A stretch of 64,000 nt of DNA from Candidatus Xenobia bacterium (GTDB taxonomy: Bacteria; Vulcanimicrobiota; Xenobia; Xenobiales; QWHO01). Under the pieces are notes generated by a model, which saw only the letters and a program-made list of their open reading frames with translations, did not search any database and was not told where the DNA came from. Within the stretch, counting starts at the first letter, position 1; every line of letters starts with the position of its first letter. The position numbers and the translations under genes are program-made. Positions 1 through 64,000 of the stretch are shown here, piece by piece. The stretch covers positions 1-64,000 of the forward strand of contig BTUM01000006.1 in NCBI GenBank assembly GCA_045863235.1, in the 5' to 3' direction.

Positions 1-405
1 CGTGTTCGCCCTGGTGGCCCGGAGCCAGGTTTGCGGAGGTCTCCCATTCCGGCCGATCCAAGCAGAGGTTTGTCCCGTCGGGTACGAATCCGCGTTCGCC
101 CCGGTGGCCCGGAGCCATGTGCGCAGAGGTAAAGTCCGAACAGACGTTTGTCCCCGCCGGGTACGAGCCCGTGTTCGCCCTGGTGGCCCGGAGCCAGGTT
201 TGCGGAGGTCTCCCATTCCGGCCGATCCAAACAGGACGCTTGTCCCCGCCGGGTACGAATCCGTGCTCGCCCCGGTGGCCCGGAGCCAGGTGCGCAGAGG
301 TCCAGTCCGAACAGACGTTTGTCCCCGCCGGGTACGAATCCATGTTCGACTCCGGAGCCAGGTTTGCAGAAATCTCCCACTCTCCGCCGGGTGCGAGTTC
401 GTCCC
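1..405. repeat. Tandem array of a ~53-bp palindromic core with two alternating linkers (higher-order period ~170 bp); truncated by the window start
   Basis: Core TTTGTCCCCGCCGGGTACGAATCCGTGTTCGCCCCGGTGGCCCGGAGCCAGGT, with variants, at <1-30, 69-120, 147-199, 239-291 and 318-363, plus a degenerate piece at ~384-404. Linker A (TTGCGGAGGTCTCCCATTCCGGCCGATCCAA...) alternates with linker B (GCGCAGAGGT..AGTCCGAACAGACG). Positions 1-61 recur identically at 170-230. Confidence 0.9.
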
Positions 406-466
406 TGTGTCCCAGACCGAACCCGCCAGGCCCCGCCAGGCTCAATCCCGGGGACAGGCGTGAAGC

Positions 467-925
467 TTAGAAGAACAACCAGGGCTGGGCCGGTACGCCG
501 GTCAACTTCTCTTGAGCCTGGTCGAGGTGGCGCAGGAACTGCACCTGCTCTCTGGTGTCGGACTTGAGGCGCTGCTCCCAGCCCTCCAACCCCTTGTGGC
601 TCACGTAGAAAGCGCCCGCCACTGCGGCCGTGGCCACGGCCGGCCCCAGCGCCCCGGTGCCGCCCATGGCGCTCAGGAGCTTGACGGCCGCCACGATGCC
701 CACGCCGAAGGCAGCGCCTCGGGTCATGGCGCTGCCGGTGCCGGCCAGGGCGGTTTTGCGCCCGAGGCTGTTGAGCTGGCTGAAGCCTTCCTTGCGAATC
801 GAGTCCAGGTCGGACCCGGGTGTGGCTTCCAGACGATCGGTGTAGCTGTAGCCGGTCGGGGTCTCCGGCTCGGAGACCGGCGTGTACTTTTCCAACTGGG
901 CCCTGGTGACGACAGAAACTTGCAT
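467..925 (-). CDS. Hypothetical membrane protein (two hydrophobic Gly/Ala-rich segments)
   Basis: 152-aa ORF with ATG start and natural composition; hydrophobic stretches GAAFGVGIVAAVKLL and ALGPAVATAAVAGAFYV; divergent from comB. Confidence 0.6.
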   Translation of the reverse strand: MQVSVVTRAQLEKYTPVSEPETPTGYSYTDRLEATPGSDLDSIRKEGFSQLNSLGRKTALAGTGSAMTRGAAFGVGIVAAVKLLSAMGGTGALGPAVATAAVAGAFYVSHKGLEGWEQRLKSDTREQVQFLRHLDQAQEKLTGVPAQPWLFF

Positions 926-981
926 GCTGACAGTCTGCCGGAAGGACCAGAAAGAAGCCTGAAACGAACTGGGCCTCTCGA

Positions 982-1752
982 ATGAGCTATGCCAGCCTGG
1001 AGGTGCTCTTTTCTCCAGCTGATTTCGCCGCCCTGAAGGGGCGCGATCTCAGCTCGGCGGTGGCGGTGGTGTTCGACGTGTTGCGAGCTACCAGCTCGAT
1101 CGTGACGGCCCTGGCCCACGGGGCAGAAGCGGTCATCCCGGTGCAGGAGATCGAGCAGGCCAACTCCCTGGCCCGGGAAGAGCCTGCTTACCTGCTGGCC
1201 GGAGAGCGCCACGGGCTGCGGCTGCTGGCCCACCAGACCGGGCAGCGCGACTTCGACCTGGGCAACTCCCCTCGCGAGTTCCAGCCGGAGATCGTGGCCG
1301 GGCGCACCATCGTCATGACCACCACCAACGGCACTCGTGCCTTGCAGGCCTGCTCGCACGCCCGGGCGGTTCTGGTGGGCTCGTTCTTGAACCTGACCGC
1401 CACGGCCCGGGCCCTGTCGCAAGCCCCGGCCGAGCAGCTGCTGCTGGTCTGCGGAGGCACTTTCGAGGAACTGGCCTACGAGGACGTGCTGGGAGCGGGT
1501 GCCCTGGCAGAACTGCTCGGCGAGCAGGCCCCACTTTCCGACTCGGCCCTGATCGCCCGCCAGATCTGGCGTGGAGCCGAGTCCGATCTGCTGGCGGCCC
1601 TGGCCCTGTCGAGAAATGGCCGGCATCTCCTGGGCCAGCCAGCCCTGGCCCAGGACGTGGCCTATTGCGCCCAGATTGACCGCTTCCCCGTGGTGGGCCG
1701 GATGCGGGCCGGCCGAGCAGAGTCGAGCAGGCCGGGGGCCTCGCTGACCTGA
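982..1752 (+). CDS. comB: 2-phosphosulfolactate phosphatase (ComB family)
   Basis: Motifs VVFDVLRATSSI, LAGER, FDLGNSPRE, MTTTNGT, ED.LGAG. Confidence 0.9.
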   Translation: MSYASLEVLFSPADFAALKGRDLSSAVAVVFDVLRATSSIVTALAHGAEAVIPVQEIEQANSLAREEPAYLLAGERHGLRLLAHQTGQRDFDLGNSPREFQPEIVAGRTIVMTTTNGTRALQACSHARAVLVGSFLNLTATARALSQAPAEQLLLVCGGTFEELAYEDVLGAGALAELLGEQAPLSDSALIARQIWRGAESDLLAALALSRNGRHLLGQPALAQDVAYCAQIDRFPVVGRMRAGRAESSRPGASLT

Positions 1753-1829
1753 AGCGGACTCGGCAACCGTGTGAGGAAAATTCTTCCCTTGTCGCGGCGC
1801 GATCCGCAGCCTGCGAACAGTTTTTGGGG

Positions 1830-1858
1830 TTGACACCCTGCACGGCATGGTTTAGATT
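1830..1858 (+). promoter_or_regulatory. Sigma70-type promoter
   Basis: TTGACA (1830-1835), 17-nt spacer, TAGATT (1853-1858). Near-consensus in a very GC-rich background and points into a non-coding structured region. Confidence 0.75.
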
Positions 1859-1864
1859 GCCGAA

Positions 1865-2506
1865 GTCGACGGCGACGTCGACCGAATCGGAAAGCGAAAC
1901 ACCGACGCACCGCACGAGCGAAATCGTGAGGCGGGCTGCCAGAGACCGATACCTGGCAGGGGTTGCATCCAGACCCGAGTGGTGCCGCGGCGTCTCGGCC
2001 GCGAGAATATCGAGACAGGCCTGGACGAGGCAACGGGACCGCGAGGAGAAGCAGCACCGCAAGGTGCCCCCGGGGCAACGAACCAGGAGGGGCCGGTGAG
2101 GATGGGGCCGGCTGCCCGGCGCAAGTCGGGCTGAGACCCCGCAGCTTCGGTTGCGGGCGCTCCGAAGAGCGAAAGACTCGGCGGGCTGTCGGCCGTGACC
2201 GACAGGGGTATGCGTCCCGACCTCAGCGACGCCGCAGACAGGCTTCGACTGCGAAACCAAAGAGAAGCGCGCTCCGGGCTGCGAGAAGTTCGGCGGGCTG
2301 TCGGGTCCGATACCGACAGGGGTGCGTGCTCACCGCAGCGCGCCGCAGTGTCTCGACTGCGCTACCATCGAGGCGGGCCTGGAACCAGGTCGGGACCGCG
2401 AGGAGAAGCGTCGGCGCGAGCCGGCCACCGACTGAAGGTTGCACCAGGAGTGTCCGGTGAGGTTGGAGCCGGGCCACGAAAGCCACCCTTCGAGGTGGCT
2501 TTCGTG
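1865..2506 (+). ncRNA. Putative large structured non-coding RNA with three internal repeated modules (family unrecognised)
   Basis: Bounded by a promoter and a 13-bp terminator hairpin. Many GNRA/UUCG-capped hairpins on the + strand. Three copies of GCGGG-CTG..CAG-GGG with compensatory stem changes, repeated pseudoknots, and an identical 19-mer CGGGACCGCGAGGAGAAGC at 2034-2052 and 2391-2409. No credible ORF. Confidence 0.75.
2475..2506. terminator. Probable bidirectional intrinsic terminator
   Basis: Perfect 13-bp inverted repeat CACGAAAGCCACC-cttcga-GGTGGCTTTCGTG between the putative ncRNA and the convergent gene ending at 2511. Confidence 0.75.
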
Positions 2507-2510
2507 CATG

Positions 2511-3341
2511 TCAGGAGAGCCCGTACTCCTGGCGGGCGTGCTCGAGCAGCACCGTGCCCGAAGTGATCTTTTGCTCGGCTTCGGCCACCATGGGAAGCGC
2601 CCGGCCGAGAACGTAGGGGTCCAGGTTGTAGCCTCGGGCCAGGCGACAGGCCTCCTGGAGCTGGCGAAGGCCGCTGATCACCTGGTCCAGGCCCATCAGG
2701 TAGTGCTCGATCTCAAAGCGCGGCAGGTGGGTCAGGTCGGCCATCTCGTTGCCGACATCCAGCCCCAGCGCCTTCATCTGCTGGCTGAAGACCATGGTGT
2801 TGATCTCTTGCGACTTGACCTTTCGGCACAGCTCCTCGAAGCGTTGGCAGGCGGCGTGCCGTTTGGCCTGGCCGAGCCGGAACGGGGCTTGAGCCTCTTG
2901 CTGGCGCTGCTCCCACAGCCCCCGCTCCATGGCCAGGTGGCGCCCACACTGCTCGCAGTTGGAGACCCACAGGGGATTGACATGCGAGCACTGCGAGCAG
3001 GTCAGCTCGAAGCTCAGCTTCGGCCCGGCGGTCAGCTCCTCGACCCGTTTCTGCAGGGCTGAGAGGTAGCTTCTGACGGTGGTCAGCTCGCGCTCGAGGT
3101 TGGCTTGCAGCGAGCCGAGATAGGCCCGCAGCTCTTCTTCGGAAAGCCCGTGGGCGGCTACCAGCTCGGCCATCCTCTCGTGGTTGGTCAGAGCCTCGCG
3201 CACGGCCGCCAGATACTCCTGGCAGCTGGCCCCGGCCTGGCGACCGCGTACCGTCTGCATGGCTCTCTCGGCCGCTTGCGAAGCGTCTTGTCCGCCCGTG
3301 GCCCCTCCCAAAAGACCCTGCATCAGCGCCTTCCAGCTCAT
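2511..3341 (-). CDS. Hypothetical protein with coiled coil and zinc ribbon
   Basis: Start MSWKAL at 3341 overlaps the upstream stop (TGATG coupling); CSQC-x10-CEQC motif. The first ~230 codons of the 2511..4034 ORF are a shadow of the DUF1152 gene. Confidence 0.7.
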   Translation of the reverse strand: MSWKALMQGLLGGATGGQDASQAAERAMQTVRGRQAGASCQEYLAAVREALTNHERMAELVAAHGLSEEELRAYLGSLQANLERELTTVRSYLSALQKRVEELTAGPKLSFELTCSQCSHVNPLWVSNCEQCGRHLAMERGLWEQRQQEAQAPFRLGQAKRHAACQRFEELCRKVKSQEINTMVFSQQMKALGLDVGNEMADLTHLPRFEIEHYLMGLDQVISGLRQLQEACRLARGYNLDPYVLGRALPMVAEAEQKITSGTVLLEHARQEYGLS

Positions 3342-4294
3342 CAGTAGGGGATCGCCTCCCAGGCCCGGAGGGGGGGATACTGCTTGCGAAATTCGTGCAC
3401 CACCCGCTCCACGTCGCTGTAGCTGCGCGTCTGGATCAGCTCTTTGAGGTAGAGGCAGCGGCGCGCCACGGCGTCCACCTCGTAGGACCAGTACATGCTC
3501 ATCAGGGGGCTGATGAAGAGGCGCGAGCCTTTCGTGCGCCAGGTGCGGTGGTGGTCGCCGAAGTGCCCCTCCAGGGCTGAGGCGACGGAGTTGGAGACCA
3601 CGCTGGGTGAGCCGGCGATGGCTGCGGTGGCGTAGTCCACCGCATCCAGGAAGAGGCGCGACTCGGCCATCTCCGGCAAGAGCGAGAAGGCACCCAGAAA
3701 GCCGCCCCTTTTCTGTAGGGCAGCAGAGTTCTCCAGAAACTGGGCGTGGCACACGCCGTCGAAAGTGTCCACCCCGAAGCCGAGGCAGCTCAAGACCTTG
3801 CAGGGCAGCTTCAGGCTGTGCACCGCGGCGATGCTGGCCAGGTCCTCTTGAGGGGTTCCCAGACCCACTTCGTCGCCTCTCATCAGGCTGTCGGTACCGC
3901 CGTCGGCGAGCACCACGGCGTCGATCTCGAGCCGGTCCACCAGCTTTGTCCAGGCGTCGAGCAGCGTCACCACGCCGGTGCGCTGGAAGCAGTAGATGCT
4001 CACCTCTTCGCCTCGCTTGCGAAACCACTGGCACAGCACGCGCTCGGGGAAATACTCGTCCGAGCCCTGCGTGTCTGCATCCACCTCGGTCACCGCCAGA
4101 GCCAGGCGTTTGCCCACCTCCGGGGTCAGGGAGGCGAAGGACATGTTGCCCAGGAACACGGCCTCAACGCGTGGCTTGAGGTAGAAGTAGAGGGGCAGGC
4201 CGACGTAGAGGTCAAAGCCCCCGCCGGCGCCTGAGATCAGCACCCGGCGCGCGCCGGCGAGTCGCTGCAAGACGGGGGGAACGCCCAGGTCCAC
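3341..4294 (-). CDS. DUF1152 domain-containing protein
   Basis: GAGGGFD, YFPE, DGGTDSLMRGDE.GLGTP.ED, LGFGVD, LFISPLMS.YW motifs; GTG start at 4294 inferred. Confidence 0.85.
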   Translation of the reverse strand: MDLGVPPVLQRLAGARRVLISGAGGGFDLYVGLPLYFYLKPRVEAVFLGNMSFASLTPEVGKRLALAVTEVDADTQGSDEYFPERVLCQWFRKRGEEVSIYCFQRTGVVTLLDAWTKLVDRLEIDAVVLADGGTDSLMRGDEVGLGTPQEDLASIAAVHSLKLPCKVLSCLGFGVDTFDGVCHAQFLENSAALQKRGGFLGAFSLLPEMAESRLFLDAVDYATAAIAGSPSVVSNSVASALEGHFGDHHRTWRTKGSRLFISPLMSMYWSYEVDAVARRCLYLKELIQTRSYSDVERVVHEFRKQYPPLRAWEAIPY

Positions 4295-4501
4295 TTGAGA
4301 GGGATTCGACCCGGGCCGCACTCCAGCCTCTTTTCAGCTTGCGTGCGTGGTCTGGCGCGCAAGATGACCGAACGCCCTGGCCTGATCGGCCGAGAGGGCG
4401 TCAGGCCCTGCGGGCGAAAACTGGCCAGCCGAAAGATCCCCGAAAGGTCGCTGAGGCATACTCAGGCCAACCAAATCCGCTCCTGGAGGAGGGCCCCTCG
4501 C

Positions 4502-7500
4502 ATGGCGATGAATCCGATCCAGCCTGGCTCCGGACCCCTGACCCCGACCCGGCCCCTGGAGAGCGATCCCGCACCAGCCTCGCCCGGGGGCTCGGGCCAC
4601 CTGGCCACCCAGATGGCTGTGAACGATCAGGCCAGGAGCCTGCTCTTCAACTGGGTGGCCGAGCTGGCCGGGCCGATGCCGAGCGAGCCCGAGTTTCTCG
4701 CCCTGCTGGAAGCGGCCGGCCTCCAACCTCAAGCGAGCTCTTTCTCCGCAGCCCTGGCTCTGATCACCCGCAAGCGAGGCTACGGCCTCCCGCCGTTCGA
4801 TGAGCTGCCCGCCGAGCTGAGGAGCCGCCTGCCGCGCGGGGAATACGAGCGCCTGCGCCAGGCTCTGCCGAAGCTGGGCCTGGCCTCGAATGCTCAGTCT
4901 CTCCTGCTGACCGGGTTTCTCTTGTGGATGGGCTACGCTCCTGACGCGATCCTGTCTCTCCTGAGCGTGGCTCAGAGCCACTCGATGCTTCCCCCGCGTC
5001 CCGAGGCTCCTGGCGGCTCGACTCCGGCAGCTGACGGGGGCGCCGCCCCGGCCTCCGCGTTGCCGCCTCCGGCAGCTGACGGGGGCGCCCCGGCTTCCCC
5101 GGCTCCCCCCGCGGCCGCGCCGCCTCCCGTCCCTCCCAGCTCCCCGGGAAATCTGGCCTCCCAGCACCAGGCCCTGCTCGAGCAAAAGCGCGCGGCCGAG
5201 GCCAGCGTGAGCGCTGCCGAGCAAGAGCTGGCGACCCTCAGGACAGAGCTGGCCAACCGCATGACCGCCATGCAGAGCGAGCTCGGGGACGACCCCAACG
5301 CGCGCAGGGCTTCCGAGGAGGCCCAGCGCACCTACCTCGAGGCCCGCGAGCAGAGCACCCAGAGCAAGGCCGCTCAGGCCGAAAAGCAGGCCCAGAAGAC
5401 CGAGCTTGCCGGGGAGATTCCCGTCCAGGAGCAGGCTCGTCAGCAGGCCACCGATGCCCGCGATCAAGCTCAGCAGACTATCGAGTCAGCCTCGGACGAG
5501 ATCGCGGGTCTGGAGGGCGAGCTGGCCTCGGTGCAGGAGGACCCTGAGAATCCGGGCGCGGCTGCCTCCGAGCGCGACCGGCTGCGCTCTCTCCTGAACG
5601 GGGCTCGCCAGCGCAAGCGTGATGCCGAGCGCCGTAAGGCCGAGGCCGAAGCCCGACTCGCGGCCGCCAACGAGCGCCTGACCGCGCTCCACGATCAGAT
5701 CGCCCGCCTGGAGACCGAGCTGGCCGAGCTGGCGACCTCTATCCAGGAGGCTGACGAGCGCGCTCGCCTGGCCCTGGAGCAGATGGACGCCGCTCGCGGT
5801 GTGCCTCCCGGCACGACCGCGGCCCAGATCGCCGACCTCGAGACCCGGCTCGCCGCGGCCGAGGAGCGCCTGCTCCAGGCTCGGGCCGAGTTGGGCCGGA
5901 TCGATGCCGAGATCGCCGGGATCGAAGCCAGGCTGGCGGCCGAGGAGAGTGCCCGCCAGGCTCGGGAGGCAGCCGCTCGGGACACGGCTCCGGAGGTCGG
6001 GGACGGGGGAGCGGCCTCGAGTCTGGACAGCGTGCTGGGCGGAGTCGATGAGCAGGATCGGGCCGACGGGCTCAACTGCCTGGAGGCCTCCCTGGTGTAC
6101 GCCGAGGAGAACGAGCAGGACGTGCTGCTGCTGGAGGACCCCGATCTGGATCCTGACCAGGCCGAGGGAGAGACGCTCACCCACCACGCGGTCGTGGTCA
6201 ACAGCCAGGGCATGGTCACGTTCGACGGCTCGCGGCCGCTGATCCCACCGGTCCCTGTGGAGACCTACGTCAACACGAGCGGATACCAGCGCTTCAGCAG
6301 CCAGCAGGGGGTGGAGGTCGGCCCGGTGCCGCCCTCGTTCCTCACCGATGCCGAGCTGAGGGCCCGGGCCCTGGCTCCTGGCGGGGCTCTGGACGGGGTG
6401 CCCGCCGGGGCCGTGTTCCGCGACCCGCCTGTCCAGGTTCCCGAGCGCTTCCCCACCGAGCAGGCCCTGCCCGACGACAACGTCCCGCCAGTGGAGCCGC
6501 CGGTCTATCGCGTGGACCTGAGCGACCCCAACCTGCCACCCTACCTGGCCGACCAGATCCAGGCCGCCAATTCGATGGCCGGGGCCCTCGGGCTGGGATC
6601 GGGCGTGAGCCTGGACCCCAGCGGCCAGTACGCCTATGTGAACGCCGAAGGGATCCTGGTGCAGGTGACCCCGCAGGGCGTGGTGCCTTACGGCAGCGGA
6701 CCCTCGGTCTTGCAGATCTTCGATGGCGTGAGGATGGACAACCCCGTGGCCGTGCAGCAGGCCCTCGACAGGGCGGCGGAGTTGACGGGCCAGGGCGCCC
6801 GAGTCCTGCCTGGCGTCGACCAGCCGCTGACCGCCGAGCAGGTTGCCGAGCTGCAGTCCCTGGGCTACACCGTGGCCGTGGTGGACACGGCCGCCTGGAG
6901 CGCGTCCGCCTGCCGGCCCCTGGATGACCCGGGCCTGGTGACCAGCACCGGACAGCGGGGTGGCTCTGCCAGTGTCTACCTCTTGATCGGAGGACCCGAG
7001 CTGGACGAGCCGGCTGCCATCGAGACGGGCACCGCCGCGGTGCTCTTCAGCCAGGAGGCCTCTCAGAGCCAGGTCCAGCAGTTCGTTGATTTTGTCAATC
7101 ACCGGCAGTATCAGGACCCAGTTCTGAACGTGCGCATGCAGCGGGTGCTGACCGATATCGAGCAGTATGGCTCGCTGGAGGAGGCCTGGGCCGCCGTCAT
7201 GGAGATCGAGGCCCGGGCCGCCGGCACCGTGCGGGTGGGCCCGGAGGTCGACTGCCCGGTCCCCTCCCAGACCGTCACGCCGCAGTGGACCCCCCCCGCC
7301 TCCTTCGACGAGCGCACCAATGACCTGGACTTCGAAGGCCTGCGCATCGACGCCGGCGGAGGACGCGTCGAGCTGGGAGAGGGCTTCGAGGCTGTCGGGG
7401 GCAGCGGCGGGCTGGTCTACGATGAGAACGGACAGCCCGGCTACGCCTATGAGAACGTCAACACCGGCCAGGTCGTCTACGTGTTTGGCGCCCGCCAGGT

Positions 7501-10500
7501 GGTTCGCACTCAGGGCGGAACCGAGATCGCCGACACCTACTGGGTCGCTCCGGCCGGCCTGAGCGAAAGTGGCCCGACGGGAGGACTGCTGCGCAGCACC
7601 CAGACCGATCAGGCGTCCGGAACCGTTCTGCGCACGATCACCCTGACCTCGCTGAGCGAGCCCGCCGCGGCCTTCACCGACCTGTGGTACGCTCCCGACG
7701 GCCAGGTGGTGGCCGCGATGGTGCGGCCCATCGGGTCGGGCAATCCTCTCGAGGTGGGCAATGACCTGCCCCGCGACTTCTCGATGGCACCCGACTCGGT
7801 GCGCGCCACCTTCGAGAACTACCAGAACGTCGTCCGGATGGGCGATGCCAACTGGGTCACCGGGGATGACCTGGTTCTCACCGAGGAGGGCGCGGTTCAT
7901 TACCGTTTGCCCGACACCCAGGAATGGATCTGCGCCGCCACGGGCCGCGACCCGGTGGTGGCCGCCGTTTCCCTGGCTGAGGCCGAGCTGGGACCGATCG
8001 ACCTGAGTCAGCCCACCTCGGCCCAGATCGAGCGGATCACCGGCCACATGCTGGGGGAGAACTGGCTCGATCTGGGACTTACGGCCGAGCAGCTCACCCG
8101 CCGCGACGAGCTGCTGGCCCTGCAAGAGTCCGGCAGTCTGCTCGAAGGCCAGCTCGACGAGCTGAACTCGCTTCTCATGATCTCGGGGGGCGAGCGCGAC
8201 CGGCGCTACGGACTTCTGATCGACGGCCTGCTGCGCAACTACCTCGAGAACGAGGTCGACCCCGCCGCGTTGGCCGAGCTCAACGAGCTGCAGGCCCTGC
8301 CGAGCCGGACGACCGACCAGCAAGCCCGCCTGGATGAGCTGCAGGCCCTCATGGCACCGGTTGACGAGTACCGCTCCATCGTGCTCGAGGGGCTCATCGG
8401 CCACACCCGCAGCAGCTTTGCGCCGGTTTATCACGACCTGATGTACGACTGGGCGGGCGATCCGGCTGCCCAGATGACGGTCTTGCTCAGCCGTTGCTCG
8501 ATGGTGGAGCGGGCCTTCATGATTCCACCCGACGCCCTGAACCTTTCCGACATGGCACTCCAGCAGCAGTATGCCCTGGACCTTTCCAACGGGGTCGAGC
8601 TGAATGCCTTGCAGATGCAGTATCTGAGCTTTCCCACCAACTCCGATGGATTGCTCGGGGAGTTCCGCCGCGAGCAGCTGTATCGCCAGGGGATGCTGGC
8701 CGAGCTGGAGGGGAATCCCCAGCTGGCGGATCAGGTTGCAGCCGAGCTGGGGGTGAGCCCGGAGCAGGTGCGCGCGCTCTTGTCGGCCCCCGATCCTTCC
8801 GCTCTGGGCCTGGAGGATTTCCTGCTCTACGTCAGCCTCACCGACCCGATTTTGCCCGAGAATCCCGCCGCCTTCACCCCCACCCAGCGGCTGGCGGTAC
8901 GGGCGGCGACCGCGGTCAGCTATTACGAGTCTCAGGGCTTTCTGCACTTTGACATCGCTCTGGCGGACGCCCGCAATCGTTACCAGTCAGCCCGGGGACA
9001 GTACTTGCTCGACCGCAATCAGGTGAACCGGGCGGCCAGTGAGCGCGATCGCGGCGTTCCCGTGGCGGAGTGGATCTACAATCGGGGCGCCGACGTGTTC
9101 AACTGGACCGGCGAGGAGGACATCACCACCACCGGCGGGGGGGAGCTGAGCAGCTTCTTCGGGGCTTACTACAGCGAGATTCTCTCGCTCGAGCAGAGCG
9201 TCGCCCGGCTGGAGGAGTTCCGAAGCCAGCTCGTTCCTGGTATGAGCTGGACGGACCGCAAGAACCTGATGCTGCGCGCCGGGGCCACCCAGGACGCAGC
9301 CGGCTTCGCCCTCTTTCGTAGCTCCCTGGCCGCGGCCAATCCAACTCTGGAGCGCATCGGCGCGGCTCGCGGGGCGGCCGTGCAGGAGGCGCACGAGAAC
9401 CTGGGCGAGTATGTGCGGGGCGTGGAGATCGCCTCTTACACCCTGGAGGGCATCTTTGCCACGGTCGGGATGGGGCTGGCGGTCTGGACCGGCGGAGGCT
9501 CGGCAGCGCTGGCGCTGGGCCTGCTCGGCGGCGGGGTGGGCGGGGGCGCCTATCACGTGATGGAGAATCTTGCTTCCGGCAATCCCAACTTGCTCGAGAA
9601 CGTTCCCGGAGGCTTGCTGCGCGGCTCGGTGAACGGATTCTTCGCTATCGGCGGCTCCTTGCTGGCCAACTCGATCCGTCTGGGTGGGGGAGGTCTGGTC
9701 AGCCAGATGTCGGCCCGTTTCGGGTTTGGAACCTTTGCGCCCAACTTCGGGATGACCGCGGTGGAGACAGGCGACTTCCAGATGGCCCTGATCGCGGGGA
9801 TCTTCTCCACGGCCGTGGATATTGGTGGGGAAGGGGCCACCTCTCTCTTCCGCTCGCTGTTCCGAGGGGTCGACGTCCGGCCTCCTACCCCCGACGAGGC
9901 GATAAGTCGCCTGCGTCAGTACTACGGACTCAGCGAGGCCGACATGCGGTTCGTGCTCGGCGATCGCAATCTCGACCTCGAGTCTCGCCTGGCCGGGCTC
10001 ACCGGGGGAGGGGGCGGATACTCTGATCCGATCAACTTCAACTCCCCTCGTCACCGGCTGGGCGACTTCGAGCTGGCCGACGGGAGCACGGTGCAGCTGC
10101 CGGCGCGCGACATCCGGGTGCTCCAGTCCCGAGGTTGGACCGACATCGAGGTCGTGCCTGGCTCGGCCCAGAATGCGCCCATCTACCGAACCGGCGATGG
10201 GCAGGGGGGATTCATCTACTTTACGATGGTGGACAACCAGCCACGCCGCATGCCTTCGTTCGAGCAGGTCACCAGCCAGACGTTCCCGGCCAACCGGCTG
10301 ACCGACCCGGCCCGGGCCGCCGAAGCCAACCGCTTTCTGCAGATGCACCTGACCCACGGGCAGATGATCGCGGCCGGCAATTACGAGGGGGCGATGATCT
10401 ACTTCCGACAGGTGATCGAGCCGGCCCTCGATGGTGCCAACGTCAGCGTCACCCGGACCAATAACTTCTTCAATCGACAGGCAGCACGCAGCTTCTACGA

Positions 10501-11089
10501 TTCGGGAGAGCGCGTGGTCTCCTACGACGGACGGCTGATCCCGTCCCAGGACCACTACCCTTCCGAGGCCTTCGTGATGCACGAGGAGTTCGGCCATTTC
10601 ATCCAGGCGGAGTACGCCGGCGGTCCGCTGAGTTTCGACGTTCCCTATCAATCGGACGTGTTCGCGGCTCCCACCCTGGCCGAGCTCTCCAACCCTGATT
10701 TCGTGGTCCGGATTCCCGCTGCCGGCGCGCCCAACGGAGAGCTGGTGGTGCCTGCCCAGAACTTCCTTTATGAGGCTCACCTGCGGGCCGATGCTCTGCA
10801 GATCCCTGCCAGCCAGCGCACCACCGTGCAGATGGGCGGGGTGTCCTACTCCGTCCCCAACGACTGGTTCAACGCGTCCCAGAACCTGGCCAACCTCGCC
10901 ACCTCCTCCGATCGGGGAGCTCTGTTCACGGCCAACAGTCATACCTTGCAGGTCTACAACCAGGCCATCCGGTCGGCTGCTTTCGAAGTCGACGTGGAGG
11001 GCATGATGTGGCGCTCGGGAGTTGATCCACTGGGGATGAATTCCGAGTGGCGCGCCTACCACATCGAGCGAAGCTACAACCCCTGGTAG
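4502..11089 (+). CDS. Giant (~2195 aa) multidomain protein, toxin/effector-like
   Basis: Continuous ORF; GGAGGAGG RBS before ATG 4502. Pro/Ala linker, long coiled coil, NCLE..HHAVV..FDG segment, Gly-rich hydrophobic helices and a C-terminal HEEFGHFIQ motif. Confidence 0.8.
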   Translation: MAMNPIQPGSGPLTPTRPLESDPAPASPGGSGHLATQMAVNDQARSLLFNWVAELAGPMPSEPEFLALLEAAGLQPQASSFSAALALITRKRGYGLPPFDELPAELRSRLPRGEYERLRQALPKLGLASNAQSLLLTGFLLWMGYAPDAILSLLSVAQSHSMLPPRPEAPGGSTPAADGGAAPASALPPPAADGGAPASPAPPAAAPPPVPPSSPGNLASQHQALLEQKRAAEASVSAAEQELATLRTELANRMTAMQSELGDDPNARRASEEAQRTYLEAREQSTQSKAAQAEKQAQKTELAGEIPVQEQARQQATDARDQAQQTIESASDEIAGLEGELASVQEDPENPGAAASERDRLRSLLNGARQRKRDAERRKAEAEARLAAANERLTALHDQIARLETELAELATSIQEADERARLALEQMDAARGVPPGTTAAQIADLETRLAAAEERLLQARAELGRIDAEIAGIEARLAAEESARQAREAAARDTAPEVGDGGAASSLDSVLGGVDEQDRADGLNCLEASLVYAEENEQDVLLLEDPDLDPDQAEGETLTHHAVVVNSQGMVTFDGSRPLIPPVPVETYVNTSGYQRFSSQQGVEVGPVPPSFLTDAELRARALAPGGALDGVPAGAVFRDPPVQVPERFPTEQALPDDNVPPVEPPVYRVDLSDPNLPPYLADQIQAANSMAGALGLGSGVSLDPSGQYAYVNAEGILVQVTPQGVVPYGSGPSVLQIFDGVRMDNPVAVQQALDRAAELTGQGARVLPGVDQPLTAEQVAELQSLGYTVAVVDTAAWSASACRPLDDPGLVTSTGQRGGSASVYLLIGGPELDEPAAIETGTAAVLFSQEASQSQVQQFVDFVNHRQYQDPVLNVRMQRVLTDIEQYGSLEEAWAAVMEIEARAAGTVRVGPEVDCPVPSQTVTPQWTPPASFDERTNDLDFEGLRIDAGGGRVELGEGFEAVGGSGGLVYDENGQPGYAYENVNTGQVVYVFGARQVVRTQGGTEIADTYWVAPAGLSESGPTGGLLRSTQTDQASGTVLRTITLTSLSEPAAAFTDLWYAPDGQVVAAMVRPIGSGNPLEVGNDLPRDFSMAPDSVRATFENYQNVVRMGDANWVTGDDLVLTEEGAVHYRLPDTQEWICAATGRDPVVAAVSLAEAELGPIDLSQPTSAQIERITGHMLGENWLDLGLTAEQLTRRDELLALQESGSLLEGQLDELNSLLMISGGERDRRYGLLIDGLLRNYLENEVDPAALAELNELQALPSRTTDQQARLDELQALMAPVDEYRSIVLEGLIGHTRSSFAPVYHDLMYDWAGDPAAQMTVLLSRCSMVERAFMIPPDALNLSDMALQQQYALDLSNGVELNALQMQYLSFPTNSDGLLGEFRREQLYRQGMLAELEGNPQLADQVAAELGVSPEQVRALLSAPDPSALGLEDFLLYVSLTDPILPENPAAFTPTQRLAVRAATAVSYYESQGFLHFDIALADARNRYQSARGQYLLDRNQVNRAASERDRGVPVAEWIYNRGADVFNWTGEEDITTTGGGELSSFFGAYYSEILSLEQSVARLEEFRSQLVPGMSWTDRKNLMLRAGATQDAAGFALFRSSLAAANPTLERIGAARGAAVQEAHENLGEYVRGVEIASYTLEGIFATVGMGLAVWTGGGSAALALGLLGGGVGGGAYHVMENLASGNPNLLENVPGGLLRGSVNGFFAIGGSLLANSIRLGGGGLVSQMSARFGFGTFAPNFGMTAVETGDFQMALIAGIFSTAVDIGGEGATSLFRSLFRGVDVRPPTPDEAISRLRQYYGLSEADMRFVLGDRNLDLESRLAGLTGGGGGYSDPINFNSPRHRLGDFELADGSTVQLPARDIRVLQSRGWTDIEVVPGSAQNAPIYRTGDGQGGFIYFTMVDNQPRRMPSFEQVTSQTFPANRLTDPARAAEANRFLQMHLTHGQMIAAGNYEGAMIYFRQVIEPALDGANVSVTRTNNFFNRQAARSFYDSGERVVSYDGRLIPSQDHYPSEAFVMHEEFGHFIQAEYAGGPLSFDVPYQSDVFAAPTLAELSNPDFVVRIPAAGAPNGELVVPAQNFLYEAHLRADALQIPASQRTTVQMGGVSYSVPNDWFNASQNLANLATSSDRGALFTANSHTLQVYNQAIRSAAFEVDVEGMMWRSGVDPLGMNSEWRAYHIERSYNPW

Positions 11090-11122
11090 GGGATCGCCGC
11101 AGCAAGCCCCGAAGCCCGGTCG

Positions 11123-12145
11123 ATGGAAACCTCCGGCCTCCCCCCCGAAGTGCGCGTCTTGCAGATGATCTCCAGCTACTGGGCCAGTCAGGCCCTGGCC
11201 ACGGCGGTGCGGCTGGGGGTGTTCGACGCCCTGCCGGCCAGCGTGCCCGAGCTGGCCCTCAAGCTGGACTTGAAAGAGCCCATGCTGCGAAGGCTGATGC
11301 GCGCCTGCGCGGCGGTGGGGGTGCTGACCTATCGCTCCCGAGACCAGTATGAGCTGAATGAGCTGGGCCAGGTGTTGTGCTCCAGGACCCCCCACTCGCT
11401 GGGACCCATGGCGGTCATGCTCAGCGATCCCAGCCACTGGAACTGCTGGGGACACCTGCATCACAGCATCCGCACCGGCCAGACGGGAGTGCGTCCGGGC
11501 CTGGGCACCGAGCGCATCTTCGACTACCTGCAAGAGCACCCCGATCAGGGCCAGAACTTCAACCGGGCCATGGCGGCCATGACCGAGCTGTGGGCCGAGC
11601 AGCTCGGTGCCAGCTACGATTTCTCCCCCTTCCGCACCATCGTGGACGTGGGCGGCAGCCATGGGGTCATGCTGGCGGCCGCCCTCAAGGCGGGTCACCC
11701 CGAGGCCCGCGGCATCCTGTTCGACCTCCAGCACGTGGTGGCCGAGGCCGATGAGGACCTGCGCCGTCACGGCATCTTCGAGCGCACCGAGAAGGTGGGA
11801 GGGAGCTTTTTCGACTTCGCTCCAGCGGGAGACTGCTACCTGATCAAGCACGTGATGCACGGCTGGCCCGACGACCGGTGCGTCCAGGTGCTGAGCCACA
11901 TTCGCCGGGCCATGCTGCCCCAGGCGCGGGTCCTGGTGCTGGAGATGCTGCTCGACGAAGAGCCGGGCATCGGCGATCTGCTCGACCTGAACATGATGGT
12001 CCTCAACGGGGGCGCCGAGCGTACCGCCGAGCACATTGGCCAGCTTTACGCCGCGGCCGGGCTGCGCCTGCAGCGCACCATCCCCTCGGTGGGCTTCTAT
12101 TTCATCCTGGAGGGCGTGGCCGCCACGGAAGTGGCTGCCCCGTAA
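11123..12145 (+). CDS. SAM-dependent O-methyltransferase (Methyltransf_2 type with dimerisation domain)
   Basis: N-terminal AL.TAVRLGVFD, IVDVGGSHG motif I, ILFDL, GSFF, KHVMHGWPDD, LDLNMMVLNGGAERT. Confidence 0.92.
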   Translation: METSGLPPEVRVLQMISSYWASQALATAVRLGVFDALPASVPELALKLDLKEPMLRRLMRACAAVGVLTYRSRDQYELNELGQVLCSRTPHSLGPMAVMLSDPSHWNCWGHLHHSIRTGQTGVRPGLGTERIFDYLQEHPDQGQNFNRAMAAMTELWAEQLGASYDFSPFRTIVDVGGSHGVMLAAALKAGHPEARGILFDLQHVVAEADEDLRRHGIFERTEKVGGSFFDFAPAGDCYLIKHVMHGWPDDRCVQVLSHIRRAMLPQARVLVLEMLLDEEPGIGDLLDLNMMVLNGGAERTAEHIGQLYAAAGLRLQRTIPSVGFYFILEGVAATEVAAP

Positions 12146-12216
12146 GCCACAGCCCGGCCTGGGCCGGGCCAGCATGAGCGAGCCGAAGCCGGCCGCGCCG
12201 CGCGCAAAGCCCCGAA

Positions 12217-12259
12217 AGAAGACCGCCCCTGGCTGCAAGCAGCCCAGGGGCGGTTTTCT
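12217..12259. terminator. Stem-loop / probable terminator between convergent genes
   Basis: AGAAGACCGCCCCTGG...CCAGGGGCGGTTTTCT inverted repeat. Confidence 0.6.
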
Positions 12260-12269
12260 CGTTCGATCT

Positions 12270-12302
12270 TCGTGGTGTCGGGGGAAACCTCCGACACCAC
12301 GA
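12270..12302. terminator. Second strong stem-loop just after the GH81 stop
   Basis: TCGTGGTGTCGGGGG-AAA-CCTCCGACACCACGA. Confidence 0.5.
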
Positions 12303-12309
12303 TGGACCT

Positions 12310-15300
12310 CTACGGCTTGGTGGTCGAGCCGAGGGAGCGGGCCGGGACATCAAAGGAGGTCCCGTCGCTAAAGGTAACCTTCAGCACGCTGGAGCCGGAG
12401 TTGTAGGCCAGGTAGGTCTTCGAAGCGCCCTTCTTGAGCACCTGGAAGAACGGGGTGTTGGTCGCGCGTACCGTGAAGTCGGGGGTGCCGTGCTTCTGGA
12501 GGTACTTGATGAAGTGGAAGGTATAGACGCCGGAGTCCCCGATGTCGGTCCACTTGTCGTTGGGCCGAATGCCGCCAACCTCGTCATAGTTCGCCGGCAC
12601 ATCGTAGAACTTGGTGATGGCGTTGTCCGGGTCGGAGAGCGCATAGTACTTGGCCAGATGAGCGTAGAACAGGCAAACGCCGATCCACTGGTTCTTGACC
12701 GAGAACTTCTCGTTCCCTTTGGGCTTCTGAGGGTCGATGTTGAGCGCCGTCACGAAGTCCTGGTACTGGTCGCCGACCGTCTTGGTGTAACCCGGCAGCA
12801 TGGCCTGGTAGAACGATGCGGTGGTGATCGGGATCATCAGGATCCCGCGGCACTGGATGGGGTGAGAGCCGAAGAAGGTATCCCAGCGCGAGAAGCCGTC
12901 AAACAGGCGTACCATTCCGGTGCCGGGCCAGTTCAGCGCCAGATCGGACTTCAGTTTCGCAATGAACGCCGGCCACTTATTGCCCGCATCCAGCCAGTAG
13001 TAGTTGGACGTGTAGGCAGCCATCGTATAGTATTTGATGCCGTGCTGCACCAGAAGAGGCTGATCGGTCGCGGCGCCCCACAAGATGACACCGGCCCAGA
13101 AATTCATCTCCTCCGAGATGGACTCCTCATTGTTGCCGATGAAAACGTCCCAGTTGAAGCCTGCCGCATACGAGTGGTTCTCGTAAGGATCCCAGTTTCG
13201 CATGCGGGGGAACTCGAGAATCGGGTTGGGATTGACGTCGCTCTCGTGGGCGCAGTCGAAGATCATCTGGTTGATGGCGTCCTTCCAATCCTGGCCCCAG
13301 TCCTTGTCGCGCAGCGCGATCTGGGCGGCGGCATAGATAAAGTAGCCGAAGTGGAAGTGGTGGTCGTTGAGCCGCGTGATGGTGCCAAAACCGTCCCAGG
13401 GCATCTCGTTGGGAATGTTGGGGAAGAGGACGCTGGGGCCTCCGACCAGGCTGGGGTACTGGTTCAGGCTCTTCACGCGGGTGTCATAGTAGAGGTAGTA
13501 GGGCGCCTGGCCGATATTCTCTTGATTGCTGATGTCGGGAGTGGCGCGGTAGAAGATCTCGATGGCAGCCTTGCTATTGTCGCGAATGAGCTTGGCAAGA
13601 GCCTTACTGGCGTCGTCCTTGCCAACATCCTCGATGACGTTGGCCGCACTCACGTTGCGACCCAGGAACTTGGCCAGGTTGTATGAGTCCTGACCGACTC
13701 CCTTCTTCGAGCTGTTCATGAAGATGTTGGTGTAGGGCGGGCTATCGGCGCCATGACGGCGTTTGAACGTATCCACCCAGGTGTCGAAAGTCGTCTTGTC
13801 AGCGGCGTCGAGCTCGCCCGGGAGGTAGGGCAGAATTCCGGGATAGCGGAACCGGCAGGTGACCGTGTTGGCATCGAAGACTTTCAGATCCCCACGCGTG
13901 GTGGGATAGGTCATCGCCTTTCCGGCCGAGCTGGAGAACACCGGTGGGCTCCCCTGCAACACGGGCACACCCGGCTCGACGACGCTGGGGTCATAGTGGT
14001 GAGGAAGCAGGCCGAGCAGCGTCTTCTTCGGGACCGTGGCCAGGATGGTGCTGAGGGTGACATTGTAGGTCTCGTCCACCGTCTGGTTGACCGGGTCATA
14101 AGTCGAGGTCACCCGGCTGTCGGTCGGGAAGTTGAAAGCAGCCTCGGACAGCTTTACAATCGTTTTGTCATCGATGAAGCTCGAGTCTGGCAAGGTCACG
14201 ACTGCAAAGAACCGCGCCTTGTCCAGCACTGGCATGGTGAGTATGTTGTCGGCTCCGGTCGAGGGGGTGAAGGTCCCCACGGTGGCAGGCACCAGGAACA
14301 GGAAGGTGAGCTTGCGGCCACCCACGTCGAAGCTGCCGGTGGTCTCGATCCAGTTGATGACGGTCTTGTTGGTGCCGATGGTCACCTGACCGCTCTTGGT
14401 CTCCACGGTGTTGGAAGCGCGCAGAATGAAGTTGATCTTGCCGATTCCGAAGGTGCGGAAGTAAGCGATGGGACTCCCTCGCAACAAGGTCACCGAGAGG
14501 GAGGCGTCGCTCTTGAAGCCCTTCTTCTGGTAGTCCGGATCTTCGGCCGCCTTCATCACGAACTCGGCGTGCAGGTCGCTGATGGCCTTGACGCGCATCC
14601 GAGCAGGAAAGAAGCCCGGATCGACCTTGATGGCATTGAGGCCGACATCCATCTGAGCGTTGATCTCGGCCGCCTTCTTGCCAGACCGGGGCAGGGGGTT
14701 GTCATCAGTGCCGTCGCCGTCGGGACCGGCCCATTCGTACCCGGCACCGGCTCGCGGGTCCTCGGGCGAGAGCAGCAGCCCCGCCGACCGGTCTCCGGGA
14801 TCGATCTTGGCCGGGTTGAAGGGAAGCACCGGGACTCGGAACCAGATCACCCAGGGCTTGGCGTAGGCGGGTTTCTGGTCCACGTAGCGATTGGGGTCGT
14901 AGACCGGCTTCTCGCCTTTGCCGGCCGAGTTGCCCAGGTGCATCCTGGTGCTGTTGTCGCCTCCCAGCATGGGGATCACCCAGGTGTTGGTCTGAAACGG
15001 AGGCTTCATTTCGGCGGTGGCGCTGAACGTCTCATAACCGGTCATCACGGCATTCGCACCGGGCGTCCCGATGGTGCTCGGAGAGGTCTGAATGAAACCG
15101 TTCTTGCCCACGTGGATGGGGGGGCCGGCCTCGACGCGGGCCTGGCCGGTCAGCGCTTCAGCCCCGTCCGTGCCGCGGTCTTCGTGGAGCATGATGTCGA
15201 CGATGCTGCTGACTTCACCGCCCTGAACGTGCACCGGGTGCACGTCGACGAGCCGCGGGTTGCTCGGATCCTCGATAATGAACTGAGTGGTGCCGACCGG

Positions 15301-15663
15301 CACGCCCTCCACGTTGGCGACAGGCCCCGGCTGGATGGTGACCGGGCCAAAGGTGACCTGGTGATCGTCGTTGACGCCGAGAATGACGAGCGGTCGGTTG
15401 AGCTCGTCCGGGATGACGCCCGTCTCAGGGTTGGCCAGGTGAACCTCCACCGTGCCCTTGGCGAAATCAACCGGGGCGGCCCCGCCTGGCGCATCGCCGC
15501 CGGCCACTCCCCCCGAGCTCCCAGAGCATCCGCAACTCCAGAGAATTGCGCCACACAAGAAAGCGAGGCCAAACTTCTTCAGGGCGAAGCGATGCTGACT
15601 GGTTCGTAATGGCGGAGCGACGGGGTCGAACACCACGCCGCTCCTGGAAATCTTACCTGACAT
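12310..15663 (-). CDS. Glycoside hydrolase family 81 endo-beta-1,3-glucanase, probable lipoprotein
   Basis: GH81 motifs LNDHHFHFGYFIYAAA, RNWDPYENHSYAAG, GNNEESISE; N-terminal hydrophobic segment ending LWSCGCSGS. Confidence 0.88.
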   Translation of the reverse strand: MSGKISRSGVVFDPVAPPLRTSQHRFALKKFGLAFLCGAILWSCGCSGSSGGVAGGDAPGGAAPVDFAKGTVEVHLANPETGVIPDELNRPLVILGVNDDHQVTFGPVTIQPGPVANVEGVPVGTTQFIIEDPSNPRLVDVHPVHVQGGEVSSIVDIMLHEDRGTDGAEALTGQARVEAGPPIHVGKNGFIQTSPSTIGTPGANAVMTGYETFSATAEMKPPFQTNTWVIPMLGGDNSTRMHLGNSAGKGEKPVYDPNRYVDQKPAYAKPWVIWFRVPVLPFNPAKIDPGDRSAGLLLSPEDPRAGAGYEWAGPDGDGTDDNPLPRSGKKAAEINAQMDVGLNAIKVDPGFFPARMRVKAISDLHAEFVMKAAEDPDYQKKGFKSDASLSVTLLRGSPIAYFRTFGIGKINFILRASNTVETKSGQVTIGTNKTVINWIETTGSFDVGGRKLTFLFLVPATVGTFTPSTGADNILTMPVLDKARFFAVVTLPDSSFIDDKTIVKLSEAAFNFPTDSRVTSTYDPVNQTVDETYNVTLSTILATVPKKTLLGLLPHHYDPSVVEPGVPVLQGSPPVFSSSAGKAMTYPTTRGDLKVFDANTVTCRFRYPGILPYLPGELDAADKTTFDTWVDTFKRRHGADSPPYTNIFMNSSKKGVGQDSYNLAKFLGRNVSAANVIEDVGKDDASKALAKLIRDNSKAAIEIFYRATPDISNQENIGQAPYYLYYDTRVKSLNQYPSLVGGPSVLFPNIPNEMPWDGFGTITRLNDHHFHFGYFIYAAAQIALRDKDWGQDWKDAINQMIFDCAHESDVNPNPILEFPRMRNWDPYENHSYAAGFNWDVFIGNNEESISEEMNFWAGVILWGAATDQPLLVQHGIKYYTMAAYTSNYYWLDAGNKWPAFIAKLKSDLALNWPGTGMVRLFDGFSRWDTFFGSHPIQCRGILMIPITTASFYQAMLPGYTKTVGDQYQDFVTALNIDPQKPKGNEKFSVKNQWIGVCLFYAHLAKYYALSDPDNAITKFYDVPANYDEVGGIRPNDKWTDIGDSGVYTFHFIKYLQKHGTPDFTVRATNTPFFQVLKKGASKTYLAYNSGSSVLKVTFSDGTSFDVPARSLGSTTKP

Positions 15664-15878
15664 TGAGTACCTCCCTCTTTAGCCTTCTCCGACCCGGAGA
15701 CTGGCGCAAGACTCAAGAAAGTTCACTTTCCCGAAAACGCGGCGTCCTTCGAAAGCTTGTTTCGGATCCCTCTCTTGAAGAGGCTTCAGTGCTGCCTTTT
15801 CCGGTTCTATCTCCATCGAGTCCGTTGATTGACCGTCATCGAGCGTCTGGATCCAGGAAGGGTCCTTTCGCTGGTTTG

Positions 15879-16946
15879 TCAATTCTCCAATCGGACGCGG
15901 CCGACTGGTGACTGACGGTTGCTCCACCTCTTCAGGCGCAGGAAGGGCCTCTCCACCAGCCGCCAGGAGAGCCATCCGAGCGCGGTGGTGACCACGAAGA
16001 CCAGGGCCAGCCAGTACCAGCGACCGGTCAGCCCCAGGACGATGAGCGTATTGACGACCAGCATGTGGTAGATGTAGACCCCGTAAGAAATGTCGTTTCT
16101 GCCCAGGAGCTTCTCGGCGTCCAGGCGAGGCCAGTAGGCCACCGCCAGAATGACCGCAGGCAGGAGCAGGCGCGTGCTGATCAGCATCAGCAGATGGTTT
16201 TCGCCAACTGCCAGCCGGGTCAGCTGAGTGAGCACCAGGTAGGCGGCCAGCCAGCTCAGGGGGCGTCCCACCCGAGGCAGCCAGAGCGGGGCGAGGTGGC
16301 GAGCGGCCAGCCCGGCCAGGAACATGTGGATGTGAGGCAGGAAGGTGCAGCGCAGCAGCTCTGAAACCCCCACCGGATGCAGCATGACATGAAGCTGGAG
16401 ACCCAGAGAAACCAGGTAGAGCGCCATCAATAGCCAGCGAGGTCGCCTGACCAGCAGCGGGAGCAGGAGGTAGAACTGGAGCTCGACAGGGATGGTCCAG
16501 AGCGAGCCATTGACGGTTCCTACTCCGAAGGCGCGCAGGAACGGGGGATTGTAGAACTGGAGGAAGGTGAGCTGGGCCAGCGACCAGAGCGCCAGTCCCT
16601 CGAGCGAGAACTGGGGTTGCCCGGCCGCCCCCATCCAGAAAACCAGGGCCAGGGTCACGCCGAAGGCGGCATAGAGGGCGGGAAAGACCCGCAAAGCCCG
16701 ATTGACGAAGTAGACTCGCAAGCTCGGATTGCGCTGGTAGGATTCGGTCAGCAGGTAGCCGCTGATGAAGAAGAAGATGGGGACCCCCGGAAAGTAGCTG
16801 AGCAGCTGCCGGGTGAAGGCGAAAAAAGGCATGCTCAGCAGGCCCAGATGCTCGGTGGCGTGAGATTGGACCACCTGGAAGGCTGCCAGCAAGCGGATCA
16901 GGTCAAAGTTGTTGCGGGCCGGCACCGACGGGAGCGCGGGGCTCAC
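15879..16946 (-). CDS. Acyltransferase family 3 (OafA-like) O-acyltransferase
   Basis: NNFDLIRLLAA..V..SH, GVPIFFFISGYL, RALRVFP, NGSLWTIPVELQFY, DISYGVYIYH, SWRLVERP. Confidence 0.92.
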   Translation of the reverse strand: MSPALPSVPARNNFDLIRLLAAFQVVQSHATEHLGLLSMPFFAFTRQLLSYFPGVPIFFFISGYLLTESYQRNPSLRVYFVNRALRVFPALYAAFGVTLALVFWMGAAGQPQFSLEGLALWSLAQLTFLQFYNPPFLRAFGVGTVNGSLWTIPVELQFYLLLPLLVRRPRWLLMALYLVSLGLQLHVMLHPVGVSELLRCTFLPHIHMFLAGLAARHLAPLWLPRVGRPLSWLAAYLVLTQLTRLAVGENHLLMLISTRLLLPAVILAVAYWPRLDAEKLLGRNDISYGVYIYHMLVVNTLIVLGLTGRWYWLALVFVVTTALGWLSWRLVERPFLRLKRWSNRQSPVGRVRLEN

Positions 16947-17170
16947 GTCAGAAAAGGGCCTTCCAGCCGGGGCTTGCTCTCTCGCCGCCCGCTCGTCCGA
17001 GCGCTCGCCCAGAAAGACCAGGAGACAGACCAGGGGCGCACGCGCCGGGCCTGCCCTCGCGCCTCCTGGCCGCGACCTTCCAGAGGCCCTCCAGGAACCT
17101 GTTGAGCATCGGCTTGATCGTTTCTCGCCCTGCCGGGCCTTCCTTCTGACCGGACGCTCAGCACGCGAGC

Positions 17171-18253
17171 TCAGGCCTGGCTCAAGAAGGACGCCACCGC
17201 GCGGGCGACCCGCCGCCCGGCCTGCCCGTCCCAGAGATCGGGGCAGCGACCGGTGCGGTAACTTCCCTGCCAGAGCGCCTCGACGGCACGGTGAAAGCGC
17301 TCCGGGTCGCGGCCGACGAGTGTGTTGCTGCCCTCGGTCTGGGTGATGGGACGCTCGGTGTTCTCTCGCAGCGTCAGGCAGGGGATGCTCAGAGCCGTGG
17401 TCTCCTCCTGGATTCCTCCCGAGTCGGTCAGCACGAGCCGGCTCCGGGACAGGAGCGAAAGGAACGGGAGGTAGCCCATCGGCTCGATCAGGTGCAGGCG
17501 CTCTGTTTGGGCCCGGAGTCCCTCCTGCTGGAGAGACCGGGCGGTGCGCGGGTGCACCGGAAAAACGACCGGCAGCCGCTCGGTCAGTTCGGCTGCCAGG
17601 GAGAGAGCAGCCTTCAGGTCTTCGGCCAGGTCCACATTGGATGGACGGTGCAGGGTCAGCACGGCGTAGTCGCCCTTCAGGCCCAGAGCGCCCGCCGCGT
17701 CCAGCTCTCGGGCCCGAGGCAGGTGCTTGAGCAGAGCGTCGATCATCACGTTGCCGACCAGGAGCCCCTCTCGCCCCTCGCGGCGCAGGTTTTCCAACCC
17801 GCTTGGCTCAGAGACGAGCAAGAGGTCAGAAATGGAGTCGGTGACGATGCGGTGGATCTCTTCGGGCATGCTCTTGTCGAAGCTGCGCAAGCCGGCTTCG
17901 ACGTGAATGACCGGGATGTTCAGTCGGGCCGAAGCCAGGGCACAGGCCATGGTTGAGCTCACGTCGCCCACCACCAGAGTGGCCGCGGGCCTCTCGGCCT
18001 GCTCGAGCAGCCAGCCCTCGTAGGCGGCCATGATCCGTGCGGCCTGGTGCTCGTGAGGGCCGATGCCCAGGTTGACGTCCGGGTCGGGCAAGCCGAGCTC
18101 GCGGAAGAACCGACCGCTCATCCGCTCATCCGAATGCTGGCCGGAGTGCAGCAGGGTGAGCGAGATCTCGGCGGCCTCCTGACGGAATCCCTCCAGGATC
18201 GCGGCCATCTTGACGAAGTTGGGCCGCGCGCCGACCACGCAGATCACCCGCAT
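17171..18253 (-). CDS. wecB: UDP-N-acetylglucosamine 2-epimerase (non-hydrolysing)
   Basis: VVGARPNFVK, HSGQH, VVGDVSST, HVEAGLRSFD, MPEE, TLHRPSNVD, TDSGGIQEE, LRENTERP, WDG. Confidence 0.95.
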   Translation of the reverse strand: MRVICVVGARPNFVKMAAILEGFRQEAAEISLTLLHSGQHSDERMSGRFFRELGLPDPDVNLGIGPHEHQAARIMAAYEGWLLEQAERPAATLVVGDVSSTMACALASARLNIPVIHVEAGLRSFDKSMPEEIHRIVTDSISDLLLVSEPSGLENLRREGREGLLVGNVMIDALLKHLPRARELDAAGALGLKGDYAVLTLHRPSNVDLAEDLKAALSLAAELTERLPVVFPVHPRTARSLQQEGLRAQTERLHLIEPMGYLPFLSLLSRSRLVLTDSGGIQEETTALSIPCLTLRENTERPITQTEGSNTLVGRDPERFHRAVEALWQGSYRTGRCPDLWDGQAGRRVARAVASFLSQA

Positions 18254-18538
18254 GTCTGGTATTCTCTCTCTCGAGCAGTATTCTGGCCGGTTTGTGACAA
18301 CCAGGCTCAGGTTCCTGGAATCTCCCCAGTGGCACAGTCCGTGACCTGGTCACAGAGTCCTTCCGGGCTCGCCAGATCCAGGGCTCTCGCCGCCGGCCGT
18401 GGGGTTTGCCCGCGCCGGCAGCATGCGGTTCGGACCCGGTGCCACGTTCGTCAAGCTCCCCTGGAGCTCGGCCCCCGATGGGCTCCGGCAGCGAGTCCAG
18501 GAGGGATTTTCAAGCATTTCGTGGTAGCTAAGAAGGCT

Positions 18539-20152
18539 ATGAAACCAGATCCTGCAGGCAAGGCTCGCAGTGAAGCCCGTCCCGGGCTCCACTCGCTGCT
18601 CTTGCTGCTGGCCTTGCTGGCTCTGGGCAACGCCTGCCTGGCCCAGGAGACGCAGTCCTCCCGGCGCAAGTTTCTGGCTTCCGTGCCCCGGCGGGTGGAA
18701 GCCAATCCCAGCACCGAGGAGCGAGTGGACCCCCTGTTGCCGCTGGTGGATCCGGCCAGCTACCGGTTGGGACCGGGCGACTCCGTACAGCTGACTTTGA
18801 GCTACCCGGGAGGGCAGACGCAAACGGTCGACCAGATCGTCGACCCGCAGGGCTCCATCCTGTGTTACCAGTTAGGCAACATCCGCGTGGGGGGACTCAC
18901 CCTGGCCCAGACCCAGGGCATGATGCGCAAGAAGCTCGGCGAGTATTATAAGAGCTTCGATCTGGGCTTGCGTCTGACACGGGTGCGCCGCTTTCCCATT
19001 CAGGTCACCGGCGAGGTGGTCAACCCGGGCGTCTATCAGGCCAACGGCGTGATGGGCGTGGCCGAGGCCCTGGTGGACGCAGGCGGCTTTCTGGATGCCG
19101 GCTCGATGCGCCGGGTGGCCCTGGTGGATGCCCGGACCAACAAGAAGCTCCGCGAGCTGGACATGCTGCGCTGGCTGGTCCAGGGCGATCAGTCCAACAA
19201 TCCCACCCTGATGCCCGGGCAGCTGGTGGTGGTGCCCAAGCTCGAGCAGCAGGTCTCCCTGTCGGGCCTGGTCTACGAAGCAGGCACCTTTGAGACCTTG
19301 CCGGGCGAGACCTTGCGCAGCTTGATGCAGCTGGCCGGAGCCCTGCCCCCTGTAGCAGACCTCTCCAGCGTTCAGGTGGGCCGCATGACCCCTGACGGCG
19401 ACCGAGAGCTGCTGCGCCTCAACCTCGAGTCGCCCGATAGCCCCGACTGGAGCTTTGCCCTCGCCAACGGCGACCAGCTGGTCTTCACCGACCGCACCCT
19501 GAGCCAGGGTCGGGTGCTGGTAGTCGGCGAGCTGGCCGCGCCCGGCTTTTTCCCCACCGTCAAGAACGCCTCCACCGGCGCCGAGGAGGTTCAGCGGCGC
19601 GGGCTCTTCCGTCTCAAGAAAGGTCAGCGCCTCTCCGACCTGGTCTCGACTCTGGGCGGCCCAACCCCCCGGGCCGACTTCGAGCACGCCATGCTCGAGC
19701 GCACCGGGCCCTCCGGGGAATTGCTGGAGATCCCGGTCGATCTGGCCTTCGTCATGGCCAACCGCCAGAGCGAGCAGGACCTGCTGCTCGAGGATGGCGA
19801 CACCCTGCGAGTCCCTCCCAAAGCGGACAATGTCTTCGTGGTCGGTCACGCGGTGCGGCCCGGCTCGTATCCCTATGTCAGCGGCTACGGCGTGCGCGAG
19901 TATCTGGCTCTGGCCGGCGGCACCACCTCCTCAGCCTCCACCAACCACGGCCGTCTGATCCGTCGCCTCCCGGGACAGCCACCGGTGGTGTGGGAGATGG
20001 ACCTGCTGCAGGTCATGGAGGAGGGCTACGAGCCGGCCGTCAGCATGCGTCCGGGCGACATCATCTACATCCCGCTGCACCAGCCCTTCCTGCAGGACAT
20101 CCTGCCGGTATTCAACTCGGCTCTCTTTCTGCGCTCGGTGGTGAACCCGTGA
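18539..20152 (+). CDS. Polysaccharide export protein with SLBB repeats (Wza/KpsD-like)
   Basis: Signal peptide; YRLGPGD Poly_export motif; repeated V.GEV..PG.Y / L.DGD.L.VP SLBB units; start MKPDP inferred. Confidence 0.88.
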   Translation: MKPDPAGKARSEARPGLHSLLLLLALLALGNACLAQETQSSRRKFLASVPRRVEANPSTEERVDPLLPLVDPASYRLGPGDSVQLTLSYPGGQTQTVDQIVDPQGSILCYQLGNIRVGGLTLAQTQGMMRKKLGEYYKSFDLGLRLTRVRRFPIQVTGEVVNPGVYQANGVMGVAEALVDAGGFLDAGSMRRVALVDARTNKKLRELDMLRWLVQGDQSNNPTLMPGQLVVVPKLEQQVSLSGLVYEAGTFETLPGETLRSLMQLAGALPPVADLSSVQVGRMTPDGDRELLRLNLESPDSPDWSFALANGDQLVFTDRTLSQGRVLVVGELAAPGFFPTVKNASTGAEEVQRRGLFRLKKGQRLSDLVSTLGGPTPRADFEHAMLERTGPSGELLEIPVDLAFVMANRQSEQDLLLEDGDTLRVPPKADNVFVVGHAVRPGSYPYVSGYGVREYLALAGGTTSSASTNHGRLIRRLPGQPPVVWEMDLLQVMEEGYEPAVSMRPGDIIYIPLHQPFLQDILPVFNSALFLRSVVNP

Positions 20153-21480
20153 GCGAGTCGGTCTGGCAACCGGGAGACCTCAAGCGGCTGCTCGGCCTCA
20201 CCTTTCTGGGAGCGCTGGTGGGGCTGGTGCTGGCCCTGGTATTGCCCAAGAAGTACGAGGCCGTCGCTACCGTCATCTTCCCTCGTGTGAGCGCCGGGCT
20301 GATGGATATCGCCCGGCCGGCCGAGGATGAATCCAATCAGGCGGTCAGCACCCTGGCCATCTCGCGCGGGCGCCAGCCCACCGTCGAGTATGCCTCCTCC
20401 ATTCTCAGCAGCCGCAGCGCCGCCCGCAAAGTCAGCCAGGAGCTCGACCTGATCAAGCACTGGGAGATGGACGACGAGAAGGACGTGCTGCGCGAGTTCT
20501 CCGACCGGCTTCAGGTCCAGAAGCTCTCGCGCGACAACAAGATGATCATCCGCTTTCGCGATCGCGACCCGAAAATCGCTGAGAAAGCTCTGGACGGGCT
20601 GCTGCGCGAATACTACGACTACACCCGCGAGCACGCCCTGACCGGCATCAAGAAGCAGCGCTTGTTCCTCGACGAGCAAGTGCGACTGAGCAGCGAGCAC
20701 CTGGCCAGCGTGGAGAAGGAGTGGACCCGCTTCAAGACCAGTGCCGGCACCAAGCTGGTGCGGGAGAACCCGGCCATCCTGACCGACTTGATGGCCCAGC
20801 ACACGCGCAGCGCCAGCGAAGTGGACCAGCTCAACACTTTGCTGCGTGAGCTGCAGACCAGCAAGCAAGAGGTGGTTGGGGAGCTGGCCGGCTCGCCCAT
20901 CTTCCCCACCGACGACCCGCTCCTGCAGCGCCTGCAGTCCGATCTCACCAACGCCCAGGTGGAGGAGGAGAACCTGCTCCTGGCCCGCACCCCCAAGCAC
21001 CCGGACGTGGTGGCGGCTCACTCGAGGGTGGTCAACCTGCGTCAGGCTCTGGAGAAGCGGCGCCTGGAGCTGTCCGCTGCCTACGCCACCGGCTTGAGTC
21101 AGGAGCTGATCGTGGCCCGCTCTCAGGCCGAGGCCGCCGAGGCTCGCAAGAAGGAGATCGACAAGCAGCTCGAGCGCTTCACCCGCGAGTTCAGCGCCGT
21201 GCCGGCGGCCGAGATGGAGAATCTCTCCTACCGGGACAAGTACGAGCTCTCCCGCGAGCTGAATCGACTTTTGCAACTCGAGTTGAGCAAGGCGCGCATC
21301 GCCGAGTCGCTCGACACGGTCGACCTGGAGGTGCTCGACCCGCCCGAGGCCGACAACAAGCCGGCTTTTCCCAAGAAGTCCTGGTTTACGCTGGGGGGGG
21401 CGCTGGCGGGGCTGGGCCTGGGTTGCTTCTTGCTTTACCGCCGTCAGCAGCTCGCCCTCGTAGAAAAGCCCCTCGATTGA
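20149..21480 (+). CDS. Polysaccharide chain-length determinant / co-polymerase (Wzz/GumC-like)
   Basis: N- and C-terminal TM helices, PKKYEA, coiled coil with HPDV, VLDPP...P.FPKK; GTG start overlapping the upstream TGA. Confidence 0.88.
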   Translation: MSESVWQPGDLKRLLGLTFLGALVGLVLALVLPKKYEAVATVIFPRVSAGLMDIARPAEDESNQAVSTLAISRGRQPTVEYASSILSSRSAARKVSQELDLIKHWEMDDEKDVLREFSDRLQVQKLSRDNKMIIRFRDRDPKIAEKALDGLLREYYDYTREHALTGIKKQRLFLDEQVRLSSEHLASVEKEWTRFKTSAGTKLVRENPAILTDLMAQHTRSASEVDQLNTLLRELQTSKQEVVGELAGSPIFPTDDPLLQRLQSDLTNAQVEEENLLLARTPKHPDVVAAHSRVVNLRQALEKRRLELSAAYATGLSQELIVARSQAEAAEARKKEIDKQLERFTREFSAVPAAEMENLSYRDKYELSRELNRLLQLELSKARIAESLDTVDLEVLDPPEADNKPAFPKKSWFTLGGALAGLGLGCFLLYRRQQLALVEKPLD

Positions 21481-22702
21481 CGATCAGCCAGGCCAGCGCC
21501 ACGCCGGGCACCACCATCACGATGCCGTAGGGCGAATAGATCGGCTCGCGGAAGCTGGTCTGGGTCCAGTAGTAGGCAGCCACCAGCGTCTGCATGAAAA
21601 CCCCGAATCCGAGCGGGCCCCGGTAGTCGCGAAAGCGTGCCAGAGCAGCCAGGCAGACGGAGATGGCCAGCACGCACAGGGTGGCCCCGAACAGCCCTCC
21701 CTGGTAGTAGGCGGTGACGTGCGAAGAGGCCGGGCAGTTCCCTTCCAGTCCCGCCAGCTTGTAACGGCCGTAGTACATGACCTGGTAGACAAACCTGGTC
21801 AGGGGAATGTCCTCTCCGCCTGGTGAGGGATAGAGGCCGTAGTAAAAGGGAAAGCTCGAGGCCATGCGCAGGAAGATCAGGTTGAGGGTCATCTCCAGGT
21901 TCCAGTCGTCGAACACCGCGCTCTGGATCAGATAGAGGATGGCCACCGGCAAGCCTACCAGCAGGGAGGCCGTCTTGAGCAAGATGACGCGCAGCTGGAG
22001 CATGGCCATGATGACGAGCATGAGATAGAGGATCAGGATGGACTTTTGCAGCGTGAGCATGTCCAGTATCAGCACCACCAGAGCCGAGAAGATGAACATG
22101 GCCCAGTCGCGCAGTCGGTCGCCCCGGGCCGCATTCCACAAGAGCGCGAAGCTGAGCATGGGCAGTGTGATGAAGAGCAGGCCGTAAAAGGGCCCGGGCA
22201 CCCGGCTGGCCTGCTCGCCCCGGCTTTCGATGAGGGCCAGCGCATCGCTTCGTCCCGAGGCGAGCACCGTGCCCACCTCGCCCAGAGCGGCCAGGGCCGC
22301 GAAGACCGCCAGAGCCAGGCTCAAGAAGGCCAGCAACAGCGCCCAGGAGGGGACGGACGGCTCGAGCAGCTGCTCGGCCCGGGTGGAGAGGCTCAGATGC
22401 ATGGTTTGCGCAAAGCGTCGGCAGGCCTGGGCCAGGAAGGGCACCAGCAAAGGCAGCACCAGCAGAATCCAGAAGGAGGGACGGTTCAGCTCGCCCAGCT
22501 CGGAGACCTCGATAGAGGCGCCCCAGTCGTAGAGCACCTCGCCATCGGTCAAGCCGATCATCACCGTGCCGATGTAGGTGGTCACGAAGTAGAAGCCGAG
22601 GTAGACGGCCACCAGGGGGCGGAGCCTGGCGTCGGCCTGGCGCCAGCCCAGGAAGCCCACGGCCAGGTAGAAGATCAACCAGAGCCAGAAGGCGAGGTTC
22701 AC
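21386..22702 (-). CDS. Putative O-antigen/polysaccharide polymerase (Wzy-like) membrane protein
   Basis: Multi-TM protein (VNLAFWLW... start, GTGA overlap with the glycosyltransferase stop) inside a polysaccharide locus; function from context. Confidence 0.6.
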   Translation of the reverse strand: MNLAFWLWLIFYLAVGFLGWRQADARLRPLVAVYLGFYFVTTYIGTVMIGLTDGEVLYDWGASIEVSELGELNRPSFWILLVLPLLVPFLAQACRRFAQTMHLSLSTRAEQLLEPSVPSWALLLAFLSLALAVFAALAALGEVGTVLASGRSDALALIESRGEQASRVPGPFYGLLFITLPMLSFALLWNAARGDRLRDWAMFIFSALVVLILDMLTLQKSILILYLMLVIMAMLQLRVILLKTASLLVGLPVAILYLIQSAVFDDWNLEMTLNLIFLRMASSFPFYYGLYPSPGGEDIPLTRFVYQVMYYGRYKLAGLEGNCPASSHVTAYYQGGLFGATLCVLAISVCLAALARFRDYRGPLGFGVFMQTLVAAYYWTQTSFREPIYSPYGIVMVVPGVALAWLIVNRGAFLRGRAADGGKARSNPGPAPPAPPPA

Positions 22703-24336
22703 GGCAGCGCCTCCAGGATGGCAGCCACGTGATGACGCCAGGTATAACGTGCCAGCACGGCCTGTCGGGCCGCGAGACCGAGACGGCCGCGCAACTCCGG
22801 GTGGAGCACCAGGAGCTCGAGACCCTTCAGCAGGCTGTTCACCGAGCCCGGCTCGCACAAGACAGCCACCGCATCGTTGGTGACCGGTTGACCCACCCGC
22901 AGGGCAGGTTGCAGCACCTCGCCGAGCTGCTCGAGATCGGAAGCCAGGATGGCCTTGCCGGTCGCCATGTACTCGAAGAGCTTGGTGGGAGAGCCGAAGA
23001 ATCGGCTGCCATCGGGATTGGGGACGTGGGGCGAGAGCAGGATGTCGCACAGCGCCAGGTAATCGCCCGCCTCGGCCTGGGGCACCAGGCCCGTCAGGGT
23101 GCAGTTGGGGACGTCCTCGAGCAGCTGGCGCACCCGGGGCAGGCCCAGCCCTTCCCCGATTAAGAGAAAGTGCACCGAGCGCAGGCTTTGCCAGCGCGGG
23201 TCGTCGTGCAGGGTGGCGATGGCCTCGGCCAGCACCTCCACACCGTGCCAGGGCCCGAAGGTGCCCAGATAGCCGGCCACCAGGGTCTCGGGAGCCAGGC
23301 CCAATCGCTCGCGCAGACCGCTTACCGGGCGGGGAGCATAGAGCTCGGGGTCGACCCCGTTGGGATGCATGACGATCCGCTCGGGCTCCACCCCTCGGGC
23401 TTGCAGTTCTTCGGCCAGCACCCTGGAGGGTGTCACGATCAGGTCGGCGTGGCGCAGATTGACCCGCTCCATCAGATCCACCAGCCCCAGAAGAGACGAC
23501 TTGCGGCTCCAGACGCGGCGGATCCAGCTTTCCGAGCCGTTGTACTCCAGCACCAGAGGTTTTTGGAGGGCGCGCGCCAGCTTGATTCCCAGCAGGTTGC
23601 ACAGCGACAGGCGCTGGTAGAGAAAGCCGCATCGGCCAGGCGAGGGGGAAGCGCAGAGCTGGGCGTGGGCCCGGTGCTCCAGACGAAAGAGATTGAGCTC
23701 GGGCGGGAAGCCGAAGCCGGAAGGCATGGACAAAAGCTCTGATTGCACCGGGTGCTTGAGCAGGGGCAGGGGCTCGGAGGTGTAGAGCTGCACCGGGATG
23801 CCCAGTTCGCCGAAAGCGTTGATCACGCCCACCGTGTGGGCCAAGGACCCGCCGGCCTTCAAGCCCAGGCTCAGGCTGGGCCGGAGGTAACCCACCGGGG
23901 CCCCGGGCTCACGCCGCCTGGGGCGGTGGCGCGGGAGGCTGAGCAAGAAGAGCGATTCGGCCAGGCTGCGCAGCAGGCTGAGCCATCCTCCGATCGACTC
24001 AAGGGCCAGACGGATGGCGGAGGTTGCCAGTTGCCAGCGGGAGACGCTCTGGCAGTCGAGCTCGCGGGTCAGCTCGGCCACCCGACGCGTGCCCGAGCAG
24101 AGGGCGACCACCCGCAGGAGCGAGGACAGGGCCTGGCTCGCGCTCTGGCTGTCCGTCTCGACGTAGAGGTAGAGGGGTGAGCGCAGCGCACGGAGCCTCC
24201 TGAGGCTCTTGCGCCAGCCCATATGGCGCAGTTCGTCCAGGGTGAGGAGGCTGAGGTCGGTCAGGGAGAGGCGCTCGCAGATGCTCCGCAGGCGCTCTGC
24301 GGGCAGGCTGGCGGCCGTCAAGATGACCGCCTTCAC
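22699..24336 (-). CDS. Glycosyltransferase family 4 with N-terminal extension
   Basis: LEYNGSE.W, PNGVDP, GYLGTFGPWHGVE, FFGSPTKLFEYMA.GKAILASDL; GTG start coupled to the flippase stop. Confidence 0.9.
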   Translation of the reverse strand: MKAVILTAASLPAERLRSICERLSLTDLSLLTLDELRHMGWRKSLRRLRALRSPLYLYVETDSQSASQALSSLLRVVALCSGTRRVAELTRELDCQSVSRWQLATSAIRLALESIGGWLSLLRSLAESLFLLSLPRHRPRRREPGAPVGYLRPSLSLGLKAGGSLAHTVGVINAFGELGIPVQLYTSEPLPLLKHPVQSELLSMPSGFGFPPELNLFRLEHRAHAQLCASPSPGRCGFLYQRLSLCNLLGIKLARALQKPLVLEYNGSESWIRRVWSRKSSLLGLVDLMERVNLRHADLIVTPSRVLAEELQARGVEPERIVMHPNGVDPELYAPRPVSGLRERLGLAPETLVAGYLGTFGPWHGVEVLAEAIATLHDDPRWQSLRSVHFLLIGEGLGLPRVRQLLEDVPNCTLTGLVPQAEAGDYLALCDILLSPHVPNPDGSRFFGSPTKLFEYMATGKAILASDLEQLGEVLQPALRVGQPVTNDAVAVLCEPGSVNSLLKGLELLVLHPELRGRLGLAARQAVLARYTWRHHVAAILEALP

Positions 24337-25535
24337 GCCGTTCTCCGGCGGATCAGGTAGAGCTGGCCGACAGGGAGAATCAGACTGGCCAGGCTGAGAG
24401 CCGCGGCGGCGCCGGCGGCCTGGTAGCGGGGAGTGAGCCACAAACTCAGCCCCAGCGTAGCCAGCAGGGTGAGCAGCCAGCAGCCCAGGTAGGCCAGAGG
24501 TCGTCCAAAGGAGCTGAAGAAGGGACTGAGGAGAGCCGAGACGGTCCAGCACAAGATGGCCGGCATGATGAGTCGGCAGGCCGAGGCGGCCGGCAGGTAG
24601 TCGGGTCCGAAGACGGCTGCGATCAGCATCGGGAGCAGGGGGGTGAGAAGGGCCAGACCCAGGCCCAGAGCCCCCACAGCCGTGCCCAGGGTGGCCATGC
24701 AGAGCCGCAGGCCCTCCTCGGGGCTGCGCTGGCACAGGCGCGGCAGCAGCACGGCTGCGGTCAGGGACGGCAGCATCAGGCAGATGTCGAAGAGCTGGGT
24801 GGCTACCGAGAAATAGCCGATCTCGGCCGGGTTGGCCTGACTGCCCAGGACGTAGATGGACAGTCGGTAGGTCAGGAACGTGAGCACACAGGCCACGTAA
24901 GAGCGCCAGGCCAACGACCAGCCATCGCGAAAGAGCGGCCAGTCGTAGGCTCGGGGCGGCGGGCCGGGCAGGCCGGCCCAGAGGGCCAGGTTGAAAACCG
25001 TCTTGGCCACCAGCACGCCGAGCAGGCAGCTCGTGGGAGTGGGAGCGATAACCAGGGCCCCGGCCAGCCCCAGAAAGATGGCCAGGTCGTGCAGCACGCT
25101 GATCAGGTTGTAGCGGCCCAGGTTGCCCTCGGCCAGCACCAGGTTGGAGGCCAGCACGTAGAAGAGGAGGCCTGGGACGAGCAGGCCCGCCACCCACACC
25201 CCGGGCCCGGCCCAGGAAGTGGACAGGACGGCACTGGCCAGCAGGCCCGCCGCGCCCCCGAGTCCCAACGAGATGAGGGTGGAGTTGCGCGCCAGCTGGG
25301 GAAAGAGCTCGCGATTGCGGGCCAACTGCACGGTCTGGCTGGTCTGTAGCCCCAGGGCACAGAACTGGTAGACGGTCAGCGCGAAGGTGTAGAGGTAGAC
25401 GAAGTCGCCTCGCCCCTGGGGGCCGAGCTTGCGAGCCACCAGGACATGGGTGAGCGTCACCAGGACCAGGGCCAGACCGCGCGCTGCGGCCACCCGGGCC
25501 ACGTCGCGCAGGAGGCTGGTAAGATTTTTCAGCAT
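24333..25535 (-). CDS. Wzx-type polysaccharide flippase
   Basis: ARKLGPQGRG, GYFSVA, FGPDY.PA, PRY.A.GAA; many TM segments. Confidence 0.85.
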   Translation of the reverse strand: MLKNLTSLLRDVARVAAARGLALVLVTLTHVLVARKLGPQGRGDFVYLYTFALTVYQFCALGLQTSQTVQLARNRELFPQLARNSTLISLGLGGAAGLLASAVLSTSWAGPGVWVAGLLVPGLLFYVLASNLVLAEGNLGRYNLISVLHDLAIFLGLAGALVIAPTPTSCLLGVLVAKTVFNLALWAGLPGPPPRAYDWPLFRDGWSLAWRSYVACVLTFLTYRLSIYVLGSQANPAEIGYFSVATQLFDICLMLPSLTAAVLLPRLCQRSPEEGLRLCMATLGTAVGALGLGLALLTPLLPMLIAAVFGPDYLPAASACRLIMPAILCWTVSALLSPFFSSFGRPLAYLGCWLLTLLATLGLSLWLTPRYQAAGAAAALSLASLILPVGQLYLIRRRTA

Positions 25536-25618
25536 GGGCTCCAGGGGAGCTTTTCGCCTCGGCGGGCGGGGATTCCTGATGGCAGGATCTCTGGCCCGCT
25601 TCGTAAACGCCTTCACAG

Positions 25619-27715
25619 ATGTTCCAGGTCGTTCAGGACGTTGCCCGCCGCAAGGTGCTGGTGTCTCAGGTGCCCGACCCGGTGGTGCGACCCGGGCACG
25701 TCCTGATCGCCAACACCTGCTCGGTCATCTCGGCCGGAACCGAGCGCAGCGTGACCAGGCTGGCCAACAAATCTTTGCTGGGCAAGGCCCGCGCTCGCCC
25801 CGACCTGGTGCGCCAGGTGCTGCGCAAGCTCAAGACCGAGGGCCTGGCGCGCACGCTCGACCAGGTCTCGGCCAAGCTCAAGGAGCCGGTTGCGCTCGGC
25901 TACTCCTCCGCCGGGGTGGTGCTGGCCGCCGGGCAGGGCGTGGAGAGCCTGAAGCCGGGCGACCGGGTGGCCTCCAACGGCCCTCACGCCGGCATCGTGT
26001 GTGTGCCCCAGCACCTTTGCGCGCGCATCCCCGAGGAGGTGGACCAGGTCGAAGCCGCCTTCACCATCCTGGCCTGCATCGCCCTGCAGGGTGTGCGCCT
26101 GGCCGAGCTGGGGCTGGGCGAGTCGGCTCTGGTGATCGGGCTGGGGCTGGTGGGGCAGTTGACGGTGGCCCTTCTCAAGGCCCAGGGCTGTCGGGTTCTG
26201 GGCACCGACCTGGCAGCCGGTCGGGCCCGGTTAGCTCTGCAGATGGGCGCCGACCGGGCCGAAACCGAGCTGGAGGCGGGGCTGATCCGCGATTTCACCG
26301 GAGCCGACGGTTTCGATGCCGTGCTGGTGGCCGCATCGACTCCCAGCGCCGCTCCCCTCGAGCTGGCCGGCGAGGCCGTGCGGAAGAAGGGCCGGGTGGT
26401 GGTGATCGGGGCGGTGGGCATGACCTTGCCGCGCCAGAGCTACTACCTCAAGGAAGCCGAGCTGGTGGTCTCCTGCTCGTACGGTCCGGGGCGCTACGAC
26501 CCGAGCTACGAGGAGCGGGGCCGCGACTATCCGGCCGCCTACGTTCGCTGGACCGAGCAGCGCAACATGACAGCGGTGTTGGAGCTCATGCGCAGAGGCC
26601 AGCTGCTGACCCGCCCCCTGATCAGTCGTCGTTACTCGGTGGAGCAGGCCGAGGAGGCCTACAAGCTGCTCGACGAGGCCAGCGAGGATTGCCTGGGCAT
26701 CGTGCTGGAATACCCCGAGCTGCCTCCCCAGAAGCGAGTCACCCTGGCCCATCGGCCCACCTCAGGCAGGAGCGAGCTGGGGGTGGCCTGCCTCGGCACG
26801 GGCCAGTTTGCCCGGCTGGTGATGCTGCCCATCCTGGGACGCCTGAAGGGGGTTCGTCCCGTGATGCTGTGCTCGGCCGGTGGGCTCAGCGCCCGCTACG
26901 CCGGCGAGAGCCATGGCTTCGAGGAGGTCACCGCCGATGAGGACGAGGTCTTCCGCGACCCGCGCGTCGACGCGGTGCTCATCTTCACCCGCCACAACCA
27001 GCACGCAGCTCAGGTGGTGAAAGCCCTGGAGGCGGGCAAGCATGTCTTCGTGGAGAAGCCGCTGGCGCTCAGCCTGGAGGAGGTGCTGGCGGTGGAGACC
27101 GCCCTGGCCGAGCGGCCCCACCTTTGTCTGACCGTGGGGTTCAACCGGCGCTTCGCCCCCCTGGCCCGCGAGACGCGCAACTTTTTCGCGGATCTGCGCT
27201 CGCCTCTCACCTGCTCGGTGCGCTTCAACGCCGGCTACCTGAGCGCCGACCATTGGACCCAGGAAGAAGGTGGACGCTTGCTGGGGGAAGCCTGCCACGC
27301 CATCGATCTGGCCAGCTTCCTGGTGGGCTCGCCTCCCGAGCGGGTCTTTGCCGAGTCGGCCGGCGCCGACGATCAGGCCCTGATGCTCCTGCGCCATCGT
27401 TCCGGCTCGACCTCGCAGATCGCCTATCTCGCCGGCGGCAGTCCGAGCTTTGAGAAGGAGCGGGTGGAGCTGACCGGCGGGGGCCGGATGGCGGTCATCG
27501 AGGATTTCCGATCGGCCCGCTTTTCGGACGGGCGCACCAGCAAGAGCAGTCAGGACAAAGGCCACCGGGCCGAGCTCTCGGCCTTCGTGGCCGGGCTGAT
27601 GCAGGGCGGCCCACCCCCTATCCCCTTCGAGGAGATCCGGGCCACCTCGCTGGCCGCTCTGGCCGCGGTGCAGAGCCTGCGTGAGGGCGTGCCGCTGCCG
27701 GTCGAGCCGGACTGA
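25619..27715 (+). CDS. Bi-domain oxidoreductase (Zn-ADH-like plus Gfo/Idh/MocA)
   Basis: SVISAGTE, LGYSSAG, IGLGLVG, SCSYGPGRYDP.YE, RWTEQRN, HVFVEKPLA, GFNRRF, GEACH.ID. Confidence 0.92.
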   Translation: MFQVVQDVARRKVLVSQVPDPVVRPGHVLIANTCSVISAGTERSVTRLANKSLLGKARARPDLVRQVLRKLKTEGLARTLDQVSAKLKEPVALGYSSAGVVLAAGQGVESLKPGDRVASNGPHAGIVCVPQHLCARIPEEVDQVEAAFTILACIALQGVRLAELGLGESALVIGLGLVGQLTVALLKAQGCRVLGTDLAAGRARLALQMGADRAETELEAGLIRDFTGADGFDAVLVAASTPSAAPLELAGEAVRKKGRVVVIGAVGMTLPRQSYYLKEAELVVSCSYGPGRYDPSYEERGRDYPAAYVRWTEQRNMTAVLELMRRGQLLTRPLISRRYSVEQAEEAYKLLDEASEDCLGIVLEYPELPPQKRVTLAHRPTSGRSELGVACLGTGQFARLVMLPILGRLKGVRPVMLCSAGGLSARYAGESHGFEEVTADEDEVFRDPRVDAVLIFTRHNQHAAQVVKALEAGKHVFVEKPLALSLEEVLAVETALAERPHLCLTVGFNRRFAPLARETRNFFADLRSPLTCSVRFNAGYLSADHWTQEEGGRLLGEACHAIDLASFLVGSPPERVFAESAGADDQALMLLRHRSGSTSQIAYLAGGSPSFEKERVELTGGGRMAVIEDFRSARFSDGRTSKSSQDKGHRAELSAFVAGLMQGGPPPIPFEEIRATSLAALAAVQSLREGVPLPVEPD

Positions 27716-29574
27716 TGTGCGGCATCGTGGGCGTGGTCGACGGGCGCAGTCCGGTCGATCCGGCCTTGCTGGCCCGCATGCGTGACAGCCTGGCCCACCG
27801 CGGCCCTGACGGCGCCGGGCTGTGGCTCTGCCCCGAGGGCCGCGCGGGGCTGGCCCACCGCCGCCTGGCCGTGCTCGACCTGACTCCCGAGGCGGCCCAG
27901 CCCATGACCAACGAGGACGGGACCCTCTGGCTGACCTACAACGGCGAGATCTACAACCACGCCGAGCTGCGCGCCGAGCTTTCCCGGCACCGGTTCCGCA
28001 CCCGCAGCTCGGATACCGAGGTCATCTTGCACGGCTACGAGGAGTGGGGGGTGGGTGTTCTCCAGCGCCTGCGAGGCATGTTCGCCTTCGGCCTGTATGA
28101 TAGCCGGAGCGGCAAGCTGCTCCTGGCCCGCGACCGGCTGGGGGTCAAGCCCCTCTACTACACGCGGGCGGGCACCAGCTTTCTGTTTGCCTCCGAGATC
28201 AAAGCTCTGCTCTTGCATCCTCAGGTCGCAAGGCGCATGGACGAGCGGGCTCTGGGCCACTACCTCACCTTCCTCACCACTCCGGCACCCGGCACGCTGT
28301 TCGAAGGCATCTTCAAGCTGCCCGCGGGCCACTCTCTCGAGCTCGAGCCAGGCGGATCCGAGCGGCTCGAGCGCTACTGGGAGCTGTGGCAAGAGGTGCG
28401 GGATCTGTCCGGACTGGGTGAAGAGGAGGTGGCCGAGAGGCTCTTGCAGGAGCTGCGCACCTCGGTGCGGTTGCGCCAGCTGGCCGACGTGCCCGTGGGC
28501 GTGCTCCTCTCGGGAGGGCTCGACTCCAGCACCAACGCCGCGCTCTTTGCCGAGACCGGTCCGGTCAAGACCTTCTCGGTGGACTACCACGGTGACCCCC
28601 GCAGCCAGCCCAGCGAGCTGGCCCATGCCCGCCTGATGGCCCGTCGCGTTGGCGCCGAGCATCATGAGGTGCGGCTGACCTTGCAGGACCTGCACGACTT
28701 CCTGCCCCGCATGATCGAGCTGCAGGACGAGCCCCTGGGGGATCCGGTTTCGGTTCCGCTCTACTACGTCTCGCGCCTGGCCCGGGAGCACGGCGTGGTG
28801 GTGGTCCACGTGGGAGAGGGAGCCGACGAGCTGTTCTGGGGCTATCCCACCTGGCGGCTCAAGCTGCGGCTCGAGCAGCTCAACCGGCTGCCGGTGCCCA
28901 TGGCCTGCAAGAGCTGGCTGCTGCGGCTCTTGAGGTGGGCGGGCGCCTCCGAGTCACGAGCCTTCGAGGCGTTGCGCCGGGCCACCCGGGGCCAGCCCAT
29001 CTTCTGGGGCGGGGCCGACATCTTTACCGAGGAGCGCAAGAATCGGCTTCTGCGGACGGTGGTCAGGCCCAGTTGGGAGGAGGCCCTCGCTCCTCACTGG
29101 GAGCGCTTTCAGCGCCTGGCCTGTGAGCGCAGCCCACTCAACTGGATGAGCTACCTCGATCTCTGCCTTCGTCTGCCGGAGCTCTTGCTGATGCGGGTGG
29201 ACAAGATGACCATGGGAGCCTCCCTGGAGGCCCGGGTCCCGTTTCTCGATCACCGGCTGGTGGAGCTTTCCATGGGGATCGGCCAGCGGCTCAAGACGCG
29301 GGGGGGGCGGCTCAAGCACATTCTCAAGCGGGCCGTGGCGCCGCTCTTGCCGGCCGAGATCGTGGAGCGCCCCAAGCAGGGCTTCGGTGTGCCCCTGACC
29401 GAGTGGTTGCGCGAAGGTCTGCGCGCCCCCATGGAGGCGAGCGTGCTGGCCTTCTGCCGCCGCTCGGAGGCCTTCGACCCGGTCTATGCCCGGCGCCTCC
29501 TGGGGGGCGATCCCCAGCGGGCCTGGACCCTCTACAACCTGGCCCTGTGGCACGAGCGATGGATCGCGAGCTGA
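27715..29574 (+). CDS. asnB: Asparagine synthase (glutamine-hydrolysing)-like amidotransferase
   Basis: MCGI, HRGPDG, HRRLA, NGEIYN, SDTEV, RDRLGVKPLYY, LSGGLDSS, GEGADE, EARVPFLD. Confidence 0.95.
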   Translation: MCGIVGVVDGRSPVDPALLARMRDSLAHRGPDGAGLWLCPEGRAGLAHRRLAVLDLTPEAAQPMTNEDGTLWLTYNGEIYNHAELRAELSRHRFRTRSSDTEVILHGYEEWGVGVLQRLRGMFAFGLYDSRSGKLLLARDRLGVKPLYYTRAGTSFLFASEIKALLLHPQVARRMDERALGHYLTFLTTPAPGTLFEGIFKLPAGHSLELEPGGSERLERYWELWQEVRDLSGLGEEEVAERLLQELRTSVRLRQLADVPVGVLLSGGLDSSTNAALFAETGPVKTFSVDYHGDPRSQPSELAHARLMARRVGAEHHEVRLTLQDLHDFLPRMIELQDEPLGDPVSVPLYYVSRLAREHGVVVVHVGEGADELFWGYPTWRLKLRLEQLNRLPVPMACKSWLLRLLRWAGASESRAFEALRRATRGQPIFWGGADIFTEERKNRLLRTVVRPSWEEALAPHWERFQRLACERSPLNWMSYLDLCLRLPELLLMRVDKMTMGASLEARVPFLDHRLVELSMGIGQRLKTRGGRLKHILKRAVAPLLPAEIVERPKQGFGVPLTEWLREGLRAPMEASVLAFCRRSEAFDPVYARRLLGGDPQRAWTLYNLALWHERWIAS

Positions 29575-31304
29575 CCGCCCTGCGTCTCAAGCGCCTGGTG
29601 GGCAAACCCCCGGCCTTTTTGTGGCGGCGCTTCTGGCTCGAGCTGGGGGCCCGCTGGGAGGAGCTTCAGGTAGCCTGGGGCTGGAAACGCTTCGAGCTGG
29701 GTCCCGAGGCCTGGGATCAGGCCCGACAGCGTCCCTGGCCGCTGGCCCACCTGGCCGACGAGCCGGGTTTCCTGGAGCGAGCCGAGGAGGCTCGGGAACA
29801 GCGGGTGGACCTGCTCGGCTCGGGCCCACTCAGCTTGCGACCGGTGGACTGGCACCGCGACTACCGGTCCGGCTACGTCTGGCCGCGCCGCCACATCCGC
29901 CGGTTGCAGGCTGCCCGGACCGGAGCCGAGGTCAAGTTCCCCTGGGAGCTCTCGCGCCACCAGTGGCTGCTGCCTCTGGGCCAGGCCTATCGGGCCACCG
30001 GAGAGGAGCGCTATGCCCAGGCCGCTCGCGAGCTCCTGTCCGGCTGGATCGCCCACAACCCCTATGCCGTCGGGGTGAACTGGGCCGTCGCCATGGAGCC
30101 GGCCCTGCGCCTTGTCAGCTGGACCTGCCTGTTCCACCTGCTGAGCCCCAGTTCTGCCTGGGCCGACCCGGCCTTTCGGAGCGATTTCCTGGCCTCGCTG
30201 AATGCCCAGGCCCACTACGTGGCCAGTCACCTGGAGTATTCCGACCTGAACGGCAACCACTACCTGGCCGGCGCCGTGGGGCTGATCGCCGCTGGCGTCT
30301 TCTTCGGACGACCCCGGTGGAAGTCGCGGGGACTGGCGATCCTGCGCCAGGAGCTGCCCCGCCAGGTCTCGCGCGACGGGGTCGACTTCGAGGGCTCGGT
30401 GGCTTACCACCGTTTCGTGCTCGAGCTCTTCTCGGTTGGCTTCTTGCTGGCCGGGGAGGGAGACGGCACGCTCGCTGCCATGCTCGACTTCTACGCAGCC
30501 TGCCTGCGCCCGGACGGCTCTCTGCCTCAGCTGGGAGACAACGACGACGGGCGCGTCCTGCCAGGCTTTCGGCTGCTCTCTCCTGCAGCGGTCGGCTCGC
30601 TCGGTTTCCCCGATGGAGGCTACTTCGTCATGCGCAATCAGCATGACCACGTCTTCATCGACTGCGCCCCGGTGGGCATGGCCGGGCGGGGAGGCCACGG
30701 GCACAACGACTGTCTCAGCTTCGAAGCCATCTTGCTGGGGTGTCCCCTGATTGTGGACAGCGGGACTGGTTGCTACACCTTCGACCCCGAGCTACGCAAC
30801 CGGCTGCGCTCCACCGCGGCTCACAACACGCCCCAGCTCGACGACCTGGAGCTGAACCGCTTCGTTCATCCCAGGTTGCTCTGGGTGCTGCGCGACGACG
30901 CCCGGCCTCACCTGGACCGCTTTGAGACCGGTCGTGAGCGGGACCTGTTCCGTGGCTGGCACACGGGCTACCCGGGCGCGCGTCCGGTGCGCACCCTCGA
31001 GCTCGAGCACTCCAGCCACACTCTGCGGCTGGTGGACGAAGTGGAGGGGCGGGGCCCGCGGCGCCTGAGCATCCCGCTTCACCTGCACCCGGCCGTGGAA
31101 TGCGTCCGGCAGGACCAGGCCGTGCGCCTTTGCTGCCGCGGTCAGGCTTTCGAGCTGGCCTGGAGCGGCCCCGGCCTGACCTTGGAGGAGCTGCCCGGTC
31201 CTGGTTTCTCGCCTTCCTACGGGGTGCTCGAGCCCAACCGCAAGCTGGTCTGGAGCGGCGAGCAGCTGCCCGCCCGCCTGGAATGGAGCCTGCGGCCGGC
31301 ATGA
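29559..31304 (+). CDS. Heparinase II/III family protein
   Basis: VDWHRD, K.PWELSR.QW, GVNW, NHYL, EGS..YHRF, GD.DDG, GHGHND.LSF, DSGT..YT, RSTAAHNT. Confidence 0.9.
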   Translation: MDRELTALRLKRLVGKPPAFLWRRFWLELGARWEELQVAWGWKRFELGPEAWDQARQRPWPLAHLADEPGFLERAEEAREQRVDLLGSGPLSLRPVDWHRDYRSGYVWPRRHIRRLQAARTGAEVKFPWELSRHQWLLPLGQAYRATGEERYAQAARELLSGWIAHNPYAVGVNWAVAMEPALRLVSWTCLFHLLSPSSAWADPAFRSDFLASLNAQAHYVASHLEYSDLNGNHYLAGAVGLIAAGVFFGRPRWKSRGLAILRQELPRQVSRDGVDFEGSVAYHRFVLELFSVGFLLAGEGDGTLAAMLDFYAACLRPDGSLPQLGDNDDGRVLPGFRLLSPAAVGSLGFPDGGYFVMRNQHDHVFIDCAPVGMAGRGGHGHNDCLSFEAILLGCPLIVDSGTGCYTFDPELRNRLRSTAAHNTPQLDDLELNRFVHPRLLWVLRDDARPHLDRFETGRERDLFRGWHTGYPGARPVRTLELEHSSHTLRLVDEVEGRGPRRLSIPLHLHPAVECVRQDQAVRLCCRGQAFELAWSGPGLTLEELPGPGFSPSYGVLEPNRKLVWSGEQLPARLEWSLRPA

Positions 31305-32002
31305 AGCGCTTCCTGGACCGACTTCTCTATCCTGGCTGGTCCGACGATTGGGACGCTCGTCTGTTCCGCCAGCTGGTGCTCTCCCGCCTGACACCCGGGG
31401 CGGAGGTCCTCGACCTGGGGGCCGGCGCGGGCCTCCTGAGCGAGCTTGACTTCCGTGGTTTGTGCCGGCGTATCGTGGGGGTGGACCCGGATCCCTGCGT
31501 TCGGGACAACCCCTTTCTCGACGAGGCCGTGGTCAGCTCCGGGCTGCCTTTTCCGGAGGCCAGCTTCGACCTGGTCCTGTGTCACAATGTCTGCGAGCAC
31601 CTCGAGGAGCCCACCCGGACCTTTGCCGAGGTCTACCGGGTGCTCAGGCCGGGAGGCCGGCTCCTGCTCAAGACACCCAATCGGCGCCACTACGTTCCTC
31701 TGATCGCTCGCCTGACCCCGCACTGGTTCCACCAGTGGGTCAACGAGCTGCGGGGACGTCCCGCCCGGCACACCTATCCCACCTTCTACCGGGCCAACAC
31801 TCCCTCCGACCTTCGCCGGCTGTGCGGCAAGGCTGGTCTGGAGCTGGAGAGCCTGGAACTGGTGGAGGGGCGTCCCGAGTACCTGCGAATGACCCCCTTC
31901 ACCTACCTGGTGGGATGGCTCTACGAGCGGCTGGTCAACTCCATCCCTGCCCTGAAAGGCTTTCGGGTGGTCTTGCTGGCCACCTGTCGGAGGCCGCCGT
32001 GA
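31301..32002 (+). CDS. Class I SAM-dependent methyltransferase
   Basis: VLDLGAGAG, LPFPEASFDLV, EHL, RVLRPGG; ATGA overlap with the upstream gene. Confidence 0.9.
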   Translation: MKRFLDRLLYPGWSDDWDARLFRQLVLSRLTPGAEVLDLGAGAGLLSELDFRGLCRRIVGVDPDPCVRDNPFLDEAVVSSGLPFPEASFDLVLCHNVCEHLEEPTRTFAEVYRVLRPGGRLLLKTPNRRHYVPLIARLTPHWFHQWVNELRGRPARHTYPTFYRANTPSDLRRLCGKAGLELESLELVEGRPEYLRMTPFTYLVGWLYERLVNSIPALKGFRVVLLATCRRPP

Positions 32003-33492
32003 AGGGCTTCCTGACCCAGGTGCGGCATACGCCTCCGACTCAGCTCTGGCACCGGTTGCGGCTGCTGGTCAAGCGACGTTGTCTGCAGGCCTGGTATCGG
32101 CTGGCACCCCGACCCGGACTTCCGGCCCCCGCCCCCCTCTCGGATCGCGCCTGGGTGGCTCCGAGTCTCCATCCCATGCCCCTTCTCGACCCGAGCACGC
32201 CGCTCGGGCGCCTGCGCGCCCACTGCCAGGCCGAGCCTGGTCGCGCTTGGATCGAGGGCAACCCGCCCTACGGGCCGCGTTACTGGGAGGACAGCTGGAA
32301 CAGCTGGGCTATTTCCATCCGCAGCCTGGCCTGGATGCACGCCTGCCGGACCGGCCAGGTCAGCGACCGCGAGCTGGTGCTGCGCAGCCTGACTCAGCAG
32401 CTCGAATTCTTGCTCTCCAACCTCGAGCTGGACATCCGGGGCAACCACCTGCTCAAGAACGCCCGTACCCTGCTCTTTGCCGGCCGCTTCTTCGCCGGCC
32501 AGCTGGGCCAGCGCTGCCACCGGGTCGGCCGCCAGTTGCTGGAAGAGTGCCTGGCCGAGCAGTTCCCCGATGGGTTGCACTTTGAGAACAGCCCCGCCTA
32601 TCACTGCGAGGCCACCGCCGACCTCATCGACTGCCAGGCGTGCCTGAACGAGCCCCATCCCCGGCTGGAGGCCCTGATCGCCTCGGCTCGCAGAGCCGTG
32701 GCCGAGCTGACCCATCCCGACGGTCAGCTCAGCCTGCTCAACGACGGTGGATTCTCGTGGCTGCGGCCCGTGGCGAGCGAGGCTCGGGACCACTTCCACT
32801 ACCCGGGGGCCGGCTACGCCGGCCTGCGCGGGCCTGGCTTCCTGCTGCTCTACGACTTCGGCCAGCTGGCCCCGGACGCGTTGCCAGCCCACTCGCACGC
32901 CGACATCTTTAGCTTCGAGCTCTCCGTGCAGGGCCAGCGGGTCTTCGTGGACCACGGCTGTTTTCAATATCATCCGGGGCGCTGGCGGCGCTATGCTCGC
33001 TCGACCCCCATCCACAACACCGTCAGCCTGGATGGGGGCGACCAGGGCGACCTGAGCGGATCGTTTCGCCTGGGTCGTCGCGGCCGTACCCGGGTGCTGC
33101 GCTGCCGCGTCGAGCCCGACCTGCTGGAGGTGCTGGCCGAGCACACCGGCTTTGCCCATCTTCCGGGGGCACCGGTGCATCGGCGCCACTTTCGAGCCAC
33201 CCGAACCGGGCTCGAGGTGCACGACAGCCTGCTGGGCGGCCGGGGCCAGCGGGCCCGGGCCAGCTTGCTGCTCCACCCGGCCATCCGCCCTCGCCCGGTG
33301 GAGGGCGGCCTGGGGCTTGGGCCCATCAGCCTGTTTACGTCTTGTTCGTTCTGTTTTCGGCGGTCATGGTGGTGTCCTGACCTTGGAGTGCGCGTTCCGA
33401 CAGTGAAAATATTGTTCGAGTACGGTCTCGTCCCTTGCCAGGGCTTCTTCCGGGTGACCTGGAATGATGCAGGGTGCACCTCTGGATCTTGA
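31999..33492 (+). CDS. Second heparinase II/III family protein
   Basis: LELDIRGNHLLKN, HFENSPAYH, HPDG....ND, AHSHADIFSFELS, VDHG, RSTPIHNTV. Confidence 0.85.
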   Translation: MKGFLTQVRHTPPTQLWHRLRLLVKRRCLQAWYRLAPRPGLPAPAPLSDRAWVAPSLHPMPLLDPSTPLGRLRAHCQAEPGRAWIEGNPPYGPRYWEDSWNSWAISIRSLAWMHACRTGQVSDRELVLRSLTQQLEFLLSNLELDIRGNHLLKNARTLLFAGRFFAGQLGQRCHRVGRQLLEECLAEQFPDGLHFENSPAYHCEATADLIDCQACLNEPHPRLEALIASARRAVAELTHPDGQLSLLNDGGFSWLRPVASEARDHFHYPGAGYAGLRGPGFLLLYDFGQLAPDALPAHSHADIFSFELSVQGQRVFVDHGCFQYHPGRWRRYARSTPIHNTVSLDGGDQGDLSGSFRLGRRGRTRVLRCRVEPDLLEVLAEHTGFAHLPGAPVHRRHFRATRTGLEVHDSLLGGRGQRARASLLLHPAIRPRPVEGGLGLGPISLFTSCSFCFRRSWWCPDLGVRVPTVKILFEYGLVPCQGFFRVTWNDAGCTSGS

Positions 33493-34739
33493 GCCACAAT
33501 TTTCCTCCCGAGAGCAACGCCCTGGCCCATCGCACCTTCGAGAACGCCCGCGAGTGGGTCAAGGGCGGGCATAGCTTCGACGTGCTAACCGACGTGCCGC
33601 ACTTCCCGGAGGGACGTGTCTATCGCGGTTATGCCAACCGGTTCCAGCACGAGGAGACCAGCGAGGGGATCTCGGTCTATCGCGTGCCCATCCTGCCGGC
33701 TGAGAATCGCAACGTGTTCCGGCGCACAGTCTCCTATGTCTCCTACCTGCTTTCCCTCTTGCTGTTCAGCGGGAGGGTGGAGCGCAAGCCTACGGCGATT
33801 TTCGCATCGACGCCTCAGATCTTCACCGCTCTGGCGGGCTATCTGTTGAGCTTGCGCTACCGCGTGCCCCTGGTGCTGGAGGTGCGCGACCTGTGGCCGG
33901 AGTCCATCAGCGCCGTGGGAGCCGTTTCCAGCGCATTCCTGCTGCGTCCGGTGCAGTGGCTGGCCGACCATCTCTACCGCCACGCCCGACTGATCGTGGT
34001 GCTGACCGATGCCTTCCGCACCGTCATTGCTGGGCGCGGGATCGATCCTGACAAGATCGTGGTGAGTCCCCCCGGAGTTTGCTCGGATTGGCTCGAGCAG
34101 GCGGTCACTCCCGAAGCGGTGGAGCGGCTTCGGGCGGAGCACCACCTCGAGGGAAAATTCGTGGTCTCTTACATCGGGACCATCGGAATGGCGCACGGGG
34201 TGGACTTGATGCTGGAGGCCGCCCGCCGCTGCAAGAATCCGGAGGTGGCTTTCGCAGTGGTGGGCACGGGGGCGGCCCGGCGAGACCTGGAGAAGGAGCT
34301 GGCCGAGCGCCCCTGCCCGAATTTCTACCTGTTTTCCAAGCAGCCCCGCGAGCTGATCCCCGTCTGGCTGGGTGTGACGAGCCTGTCGCTGGTTCTGCTC
34401 AAGGACAAGCCGGTCTTCGAGACGGTCATTCCCTCCAAGCTGATCGAGGCCATGGGGGCGGGCAAGCCGGTGGTGCTGGGAATTCGCGGCGAAGCCGCCC
34501 GACTCTTGCGCCGGGCTCAGGCGGGCGTCTGTTTTGCTCCCGGGCAGGTGGACGAGCTGGTGGCGGCTGTCGAGCAACTGGCCGGCGATCCGGCTGCCCT
34601 GGCGCTCTACGCGGAGAATGGCCACCGCTACGCCCGTCGCCACCATGATCGGGGAGTGCTGGCCGTAGAGCTCTGGAAGCACCTCGAGCAGGCCCTTGCT
34701 CCGGTGACCGAGGACGAGAGCCTGAGCCTTCCGGCCTGA
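33474..34739 (+). CDS. Glycosyltransferase family 4 (WbuB-like)
   Basis: HNFPPE, P.FPEG, LEVRDLWPES, YIGTIGMAHG, IPSKL.EAM.AGKPV. Confidence 0.92.
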   Translation: MHLWILSHNFPPESNALAHRTFENAREWVKGGHSFDVLTDVPHFPEGRVYRGYANRFQHEETSEGISVYRVPILPAENRNVFRRTVSYVSYLLSLLLFSGRVERKPTAIFASTPQIFTALAGYLLSLRYRVPLVLEVRDLWPESISAVGAVSSAFLLRPVQWLADHLYRHARLIVVLTDAFRTVIAGRGIDPDKIVVSPPGVCSDWLEQAVTPEAVERLRAEHHLEGKFVVSYIGTIGMAHGVDLMLEAARRCKNPEVAFAVVGTGAARRDLEKELAERPCPNFYLFSKQPRELIPVWLGVTSLSLVLLKDKPVFETVIPSKLIEAMGAGKPVVLGIRGEAARLLRRAQAGVCFAPGQVDELVAAVEQLAGDPAALALYAENGHRYARRHHDRGVLAVELWKHLEQALAPVTEDESLSLPA

Positions 34740-34766
34740 GGGTCAGCTCCCCGCGTTCGCGGAGAT

Positions 34767-37337
34767 TCATCCTGGAGGGGGTTGCCGCTTCGTAAGCCGC
34801 AGCAGGGCGGGCAGGGCCAGCTCGGCTCCGACCAGGTTGGCCAGCACCCCGCTGGCCATCACGAACCCCAGCGAAGCGATGCCCCGGTGGTCGGCCAGCA
34901 TGAGCGAGCCGAAGCCGGCAATGGTGGTGATCGCGGCCAGGGCCACGGCGGGGCCGGTGGAGTGCGCGAAGAGGTAGCCCTGATCGCGCCCGTGCACCAC
35001 GTGCACGCCATAGACCAGCCCGATGCCGAGGGTCAGGGGGAGCGCCATGAAGTTGGCGGGATTGAAGTTGACCCCGCAGGCGCCCATCAGCCCCAGCATC
35101 CACACCACCCCGAGCAGCTTGGGGAGCAGGGCCAGCCCGGCCAGCTTCAAAGAGCGGAAGTGCACCAGCAAGAGCAGCACGATGATGACCAGGGCGTTGC
35201 GCCAGGAGGTCTCATAGGCTCGCTTCAGCTCGCCCAGATAGTGGTAGATCAGCACCGGGCTGCCCGTGACCGAGGGCTCGACTCGCTCCAACTCGCCCAC
35301 GAAGCGAGCCAGGGCTTCACGTTCCCACACGTTCTCGCGGGGGTGGACCGAGATCAAGAGCTCCCCCTCGGGCCCGATGCCTCGGTCGCGCAGCTTGTCG
35401 GGCAGGTCCTGCACCCCGATGGCCGGGCCGGCCCGCTGGCTCTGCAACTGCAAGAGAGACGAGCGCACGTCTTTCATCAGGTGCTGCTCGAAGCTCTCCA
35501 GGCCTTCCTCGATCGGGCCCGGACCCATGTCCTTCAGGGTCGCCTTGAGTCGGTCGAGGCGGGCCAGCCCGGCCTTGCGCTCCTCGGGCGGACGCGTGGA
35601 CAGCAGTTTGCGCAACCGTTTGTCCAGTCCGGCAAAGAGGGGCTCGAGCTTGAGCAGTTGCTCCACCGTGCGATGAGGCGGCGAGCCGGGGGGCTTCAAA
35701 CCCTGCACCGGGGCCAGGGCGGCCGCCACTTCCCGTGAGCGATCCTGCTCTGGCAGGAGGGTGACCAGGCACTCCACTCGGGCCACCGAGGGCAGCCGCC
35801 CGAGCTCGCTTACCAGGCGGCGGGCCTCGGCCGCGTCGGGGGCAGCGATCAGGGCCACCAGGCTGGTGCGCCCGACCTGCTGCAGCAACCGCTCGGCCTG
35901 CACGGGGGGCGAGCCGGGAGCGTGCATGTGCAGCAGGTTGTAGTCAAAGTGCAGGCGAGGGATGTAGTGCGCGCACCACAGGGTGAGGAGGGCCGTGAGC
36001 ACCAGGATGGTGCCGGGTCGTGCAGCGACCCAGCGCTCGGCCGGCAGCCAGCGCGACGGCGGCACGGGCGGAACGCTGGCGCGCCGGTCGAGCAGAAAGA
36101 TCAGCGAGGGAAGCATCACGGCCATGGCCGCAAACGAGAGCATCACCCCCACTCCCGAGATGAGACCCAGGTCGGCCACGGCCCGAAAGGTCGTGAAGCG
36201 CAGGGCCAGGAAGGCGACCGCGGTGCTGAGGGCGCCGGTCAGGTTCTCCACCCCCGAGCCCTGCATGGTCTTCTCCATGGCCGGCAGGGGAGCAAGGCCG
36301 GCGGCGCGCAGCTCCTCGTAGCGCAGCAGCCAGTGGATGCCAAAGTCCACTCCCAGCCCCACCAGGATGCAGGGGAAGTTGATGGTCACCAGGTTGAGGG
36401 TGCCTACGGTCAAGCCAGCAAAGGCCATCGACCAGGTCAGCCCCACGCTCATGACCAGCACGATCATCTGGGCCCGCCAGAATGCTCCGAAGCCCAGCAC
36501 TAAAAGCAGGTTGCACAGCATGACCGAGCTGATGGTGGCGATCACCGCTCCCCGGGTCGTATCCAGCGCTTCCTGGGCCTGCAGCACCGGCTCGCCGGTG
36601 AGCTCGACCTGCACCCCGCGCACCTGGCCGATGAGCTCGCGCAGGCGCTTGACAGCGGCCCTGGCCTGGCGGTCGGCGGGGCGCACGAGCAGCAGGTTGA
36701 CCTCACCGTGCTGGAAGGTCAGGTAGACCCGGGTGCCGTGGCGCGTACCGCCCTGGCCAGGGTCCGGCTCAGGGCGCCGGAAAGGCGAGACGTAGGGCGC
36801 GCGCCCGCGGCTTTCGAAGCTGGCGATGAGCTGGTCGAGCACCCGGTCGAGGGTGGCGCTGAGCTGGGGACGAGCTGCGAGCAGCGCTTCCAGCCGGCTG
36901 TCTTTGCCCAGAGCGGCCAGCCAGGGACGCGCCTGGCGCAGCTCGAGCTCCAGCTCGCCCAGCTCTTCGGAGGTCAGGTAGAGCAGAGAGCGGTCCTTGA
37001 GGAACTCGAGCTCGAAGCTGGTCAGCACCTTCGTGAAGAGGGCCGGCTCTTGCTCGAGACGGGCGGCCAGCTCGTCCACCGCCTGCTCGCGCTCGGACTC
37101 GCTCCCGCCTCGCACGTAGACCACGATGTCGTTCTCGCCCGGAAAGACCTGCTTGAAGCGACGGTAATTGAGCTGCACAGGGTGATCGGGCCGCAGCAAC
37201 TGGGTGCGGTCGGCTGAGAAGGAGAGCGTCTTCAGGCTGATCCATCCCGCCGGCAGCACGGACAGGGCCACCAGCACCAGGATCACCCGGGGGGCGCGAT
37301 AGCAGAGCCTGGTGAGCCCGACCAGCAGAGTGGCCAT
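34767..37337 (-). CDS. MMPL/RND transporter, HpnN (hopanoid-associated)-like
   Basis: Two TM blocks with LTGEP, GLGVDFGIH, LGIGLVYGVH, TT.AGFGSL....RG..SLG; HFDYNLL and P..NVWE motifs. Confidence 0.8.
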   Translation of the reverse strand: MATLLVGLTRLCYRAPRVILVLVALSVLPAGWISLKTLSFSADRTQLLRPDHPVQLNYRRFKQVFPGENDIVVYVRGGSESEREQAVDELAARLEQEPALFTKVLTSFELEFLKDRSLLYLTSEELGELELELRQARPWLAALGKDSRLEALLAARPQLSATLDRVLDQLIASFESRGRAPYVSPFRRPEPDPGQGGTRHGTRVYLTFQHGEVNLLLVRPADRQARAAVKRLRELIGQVRGVQVELTGEPVLQAQEALDTTRGAVIATISSVMLCNLLLVLGFGAFWRAQMIVLVMSVGLTWSMAFAGLTVGTLNLVTINFPCILVGLGVDFGIHWLLRYEELRAAGLAPLPAMEKTMQGSGVENLTGALSTAVAFLALRFTTFRAVADLGLISGVGVMLSFAAMAVMLPSLIFLLDRRASVPPVPPSRWLPAERWVAARPGTILVLTALLTLWCAHYIPRLHFDYNLLHMHAPGSPPVQAERLLQQVGRTSLVALIAAPDAAEARRLVSELGRLPSVARVECLVTLLPEQDRSREVAAALAPVQGLKPPGSPPHRTVEQLLKLEPLFAGLDKRLRKLLSTRPPEERKAGLARLDRLKATLKDMGPGPIEEGLESFEQHLMKDVRSSLLQLQSQRAGPAIGVQDLPDKLRDRGIGPEGELLISVHPRENVWEREALARFVGELERVEPSVTGSPVLIYHYLGELKRAYETSWRNALVIIVLLLLVHFRSLKLAGLALLPKLLGVVWMLGLMGACGVNFNPANFMALPLTLGIGLVYGVHVVHGRDQGYLFAHSTGPAVALAAITTIAGFGSLMLADHRGIASLGFVMASGVLANLVGAELALPALLRLTKRQPPPG

Positions 37338-38825
37338 TTATCGGCGGGCGAAGCGCGCCGTTTTCCAGTTGTCCAGCTGCTCGAGCCTGAAGGCGGTGGC
37401 CTGGCCATCGGGCCCCAGCTCGAAGCGCACCAGGGTGACCAGGGGACCGTCCTTGAGGTCGGCTTCGTAGTAGAAGGTGCTCCCGTCCCAGGGCCGCAGG
37501 GGGGCGGTGACCCTCAGGTCGGGGCCGAAGCTCAGCTGCATGCCGGCCACCCGGGCCGGGCCGAAGTAGGCGTTGTCGTAGCTCCCCTCGATGGCCTGCG
37601 CGGCCACGGGCGCTTGACCCTGAGCGGGACGCTGCGACCAGCTCAGGCCCCCGTCCACCATGCCCGCCATGCCCTGGCCGACCTTGCGCTCGGTCGCCAT
37701 CACGTCCTCCAGGCTGCCCTTGCCGTCCAGCACCAGGCTCACCAGGCCGCTGGACAAACCCTCGGGCAAGCCGCTGGGGAAGGCATTGCACAAGATGGCG
37801 ATGCCCAGCTCGGCTTCGGGAATCAGCAAGAGCTGCGAGCGCGTGCCGGTGGAGAAGGCTCCTGAATGCTTGACCTCGAGCATGCCGTGGCGGTTGTAAG
37901 ACGAGGCCCAGCCCAGCCCGTAGAATCCGGTGCTGAAGGTGGCCGGGTTGAACCCGGTCACCATCAGCGGCTGGTGGGTGGCCAGCAGCGCCTCGCGGGC
38001 CACGATCTGCTTGCCGTCCACCGTTCCCTCGCCCAGGTGCAGGAGCAGGAATCGGCTCAGGTCTCGGGCCGTGCTGGAGACCCCGCCGGCCGGAGCCTGC
38101 GCGTCAGGCATGCGGTCGTAGCGCTGCACCGCCTTGCCATCCTCCAGGATGTGCTCGCGGGCCCGATCGCTGGCCCGGGCGAAATCGGCGTAGCGGGTGC
38201 TGGTCGACTTCATCCCGAGGGGATCGAAGATCTTCGTCTTGCAGACAAGGTCGAACTGCCCCCGGGTGGCCGCCACGCAGCCCGCCGTGATGCCGAAATT
38301 GGAGTAGCTGTAGCTGGACCGAAAGCGGTTGTCCAGGGGAACTTCGCGCAGGTTGTGAAGGATGCTGGCCTGGTCGAAGCCCAGCTCCTCCAGCTCGTTA
38401 CCGGCCTGGCCCGGGAGACCGCTGCGGTGGCAGAGCAGGTCGCGCACCGTGAGGTGGCTGGTGACCCAGGGGTCGTTGAGCTGGAAGGCGGGGTCGAGCT
38501 CGGCGATGAGGGTGTCGAAGCTCACCTTCTGCTCGCCCACCAGCGCCGCGACGGCGCTGGTGGCGATGGGTTTGGAGCAGGAGGCCAGATGGAACACGGT
38601 GTCGGCCGTGACGGGCGTGGGCCGATCCACGTTGGTCACCCCGAACCCTTCCAGCATCACCACTTTGCCTTTGTAGACCACCGCCACCGAGCAGCCCGGC
38701 ACTCCGCTGGCCTTGAGCGCCTCCTGACACAGCTGGCGGAACCTGGGAAGGATGGCGTTCATGTCGGGCTCGGCCGCGACCGGAGCCAGGGTGAGGAGAA
38801 GGGCGAGAAAAAGGCGCTTGAGCAT
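37338..38825 (-). CDS. Serine hydrolase, beta-lactamase class C/PBP family, secreted
   Basis: Signal peptide, ASCSK (SxxK), DLLCHRSGL, YSYSN, PAGGVSST, HSG, C-terminal G.Y.N.YFG. Confidence 0.9.
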   Translation of the reverse strand: MLKRLFLALLLTLAPVAAEPDMNAILPRFRQLCQEALKASGVPGCSVAVVYKGKVVMLEGFGVTNVDRPTPVTADTVFHLASCSKPIATSAVAALVGEQKVSFDTLIAELDPAFQLNDPWVTSHLTVRDLLCHRSGLPGQAGNELEELGFDQASILHNLREVPLDNRFRSSYSYSNFGITAGCVAATRGQFDLVCKTKIFDPLGMKSTSTRYADFARASDRAREHILEDGKAVQRYDRMPDAQAPAGGVSSTARDLSRFLLLHLGEGTVDGKQIVAREALLATHQPLMVTGFNPATFSTGFYGLGWASSYNRHGMLEVKHSGAFSTGTRSQLLLIPEAELGIAILCNAFPSGLPEGLSSGLVSLVLDGKGSLEDVMATERKVGQGMAGMVDGGLSWSQRPAQGQAPVAAQAIEGSYDNAYFGPARVAGMQLSFGPDLRVTAPLRPWDGSTFYYEADLKDGPLVTLVRFELGPDGQATAFRLEQLDNWKTARFARR

Positions 38826-39013
38826 TTGCCCCGGTTGGTCCGAGGAGGGGGAGATTCCTGCCCGTCAGGCGGACGGGTCGACGACCCTGAGGAGTCCGTG
38901 CCGTTCAGGGTCGCGAGCTCGCCCTGCTCGAGTGTGCAGGCCAGGGGCGCTCAATATCGGACTTCGATGTCGGGCAAGGTCTGATGGTGGCGGCCAGGAA
39001 GAAGGTGGCCAGG

Positions 39014-40390
39014 TCAAGTCCTCGGCACGAAGAACCAGCCCGTGCTGCTCGCTCGGACCGGGCGATAGTTGCTCTCAAAGACCATTCGGAGGCTCGGGAC
39101 GGGAAACTCCCTCTCGCGCAAAAGCACCACCCGATAGAATCGCTGATTGAGCTTCTCGGCCACGGTGCGCAACGGTATCGTCCCGTCTGCGAGGCGTTCC
39201 CAGAACCAGAACTCATCGACCTCGAGAGTGTGACCGGACCAGTAGAGCAGGGTCGTGTCCATCGAGAAGATCGGTCCGGGCTGGCTGGCCAGCCACTCCC
39301 GGTCGGATTCATACACGAGCTGACTGTGAGCCAGCCCACTCGATTCCGCTATCTGCTCGGACAGGGACCTGGGAAGGACAACCAGAATCGTGAGCGTGAG
39401 ACCGACCAGGCTCGCGGCCAGCCATCGTCCGGTCACAGAAGCGAGCAGCAGCCCCGCACCCAGGCAAAGAGCGACCCAGTAGTCAAAGAAGCGGTTGCGA
39501 CTGACCGCTGGCAGACCGGTCAGGTAGAAGCCCCAGAGGCACGCAACCACAAGGTAGGCAATTATGAGCTCAGCCCATTTCTGCTCGCGAGCTCTCCACA
39601 AATGGACTCCCACGAAGAGGGTTGCCGGCAAAATCGTCGGGACCCAGCGGAAATTGAGCATCTCCTTGATCTGGTGCTTCTGGGGGACAAGAATGCTCGG
39701 GAAAAAGTTCGGCCCGTAAAGAGCCTGGAACAGAAGAACTGTGACGAGCACAAGGATGCAGCTTGTCAGCATCCATAACCGAAGGCTCCTGGGCTCGTGT
39801 CGAAACAGCCACCAGGTGACGGCCAACGGCAGCGGGACCACGATCTGCTTGACCAGCCCGCCCACGAACATGAGCGTGGCGCAAAGTGGCATACAGCGCG
39901 CCTCCGCATCCCCACGAATGAGCACGTAAAGTCCCGCCAGGACCAGGAACTCAGCGAGCCACTGGGGGTCGGAGCGGGCGATGTAGTCGCACTTGTGCAC
40001 TGCGGAGAAGGCCAGGAACAGCCACGCGGTCAGCCCGGACACAAGCCTGTCCCGGGTAAGACGGAATACGATCATCCCGGTGAGAATCCCGACCCCGAGC
40101 CAGCTGAGCAGACTGACGGCCCGCCCGGCCAGGAGCGGGTCGGGAAAGAGACCGAGCAGATGGTAGGAGAGCGGAGTATAGTTGTTCCCAAGAAAGCTGT
40201 CAGGCGGCGGGTAAAGCTGCTGGCCCGACCTTGCGTGCAGAGCGTGGTAGGCGTTCCAACCCTCGTTGGGCCCAGGGAAACGGACCTTCGTGCCCAGCGT
40301 GAGAACGGGCCAGACCGATATGCTGAGGACGATCCCTGCCAACAAGACGGCGCTCGACCAGAGCATGAAGTCCCGGCTCGACCTGAGCAT
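39014..40390 (-). CDS. Multi-pass membrane protein, probable GT-C fold glycosyltransferase
   Basis: PNEGWNAY, NNYTPL.Y, GR.VS, R.D, KQ motifs after the first TM helix; start uncertain. Confidence 0.6.
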   Translation of the reverse strand: MLRSSRDFMLWSSAVLLAGIVLSISVWPVLTLGTKVRFPGPNEGWNAYHALHARSGQQLYPPPDSFLGNNYTPLSYHLLGLFPDPLLAGRAVSLLSWLGVGILTGMIVFRLTRDRLVSGLTAWLFLAFSAVHKCDYIARSDPQWLAEFLVLAGLYVLIRGDAEARCMPLCATLMFVGGLVKQIVVPLPLAVTWWLFRHEPRSLRLWMLTSCILVLVTVLLFQALYGPNFFPSILVPQKHQIKEMLNFRWVPTILPATLFVGVHLWRAREQKWAELIIAYLVVACLWGFYLTGLPAVSRNRFFDYWVALCLGAGLLLASVTGRWLAASLVGLTLTILVVLPRSLSEQIAESSGLAHSQLVYESDREWLASQPGPIFSMDTTLLYWSGHTLEVDEFWFWERLADGTIPLRTVAEKLNQRFYRVVLLREREFPVPSLRMVFESNYRPVRASSTGWFFVPRT

Positions 40391-40428
40391 TCGCCGGTGT
40401 TCTCCTGTGGCCAGACGAGACTGTTCGA

Positions 40429-40914
40429 TCAGCCGCAGCACTTCTTATACTTCTTGCCGCTGCCGCACGGGCAGGGGTCGTTGCGGGCCGGACCGGCCTC
40501 GCGCCGCACCGGAGAACCTCGGGGAGTGGTGCTGTCGACATAGATCCAGCGCCCCTCGCGCAGCTCGAAGCGAGAGCGCTCGTGCAGCCGGTGGCGCTCG
40601 GCACCGACCGTGAACGAGGCCACGAACTCCACCTCGTCCTCCACCGCCTCGAGCACTTCCAGGCTGGTAAAGCGAGCCTGGCGAGCAAAGCGCTCGACCC
40701 CGGCCCGGTCTTGCGCCACCTGGGTTTGCATCAGATAGTCCACGTTGCCCAGCGCATAGGCCGAATAGCGCGAGCGCATCAGCTCCTCGGGGGTGGCCGG
40801 CAGCTCGCCCTGGTGAAACGGGCCGCAGCACCCCTCCAGGGGGCGGCCCGAGCCGCAGGGGCAGGCGTTAATTGCTGGGCTTCTCCGAAGGGGGCATGAC
40901 CGACAGGAAGTCAT
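40429..40914 (-). CDS. ychJ: YchJ / UPF0225 SEC-C motif protein
   Basis: CPCGSG...[29 protein letters not shown]-terminal [17 protein letters not shown]; start uncertain (ATG 40914 or ATT 40872). Confidence 0.85.
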
Positions 40915-42070
40915 AGCCCATGCGCGGCACGTAGCTGTTGAGCAATTCATCCACCCGGTCGTAGCTCGGCGAGGCCACGATCAGGCCGGCGTGGTGGCGC
41001 TGCACGATGCGGCCCACGATCTCGGGTTCGTGGTAGCCGGTCAGATCGGGCCATTCCTGGCGGGCCAGGCACAGGGCCAGGCCCGCGTAGTCGCGGCGGT
41101 AGGTGGGAACCTGGTAGCTCTCCTTGTGCAGGTAGGCCAGCTCGATCTTGGCCCACTCGGCCCACAGGTTGATGCCCGAGGCCGCTTCCACCAGGGCGTC
41201 GATGTGGGCCCCGCCCACCCGGGCTGCCAGCTCGAGGAAGTAGAGCTTGCCATTGTGCCCCCGGATGAACTCGGCGTGGGTGACCCCGCGCACCATTCCC
41301 ATGGCGGCCACGACCTTCTTGTTGAGCGCCTTCAGGTCGCCCACCAGCTTCCCCTCGTGCTGGCTGGACATGGTGCGGGTGGTGAATACTCCGCCCAGGT
41401 GGGACACCTTCATCGGGGGCTCGCCGTAGCGGTGAGCGATCTGGTAGACCAGTTTGCTGTCGTAGTAGATCGAGTCCACGTGGAACACGTCGCCCGGCAC
41501 ATAAGCTTCCATCAGGTAGTAGGACTGCTTGTCGCCCAGCATGGCCAGGGCTTCCCAAAGCTCGGCCTCGTGCTCGATCTTGCGAATCCCCACGGCGCCG
41601 GCCTCGGCCCGGGGCTTGAGCATCCAGGGTGGGGACACGCAGCGCATGAACTCGCGCACGTCGTCATAGTTCAGAACGTGCACGAAGGCCGGCACCGGCA
41701 GTCCGTTCTCGGCCGCCTGCACCCGCATGGCCAGCTTGTCGCGGAAGTAACGGGCTCGGGTCTCGCCCATCCCGGGGCTGCGCAGGTGCTCGCGCAGCGA
41801 GGCGGCCGTCTCCACGTCGTAGTCGTCCAGGGCCACGATGCGGTCGATGTGGCGCTCGCGGGCCAGGTAGCTGACCCCGTTGATGATGTCCGGCACCTTG
41901 AGGGCGGGCATGCGGAACATCTCGTCGATGGCCTCGTGGGGCCAGGGCTCGCCCGCCAGGGCCTCCTCGGTGATCAGGATGACGCGACAACCCTGGCGTT
42001 TCAACTCGCGCATGAATTCGGCGCCCTTGTAGTAGCTGGCCAGGCAGACAAAAGTGATCGGTCGGCTCAT
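40868..42070 (-). CDS. ATP-grasp domain-containing protein
   Basis: [48 protein letters not shown]. Confidence 0.88.
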
Positions 42071-42126
42071 GAGGCCCGTTGATTCGAACTCCAGGCCCTC
42101 ATTCCTGGTGCGTCGAATGGGCCGGC

Positions 42127-42828
42127 GTGGCGATCGTGATTGCAGGAGTCACCACCTGCGCCCTGTGCGGCGAGGTGGCCGACGCGAAGGACTACATGGC
42201 GACTTCGGGTGTCTGGTACGAGCAGGACCACCCGCTGTGGCGCTACTGCGACGCCCCCATGCACTGGGATTGCTACGAGCGCTGGCCCGAGCGCGAGCAG
42301 TTCGCGCGCGACTATGTGGCCATGCGCCGCTCGCATCAAGACAGTCCCTACTGGGACAGGGTTTACGAAGACGAGCAGCTGGTGCTCGAGGTCAGCCGCG
42401 CCAGGGCCCTGGCCTGGCTGCGGGCAACCGGCACCCCGGTCGCCTTCTCGCCGCAGAGCTGGCCTGAGCCCGAGCCCGGTCTTCACCGTCTCGAACGCGA
42501 CGCGCTCGAGAAGAGCCACCTGGCCGCCAGGTTCCCCGCCTGGGAGGATTTGCTGGCCGGTGTCGACTGGGAGGCCAAGGACCGCCTGCGCGAGCGCCTC
42601 GACCGCGAGGCCGAGGAGCGCCGCGAGCGCAGCCGCCAGGAGGCTATCGCAGCTCACGCCGAGAGCAACGCCCTGGCCGAGCGCTGGGCCGAGCAGCTCA
42701 AGGCCGGTGGCCTGACCTGTCCGGCCTGCCAGCGACACACGCGCAACATCCGCTACTACGACAAGCGGCCCGATCAGCGCTCGTACTTCATCTGCCAGGA
42801 GTGCGGCCGCTCCTTCGAGGCTCGCTGA
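42127..42828 (+). CDS. Hypothetical protein with N- and C-terminal zinc-binding motifs
   Basis: CALC...HWDC and CPAC...CQEC; TGATG coupling to the next ORF; GTG start inferred. Confidence 0.65.
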   Translation: MAIVIAGVTTCALCGEVADAKDYMATSGVWYEQDHPLWRYCDAPMHWDCYERWPEREQFARDYVAMRRSHQDSPYWDRVYEDEQLVLEVSRARALAWLRATGTPVAFSPQSWPEPEPGLHRLERDALEKSHLAARFPAWEDLLAGVDWEAKDRLRERLDREAEERRERSRQEAIAAHAESNALAERWAEQLKAGGLTCPACQRHTRNIRYYDKRPDQRSYFICQECGRSFEAR

Positions 42829-43244
42829 TGGAGGAGCACTACGTCCCTTTGATGGCGGTGACCGCTCTGGCCTGCATCGTGGTCATGCTGCTCAACACCC
42901 GGCGCAAGAAGCCCTCGGCCGACCATGAGCAGACTGTGCGCAGCGCCATCCTGCAGCTCTTCAAGCTGGCCACCAGCAAGGACTACGCCGGCGCAGCCAC
43001 CCTGTTGCTGGGTGAGCAGGGCGTTCTTCGCTACAGCCAGCAGCCCGAGGAGGTCGAACGGCGCTGCCGCGACCTGCAAGAGCTGGCTGCCGGGGGAGGC
43101 ATCAGCATCGACCGGGTGCTGCCCCAGGGAGACGAGGGCCACCCTGATTACGTCTGTGAGCTCTCCGTGGTGGGAGCCCAGCGCCTCGACCGCCAGCAGC
43201 GCTGGCGCTGGACGGGCGATCGCTATGCTCTGTTGGAGTCTTAG
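42828..43244 (+). CDS. Hypothetical protein with N-terminal membrane anchor
   Basis: ATG overlapping the previous stop; hydrophobic LMAVTALACIVVMLL followed by basic residues. Confidence 0.6.
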   Translation: MEEHYVPLMAVTALACIVVMLLNTRRKKPSADHEQTVRSAILQLFKLATSKDYAGAATLLLGEQGVLRYSQQPEEVERRCRDLQELAAGGGISIDRVLPQGDEGHPDYVCELSVVGAQRLDRQQRWRWTGDRYALLES

Positions 43245-43477
43245 CCGTTCGAGCAGTCCACGGACGCCCTAAAGCAGACGAGGACTGGCGGCCCGGGTCT
43301 GAGCGGTCGGCAGGGCCGGCCGGGGGTGATCGGCCTGGTAGCGCGCCAGCACGCCCAGAAAGCGGCGCTGGGTGTCGGGGGGCGAGAGCAGCAGCGTGTG
43401 GGATAGCTCACAGTGGATCAAGATTTCTGAACAACCGCTCGCCAGGGCGCCGTCGGGGACTACCGAAACGTCGCCCT

Positions 43478-44422
43478 GTGCGTATCCTCTCTCACATTCC
43501 CCACAATGCCGAGGTCGACTTCGAGCGACTGGACGAGCCGATCACACCCGCGAGCGCGTTTTTCAAGCGAAATCACTACGACGCTCCCGAGTCGAGCGGT
43601 GAGTGGTTTCTCGCGGTCAACGGCCGCAGAGTCTCCCTGTCTGAGCTGAGGAAGCTCCCCTTTCGAAGACTGGAGGCAACGATCGAGTGCGCGGGAAATG
43701 GTCGCACTCTTCTCAACCCCGTTCCGCCCGGCACGCCATGGAGGTTGGGTGCCGTTTCGAACGGGGTCTGGGGGGGAACCTCGTTGAGAAATGTCCTCAG
43801 CGATGTCCAGGGCTTGGAGGTGATCTTCCAGGGCGCAGACCAGGGCCACGATGGCCGGGGTGCGTATGCGCGCAGCCTGACGCTCGGACAGGCGATGCAC
43901 GAGGACGTGCTGCTCTGCTGGGAGATGAATGACCACCCCTTGCCGCGCGAGCACGGCGGTCCTCTGCGCCTGGTCGTGCCCGGACAGTACGGGATGGCCT
44001 CCGTCAAGTGGCTGTGCCGGATCGATCTGGCCAGCTCGCCCTATGAAGGCTACTATCAGCGCGAAGACTACCAGATCCACATCCCCGGACAGTCTTCGCG
44101 ACCGGTGGGGGCGGTGCGGCCCCGGGCCCTGATCGTGCGCTCGAGCGCCACTGAGGTCAGCGGGTGGGCCTGGAGCGGGACCGGGCCTGTGGTCGAGGTG
44201 GAGGTGCTGGTCGGGGAGAAGCGGTTGCGGGCTGAGCTGGCCCCTGACCGTGGACCGTATGCCTGGCGACGCTTTCGCTGCCCCCTCCAGCTCGAGCCCG
44301 GGCGCCATCTGGTACGGGCGGTGGCTCGCGACGCGGCTGGCAATGTGCAGCCACTGGACCCCTTCTGGAACGAGCACGGCTACGAGAACAATTGCGCCGA
44401 GGAGCACGTGCTGGAGGTCTGA
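43478..44422 (+). CDS. Sulfite oxidase family molybdopterin oxidoreductase
   Basis: FF.RNH, ECAGNGR, GAVSN..W.G, Y.RSL, MN..PLP..HG.PLRLVVPG.YG..SVKW, G.AWSG, WN..GY.NN. Confidence 0.92.
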   Translation: MRILSHIPHNAEVDFERLDEPITPASAFFKRNHYDAPESSGEWFLAVNGRRVSLSELRKLPFRRLEATIECAGNGRTLLNPVPPGTPWRLGAVSNGVWGGTSLRNVLSDVQGLEVIFQGADQGHDGRGAYARSLTLGQAMHEDVLLCWEMNDHPLPREHGGPLRLVVPGQYGMASVKWLCRIDLASSPYEGYYQREDYQIHIPGQSSRPVGAVRPRALIVRSSATEVSGWAWSGTGPVVEVEVLVGEKRLRAELAPDRGPYAWRRFRCPLQLEPGRHLVRAVARDAAGNVQPLDPFWNEHGYENNCAEEHVLEV

Positions 44423-44511
44423 GCCGACAGATTCTTACCGCGGAGCTCACTCCAGACCAAGTGCTCCAGTATGGTCGCCGCTCGAGACCTTCTCAATTAC
44501 GAGCACATTAG

Positions 44512-44543
44512 AAAAAAGGCCGCCGGCCTGAGCCGGCGGCCTT
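44512..44543 (-). terminator. Intrinsic terminator on the minus strand
   Basis: AAGGCCGCCGGC-ctga-GCCGGCGGCCTT with an A6 run on its left (U-tract on the minus strand). Confidence 0.75.
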
Positions 44544-44556
44544 CCCATACAAAGCC

Positions 44557-44688
44557 TCAGGGCAGGACCATCAGGTCGCTCAGGGCCGTCTCGCCGGTCG
44601 CAAACGGGCTGCCCCCCACGGGGGTCAGCTGCCCGCTGGTCCGGTTGCTGGCGTAGGCGACCACGGTGTTGTCCCCGGAGCTGGTGCA
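44557..44688 (-). pseudogene. 3' remnant of a lactonase-type beta-propeller gene
   Basis: Minus-strand frame reads CTSSGDNTVVAYASNRTSGQLTPVGGSPFATGETALSDLMVLP*. In-frame TGA ~10 codons upstream and no upstream start; followed by a terminator. Confidence 0.55.
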
Positions 44689-44722
44689 GACTCTTTTCAG
44701 CCCGGCAAGGCATACTCAAGAC

Positions 44723-45232
44723 ATGGAAACCGTCTCGCTGAGCAATCCAGGTCTTTACGATCCTCGCCGCGCCGGTGCGCTGCGCCGGGCCGAGACGGTC
44801 GTCTCGCAGGTGCACACCCTGATGGACGTGTTCGCCCGCCAGGACGAGGGCTCGAACGACCATCGCCGGGACGAGCCGGGACGAGTGGCGCTTTGCGATC
44901 ACCAGGCGGTGCCGGGGGATCACCCCTGGCTCTTGCGGGCGGTGGAGGTCGACGGCAACTTGAGCTTTGAGCCCGGGAGCTACCAGCCCTACACGCCCAA
45001 CCGGTGGAAGGAGGCCGCTCCGCAGGCCGAGTTTCACGCGCTGGTGCAGGTGCTGGGAAACGGTGCCCGGGTGGACTACACCAGCCAGGATGGGGTCTCT
45101 CGCTACAAGCTGGAATGGACCGGCGAGCCGGGCCAGGGTGGCAGCCGCAGCAACGAGGTGGTGCTCGACCGCTCGACCGGGACACTGACCGTGCTCGGGG
45201 GAGAGCTCGGTTTCACCAGCTTCGTGCGCTGA
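44723..45232 (+). CDS. Hypothetical protein
   Basis: ATG-started ORF with plausible composition and GC3 bias; no recognised motif. Confidence 0.55.
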   Translation: METVSLSNPGLYDPRRAGALRRAETVVSQVHTLMDVFARQDEGSNDHRRDEPGRVALCDHQAVPGDHPWLLRAVEVDGNLSFEPGSYQPYTPNRWKEAAPQAEFHALVQVLGNGARVDYTSQDGVSRYKLEWTGEPGQGGSRSNEVVLDRSTGTLTVLGGELGFTSFVR

Positions 45233-45287
45233 CCCGACGAGCCGCCAGGCCGCCAAGCTCCGGGCCGGAAGTCGTCTCAAGAATTCC

Positions 45288-45719
45288 CTATTTTCGGCTC
45301 TTGGCCAGGGCGATCTGCTCATTCAGCTTTGTGATGCGCGCACGACGCTGTTCCAAGACCGGCATCATCGCCTGGAGCTGCTGGATTTCACCATCCAGAG
45401 CCTGAAGCTCGGACTGCTGTTTGGGCTTGTAATCGGCGTAGCTCACCGGCTGGACCGTGCTCAGCTTGCGGGGAGAATCGACCCGGGGAAGGGTCTTCTT
45501 GGGCGGCTTCTTCCCGCTCTCTAGCGCCTGGAGCTGGCTCTCGAGGATCGTAATGGTTTCGTTCAGTGCGGGGAGATTGGCGATCTCTGCCCTGAGTTCG
45601 CCAAGCAAGGCTTCCCGTTGCTTGACGGCGGTGTTGTAGCTCGGTTTCTGGGCCTGGCCTGGCGCGCAGAGCAACACCAGGAGCAGCAGCCCGATGCTCA
45701 ATGACTTTGAACGGAGCAT
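45288..45719 (-). CDS. Hypothetical secreted coiled-coil protein
   Basis: Signal peptide (LLLLVLLCAPGQA) and two heptad-rich segments. Confidence 0.65.
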   Translation of the reverse strand: MLRSKSLSIGLLLLVLLCAPGQAQKPSYNTAVKQREALLGELRAEIANLPALNETITILESQLQALESGKKPPKKTLPRVDSPRKLSTVQPVSYADYKPKQQSELQALDGEIQQLQAMMPVLEQRRARITKLNEQIALAKSRK

Positions 45720-45977
45720 GCCTTCACCCCCTTGAATTGGCTAAGACGGTATTCTAGAGCAACGCGCCAAGGTCTTTTCCGGAAATTTAACCGCTGCGCG
45801 CAGAAGTCGCCCCTTCATCTTGACGCCGCGCAGAACAAGTTCGGGCCCAACTCTGCGCCTTGCTCCTCGGCGCGCGTTGAATGAGTTGGCGGGGCGCCGT
45901 TCAACCACAACGCGCACGAAGGTCATCCTCCTCCGCCTGACTGGCGCCTCGTCAGCTCTCTTGCTATACTGCCCGGC

Positions 45978-46625
45978 ATGCGGACCCGATTGCTCCTCTG
46001 CCTGCTGCTTGCCGCGCTGGGCCTGGCCGACACGCCCACCGACCGCATGCTGTCCATCGCTCGTCAGGAGTGGGAATACTTCGGTCGCCAGACGATCGTG
46101 GCAGGCAAGATCGTCCAGGAGGGCCACAAGGAGAGCGAGGACGTCTATTCCGACCGGGTGGCGCTCTACTGGAAGGAGGGCGTCAACCTCAACTGGACCG
46201 GCAAGGACACCCATGAGCCCTGGTCGGCGGCCTTCATCTCCTACGTCATGCGCAAAGCCGGGTTGGGGGATCGCTTCGAATACTCCGAGTGGCACGCTCA
46301 CTACATTCGTCGCGCCATTCGGGCCCGACGCGAGCGGGATCCCCGCTACGCTTTCTGGGCCTATCGCCTCTCCGAGCGGGCTCCTCAGGTGGGGGACATC
46401 GTTTGCTATGCCCGCGAGGACGGCATCGACTTCGACCGCCAGCGCGAGGTCTACAAGTCGCACGGCGACCTGGTGGTGGCCGTGCGGCCCGGGGAGATCG
46501 ACGTGATCGGCGGCAACGTGCAGGACTCGGTCAGCCTCAAGACCCTGGCCACCGACGCCGAGGGCAAGCTGATCGACCAGAATCAGCGCTGGTTCGCGGT
46601 GCTGGCCAATCGCCTAACCCGCTGA
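45978..46625 (+). CDS. DUF2272 domain-containing secreted protein
   Basis: Signal peptide; A..EW..FG, PWSAAFISYVM, H..YI, P.VGD.VC, SH.D.VV, IGGNV.DSV. Confidence 0.88.
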   Translation: MRTRLLLCLLLAALGLADTPTDRMLSIARQEWEYFGRQTIVAGKIVQEGHKESEDVYSDRVALYWKEGVNLNWTGKDTHEPWSAAFISYVMRKAGLGDRFEYSEWHAHYIRRAIRARRERDPRYAFWAYRLSERAPQVGDIVCYAREDGIDFDRQREVYKSHGDLVVAVRPGEIDVIGGNVQDSVSLKTLATDAEGKLIDQNQRWFAVLANRLTR

Positions 46626-49043
46626 GGCAATCGGCAGGCGCACCACGAAGCGCGCCCCCGCGCCTGCATCGGCATACTCCAGGCGCCCCCCGTGCTGGGC
46701 CACGATCTGGTGGCTCACCGACAGGCCAAGTCCGGTCCCCTTGCCCACCGGTTTGGTGGTAAAGAAGGGCTCGAAGAGGTGAGGCACGACCTCAGCCGGC
46801 ACGCCCGGCCCGTCATCTTCCACGCTCAAGAAGACTTCGCTGGGACCGCGCCAGGTGCGCACCCGCACCCGGCGCGAGCGGGCCCCCGGGCCGGAGACGG
46901 CGTCGCGTGCGTTGATGAGCAGGTTGGTCACCACCTGCTGCAACTGGCTGGGGTTGCCCTGCACGGAGGGGAGCTCGCTGGTCTCCACGGCCAGCTCGAC
47001 CCGGTCCTGGTTGAGCTGGTAGCGGAGCAAGCCCAGGGTGTCCTCCACCACCTGGTTCAGGTTGGCGTCCTGGAACGTGGGAGCCTCGCGGCCCTGGCAA
47101 TAGATCAAGAGGTTGCTCACGATCTTCTGGGCCTGGTCGGTGGCTGCCCGGAGCTTCTCCAATCGCTTGACCACGATGTCGGGCCGATCGGCCTTCAGCT
47201 GGGCTCCCTCGGCCGCCAGCCGGATGGCCGCCAGGGGGGTGTTCAGCTCGTGAGCCACCCCTGCCGCCAGCTGACCCACGGCCGCCAGCTTGCTGGTCTG
47301 CAAGAGCTGGGATTGGGCATCCTTGAGGTCCTGGTGGTGGCGCACATTGGAGTAGGCCACCGCCGACAGAAAGCCGATCAGGAAGAGCAGGTCCTGATCC
47401 TCACGGCTGAAGGCGCCAGGCTCGGAGGCGGTCAGGATCAGCACACCCAGACAATCGCTCTCCACCAGCAGGGGCACCCCCACCAGGCTGCGCTGGCCGG
47501 CGACCAGGGGCGTGAAGCGAGACTTCGTCACATCGTCGAGCAAGAGGGGACGCCGATTGGTCCGGATGGTCTCGGCCAGGCTCACGGTGGCGGCCCGGTC
47601 GGGGGTGCCGCCCCAGAAGCGCAGGGGAGCGAGGGCTCCGTCGGGTTTTCTGGCCAGCAGGATGCCCCAGTTGTGGGCCACCACCTGAGCGGCCATCTGC
47701 TCCACTCGCAAGGCCATCTCATCCAGCTCCAGCGTGCCGGCCACCAGGCGGGTGCCCTCCAGCAGCGAGGCCAACCGCTCCACCCAGCCCTGCAGGCGCT
47801 CGTGGGCGGCCCGGTGCATCTCCAGGGCCTCCAGCTCGGCCTGGCGGCGGCGGGCCGATTGCAGGGCCACCAGCGTCTGGGCCCCCACCACCGCCAGAAG
47901 GTCGCGGGTCTCCTCGGGGAAGCCCTCGGGATCGTTGCTGCCCACGTAGAGCACGTAGCCATCCAGCGGCATGGCCAGCCCCACAGACTCGCCCTCGAAC
48001 AAGCGCGAGGGATTGGTCTGGCCGGTCCGGTAAACGGGCTGGCCGGTGCGCATGGCCTCCTCCACGCAGGGCTCGCCCAGTTGCAGCAGGCTGGCGTTCT
48101 CCAGGCGCGTCTGGTGGGGCGTGCGCGAGCTGAGGGGCCAGAGCCGGCCTTCCTGAACCAGGAAGAGCACCACGCTCTCGGCCCGGGGGGTAGTCTGGCT
48201 GACCATGTCCAGCACCAGCTCGGCGGTGCTGCTCACGGCCTCGCTGCGCGTCAGCGAGCGGGTCACACGCTCCAGCCGGCGCAGCTCTTGAGCTTTGTTG
48301 ACGGCCACCAGGTGGACGTGCTCGAGCTGGTACTGCAGCTGATCCAGGCGGTTGGCGCTCTCTTCGAGCCGGCGCTCCAGCGAGTCGCGCTCGCGCTTTT
48401 GCACCAGCTCGCCCGAGGAGAGGGGCCGCAAGAGCTCCTGGAAGGCGATGAGGGCGGGGAGAAGCCAGAGCGCTCCGGGCCGGGTCAGGGGCACCACCAG
48501 GAGCGCCAGACACGGGAGGGCCCAGGTCAGGCGGCTGCGGGCCTGCCCCCAGGCCAGATTCTCGTCGGCTGTGAGCTCGCTGGCCAGCACTCCCGGGAAG
48601 AAGACGCTCAGGCCCAGCCAGGCGATCAGCACGGCCCAGGGGGGGAAGCCCGCTCCCACCAGCGAGACGGCTGCCAGCAGCGGGAGCGCATCGGCCAGGA
48701 ACTCGCGCAGCCGTCCGGCCAGTTCGGGTCGTCCCCTCAGCAGGCTTCGGGCAACCAGTGCACCGCAGCCGGTCAGAGCAGCCATCGCCGGTCCCAGCGG
48801 GGTGAGGGCCATGGCCAGCACCAGAGCGCTTGCCGCCGAGAGAAAGCCGAAGGCCTCCAGGCGGGGGGCCCGTAGCTCCAGCAGCACCGCCACCCCGGCC
48901 AGGAGCGCTCCGGCCAGCGGACCCTCGATCAGCCCATCAAGCAGGATGATCTGCCCCGGCGGATGGCCTCGCATCAGGTTGCCGGCCAGCATCACCAGGC
49001 ACAAGACCAGGGTGAGCAGCGCGACCGGTCCGGCTCTGTACAC
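46614..49043 (-). CDS. Membrane-bound GAF-GAF sensor histidine kinase
   Basis: N-terminal TMs, two GAF-like regions, H-box GQLAAGVAHELNTPL, NLLINARDA, DDGPG, FEPFFTTKPVGKGTGLGL. Confidence 0.93.
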   Translation of the reverse strand: MYRAGPVALLTLVLCLVMLAGNLMRGHPPGQIILLDGLIEGPLAGALLAGVAVLLELRAPRLEAFGFLSAASALVLAMALTPLGPAMAALTGCGALVARSLLRGRPELAGRLREFLADALPLLAAVSLVGAGFPPWAVLIAWLGLSVFFPGVLASELTADENLAWGQARSRLTWALPCLALLVVPLTRPGALWLLPALIAFQELLRPLSSGELVQKRERDSLERRLEESANRLDQLQYQLEHVHLVAVNKAQELRRLERVTRSLTRSEAVSSTAELVLDMVSQTTPRAESVVLFLVQEGRLWPLSSRTPHQTRLENASLLQLGEPCVEEAMRTGQPVYRTGQTNPSRLFEGESVGLAMPLDGYVLYVGSNDPEGFPEETRDLLAVVGAQTLVALQSARRRQAELEALEMHRAAHERLQGWVERLASLLEGTRLVAGTLELDEMALRVEQMAAQVVAHNWGILLARKPDGALAPLRFWGGTPDRAATVSLAETIRTNRRPLLLDDVTKSRFTPLVAGQRSLVGVPLLVESDCLGVLILTASEPGAFSREDQDLLFLIGFLSAVAYSNVRHHQDLKDAQSQLLQTSKLAAVGQLAAGVAHELNTPLAAIRLAAEGAQLKADRPDIVVKRLEKLRAATDQAQKIVSNLLIYCQGREAPTFQDANLNQVVEDTLGLLRYQLNQDRVELAVETSELPSVQGNPSQLQQVVTNLLINARDAVSGPGARSRRVRVRTWRGPSEVFLSVEDDGPGVPAEVVPHLFEPFFTTKPVGKGTGLGLSVSHQIVAQHGGRLEYADAGAGARFVVRLPIASAG

Positions 49044-49044
49044 G

Positions 49045-50322
49045 CTAGACCCGCTGCATCAGCTGGTAGATCGGCAGGAAGGCCGCCAGCATCACGGTTC
49101 CGACCACCACGCCCAGGAAGGCCAGGAGCACCGGCTCGATGAGCTGCAAGAGAGAGTCGAGGTAGTTGTCCAGGTCGAGCTCGGTCATCTCCGAGTAGCG
49201 CAAGAAGGCGGCATCGAGATTGCCCACGTTCTCGAAGCTGGTCACCAGGCCGAGCAGCACGGGCGAGAACTCGCCCACGTGGGTCATGGCCTGGGAGACC
49301 TCCACCCCGTGGGCGATCTCCTCGTGCATGGCCTTGAGGGCGGCGTCGAACTTGTGGTAGCCGGTGCCACCGGCGCGCAGCAGCTTCAGGGCCGTGTCCA
49401 GCGTCACCCCGGTGCGCAGCATCTGCCCCAGGCTGCGGCACAGGCGGATCAGGAGATCGGTGCGCATGATGTAGCCTGTGAGCGGAAACTCGTAGGTCAG
49501 CCGGGAGAAGAAAAGCTGAGCCGCCGGGGTGTGGCGGGCCACGTACCACCAGGTCGCGATGGCCAGGACCAGGCCCAGCGGAATGAGATAGAAGGCCGGG
49601 TGGGCCAGGGCCATGACCGCTTTGGTCAGGGCCGGCACCTCGGCTCCGGTCTGGCCGGCCGCGTCCAGGAATCGGGGCAGCATGGAGGTGATCAGGAAGG
49701 CCAGCATGCCGAAGGTGAGCAGCAGCACGAAGGCGGGATAGCTGAGCGCGGCCAGCAGCCTCGATTTGCGGCTCTGCAGACGGGTCAGGAATTCGCCCAG
49801 GTCGCCCAGCACCTCGTAGAGGGCTCCAGTGCTCTCGGCCACCCGGATCATGCTGACGTAAACTGGGCCGAACACCCGCGGCAGGCGGGCCATGGCCACC
49901 GACAGAGGCCGTCCTGAATCGACCTGGGTCAGCACCTCGTAGGCAGCCTGGCTCATGGCCGGGTCATCCCCCTGGGACAGGGCGGCCAGCGAACGGCTCA
50001 TGGGGACGTTGGCCCGGAGCAGGGTGGCGAACTGGACTGTGAAGAGCGCAAGCGCTTTGAGCGAGGGGACCTTCTTGGTTTTGGCTGGCGGGGTGATGAT
50101 GGGTGCGGCGCTATCCACCTTCATGCGATGAGCGCGTACCCTGGGCGGACCGGCGGAGGGCAGCCTGGCCTCCGGCAGGATCTCGGCCTGCACGCGGGTG
50201 ACCCGTACGACCCGCCAGCCCCGTCGGGTCAGCTCAGCTCGGACTGCCTCTTCCGAGGTCGCCTCGAGGAGCCCGTCGCGGCCGCGTCCCCCCTCGTCGA
50301 GGCAGCGATAGGTGAAGAGCAT
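49045..50322 (-). CDS. Type II secretion F / type IV pilus inner-membrane platform protein (PilC/GspF family)
   Basis: F.Y...D..G....G.LEA, FT.QFATLL, G..LS.AM...P.VF...YV.MI...E..G.L, AL.YP, LIEP. Confidence 0.9.
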   Translation of the reverse strand: MLFTYRCLDEGGRGRDGLLEATSEEAVRAELTRRGWRVVRVTRVQAEILPEARLPSAGPPRVRAHRMKVDSAAPIITPPAKTKKVPSLKALALFTVQFATLLRANVPMSRSLAALSQGDDPAMSQAAYEVLTQVDSGRPLSVAMARLPRVFGPVYVSMIRVAESTGALYEVLGDLGEFLTRLQSRKSRLLAALSYPAFVLLLTFGMLAFLITSMLPRFLDAAGQTGAEVPALTKAVMALAHPAFYLIPLGLVLAIATWWYVARHTPAAQLFFSRLTYEFPLTGYIMRTDLLIRLCRSLGQMLRTGVTLDTALKLLRAGGTGYHKFDAALKAMHEEIAHGVEVSQAMTHVGEFSPVLLGLVTSFENVGNLDAAFLRYSEMTELDLDNYLDSLLQLIEPVLLAFLGVVVGTVMLAAFLPIYQLMQRV

Positions 50323-50326
50323 TCGG

Positions 50327-51238
50327 TCAGGATACCGGGGTCTTTACGTCGGCCCCCCAGGCCTTCTCGTAGAGTTGCTCGAGCTCCGGGCTGGCGGTGC
50401 GAGCCTCGGTTGAGAGTTGACGCAGGAAGGGCGCCAGTTTGACCTGCTCGACCGAGAGCTCGCCGGCCTTGATGCGCCGGAAGAATCGATTGAAGTCAGG
50501 CACGGCCACCTGATGAGGCTTGCGGCTGGCGGGCTGGGCCCGCAGGCCGGCCCGGCTCAGGGCGGCCATCAGCTCCACCACGTGGCGGTAGCCGTCGGCC
50601 AGGGCCTGGCGCTCCTTGCCGTGGAAGCCGGGAGTCTTGAGCTGCTCGCGGTCGGTCTCGAGCTGTTCGAGCCGGTCCCACATCCCCAGTCCGTCTCCCT
50701 GCACCAGCATGCCCGAACGGATGGCAACGTACAGGCTCTGGAAGGCCCGGTCGCGGAGTCGCTCGAGGGAGGCCAGCTCGGCCTGCGAGATGGCCGTGCC
50801 GGCCAGCCGGGCCAATGCCTTGAGGGAGTGGTTGACGGCCCCCACGACCTGCTCGTAGAGGGACTTCTCCTTTTCGACCTCCAGCACGCGCTCGACGGCG
50901 GTGAGGAACTGGGCGATCCCGAAGGGCTTGAAGAGGTAGTCCTCGGCTTCCACCCGGATGGCCCGCCCGGGAGCGTCGTCGGAGGCGTAGCCAGTGATGA
51001 CGATGCTGCGCAGGTCGGGCTGGATGAAGCGCATCTGCTGCAGGCACTGGATGCCGTCCATCTCATCCATGCGAACGTCCGTGACCACCAGGTCGAAGAT
51101 GTTCTCGCGCGCCAGGGCCAGCGCCTCGGACGGGCTCGAGGCACCGTAGACCAGATACTGGTCGTAGTCTTCCAGCGTGGTGACCAGGATGTCCCGCAAG
51201 GTGGGATCATCCTCCACGATCAGGATGGCCCAGGACAA
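50327..51238 (-). CDS. Response regulator (REC plus uncharacterised C-terminal domain)
   Basis: ILIVEDD, DLVVTDVRM..MDG, ITGY, DYLFKPF. Confidence 0.9.
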   Translation of the reverse strand: MSWAILIVEDDPTLRDILVTTLEDYDQYLVYGASSPSEALALARENIFDLVVTDVRMDEMDGIQCLQQMRFIQPDLRSIVITGYASDDAPGRAIRVEAEDYLFKPFGIAQFLTAVERVLEVEKEKSLYEQVVGAVNHSLKALARLAGTAISQAELASLERLRDRAFQSLYVAIRSGMLVQGDGLGMWDRLEQLETDREQLKTPGFHGKERQALADGYRHVVELMAALSRAGLRAQPASRKPHQVAVPDFNRFFRRIKAGELSVEQVKLAPFLRQLSTEARTASPELEQLYEKAWGADVKTPVS

Positions 51239-51341
51239 AGGTCTACCCTCCGCGGATGAGTTGCTAGACCGCGTCCACGAGGGGGTTTGCGGCCGGGTCC
51301 CAGGTGGGTTCGGCGCGCGGGGTGGGGTTTTCCTGGGAGGC

Positions 51342-53462
51342 TCAGACTCCCCAGCCGGTCAGCTCCCACGACTCGAGCAGGGCATGATAGGTGGGCAACA
51401 CGCCGTAGGTCTTGATCAAAGCCGCCGCCCAGCGCTGGGTCACGGCGTCGGCTGTGGCCTTGCCCGACAACACGCAGCGGTAGACCCGGTAGTAGCGGCT
51501 TCCGGACTTGCGACTGGAGCTGTGGCACTGAGCTCTCACCGCGCGGATGGCCCACTCGACCTGGGGCAGGCTGAAGTAGAGGGCGGCCGGAGGGTAGCTC
51601 TCGGCGGCTCTGCTCAGCAGGCTCTCGATCTCTTTTTGCAGTCGCGCGATGTCGGGAGAGATCAGCTTGCGGCGGCGGGAGAGCTCGTCGCGGCGGCGCT
51701 CGGCCGGCGAGATGGTGAAGATGTTGAGGCTGTCCCAGACGGTCACCTCGCTCCTGGCCTGCTCGAGCTCTTGCGCCACCCGCTGCTCGGTGGCGATCAG
51801 CTCGTGCAGGTTGGTCACCATGGCCGGAAAGTCGGTGCCCTGCAGCCGGTGGGCCAGCATTCCGGCCAACTGGGTGGGGGAGACCGGAGGATAGCCGGCC
51901 ACCGGGTCGGGCTTGACCTCCAGGTCGAGGGGGACGGCCGCGGCTACCTGCTTGAGGAAGTCGAGATAGGTCCCGCGCAGTCCGTACTCGTTGAGGATGA
52001 CCAGCAGGGCCTGGTAGAGGCGCAGGCAGTGCTCCTGGTTGTGCACCGGACAGGATTTCGGCTGACCGCTGCTGCCGCTGTCGGTGTGCATGCGGCTGAC
52101 GCCTTCCACCAGGGTCTGGGCCGCATCGCGCAGCCGGAAGCCCAGCAGCACGTGGGCTGCCTCACGGGTGGCCTGCACCAGGGCGCGTTCGGCTTCTTGC
52201 AGGGCGTGCTCGTGCCACTCGCGCCGCTGGCTCAGCTCGAGCAAGCGCTTTTGAGGCTCGCTGCTCTTCCAGAAGGCAAGTTGATCGACCGGAGAGACCA
52301 GCCTCTTCGTCTTGCTGACCTCGGCCTGGAGCGCGGCCACCATCAGGGCGTGGCTCAAGGCTCGCTCGCGCTGCCTCGAGGCGTGACCCCGATTCACCTG
52401 GTCGAGGAAGGCCTTGAGGGGACCGGCCGGGGGCGCGGCCGGTACCACGTATTCGCGCGGCAGCTTGATGGCCGGAAAGGCCTTCCGGAAGGCTTCATGC
52501 AGCCGGCGCAGGGAGGCCAGAACCAGATGACGAGAGGCCACCACGGGAGCCATCACCACCTTGCCCTGTATCCCCAGAGTCTCCTCGTGCGCGACGCGCA
52601 CCCGAGCGAGCAGCGATTGGGCCTCCAAGGCCCGCAGGTAGATGCCCAGGGGCGGGAAGGCGGACAGGGCCCGGTAGGCCTGCTCGCGGATCTCCTCGCT
52701 GCGGCGGAAGAGCTCGCTGCGCGAGGAGGACAAGAGCAGCTTGAGCTCCTCCTCTCGAGCCTCGGCGGGGCTCTTCTCCAGCACGTTGATGCGCTCGAAG
52801 GCGGAGATGACCGAGGAGACCTCGCGCAGCTCGGCCTCCAGCTTGACCACCCTGGCGGCCACCTCGCCCTGGGCTTTCAAGAGCGGAAAGATGGCCGGGC
52901 CGAGCTGGCGAGCAACCAGGGGTCGCAGGCTCTGGGAGTTGATGGGGGGATAGCCGGCTGGCCATTCGGTGGGAGCTTCGCGGGCGGCCAGCTCGCGGCA
53001 GACGGCCTCGTCGCTCAGGCCGCGCAGCACGTCTTCCCAGTCGAGCTCGGGGGCGAACTGGGACAGCACCTTGTCGGCCAGGGCCTGCAGGCTGGCCGCC
53101 AGAGGCCGGGTGCGGGGCGGATTGAGCCACAGGTCGCGGCGCGCCTGGCGCAGTACCAGCTCGATGGCCGAGGCCAGCTCCAGCTCGATCGTCTCGTAGC
53201 GCAGGCCTCGCAGCTGCTCTTCGATGGTGGCGTCCACCGCCTTGATCTCCGAGCGCACCTTGCGATGCTCGGCTTTGAGGGCGTTCAGCTTGACCTCGTC
53301 GGGGGTCAGGTGGAGCACGTTGAGGCGGTCCCAACTGGGGATGCGCTGCTCCAGGCTGAAAATCTGGGCCTCGAGCTGGCGGTCGCGCTCGAGCAGAGCT
53401 CTCTCTTGCTCGAACTTCTCCACGATGCCCAGCTCGCGCAGCCGGTCGGAAAGCCAGTCCAT
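51342..53462 (-). CDS. Hypothetical helical protein with internal duplication
   Basis: 706-aa ORF with repeated motifs (WDRLNV/FERINV/WDSLNI; AGYPP twice). Confidence 0.75.
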   Translation of the reverse strand: MDWLSDRLRELGIVEKFEQERALLERDRQLEAQIFSLEQRIPSWDRLNVLHLTPDEVKLNALKAEHRKVRSEIKAVDATIEEQLRGLRYETIELELASAIELVLRQARRDLWLNPPRTRPLAASLQALADKVLSQFAPELDWEDVLRGLSDEAVCRELAAREAPTEWPAGYPPINSQSLRPLVARQLGPAIFPLLKAQGEVAARVVKLEAELREVSSVISAFERINVLEKSPAEAREEELKLLLSSSRSELFRRSEEIREQAYRALSAFPPLGIYLRALEAQSLLARVRVAHEETLGIQGKVVMAPVVASRHLVLASLRRLHEAFRKAFPAIKLPREYVVPAAPPAGPLKAFLDQVNRGHASRQRERALSHALMVAALQAEVSKTKRLVSPVDQLAFWKSSEPQKRLLELSQRREWHEHALQEAERALVQATREAAHVLLGFRLRDAAQTLVEGVSRMHTDSGSSGQPKSCPVHNQEHCLRLYQALLVILNEYGLRGTYLDFLKQVAAAVPLDLEVKPDPVAGYPPVSPTQLAGMLAHRLQGTDFPAMVTNLHELIATEQRVAQELEQARSEVTVWDSLNIFTISPAERRRDELSRRRKLISPDIARLQKEIESLLSRAAESYPPAALYFSLPQVEWAIRAVRAQCHSSSRKSGSRYYRVYRCVLSGKATADAVTQRWAAALIKTYGVLPTYHALLESWELTGWGV

Positions 53463-53561
53463 GGTTGAAGGCGTTTCGAGCCCGCCGGGAGGACTCCTAC
53501 AGTTGCGCGCCTTGACAAGATCAGAGTATCAATGCGTGCAACGACAGACAATCTGCTGAAC

Positions 53562-53591
53562 GGTGCCGCGCTAGTTTCCTAGCGCGGCACC
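53562..53591 (-). terminator. Stem-loop directly after the lipoprotein stop
   Basis: Perfect 13-bp GGTGCCGCGCTAG-tttc-CTAGCGCGGCACC (GAAA loop on the minus strand); no clear U-tract. Confidence 0.6.
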
Positions 53592-54176
53592 CTATTGCCC
53601 GGCGGCCGGCTTGGCGGGGGCGGAAGCCGTTGTATCCTGATCGCGGAAGCTCTCGATGACCTTGCGCAGGTCGTCCTCCTGGCTTCCCCAGCGCGACTTG
53701 AGCGTCCAGGTCAGCATCTGGCAGAAGCTCTTGCCGGTCTCGATCGTGGTATGGATGAAGACCACCTTGATGTTGTCCACGCTGCCATTGATGACGTACT
53801 GAATGGCCGGGCAGCCGTTGATCGTCAGTTTGACCGGCTCGGAGAGCTCGGCGTTCTTCATGCTCGACTCGATGGAGGAGAGGGTCAGCTCGGCGTGCTT
53901 CTCGAGCGTCATGTCCTCGAAGTCTTCCTTCTTCTCGTCGAGCAGCACCACGTAGAGCTCTTTCACCTTCTGGTGGGCGCCCAGGTCAGCCTCGTCATGC
54001 AGGCTGTCGTCGCGGGTCCAGTCGCCCGGCACCACCACCGAAAGCCGCTTGTCGGCCGTGGTGATGGTCTGGGGAGGCTTGTTGGCGTCCATCCCGGCCT
54101 TGACACCCTGGATGATGGCTCCGCAACCGAGCTGGGCCAGCAATCCCAGCAGGACGGCAAATCGAAGAATTCGCAT
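53592..54176 (-). CDS. Lipoprotein, possibly PsbP/DcrB-like fold
   Basis: Lipobox-like LAQLGC; VVPGDW, TING.PA, terminal VIESF pattern. Confidence 0.7.
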   Translation of the reverse strand: MRILRFAVLLGLLAQLGCGAIIQGVKAGMDANKPPQTITTADKRLSVVVPGDWTRDDSLHDEADLGAHQKVKELYVVLLDEKKEDFEDMTLEKHAELTLSSIESSMKNAELSEPVKLTINGCPAIQYVINGSVDNIKVVFIHTTIETGKSFCQMLTWTLKSRWGSQEDDLRKVIESFRDQDTTASAPAKPAAGQ

Positions 54177-54339
54177 CGCTCATGATTCGGGGGCTGGAAG
54201 AGATTGTCCTTGAGTACCGCTTCGTACTCCCTCGCATGGACTGTGCGATGAATTCTCAACAGGTTGAGCTTCGTCGCATCGCCTGTGCCACAACACTTTG
54301 GAAGCGGTTCGAAACGTGGCACGGTCAATGCGACGAAGT

Positions 54340-55740
54340 TTAGGGCCGGGAAAGGCTGAAGAAGAACTCGGTGCCGCCCTGCTCGCGCGGGCGCGCTCCC
54401 AGCTCGTGACCGTGGCGACGCACCACCTCGGAGGCGATGGCCAGCCCCAGCCCGAGGTTCCCCAGGGTCGAAGAGGAGCCAGTGCGCCGGTGGCGCTCGA
54501 AGAGGTCGCTCTGGCTCAGCCCCGGGCCTTCGTCGCGCAGAGCCACGCGCACGGTATCCTCTTGCTCCTCCACGGCCAGCTCCAGCCGGCTGCCGGCCGG
54601 GGAGACCCGGATCGCGTTGTCGAGCAGGTTCTCCACCACGCGCTGCAACTTGCCGGCGTCGCCCATGACCTCGACCTCGTCGGGTCCCACGATGTCCAGG
54701 GTGATGTTCTTCTTGCGCGCTTCCTGCTCGAAATTGTCGCCGGCTGTCTCGAGCAGCGAGACCAGCTCGAAGCGCTCCAGCTTCAGCTCGTAGTAGTCGA
54801 GTTTTTGCAGCTCGATGAGCCGGGAGATGAGCTCGGAGAGCCGACCTGACTCGCGCTCGAGGTTGCGCAACAAGCGCTCGCGGGCTTCGCCGTCGGCTCC
54901 CCGCATGAGCGCTTCCACCGAGCCGCAAAGGCCGGTCACGGGGGTCTTCAGCTCGTGGGCCACGTCTTCCATGAAGTGGCGGGTCTTGAGCTTCTCGTCC
55001 TCGAGCAGGGCCACTTTCTCCTTGAGCGATTGCACCAGGCGGTTGAAGCCTTCGCCGATGGTGGCCAGCTCGCCGCCGCCCTGCACTTCGATCTCTTCGG
55101 GCTCGTCGGCGACCCGCAGGGCCAGGTTGCGCAGGTTCTTGACCGAGCGGCGCAGATGGCCGGAAACGTAGAGGGCGGCCAGAAAGACTCCAAAGGTGAG
55201 CACCACCAGACCGTCGCGGGCGCTGGCCCGCAGGGCTCCCAGGCGTTGCAGGATGCCGTCGGTGGAATGGGACAGGTAGGTCACCCCCACGATCTCCTCG
55301 CCATAGTAGACGGGTACCGCCACGAAGAGTGCCAGCGAGCGCTCGGTTTCATCCGAGTAGCGGGTGTAAGCCGCCCAGCGGCCCTGGTAGGCCTGCTCGA
55401 TCTCGGGGCGGAACCGCAGCGAGGCCTGTCTCTCGGAAGGGATCTCCAGCGAGTCGGCCACCAGGTTGCGCTCGCGGTCGAGCAGGCGCACTCTGGAGCC
55501 GGTGGCGTTCTGGGTGGCCACCAGCTCGCGCCAGATGGCCTCGGCCCGGCCCTCGGCCAGGGGAGCCGAGGCCAGCTCGGCCAGGGCGGTCGCGCTGCTC
55601 AGCATTTCATCTTGCAGTTGGGCCAGGGCGTCGCGCTCGGTCTTACGCAGCAGGGCCAGCAGCAGGCCTGAGCTGGCGATCAGGGTCAGGGCCACCAGCA
55701 GCCAGGGGCCCCACAGGCGGATATTCGGGCGGCCGATCAC
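54340..55740 (-). CDS. HAMP sensor histidine kinase
   Basis: Two TMs, GEL..I...FN, DVAHELKTP, ENLLDNA, DEGPG, GLGLAI. Confidence 0.93.
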   Translation of the reverse strand: MIGRPNIRLWGPWLLVALTLIASSGLLLALLRKTERDALAQLQDEMLSSATALAELASAPLAEGRAEAIWRELVATQNATGSRVRLLDRERNLVADSLEIPSERQASLRFRPEIEQAYQGRWAAYTRYSDETERSLALFVAVPVYYGEEIVGVTYLSHSTDGILQRLGALRASARDGLVVLTFGVFLAALYVSGHLRRSVKNLRNLALRVADEPEEIEVQGGGELATIGEGFNRLVQSLKEKVALLEDEKLKTRHFMEDVAHELKTPVTGLCGSVEALMRGADGEARERLLRNLERESGRLSELISRLIELQKLDYYELKLERFELVSLLETAGDNFEQEARKKNITLDIVGPDEVEVMGDAGKLQRVVENLLDNAIRVSPAGSRLELAVEEQEDTVRVALRDEGPGLSQSDLFERHRRTGSSSTLGNLGLGLAIASEVVRRHGHELGARPREQGGTEFFFSLSRP

Positions 55741-56399
55741 CGCCCCACCGAGAGGCGATAACCCAGGCCGCGCACGGTCTCCACCAGCTCCGAGCCCACT
55801 TTCTTGCGAAGGCGCTTGATGGTGGTATCCACGACCCGGTCCTCGCCCTCGAAGTCAAAGCCCCAAACCTTCTCGAGCAACGACTCTCGTCCCAGCACCC
55901 GCTCGCGATGGTCATAGAGCACTCGCAGAACCTCGAACTCGCGGGCGGTGAGGATGATGCGCACGCCTGACTTGTAGACGTCGGCCCGCTGCCAGTCGAT
56001 CTCGACGTCACCCAGGCGCACGCGCACCTCGCCGCTGCCGCGTTTACGCAGGTTGGTCCGCAGCCGGGCCACCAGCTCGCGAGGAGAGAACGGCTTGGTG
56101 ATGTAGTCGTCGGCCCCCAGCTCGAGGGTAGAGACCTTGTCCGACTCGCTGTCTTTGACGGAAACGATCAAGATGGGGGTCTCGGAGGAGCGGCGCAGAG
56201 TGCGCAGCACCTCGAGCCCGCTCAGGCGGGGAAGCATCATGTCGAGTAGTACGGCGTCGGGCTTGTCGAGCTCGAAGCGCTCCACGGCCTCGCGCCCGTC
56301 GCGGGCGATGACGACGCGGTAACCCTCGCCGCTCAAGGTGACGGTCAAGAACTCGGCGATGGACTCGTCGTCTTCGACGATCAGGACGGTTTCTCTCAC
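55737..56399 (-). CDS. OmpR/PhoB-family response regulator
   Basis: VLIVEDD, LLDMMLP, GADDYITKPF, LTAREF, VDTTIKRLRKK, ETVRGLGY; GTG start 56399 inferred. Confidence 0.95.
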   Translation of the reverse strand: MRETVLIVEDDESIAEFLTVTLSGEGYRVVIARDGREAVERFELDKPDAVLLDMMLPRLSGLEVLRTLRRSSETPILIVSVKDSESDKVSTLELGADDYITKPFSPRELVARLRTNLRKRGSGEVRVRLGDVEIDWQRADVYKSGVRIILTAREFEVLRVLYDHRERVLGRESLLEKVWGFDFEGEDRVVDTTIKRLRKKVGSELVETVRGLGYRLSVGR

Positions 56400-56547
56400 G
56401 ATCGGAGCTGACTCCCTGGCAATCTTTGCGCCGCTGGTCGGGCGCAGCCGAAGTCTAACGATTTCCGGTGACAGGGGGGTGACACCTTCAAGATTCCCGG
56501 GCGCAGACTTTCCGAGCTCGCTTTTCTTTGCTAACCTGTTCAGGGGG

Positions 56548-57966
56548 ATGGTGCCCTTGAAACGACATGGAATGGCCCTGCCGACCGCGCTCTTCATGGC
56601 GCTGGTTATCTACTTTTTGTCCACGGTGCTGACCTGGCAGGCCCAGACCAATCAGCGCTTCACTCGTGGCGAGGCCGAACGATCTCACGAGCTTTACGCC
56701 ACCCGCGGCCAGGTCAACCTCTTCATCGCCCGCGTGCTCGAGAATTCGAGCTACGCCGACGCCCACGGCCCGGGCAGCCCGGTGGAGGACGAGGTGGACG
56801 GGAAGACCTACCGCACCTGGTGCCAGCCGGACAGCGGCAATCCGGACGTGCTCCACGTCATCTGCTCGGTGGACGGCAAGTTGACGAGCTATCAGTCCAG
56901 CCGCACCATTGTCAGAACCATCGCCACGGGGATGATCATTTACACCGACGCGGGCGGTGCTGCCGGTCCCCCGGATCTCAAGTGGTATGGCTTGGACGAG
57001 CCCAGCCCCAGCTGGCAAGGGCTGCCCGCTATCCCCCAGCAGGTCTTCCAGCAGAAGGAGGTTCTGAACGCCGGCATTCCCTTCGCCCCCCCACAGTTCG
57101 AGACGGATCCGGTGCTGGTGGACCTGAGCGACCTGGACGCTCCGGCCGAGATCGCTACCTTTGCAGCCTACGGCATTGGCGCGGACGGTGACCTCTTGGC
57201 CATCTACGAGCCCCCGCCCACGAGTCGCAGGACGGGCAGTCCCACCCCACTTGTGAACTACCCGACCATGTTCCGTTTCGACCGCAGCGCCGGCAACTGG
57301 GTCTTGACTCGCATGCCCGTCGATTACGTGCCCACCGGCGCCGTGGGCGCCCGGATCGGCGGTACGGATGGAACCATGGTCGTGGAGGACGCGGACGGCC
57401 TGCTGCTCATGGACGCCGACGGCTCATCCGAGCGCGTGCCGGCTCCTCCCGGCGGCTCCATCCAGACCTTTACCGCCAACAGCGACAACGTTTACGCCCA
57501 GCTGTCCGACGGCTCGCTGGCGCGCTATACCCCGGGAGGCGGGTGGTCCACGATGCTGGCTCCCCAACCTGATGTCTTCACCTCCGGAGGGGAGCTCATC
57601 TCGGGCTCGGGGGCCCCCCCCACCCTGAGCCAGCTCACGGTCAGCCCGAATGGCACCTTGATGGCACTGTGGCAGCGCGACGGGGTGGATACCGTCTTCC
57701 GCTATTACCCTGGCTCGGTGGAAGATGAGGAGCCCCCCCAGTGGGACGCGCGCTTGCCGCTGAGCCTTGGCGAGGACGAGTTCATCGAGGATCTCGATTC
57801 CATCACCGCCATGCCGGGTCGAGTGATCAGCCAGGTGCCCGGCCCTCCCCAGCAGATCTTTGCCGGACGCAGCCCGCTCCCCAGTCCCGGGGCCAACGCT
57901 CCGGTGATCGCCACCGGCATCTACGTGCTGCCCGACAACCGCTACTACGCGGGCGACAGCTACTGA
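56548..57966 (+). CDS. PilX-like pseudopilin with large beta-rich C-terminal region
   Basis: KRHG-MALPTALFMALVI class III-like signal without Glu5; first gene of an operon with two pilins. Confidence 0.6.
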   Translation: MVPLKRHGMALPTALFMALVIYFLSTVLTWQAQTNQRFTRGEAERSHELYATRGQVNLFIARVLENSSYADAHGPGSPVEDEVDGKTYRTWCQPDSGNPDVLHVICSVDGKLTSYQSSRTIVRTIATGMIIYTDAGGAAGPPDLKWYGLDEPSPSWQGLPAIPQQVFQQKEVLNAGIPFAPPQFETDPVLVDLSDLDAPAEIATFAAYGIGADGDLLAIYEPPPTSRRTGSPTPLVNYPTMFRFDRSAGNWVLTRMPVDYVPTGAVGARIGGTDGTMVVEDADGLLLMDADGSSERVPAPPGGSIQTFTANSDNVYAQLSDGSLARYTPGGGWSTMLAPQPDVFTSGGELISGSGAPPTLSQLTVSPNGTLMALWQRDGVDTVFRYYPGSVEDEEPPQWDARLPLSLGEDEFIEDLDSITAMPGRVISQVPGPPQQIFAGRSPLPSPGANAPVIATGIYVLPDNRYYAGDSY

Positions 57967-57971
57967 GAGCT

Positions 57972-58340
57972 TTGACCCGCCGCGGCTTCACCTTCGCCGA
58001 GCTGATCCTGTGCCTGGGAATCATGGGCATGGCCCTGCTGGCCCTGGTCAGCGCCGAGATCTATTCCGCCCGGGCCGACCGCGGGGGCTCCCAGCGTCAC
58101 CAGGCCACCATGGTCGCCAGTTCCCTCATGGCTGAGGCCGAGAAGGACCTGCGCCGTGATTTCGGAGCCAGCGTGGCGGCAGGCCGTCAGGCGGTGCCCG
58201 GCAACCCGGGTTACGAATACGAGTTGCTCGAGCAATCCGAGGTGGGTGGGCGGATCAAGCGCCTGCAGGTGAACGTGTTCTGGTCGGATCAACAGGGTGA
58301 CCAGCAATACTCTCTCTGGACCCGGGTGCTCGAGCCTTGA
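57972..58340 (+). CDS. Prepilin-type N-terminal cleavage/methylation protein (minor pilin)
   Basis: RRG-FTFAELILCLGI; TTG start. Confidence 0.88.
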   Translation: MTRRGFTFAELILCLGIMGMALLALVSAEIYSARADRGGSQRHQATMVASSLMAEAEKDLRRDFGASVAAGRQAVPGNPGYEYELLEQSEVGGRIKRLQVNVFWSDQQGDQQYSLWTRVLEP

Positions 58341-58861
58341 GCCGTCGAGGGCTGACACTCTTCGAGGTGCTGGTCGCCTCCATGCTGCTGGGCGGCATGA
58401 TGCTCGCCAGCCTGATCATCTACACCACCGGCCTGACCAACCAGCGCAAGACGGACAGTCAGACGGACAGTTATCGGGCGGTGATGATGGCCATCAGCCA
58501 CATCCGCTCCGAGCTACGCGGCGGGCAGGTGCTCTTTCCGGCCACCGACAGCGGCCCGCAGCCGACCGCCCGCTACCGCTACCCAAGAATGAGGAACAAT
58601 CTGCCCCGGGTCGACTCCACGGGCTCGCCCATCTGGGCCGGAACCGGCACGTTCGAGCTGCGAGACGGGGGCAAGCTTACCCGCGTCAATCCGGTGGATG
58701 CCCGCACGCTGGCCGAGCTCGGAGAGGACGGCAGCATCACGTTCGAGCGCCCGGACCGTCGCCTGCTCAAGGTCACCGTGGTGGCCGACCGCTATCCCAA
58801 TGACCGTCGACGCAAGAGCCATTACGAGGCGACGGTCGAGATCTATCTGCCCAACAACTGA
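58337..58861 (+). CDS. Prepilin-type N-terminal cleavage/methylation protein (minor pilin)
   Basis: RRG-LTLFEVLVASMLL; TTGA overlap with the upstream pilin. Confidence 0.88.
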   Translation: MSRRGLTLFEVLVASMLLGGMMLASLIIYTTGLTNQRKTDSQTDSYRAVMMAISHIRSELRGGQVLFPATDSGPQPTARYRYPRMRNNLPRVDSTGSPIWAGTGTFELRDGGKLTRVNPVDARTLAELGEDGSITFERPDRRLLKVTVVADRYPNDRRRKSHYEATVEIYLPNN

Positions 58862-58900
58862 CGGGTAGGATGCGCCCCTGCAGGTCGGGAAGGGGGGGCC

Positions 58901-61183
58901 GTGAGCGTCAAGCCCGAGGCGGTCTGGCCAGGTCTGGGCTCGCTGGTGGCCATCGCTCTGGGCTCGGCCCTGGCGGGTCCCCCGCGGGTGGCTGCGGACA
59001 CGCTGGTGCTGGCTGGACTGGCGGTGGTGCTGGAGGCGATCTCCCCGCGGACCCACAGAACAGCGTTTCTGAGCTTGAGCCTGCCGCTCTATCCGGCGCT
59101 GGCTGTTCAGGGCGGTTTTCGGATGCTGGTGGCGACCGCTCTGCTCGGTCTGTTTCTGCGCAGCCTCCGTCCCCCGCGCGAGCTGCAAGCGGCTTTGCAG
59201 ACTCTCTTCCCGGTGGTGCTGGGGGGGTTGGTGGTGGCTCTGGGCCAGGGCGGTGGGCTGCCGCCCGAGTCTTTGCTGCTGGTGGCGCTGGCCGTGCAGA
59301 TGGCGCTGGAATGGATGGTCAACGGAGGCTACGAGGATGGCCGAGTTTCCTGGGCCAGCCGGCCGATCCAGGCCGGACTGGGAGCGGTGGCCGGCATCCT
59401 GATGCAAGTTCAGCCGGTGGCGGCGCTGGCGCTGGTTCCCTTCCTGGGCATTCCCTGGCTGATTTTTCGCCCCGGCCTGGACAAGATGGAGGTCATGCAG
59501 CGCCACGTGGCCACCCTCCAACTCGAGCTCGAGCAGCGCACCCGCGAGCTGCACTTGATGCTCGAGCTCTCCGACGAGCTGGCCCTGAGCTCGGGACTGG
59601 AGGATGTCCGCGGCGTGCTGCTCAAGATGGCCCTCCAGGTGGCGCCCAGCCGCAGCGGGGTGGTGTTCTCGCAGCGGCTTCGCCCGGTCTTGTTCGAGAG
59701 CCCGGAAGCCGACCGGTTGCGCGAGTACGAGCTGCTGGGCCTGAAGGACTCGACGGTGGAGAAGGCCTGGGCCGAGGGCCGTGTGGTGGCGGGCCATCCC
59801 GAGCAACAGGGCGAGCGGATGCTGCCCCACGAGTCTTACTCTCTGGCTTTCCCCCTCAGCCGCTCCGGGGTGCTCTACCTGGGCCGCAACCAGCCTTTCA
59901 CGGCCATGCAGCTTCAGCTTCTTCGGCTGCTCACCCAGCAAGCCGGCATCGCGCTGGACTCGGCCCGGCAGTTTCGCCGCAACCAGCGCAGCCTTCAGCG
60001 CGTGCGCAAGGCGCGCAAACGCCTGCACGTCTGGGTGTTTCGCCTGTCGCAACTGCTGGATGGCTGCCGTCGCATCGCCTCGGCTCTCGATCGCGAGGCT
60101 CTCGAGCAAGCCCTGCCCGCCGCTTTGCTTCCCCTGTTGCCCCAGCACCGGGCCGTCCTGCGCTGCTTCAAGCCGCTGGATGTCAGCATTCCCCATGACC
60201 TGGACGGGCTGGGGGAGTTCGTGCAGGTGGTGCGCGAGAACCAGACGGCCATTTTGCTCGACCCGGTGGAAGGCACTCGCTTTCACAACCTGGTGATGGG
60301 TTGGGGCTCGCTGATGGGCATTCCGCTGACCTCCGAAGGACAGGTGGATGGCGTGCTGGTGGTGGGGTCCCCCGAGCCCGGGGGGCTCAAGCGCAGCCAC
60401 CAGGACCTGCTGGAGGTGCTGGCTCTGCAGCTGGGCACCACCCTGCGCAACATCGCTCTTTATCAGGAGGTGGTGGAGGCCGAGGCCCGCCTGCTGCAGT
60501 CGAGCAAGATGGCGGCCGTGGGCCAGCTGGCCGCGGGAGTGGCCCACGAGCTGAACACGCCGCTGGGAGTGGTCAAGCTGGGCCTGAGCCAGAGCCTGCG
60601 CTTTCTGGAGGAGAAGCCGGCTCGAGCCCGCACCCTGCTGACCCAGGGGATGGAGGCGCTGGAGTATGCCCAGACCATCATCTCGAAGCTGCTGCACTAT
60701 TCGCGCGAGGGACGGCTGGAGCAGCGTCAGGTCGACCTGGTCCAGGTGATCGAGGATGGGCTGGTCTTCGTGGCTCACACGCTGGATCTCGATCGGGTGC
60801 AGCTGGAGAGAGACCTGCGACCGGTTCCGCCGGTGCGGGGTAATCCCACCGAGCTCCAGCAGGTCGTGGTGAACCTGGTGCTCAACGCTCGCGACGCCAT
60901 GGTCCAGGGAGAGTCCTCTCGTCGGGTGGTGCGGGTTTCGACACGAGCCGACCAGGTGCGGGTGCGGTTGGAGGTGCGCGACTTTGGGCCGGGCCTCACG
61001 GAGGAAGTGCAGGCTCGCATGTTCGAGCCTTTCTACACCACCAAGCCGGTAGGCAAGGGAACCGGGCTGGGCCTCTACATCATCTCCCGCATTGCCCAGC
61101 AGCACGGAGGGTCCTTGAAGGCCGCCAACTGCCCGGATGGAGGAGCCTGTTTCGTGCTCGAGCTACCGGCCGGCCAGGTTTGA
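58901..61183 (+). CDS. Membrane-bound GAF sensor histidine kinase (paralogue of 46614..49043)
   Basis: TMs, GAF-like regions, LLQSSKMAAVGQLAAGVAHELNTPL, NLVLNARDA, FEPFYTTKPVGKGTGLGL. Confidence 0.93.
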   Translation: MSVKPEAVWPGLGSLVAIALGSALAGPPRVAADTLVLAGLAVVLEAISPRTHRTAFLSLSLPLYPALAVQGGFRMLVATALLGLFLRSLRPPRELQAALQTLFPVVLGGLVVALGQGGGLPPESLLLVALAVQMALEWMVNGGYEDGRVSWASRPIQAGLGAVAGILMQVQPVAALALVPFLGIPWLIFRPGLDKMEVMQRHVATLQLELEQRTRELHLMLELSDELALSSGLEDVRGVLLKMALQVAPSRSGVVFSQRLRPVLFESPEADRLREYELLGLKDSTVEKAWAEGRVVAGHPEQQGERMLPHESYSLAFPLSRSGVLYLGRNQPFTAMQLQLLRLLTQQAGIALDSARQFRRNQRSLQRVRKARKRLHVWVFRLSQLLDGCRRIASALDREALEQALPAALLPLLPQHRAVLRCFKPLDVSIPHDLDGLGEFVQVVRENQTAILLDPVEGTRFHNLVMGWGSLMGIPLTSEGQVDGVLVVGSPEPGGLKRSHQDLLEVLALQLGTTLRNIALYQEVVEAEARLLQSSKMAAVGQLAAGVAHELNTPLGVVKLGLSQSLRFLEEKPARARTLLTQGMEALEYAQTIISKLLHYSREGRLEQRQVDLVQVIEDGLVFVAHTLDLDRVQLERDLRPVPPVRGNPTELQQVVVNLVLNARDAMVQGESSRRVVRVSTRADQVRVRLEVRDFGPGLTEEVQARMFEPFYTTKPVGKGTGLGLYIISRIAQQHGGSLKAANCPDGGACFVLELPAGQV

Positions 61184-62794
61184 GGTCGTCTGATAGACCC
61201 CGCCCAGGTACTCGATCAGGGCCCTCAGGTCGGCCGGCTGGCTACGGAAGCCAACGTAGAGGTCGGGTCGCACCCAGTAGAGAGTCTCGCTCGAGGCCCC
61301 GAAGGCCCGGTGGAGCAGTTGCTCGCGGTCGTGGTAGCCACTGGGGCCAAGGTGGATGACCCCGATGAGCTCGCCCCAGCGAGCCTTGACCTCGCGCTCG
61401 ATGGTGATCATCCATTCTTCCGACTGCTCGCTGAGATCGATGCCTGAGAACAGCAGCAGGTGCGATCCGTTCCCTTTGAGCAGGTCGAAAAGATGCACCT
61501 CGGCTCCGGATTTGGTGACCAGCTCGCCATCGGGAACCCGGTCGCCCGGCCGGATGCCGGGGGCCAGAGGGGAGAACACGGTCAGGTCCTTCCTGTGCTC
61601 CCGGCTGAGCGGGCTCTTGCGGTAGTTGATCTCGAGCTCGGAGAGCGTGCGGGCGATGCGGTGCTGAATCAACTCGCTGCCGGTCAAGAACTCGGCCAGC
61701 TTGTTGCGCAGGTACTGGGCCACCGGGTGGCGCAGAGTGGCGGCTCGGGTGGCTGCCTCGGCTCCCTTGAGGACCATCTGGCCCACGGCGTGGCGCTCGA
61801 GGCTGTAGCTGTCGAGCAGGCTGTCGGGAGCTTTGCCCTGTTGGACCAGAGCCAGCTTCCAGGCCAGGTTGAAGGCGTCTTGCAGGCCGGTATTCATCCC
61901 CTGCCCGCCGGCCGGGCTGTGAATGTGAGCCGCATCCCCGGCCAGGAAGACCCGGCCGTGCCGATATTCGGACACCTGTCGCTCATGAATGCGAAAGCCG
62001 GCGAGCCAGAAGGGATCGCTGAGCTTCAGGCCGGCCGGTCCGCGCTTGTCCACGATGGCCTGAACCTCATCCAGAGTGGGGTCGGATGGCTTCTGGTCGC
62101 CGCCGGCGGTCCCGCAGTCAGCGATGATGCGCATGCGCCCTTCGCGGCCGATCGGGAAGAGGGCCAGAACCCCGTCCGGGCTGAGAAAAACGTGAATCTC
62201 GTCCATGGCCAGGGCACCTTGCACCATCAGGTCGGCCAGGATCCAGCTGCTGGGCTCGGCCTGGCCGGTGAAAGGGACGTTCAGCGCGTGGCGCACGGTG
62301 CTGTGGGCACCGTCGCAGCCGATCAGCCAGTGGGATGAAACGGTCTCCTCGCTGCCATCCGCAGCGCGCAGCACCGCGCTGACGCCCTGGTCGCTCTGGG
62401 TAAAGCTGAGCAACTCGCTGCCGCGCTCGATGCGGACCTCGCGTCGCTGGAGGCATTCGGTGAGCAGTCGCTCGGTCTCGTTCTGAGGAATCATCAAGGC
62501 GGACCGGTACGGGCTGGGCAGCTCATCCAGGCTCAGGTGCGCGATCTTCTTCCCATCGGCGTAAATGTTGCTGGCGTGGGCCTTGAGGCCGATGGCCAGG
62601 GCATCGGTGAGCAACTGCTCGTCGCTGCGGGCGAAAACCTCCAGTGAGCGGCTCCAGAGTACCAGGGCGCGGGACTTGTCCGAGGGTTCCGGGGCCTGGT
62701 CCACGATGCGAACGGTCAGCCCGTAGCGGCGAAGCTCCTGGGCCATCATCAGGCCGACCGGCCCGGCCCCGCAGATCAAAACGTCAATCTTCAT
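61163..62794 (-). CDS. FAD-dependent monooxygenase (PheA/TfdB family)
   Basis: ICGAGPVGL, IGCDGAHS.VR, GRVFLAGDAAHIHSPAGGQGMNTGLQDA.NLAWKL, VRPD.YV. Confidence 0.95.
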   Translation of the reverse strand: MKIDVLICGAGPVGLMMAQELRRYGLTVRIVDQAPEPSDKSRALVLWSRSLEVFARSDEQLLTDALAIGLKAHASNIYADGKKIAHLSLDELPSPYRSALMIPQNETERLLTECLQRREVRIERGSELLSFTQSDQGVSAVLRAADGSEETVSSHWLIGCDGAHSTVRHALNVPFTGQAEPSSWILADLMVQGALAMDEIHVFLSPDGVLALFPIGREGRMRIIADCGTAGGDQKPSDPTLDEVQAIVDKRGPAGLKLSDPFWLAGFRIHERQVSEYRHGRVFLAGDAAHIHSPAGGQGMNTGLQDAFNLAWKLALVQQGKAPDSLLDSYSLERHAVGQMVLKGAEAATRAATLRHPVAQYLRNKLAEFLTGSELIQHRIARTLSELEINYRKSPLSREHRKDLTVFSPLAPGIRPGDRVPDGELVTKSGAEVHLFDLLKGNGSHLLLFSGIDLSEQSEEWMITIEREVKARWGELIGVIHLGPSGYHDREQLLHRAFGASSETLYWVRPDLYVGFRSQPADLRALIEYLGGVYQTTSNLAGR

Positions 62795-62888
62795 GGGGCC
62801 AGGTTCGCGCCTCCTCGAGTGAGGCCTGCCCGCTTGCCGGGCTGGAATGGAAGGACGCGAAGGCGCATGACCGGAATACCCACCAGGT

Positions 62889-63485
62889 ATGGAGACCGAT
62901 CGTCAGTTGCTCCTTTCCGCCGCCTGCAGGCTCTTCCATGAGCGAGGAGTCAACGTGGTTTCCCTCCAGGAGGTTTTGGAGGCCTCCGAGGTCAGTCAGG
63001 AGCAGTTTGGCCGTTACTATGCCAGCAAAGAAGACCTCGTCGCCGACGTGGTCGAGCTCCAGATGAACCGGGTCTTGTCGACCCTGGAGCCCTACGTCAA
63101 TGACATGCAGACCTGGGAAGACCTGGAGGTCTGGGGGCAGGGCGTGCTGCGACTCAACGAGATCGCCGGTTTGCTCGCATGCCCCGTGGGCGTCATCGCC
63201 CTGGATACGACTCCTCAGTCGCGTCGAGCTCTGGAAGCGGTCCAGAGAGCCCTCAACCGTTGGGGAAAGATGCACGTGAAGGCCCTGACCCGCCTGAAGG
63301 AACGCGGGGTGTTCGTTGAGAGCTTCGAGCCCCAGAGGGCCGTTCAGTTCGCCGGGGCGGTGATCCAGGGCGCGCTCTTGCTTGGTCGCGCCTACCAGAG
63401 CGCAAACATGCTCGAGCGGAACTTCAGCGGAGTGATGACCTATCTGGAGACGTTTCGGGCCACGAGCGTCCCCTCCCCGACCTGA
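62889..63485 (+). CDS. TetR/AcrR family transcriptional regulator
   Basis: LL.AA..LF...G......V.....VS......YY.SKEDL HTH; ACP and QGALL C-terminal motifs; divergent from the monooxygenase. Confidence 0.85.
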   Translation: METDRQLLLSAACRLFHERGVNVVSLQEVLEASEVSQEQFGRYYASKEDLVADVVELQMNRVLSTLEPYVNDMQTWEDLEVWGQGVLRLNEIAGLLACPVGVIALDTTPQSRRALEAVQRALNRWGKMHVKALTRLKERGVFVESFEPQRAVQFAGAVIQGALLLGRAYQSANMLERNFSGVMTYLETFRATSVPSPT

Positions 63486-63495
63486 GACGTAAAGA

Positions 63496-63540
63496 GGCCC
63501 GGTCCGCAATTTCCTTGCGGCCGGGCCTTCTTGTTTTGTT
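63496..63540 (+). terminator. Intrinsic terminator after tetR
   Basis: GGCCCGG(T)CCGCAA-tttcc-TTGCGGCCGGGCC followed by TTCTTGTTTTGTT. Confidence 0.7.
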
Positions 63541-63569
63541 CGGCTCCAGAAACCCCTGACTGTCCTGGC

Positions 63570-64000
63570 TCAAGCCCGCCTGGTCAAGCGGAAATAGCGC
63601 AGGGTATCGATCTCCACGAAGTGGACGCCCAGATCGTCCTCAAAGTGCATGGCCACGGTCGGCTCCTGACCCGAGTCCAGATGCACCTTGCTGACCTGGG
63701 CCAGCTGCGGGGCCCGGCCGCCGGTGCTGTCGTAAGCCAGAATGGGCTCGCCGGGGGCGGCCTGGTGGAGCAGCCGTCCCTCGGCCAGAGAAACGTAGAG
63801 CGAGCCGTCCGGACGTTCTTCCATGATGACACCGCTGGTCACGTTCTCGGTGCGCACGGTACCGTTCTCGTAGTGGCGCACCAGCCGGTTGCCCTCGCCC
63901 TCTTCCTCGAATGGATCCACGCGATCGTGGATCACCGGAGTGACCACCATGTCGGCCTGGCCGTTGCCGTTGAAGTAGCCCTGGTAGTCGTTGGCTGCCT
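63570..64000 (-). CDS. Hypothetical protein, 3' part (frame stays open to the window edge)
   Basis: Frame upstream of ATG 63950 reads AANDYQGYFNGNGQAD without a stop. Confidence 0.6.
   Translation of the reverse strand, partial: AANDYQGYFNGNGQADMVVTPVIHDRVDPFEEEGEGNRLVRHYENGTVRTENVTSGVIMEERPDGSLYVSLAEGRLLHQAAPGEPILAYDSTGGRAPQLAQVSKVHLDSGQEPTVAMHFEDDLGVHFVEIDTLRYFRLTRRA

What the first reader, a model, noticed from the sequence alone, without database searches (positions are those of the whole stretch)
1865..2506. Stand-alone ~640-nt structured RNA built from three diverged copies of one module
Seen: a near-consensus promoter (TTGACA-N17-TAGATT, 1830-1858) and a perfect 13-bp terminator (2475-2506) enclose a region with no credible ORF, organised ABC-AB-ABC. 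Domain A is a three-way junction at 1904-1969, 2155-2217 and 2266-2330. Its closing stems are GACGCA/TGCATC (one mismatch), GGGCGC/GCGTCC and AGCGCGC/GCGTGCT, around an invariant GCGGG-[stem]-GGG core whose stem covaries (CTGCCAG/CTGGCAG versus CTGTCGG/CCGACAG). Domain B is a pseudoknot. Domain C (2020-2112, 2378-2474) is closed by CCTGG/CCAGG and holds an identical 19-mer CGGGACCGCGAGGAGAAGC plus a covarying GNRA hairpin (GCACC-GCAA-GGTGC versus GTCGGC-GCGA-GCCGGC). Extra GNRA/UUCG hairpins lie at 1865-1882, 2114-2131 and 2138-2157. Tetraloops and G-U pairs favour the + strand. The next gene is convergent, so this is not a 5' leader riboswitch. Inference: an independent large ncRNA in the size class of OLE/ROOL/GOLLD, or a polycistronic precursor of 2-3 paralogous RNAs. 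I do not recognise the family.
Basis: partly seen in the sequence, partly recalled or inferred. Interest (0 to 1): 0.9.

Follow-up and report, generated by a model that had tools for sequence, protein, structure and literature searches.

The report
Modular double-pseudoknot RNA gene family
This is a real, transcribed non-coding RNA of about 640 bases built from repeated pseudoknot modules, one of about eight such genes in an uncultured Eremiobacterota-type bacterium; it matches no described RNA family and its function is unknown.

Summary
Window 1865-2506 (+) is a promoter-to-terminator unit with no coding signal, organised ABC-AB-ABC. It is not unique. The same genome has nine places (about eight genes) of the family, with 1 to 5 or more modules each and about 26 modules in all. 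The family occurs in 5 of 5 genomes of the genus, in a second family of the order, and in one genome of a third family of the class. It was not found in 112 other genomes sampled from the phylum.

Covariation supports most helices. Domain B is a second H-type pseudoknot. Domain C carries GGAG-rich loops.

Rfam 15 has no match. Metatranscriptome contigs and raw RNA reads from two studies cover only the predicted transcript, not the flanking genes. Against the same-genus orthologue, the RNA and its promoter are about 97% identical and the flanking ORFs 88-89%.

Function is not shown. My best guess (about 0.4) is a multivalent decoy or scaffold for an unidentified RNA-binding partner, CsrB/RsmZ-like in logic only. 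CsrA, Ro60 and ProQ were not found in the genome.

The parts
1814..1819 (+). Conserved upstream box CGAACA, followed by an A/T-rich stretch and GGGG just before the -35 hexamer
   Evidence: Present at the same distance in 5 of the 8 own-genome loci examined. The promoter block 1830-1864 is 97.1% identical to the orthologue, against 62.6% for the spacer 1753-1829. A role as a regulator site or UP element is inferred.
1830..1858 (+). Sigma-70-type promoter TTGACA-17-TAGATT
   Evidence: 1 site against 0.1 expected. 7 of 8 own-genome loci have TTGACA, a 17-18 nt spacer and a -10-like hexamer. RNA reads begin in the bin 1849-1909.
1865..1882 (+). 5'-terminal hairpin GUCGACG-GCGA-CGUCGAC at the predicted +1
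   Evidence: The same hairpin starts 6-7 nt after the -10 hexamer in 5 of 8 own loci and in orthologues. A role in protecting the 5' end is inferred.
1887..1928 (+). Two h0 hairpins (1887-1905 and 1913-1928) with the apical motif GCGAAA
   Evidence: Sequence read. The h0 helix is 72.6-81.9% paired, with 5-6 of its 6 pairs changed on both sides.
1936..1985 (+). Module 1, domain A. A 7-bp hairpin (1936-1959) is followed by a compact H-type pseudoknot: GGGU (1960-1963) pairs with the GACC loop (1972-1975) of hairpin h2 (1965-1985).
   Evidence: The A stem is 97-98.5% paired and h2 is 94-95% paired. The tertiary pair G(after CAG)-C(last of GACC) reads G-C in 67 units and A-U in 5 (plus 1 more behind an alignment gap), with no exception among 74 units.
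1986..2016 (+). Module 1, domain B: H-type pseudoknot. S1 is 1986-1990 with 1999-2003. The loop GUCUCG (1992-1997) pairs with CGAGAC (2011-2016).
   Evidence: S1 is 91.5-92.4% paired. S2 is 70-78% paired, with all 7 of its pairs changed on both sides.
2020..2112 (+). Module 1, domain C. It has the closing stem CCUGG/CCAGG (2020-2024 with 2083-2087), a conserved internal loop (19-mer, 2034-2052), a GNRA hairpin (2054-2067), and a hairpin at 2091-2112 with the loop UGAGGAUGGGG.
   Evidence: Alignment A4 of 35 C domains is 93.0% paired against 84.7% shuffled. Helices P2 and P4 covary. The closing stem never varies.
2114..2157 (+). Two linker hairpins: 2114-2131 (GCAA loop) and 2137-2157 (UUCG loop)
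   Evidence: Read from the sequence and present in the minimum-free-energy fold. Not tested for covariation.
2158..2268 (+). Module 2 (AB only). It comprises h0 (2158-2181), the A hairpin (2186-2205), h2 (2212-2232) and B stem S1 (2233-2253). The B loop GCUUC (2242-2246) pairs with GAAGC (2264-2268).
   Evidence: Covariance-model hit at 2152-2283, 89.1 bits. Coordinates.
2269..2374 (+). Module 3, domains A and B: h0 (2269-2293), the A hairpin (2298-2319), h2 (2324-2343), B stem S1 (2344-2361) and the 3' strand of S2 (2368-2374).
   Evidence: Covariance-model hit at 2264-2393, 108.1 bits. Changes against the orthologue include 2327 and 2337, which lie on opposite strands of h2.
2378..2474 (+). 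Module 3, domain C: closing stem (2378-2382 with 2444-2448), 19-mer (2391-2409), GNRA hairpin (2410-2425), and terminal hairpin 2452-2474 with the loop UGAGGUUGGAG.
   Evidence: A double GGAG/GAGG loop just before the terminator also occurs in the two other families.
2475..2506 (+). Terminator hairpin (13-bp perfect stem), 4 nt from the stop codon of the convergent ORF
   Evidence: Homologous hairpins in the paralogues are followed by U-runs. Against the orthologue, 2478 G>A and 2503 C>U are compensatory. RNA read depth ends in the bin 2459-2519.

Best explanation
Shown: window 1865-2506 (+) is an independently transcribed, highly structured non-coding RNA. It is one member of a multi-gene family found in large-genome lineages of one class of Vulcanimicrobiota/Eremiobacterota.

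Each gene has a near-consensus sigma-70 promoter, a 5'-terminal hairpin, 1 to 5 or more serial modules, and an intrinsic-terminator hairpin. A module has three parts:
- A: small h0 hairpin(s), then a 7-bp hairpin stacked on a compact H-type pseudoknot.
- B: a second H-type pseudoknot.
- C (optional): a roughly 95-nt domain with a conserved purine-rich internal loop (ACCGCGAGG...) and GGAG-rich hairpin loops.

Inferred mechanism: the RNA acts in trans as a multivalent decoy or scaffold. Each module offers the same folded surface to one copy of an unidentified RNA-binding partner. Gene number, module number and promoter activity would then set how much partner is held. This is the logic of CsrB/RsmZ/CrcZ, with an unrelated fold and a partner that is not CsrA. 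The 5' hairpin and the terminator would protect the ends and make the RNA long-lived and abundant.

My confidence that it is a real, expressed, novel structured RNA family is about 0.9. My confidence in the decoy/scaffold mechanism is about 0.4; the field below gives that figure.
For: Gene-like unit:
- Promoter.
- 7 of 8 own loci share TTGACA-17/18-TAnnnT, and 5 of 8 share the CGAACA box and the 5' hairpin.
- Terminator hairpins with U-runs in the paralogues.
- The same layout occurs in two other families.

Structure:
- 76 AB units are 86.2% paired against 77.1% shuffled; 25 of 31 pairs change on both sides; slid controls give 30-41%.
- Across three families, 74 units are 88.2% paired against 74.4% shuffled, and 30 of 34 pairs change on both sides.
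- The tertiary pair reads G-C in 67 units and A-U in 5, with no exceptions.
- The C domain is 93.0% paired against 84.7% shuffled.

Not coding.

Constraint: against the orthologue, the RNA is 96.6% and the promoter 97.1% identical, the flanking ORFs 89.3% and 87.8%, and the upstream spacer 62.6%.

Expression:
- In run X5, contigs cover only 1930-2472; one 480-nt contig has no differences.
- In runs X19 and X20, all 35 and 7 raw RNA reads lie within 1849-2519. Most first mates lie on the - strand.
- Loose ends of these reads match a paralogue.
- By the index, 12 RNA libraries from 10 studies hold at least half of the sampled words. Only 4 runs were laid on the sequence.

Trans-acting and multivalent:
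- Nine dispersed places share no common neighbouring gene.
- There are 26-27 modules in the genome.
- Module number runs from 1 (contigs C35, C12) to 5 (C59) and to a tandem array that broke the assembly (C13/C111).
- GGAG-rich loops are conserved across families.
Against: - No partner is identified. CsrA, Ro60/TROVE and ProQ were not found in this 97.6%-complete genome.
- Hfq is present but does not track the RNA: it also occurs in 5 of 19 genomes of the family that lacks the RNA.
- No binding, stoichiometry or phenotype data exist.
- The modules are far larger and more intricately folded than known protein-sponge sites. That would suit a ligand-binding, catalytic or architectural RNA equally well.
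- Strand bias of the reads is clear at the 5' half but mixed at 2154-2336, at very low depth.
- One RNA-labelled run (X3) covers the flanks as evenly as the RNA, so it says nothing.
- Kin are not independent, so the shuffle controls overstate significance.
Confidence: 0.4

Rival explanations
1. Architectural RNA. The transcript folds into, or self-assembles into, a large RNA-only particle, as reported for GOLLD, ROOL and OLE. The repeated modules would serve as building blocks.
For: The RNA is large (about 270 to more than 1250 nt), with dense covarying structure and stacked pseudoknots that should form rigid rods. It is abundant enough to assemble from metatranscriptomes. The abstract of PMC12286853, seen in the search listing, reports homo-oligomers for GOLLD, ROOL and OLE.
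Against: Module number varies from 1 to 5 or more between paralogues, which does not suit one defined assembly. No Rfam match to those families. No intermolecular contacts were identified or tested here.
Confidence: 0.15
2. Polycistronic precursor. The multi-module transcript is cut into unit-length (about 110-230 nt) RNAs, which are the active species.
For: Single-module genes with their own promoter and terminator exist at contig C35 about 68290-68600 and C12 about 51080-51340, so one module can be a complete RNA.
Against: A 480-nt metatranscriptome contig spans modules 1 to 3 without a difference. No positions with piled-up read starts or ends were reported, though depth was very low. No ribozyme or known processing motif was found in Rfam.
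Confidence: 0.15
3. Array of ligand-binding aptamers. Each pair of pseudoknots binds a metabolite, ion or second messenger, and the RNA buffers or reports it in trans.
For: The junction nucleotides never or hardly vary (GGGG-U-A, ACC, CGG) and sit in a compact pseudoknotted core. That is typical of aptamer pockets, by established knowledge of riboswitch aptamers such as preQ1-II and SAM-II (recalled).
Against: There is no expression platform and no associated gene set. No similarity to any riboswitch model was found. Up to about 26 copies per genome would be unprecedented for an aptamer.
Confidence: 0.1
4. Base-pairing or ribosome-directed RNA. The conserved single-stranded purine motifs (CCAGGAG, GUGAGGAUGGAG, ACCGCGAGG) pair with mRNAs or sRNAs, or mimic Shine-Dalgarno sites and engage the 16S rRNA 3' end.
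For: GGAG/GAGG motifs in loops are conserved across three families. Hfq is encoded. Most paralogues have U-rich terminator tails.
Against: A genome-wide scan for the motifs was uninformative: 13 of 24 loop-motif hits and 327 of 338 ACCGYGAGG hits lie outside the family, and the ones inspected looked like ordinary sequence without the hairpin. Most of the conserved sequence is in helices and junctions, not in seed-like single strands. The 16S 3' end was not examined.
Confidence: 0.1
5. Not a functional RNA: a repeat, a mobile-element remnant or an unannotated protein-coding region.
For: It is multi-copy and internally repetitive. One locus lies beside a phage-type integrase. Long ORFs overlap the region, as is usual in GC-rich DNA.
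Against: Synteny is conserved, and conservation is higher than in the flanking genes. Base changes are compensatory. Each copy has its own promoter and terminator. No terminal repeats or transposase are shared among loci. There is no codon-position bias and no Pfam match. RNA-library coverage is restricted to the unit.
Confidence: 0.03

Closest known systems
CsrB/CsrC, RsmX/Y/Z and CrcZ protein-sponge RNAs (features recalled from established knowledge; no paper read here)
   Same: An independent gene with a strong promoter and a conserved upstream box. Several paralogues per genome. Serial repeats of one binding unit. GGA-type motifs in hairpin loops. An intrinsic terminator. Variable repeat number.
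   Different: No match to their Rfam models. CsrA was not found in the genome. The repeat unit here is a domain of about 110-230 nt with two H-type pseudoknots, not a hairpin of about 15 nt. The partner is unknown.
OLE, GOLLD, ROOL and raiA: large ornate bacterial RNAs (PMC12286853, abstract seen in the listing)
   Same: Large, lineage-restricted, rich in covarying structure, function unknown when discovered.
   Different: No Rfam match. This RNA is built from serial copies of one module, with 1 to 5 or more per gene. It is dispersed as about eight genes per genome. No conserved protein partner gene lies beside it.
tmRNA pseudoknot string (PK2-PK4) and the upstream pseudoknot domains of plant-virus 3' UTRs (recalled)
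   Same: Consecutive compact H-type pseudoknots arranged in series.
   Different: No tRNA-like domain and no tag reading frame: ARAGORN finds nothing in 1700-2600. No Rfam tmRNA match.

Membership tests
Any Rfam 15 family (4227 models) | Score at or above the family's gathering threshold | tested here: not met
   No matches over the whole window at gathering score. At E up to 10 on 1700-2600 there were only three sub-threshold hits: RNAI at 19.2 bits against a threshold of 47, which lies on the terminator hairpin on the opposite strand; a 16-nt GNRA hairpin; and a snoRNA model.
CsrB/RsmZ-type CsrA sponge | The cognate CsrA/RsmA protein is encoded in the genome | tested here: not met
   A six-frame search with PF02599 found no match in the 97.6%-complete genome. 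The controls responded in E. coli, B. subtilis and T. maritima.
CsrB/RsmZ-type CsrA sponge | Many GGA motifs presented in the loops of short hairpins | tested here: inconclusive
   GGA/GGAG motifs occur in the loops and junctions of domain C, about 3-4 per C domain. They are far sparser than in CsrB, and domains A and B lack them.
OLE / GOLLD / ROOL / raiA | Match to the family's covariance model | tested here: not met
tmRNA | tRNA-like domain plus a tag-peptide reading frame | tested here: not met
   ARAGORN found no genes in 1700-2600. No Rfam hit.
Riboswitch / cis-regulatory leader | Lies upstream of, and on the same strand as, a regulated gene, with an expression platform | tested here: not met
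   The next ORF is convergent. The unit ends in its own terminator. Nine loci share no neighbouring gene.
Bacterial Y RNA (Ro60-associated) | Ro60/TROVE protein encoded in the genome | tested here: not met
   PF05731 had no match.
Hfq-dependent sRNA | Hfq is present, and the RNA has a U-rich terminator tail and single-stranded seed or ARN motifs | tested here: inconclusive
   Hfq is present. In the order, every family and genus that holds the RNA also has Hfq, but so do 5 of 19 genomes of the family that lacks the RNA. The window copy has no U-tail, though the paralogues do. Binding cannot be tested with these tools.

The most novel reading that the evidence does not exclude
The family is the RNA half of an undescribed global regulatory or ribonucleoprotein system specific to large-genome Xenobia-type Eremiobacterota. 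In this reading a double-pseudoknot module is a new, self-contained recognition fold for a protein family not yet linked to RNA, or for a small molecule. It would be multiplied up to about 26 times per genome and expressed at levels that make it one of the organism's most abundant transcripts in the environment.
Probability: 0.3. Interest if true: 0.9.

Novelty: new variant of a known kind. Interest (0 to 1): 0.8.

Why it matters
New large structured bacterial RNAs are rare, and each earlier one (OLE, GOLLD, ROOL, raiA, HEARO) opened a line of work. This one comes with unusually complete in-silico support:
- a defined promoter and terminator;
- about 150 module copies across the genomes searched, available for covariation analysis;
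- two pseudoknots per module, including a tertiary base pair proven by covariation;
- environmental RNA evidence.

It lies in a phylum that has only a single cultivated representative, according to the title and abstract of PMC9758169 seen in the listing. No regulatory RNA turned up for this phylum in my searches. The modules are small enough (about 110 nt for AB) for crystallography, cryo-EM scaffolding, probing and pull-downs.

Tried and rejected
- Rfam at gathering score and at E up to 10: nothing.
- ARAGORN: nothing.
- Earlier notes of this scan, looked up by sequence and by relatives: nothing. The genome-wide notes gave only the taxon lead.
- CsrA-sponge idea: CsrA not found. Ro60 and ProQ not found.
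- Hfq profile across the order: present in every family and genus that holds the RNA, but also in 5 of 19 genomes of the family without it, so it does not discriminate.
- Shared-neighbour test. 65 flanking ORFs at 9 places were scanned against Pfam. ORFs were chosen as the longest non-overlapping ones, which in GC-rich DNA includes spurious ones; for example, the real ComB frame was replaced by an antisense ORF. No recurrent family was found.
- Genome-wide scan for the C-loop motif and for ACCGYGAGG: 11 of 24 and 11 of 338 hits lie in the family. The rest looked like ordinary sequence. I drew no conclusion about targets.
- Small ORFs behind the SD-like motifs: the two copies in the window give unrelated peptides in different frames (read), so I rejected them as coding.
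- Run X3: it covers the flanks evenly, so it says nothing about transcription.
- Pattern scan of genome contigs. Of the 12 loci found, 9 were given to the covariance model. Five matched. Four did not (records titled Chloroflexia, Planosporangium, Devosia, Umezawaea) and are taken as chance hits, about the number I expected. Three loci were not tested.
- Literature searches: no paper on this RNA. I read listings and abstracts only.
- Position 33 against position 100, a long-range correlated pair in the mutual-information scan: it follows the split between families and has exceptions, so I did not accept it as a pair.
Full report
**1. The observation**

The stretch was read.
- The promoter-like site TTGACA-17-TAGATT (1830-1858) is the only one in 1500-3000, against 0.1 expected from shuffles.
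- A perfect 13-bp inverted repeat lies at 2475-2487/2494-2506. The tool's terminator scan reports none, because this copy lacks a U-run.
- Direct repeats confirm a modular plan. Copies lie 357-361 nt apart (the C domains and the ends of B) and 112-114 nt apart (the A domains of modules 2 and 3).
- The + strand folds better against shuffles (z = -3.95) than the - strand (z = -2.51), with 20 shuffles each.
- ORFs overlap the region on both strands, as expected in GC-rich DNA, but none has a Pfam match.
- The upstream gene (982-1752, +) is a ComB-type 2-phosphosulfolactate phosphatase. The downstream ORF (2511-4034) is convergent.

**2. Not in Rfam**

cmscan of the whole window at gathering thresholds gave no matches. 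On 1700-2600 at E up to 10 there were three sub-threshold chance hits, the best being the terminator hairpin against RNAI on the opposite strand at 19.2 bits (threshold 47). ARAGORN found no tRNA or tmRNA.

**3. It is a gene family**

BLAST of the 651-nt stretch against the window's own genome (8.36 Mb, 166 contigs, 97.6% complete) found related loci on contigs C43, C23, C79, C59, C111 and C13. The covariance model added C35 and C12.

Read side by side, the loci share one plan.
- Promoter: a perfect TTGACA, a 17-18 nt spacer and a -10-like hexamer in 7 of the 8 loci whose 5' end is on the contig.
- Upstream box: CGAACA plus an A/T-rich stretch and GGGG in 5 of 8.
- 5' hairpin: GUCGACGGCGACGUCGAC, starting 6-7 nt after the -10 hexamer, in 5 of 8.
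- Body: 1 module (C35, C12), 2-3 modules (C6, C79, C23, C43) or 5 modules (C59, about 1250 nt).
- 3' end: a terminator hairpin homologous to 2475-2506, followed by a U-run in the paralogues.

Contigs C13 and C111 both end inside near-identical 106-nt tandem AB units, so one very long member has broken the assembly.

The last modules of different loci resemble each other (79-84% identity) more than they resemble other modules of their own locus. I take this to mean that whole genes were duplicated and that module position is maintained.

**4. Structure**

I aligned 76 distinct AB units from the five genomes of the genus and one genome of a second family (alignment A1). I had first dropped 13 regex hits that plainly lacked the motif (one search lists them).

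RNAalifold recovered two hairpins. My fuller model has h0, the A stem, hairpin h2, B stem S1 and the pseudoknot stem S2.
- It pairs in 86.2% of cells, against 77.1% after shuffling (0 of 500 shuffles reach it) and 30-41% when partners are slid.
- 25 of 31 pairs show changes on both sides.

Its 3' strand is really the 5' strand of hairpin h2.

I then used a CM-guided alignment of 74 units from three families (A3). It is fitted to the nested helices but not to the pseudoknots.
- It gives 88.2% paired against 74.4% shuffled, and 30 of 34 pairs change on both sides.
- A new tertiary pair emerged. The first G after the A stem pairs with the last C of the GACC in the h2 loop: G-C in 67 units, A-U in 5 (plus one hidden by an alignment gap), no exception.
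- Two neighbours support it: G-C, which never varies, and U-R (U-G 52, U-A 12).

This makes a compact H-type pseudoknot (S1 GGGU/RACC, one-nucleotide loops around a 6-bp S2) that can stack on the A stem. Stacking and geometry are inferred.

Domain B is a second H-type pseudoknot. S1 is 91.5-92.4% paired. S2 is 70-78% paired, and every one of its 7 pairs changes on both sides.

Domain C (35 units, alignment A4) pairs in 93.0% of cells against 84.7% shuffled. Helices P2 and P4 covary, and the closing CCUGG/CCAGG stem never varies. Its variable apical hairpin was left out of the count because it does not align column by column.

These sequences are related to each other, so the shuffle controls overstate significance. 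The slid controls and the number of pair types are the more robust measures.

**5. Not coding, and under constraint**

Against the same-genus orthologue the locus is syntenic over 3.6 kb.

| Region | Identity to orthologue |
|---|---|
| RNA | 96.6% |
| Promoter block | 97.1% |
| Flanking ORFs | 89.3% and 87.8% |
| Upstream spacer | 62.6% |

The 23 substitutions show no third-position bias in any overlapping frame. They include compensatory pairs in the terminator (2478/2503) and in h2 of module 3 (2327/2337).

**6. Expression**

The run index lists 18 runs that hold at least half of the sampled words of 1800-2560. Twelve are RNA libraries, from 10 studies of wastewater, sludge, bioreactor, wetland, sediment, soil and aquatic samples. 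Only four runs were laid on 1300-3100.
- X5 (metatranscriptome contigs) covers 1930-2472 and nothing else, apart from two 20-nt scraps. One 480-nt contig (1934-2413) has no differences.
- X19 and X20 (raw RNA reads, about 12% of each run read) give 35 and 7 reads. All lie in the bins 1849-2519 and none in the flanking genes.
- First mates lie mostly on the - strand (for example 18.4 against 0.33 in 1910-1970; all in X20). In the usual stranded protocol that means a + strand RNA; the protocol is assumed. In 2154-2336 of X19 the two directions are about equal, at depth 1-2.
- Many X19 reads on 1930-1963 run on into sequence that matches the first module of the C59 paralogue, so that gene is expressed too.
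- X3 covers the flanks as evenly as the RNA and is uninformative.
- No piled-up read starts or ends were reported; depth is too low to map the ends.

**7. Distribution and organism**

The covariance model R1 (134 positions, 24 pairs) was run over genomes at three levels.

| Group searched | Genomes with a match |
|---|---|
| Order, 40 genomes, E up to 0.001 | 20 |
| — own family | 5 of 5, with 17-27 matches each |
| — second family | 15 of 16 |
| — third family (genomes of 1.9-4.7 Mb) | 0 of 19 |
| Class, 44 genomes, E up to 1e-6 | 14 |
| — one genome of a further family | 3 hits |
| — another family | 0 of 3 |
| Phylum sample, 151 genomes | 19, all in these three families |

In the phylum sample, 112 further genomes had no match. 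I say 'not found in those searched', not 'absent'.

Outside the phylum I ran only one exact-pattern scan of 185,579 species genomes, which found 12 loci.
- Nine were given to the model.
- Five matched: records titled Vulcanimicrobiota bacterium (3), Candidatus Eremiobacteraeota bacterium (1) and 'uncultured Burkholderiales bacterium' (1).
- Four did not match: Chloroflexia, Planosporangium, Devosia and Umezawaea. This is about the number expected by chance.
- Three were not tested: two titled 'uncultured Burkholderiales bacterium', and a second locus on a Vulcanimicrobiota contig already tested.

Earlier notes of this scan call the genome Eremiobacterota / Candidatus Xenobia. NCBI lists Candidatus Xenobia as a class of Vulcanimicrobiota. 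I did not place the genome phylogenetically myself.

Loci from the other two families keep the plan. Each has a TTGACA promoter with an upstream palindrome, a 5' hairpin, 3-4 modules, a terminal hairpin whose loop holds two GGAG motifs, and a terminator with a U-run.

**8. Context**

Across nine own-genome places the neighbouring genes differ (ComB, ThiL-like AIRS, CHAT, clostripain-type peptidase and DinB, amine oxidase, integrase, TGT, and others). No family recurs. This fits trans-acting RNA genes, not leaders or 3' UTRs.

**9. What it does**

Nothing here shows function. These features argue for a multivalent decoy or scaffold, the logic of CsrB/RsmZ/CrcZ (recalled knowledge):
- an abundant and probably stable RNA with protected ends;
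- co-regulated strong promoters;
- serial copies of one intricate fold;
- copy number varying by gene and by module;
- conserved GGAG-rich loops.

The partner is not CsrA, Ro60 or ProQ, none of which was found. Hfq is present but does not discriminate.

The rivals remain open and could coexist: an architectural, self-assembling RNA; a precursor of unit RNAs; an aptamer array; a base-pairing or ribosome-directed RNA.

**10. Novelty**

No Rfam family matches. Five literature searches returned nothing on such an RNA (I read listings and abstracts only). Supplements were not consulted.

I file it as a new family within the known broad kind 'large structured bacterial non-coding RNA'. Two features have no close precedent that I know of: a double-pseudoknot module repeated in series, and about eight genes per genome.

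Noticed in passing
own genome: end of contig C13 (about 123289-123816) and start of contig C111 (1-700); loci L048, L049: Both contigs break inside near-identical 106-nt tandem AB units of this RNA family. One very long member, with its promoter on C111 and its terminator on C13, is probably split by an assembly gap. A phage-type integrase gene lies about 2 kb from the C13 end.
   Followed up: partly
window 1949 to 2367 (read-laying table 5, run X19): Seven RNA reads join 1949 to 2367, skipping 417 nt, with only 20 nt on the shorter side. This could be a shorter relative or isoform, or cross-mapping of a paralogue.
   Followed up: no
L047 about 730-750, and L067 (reverse strand) just upstream of the -35 hexamer: Family members in two other families have short palindromes directly upstream of TTGACA (AGTGTT-N5-AACACT type and GTTAAC-N5-GTTAAC type). 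The own genus has a CGAACA box instead. These may be regulator sites that differ by lineage.
   Followed up: partly
window 2511-4034 (-) and 4295-11089 (+): ORFs of 507 aa and 2264 aa next to the RNA have no Pfam match at E up to 0.01.
   Followed up: no
own genome C113:6851-7039 (-), locus L088: The single Hfq domain lies in an open frame of 234 aa, so this Hfq may carry a long extension.
   Followed up: no
Genome-contig loci L079, L080, L084: Three records that carry this Eremiobacterota-restricted RNA are titled 'uncultured Burkholderiales bacterium'. The label is probably wrong.
   Followed up: no
window about 1705 (run X3 contig): A contig in an RNA-labelled run carries a 21-nt insertion behind 1705, near the 3' end of the ComB-like gene. 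This is in-frame strain variation.
   Followed up: no
own genome C35 about 68290-68600 (-) and C12 about 51080-51340 (+): Single-module members of the family, about 270 nt each, with their own terminators. In the C35 copy the A stem reads CUCGAGG/CCUCGAG instead of CUGCCAG/CUGGCAG, a fully compensated change.
   Followed up: partly
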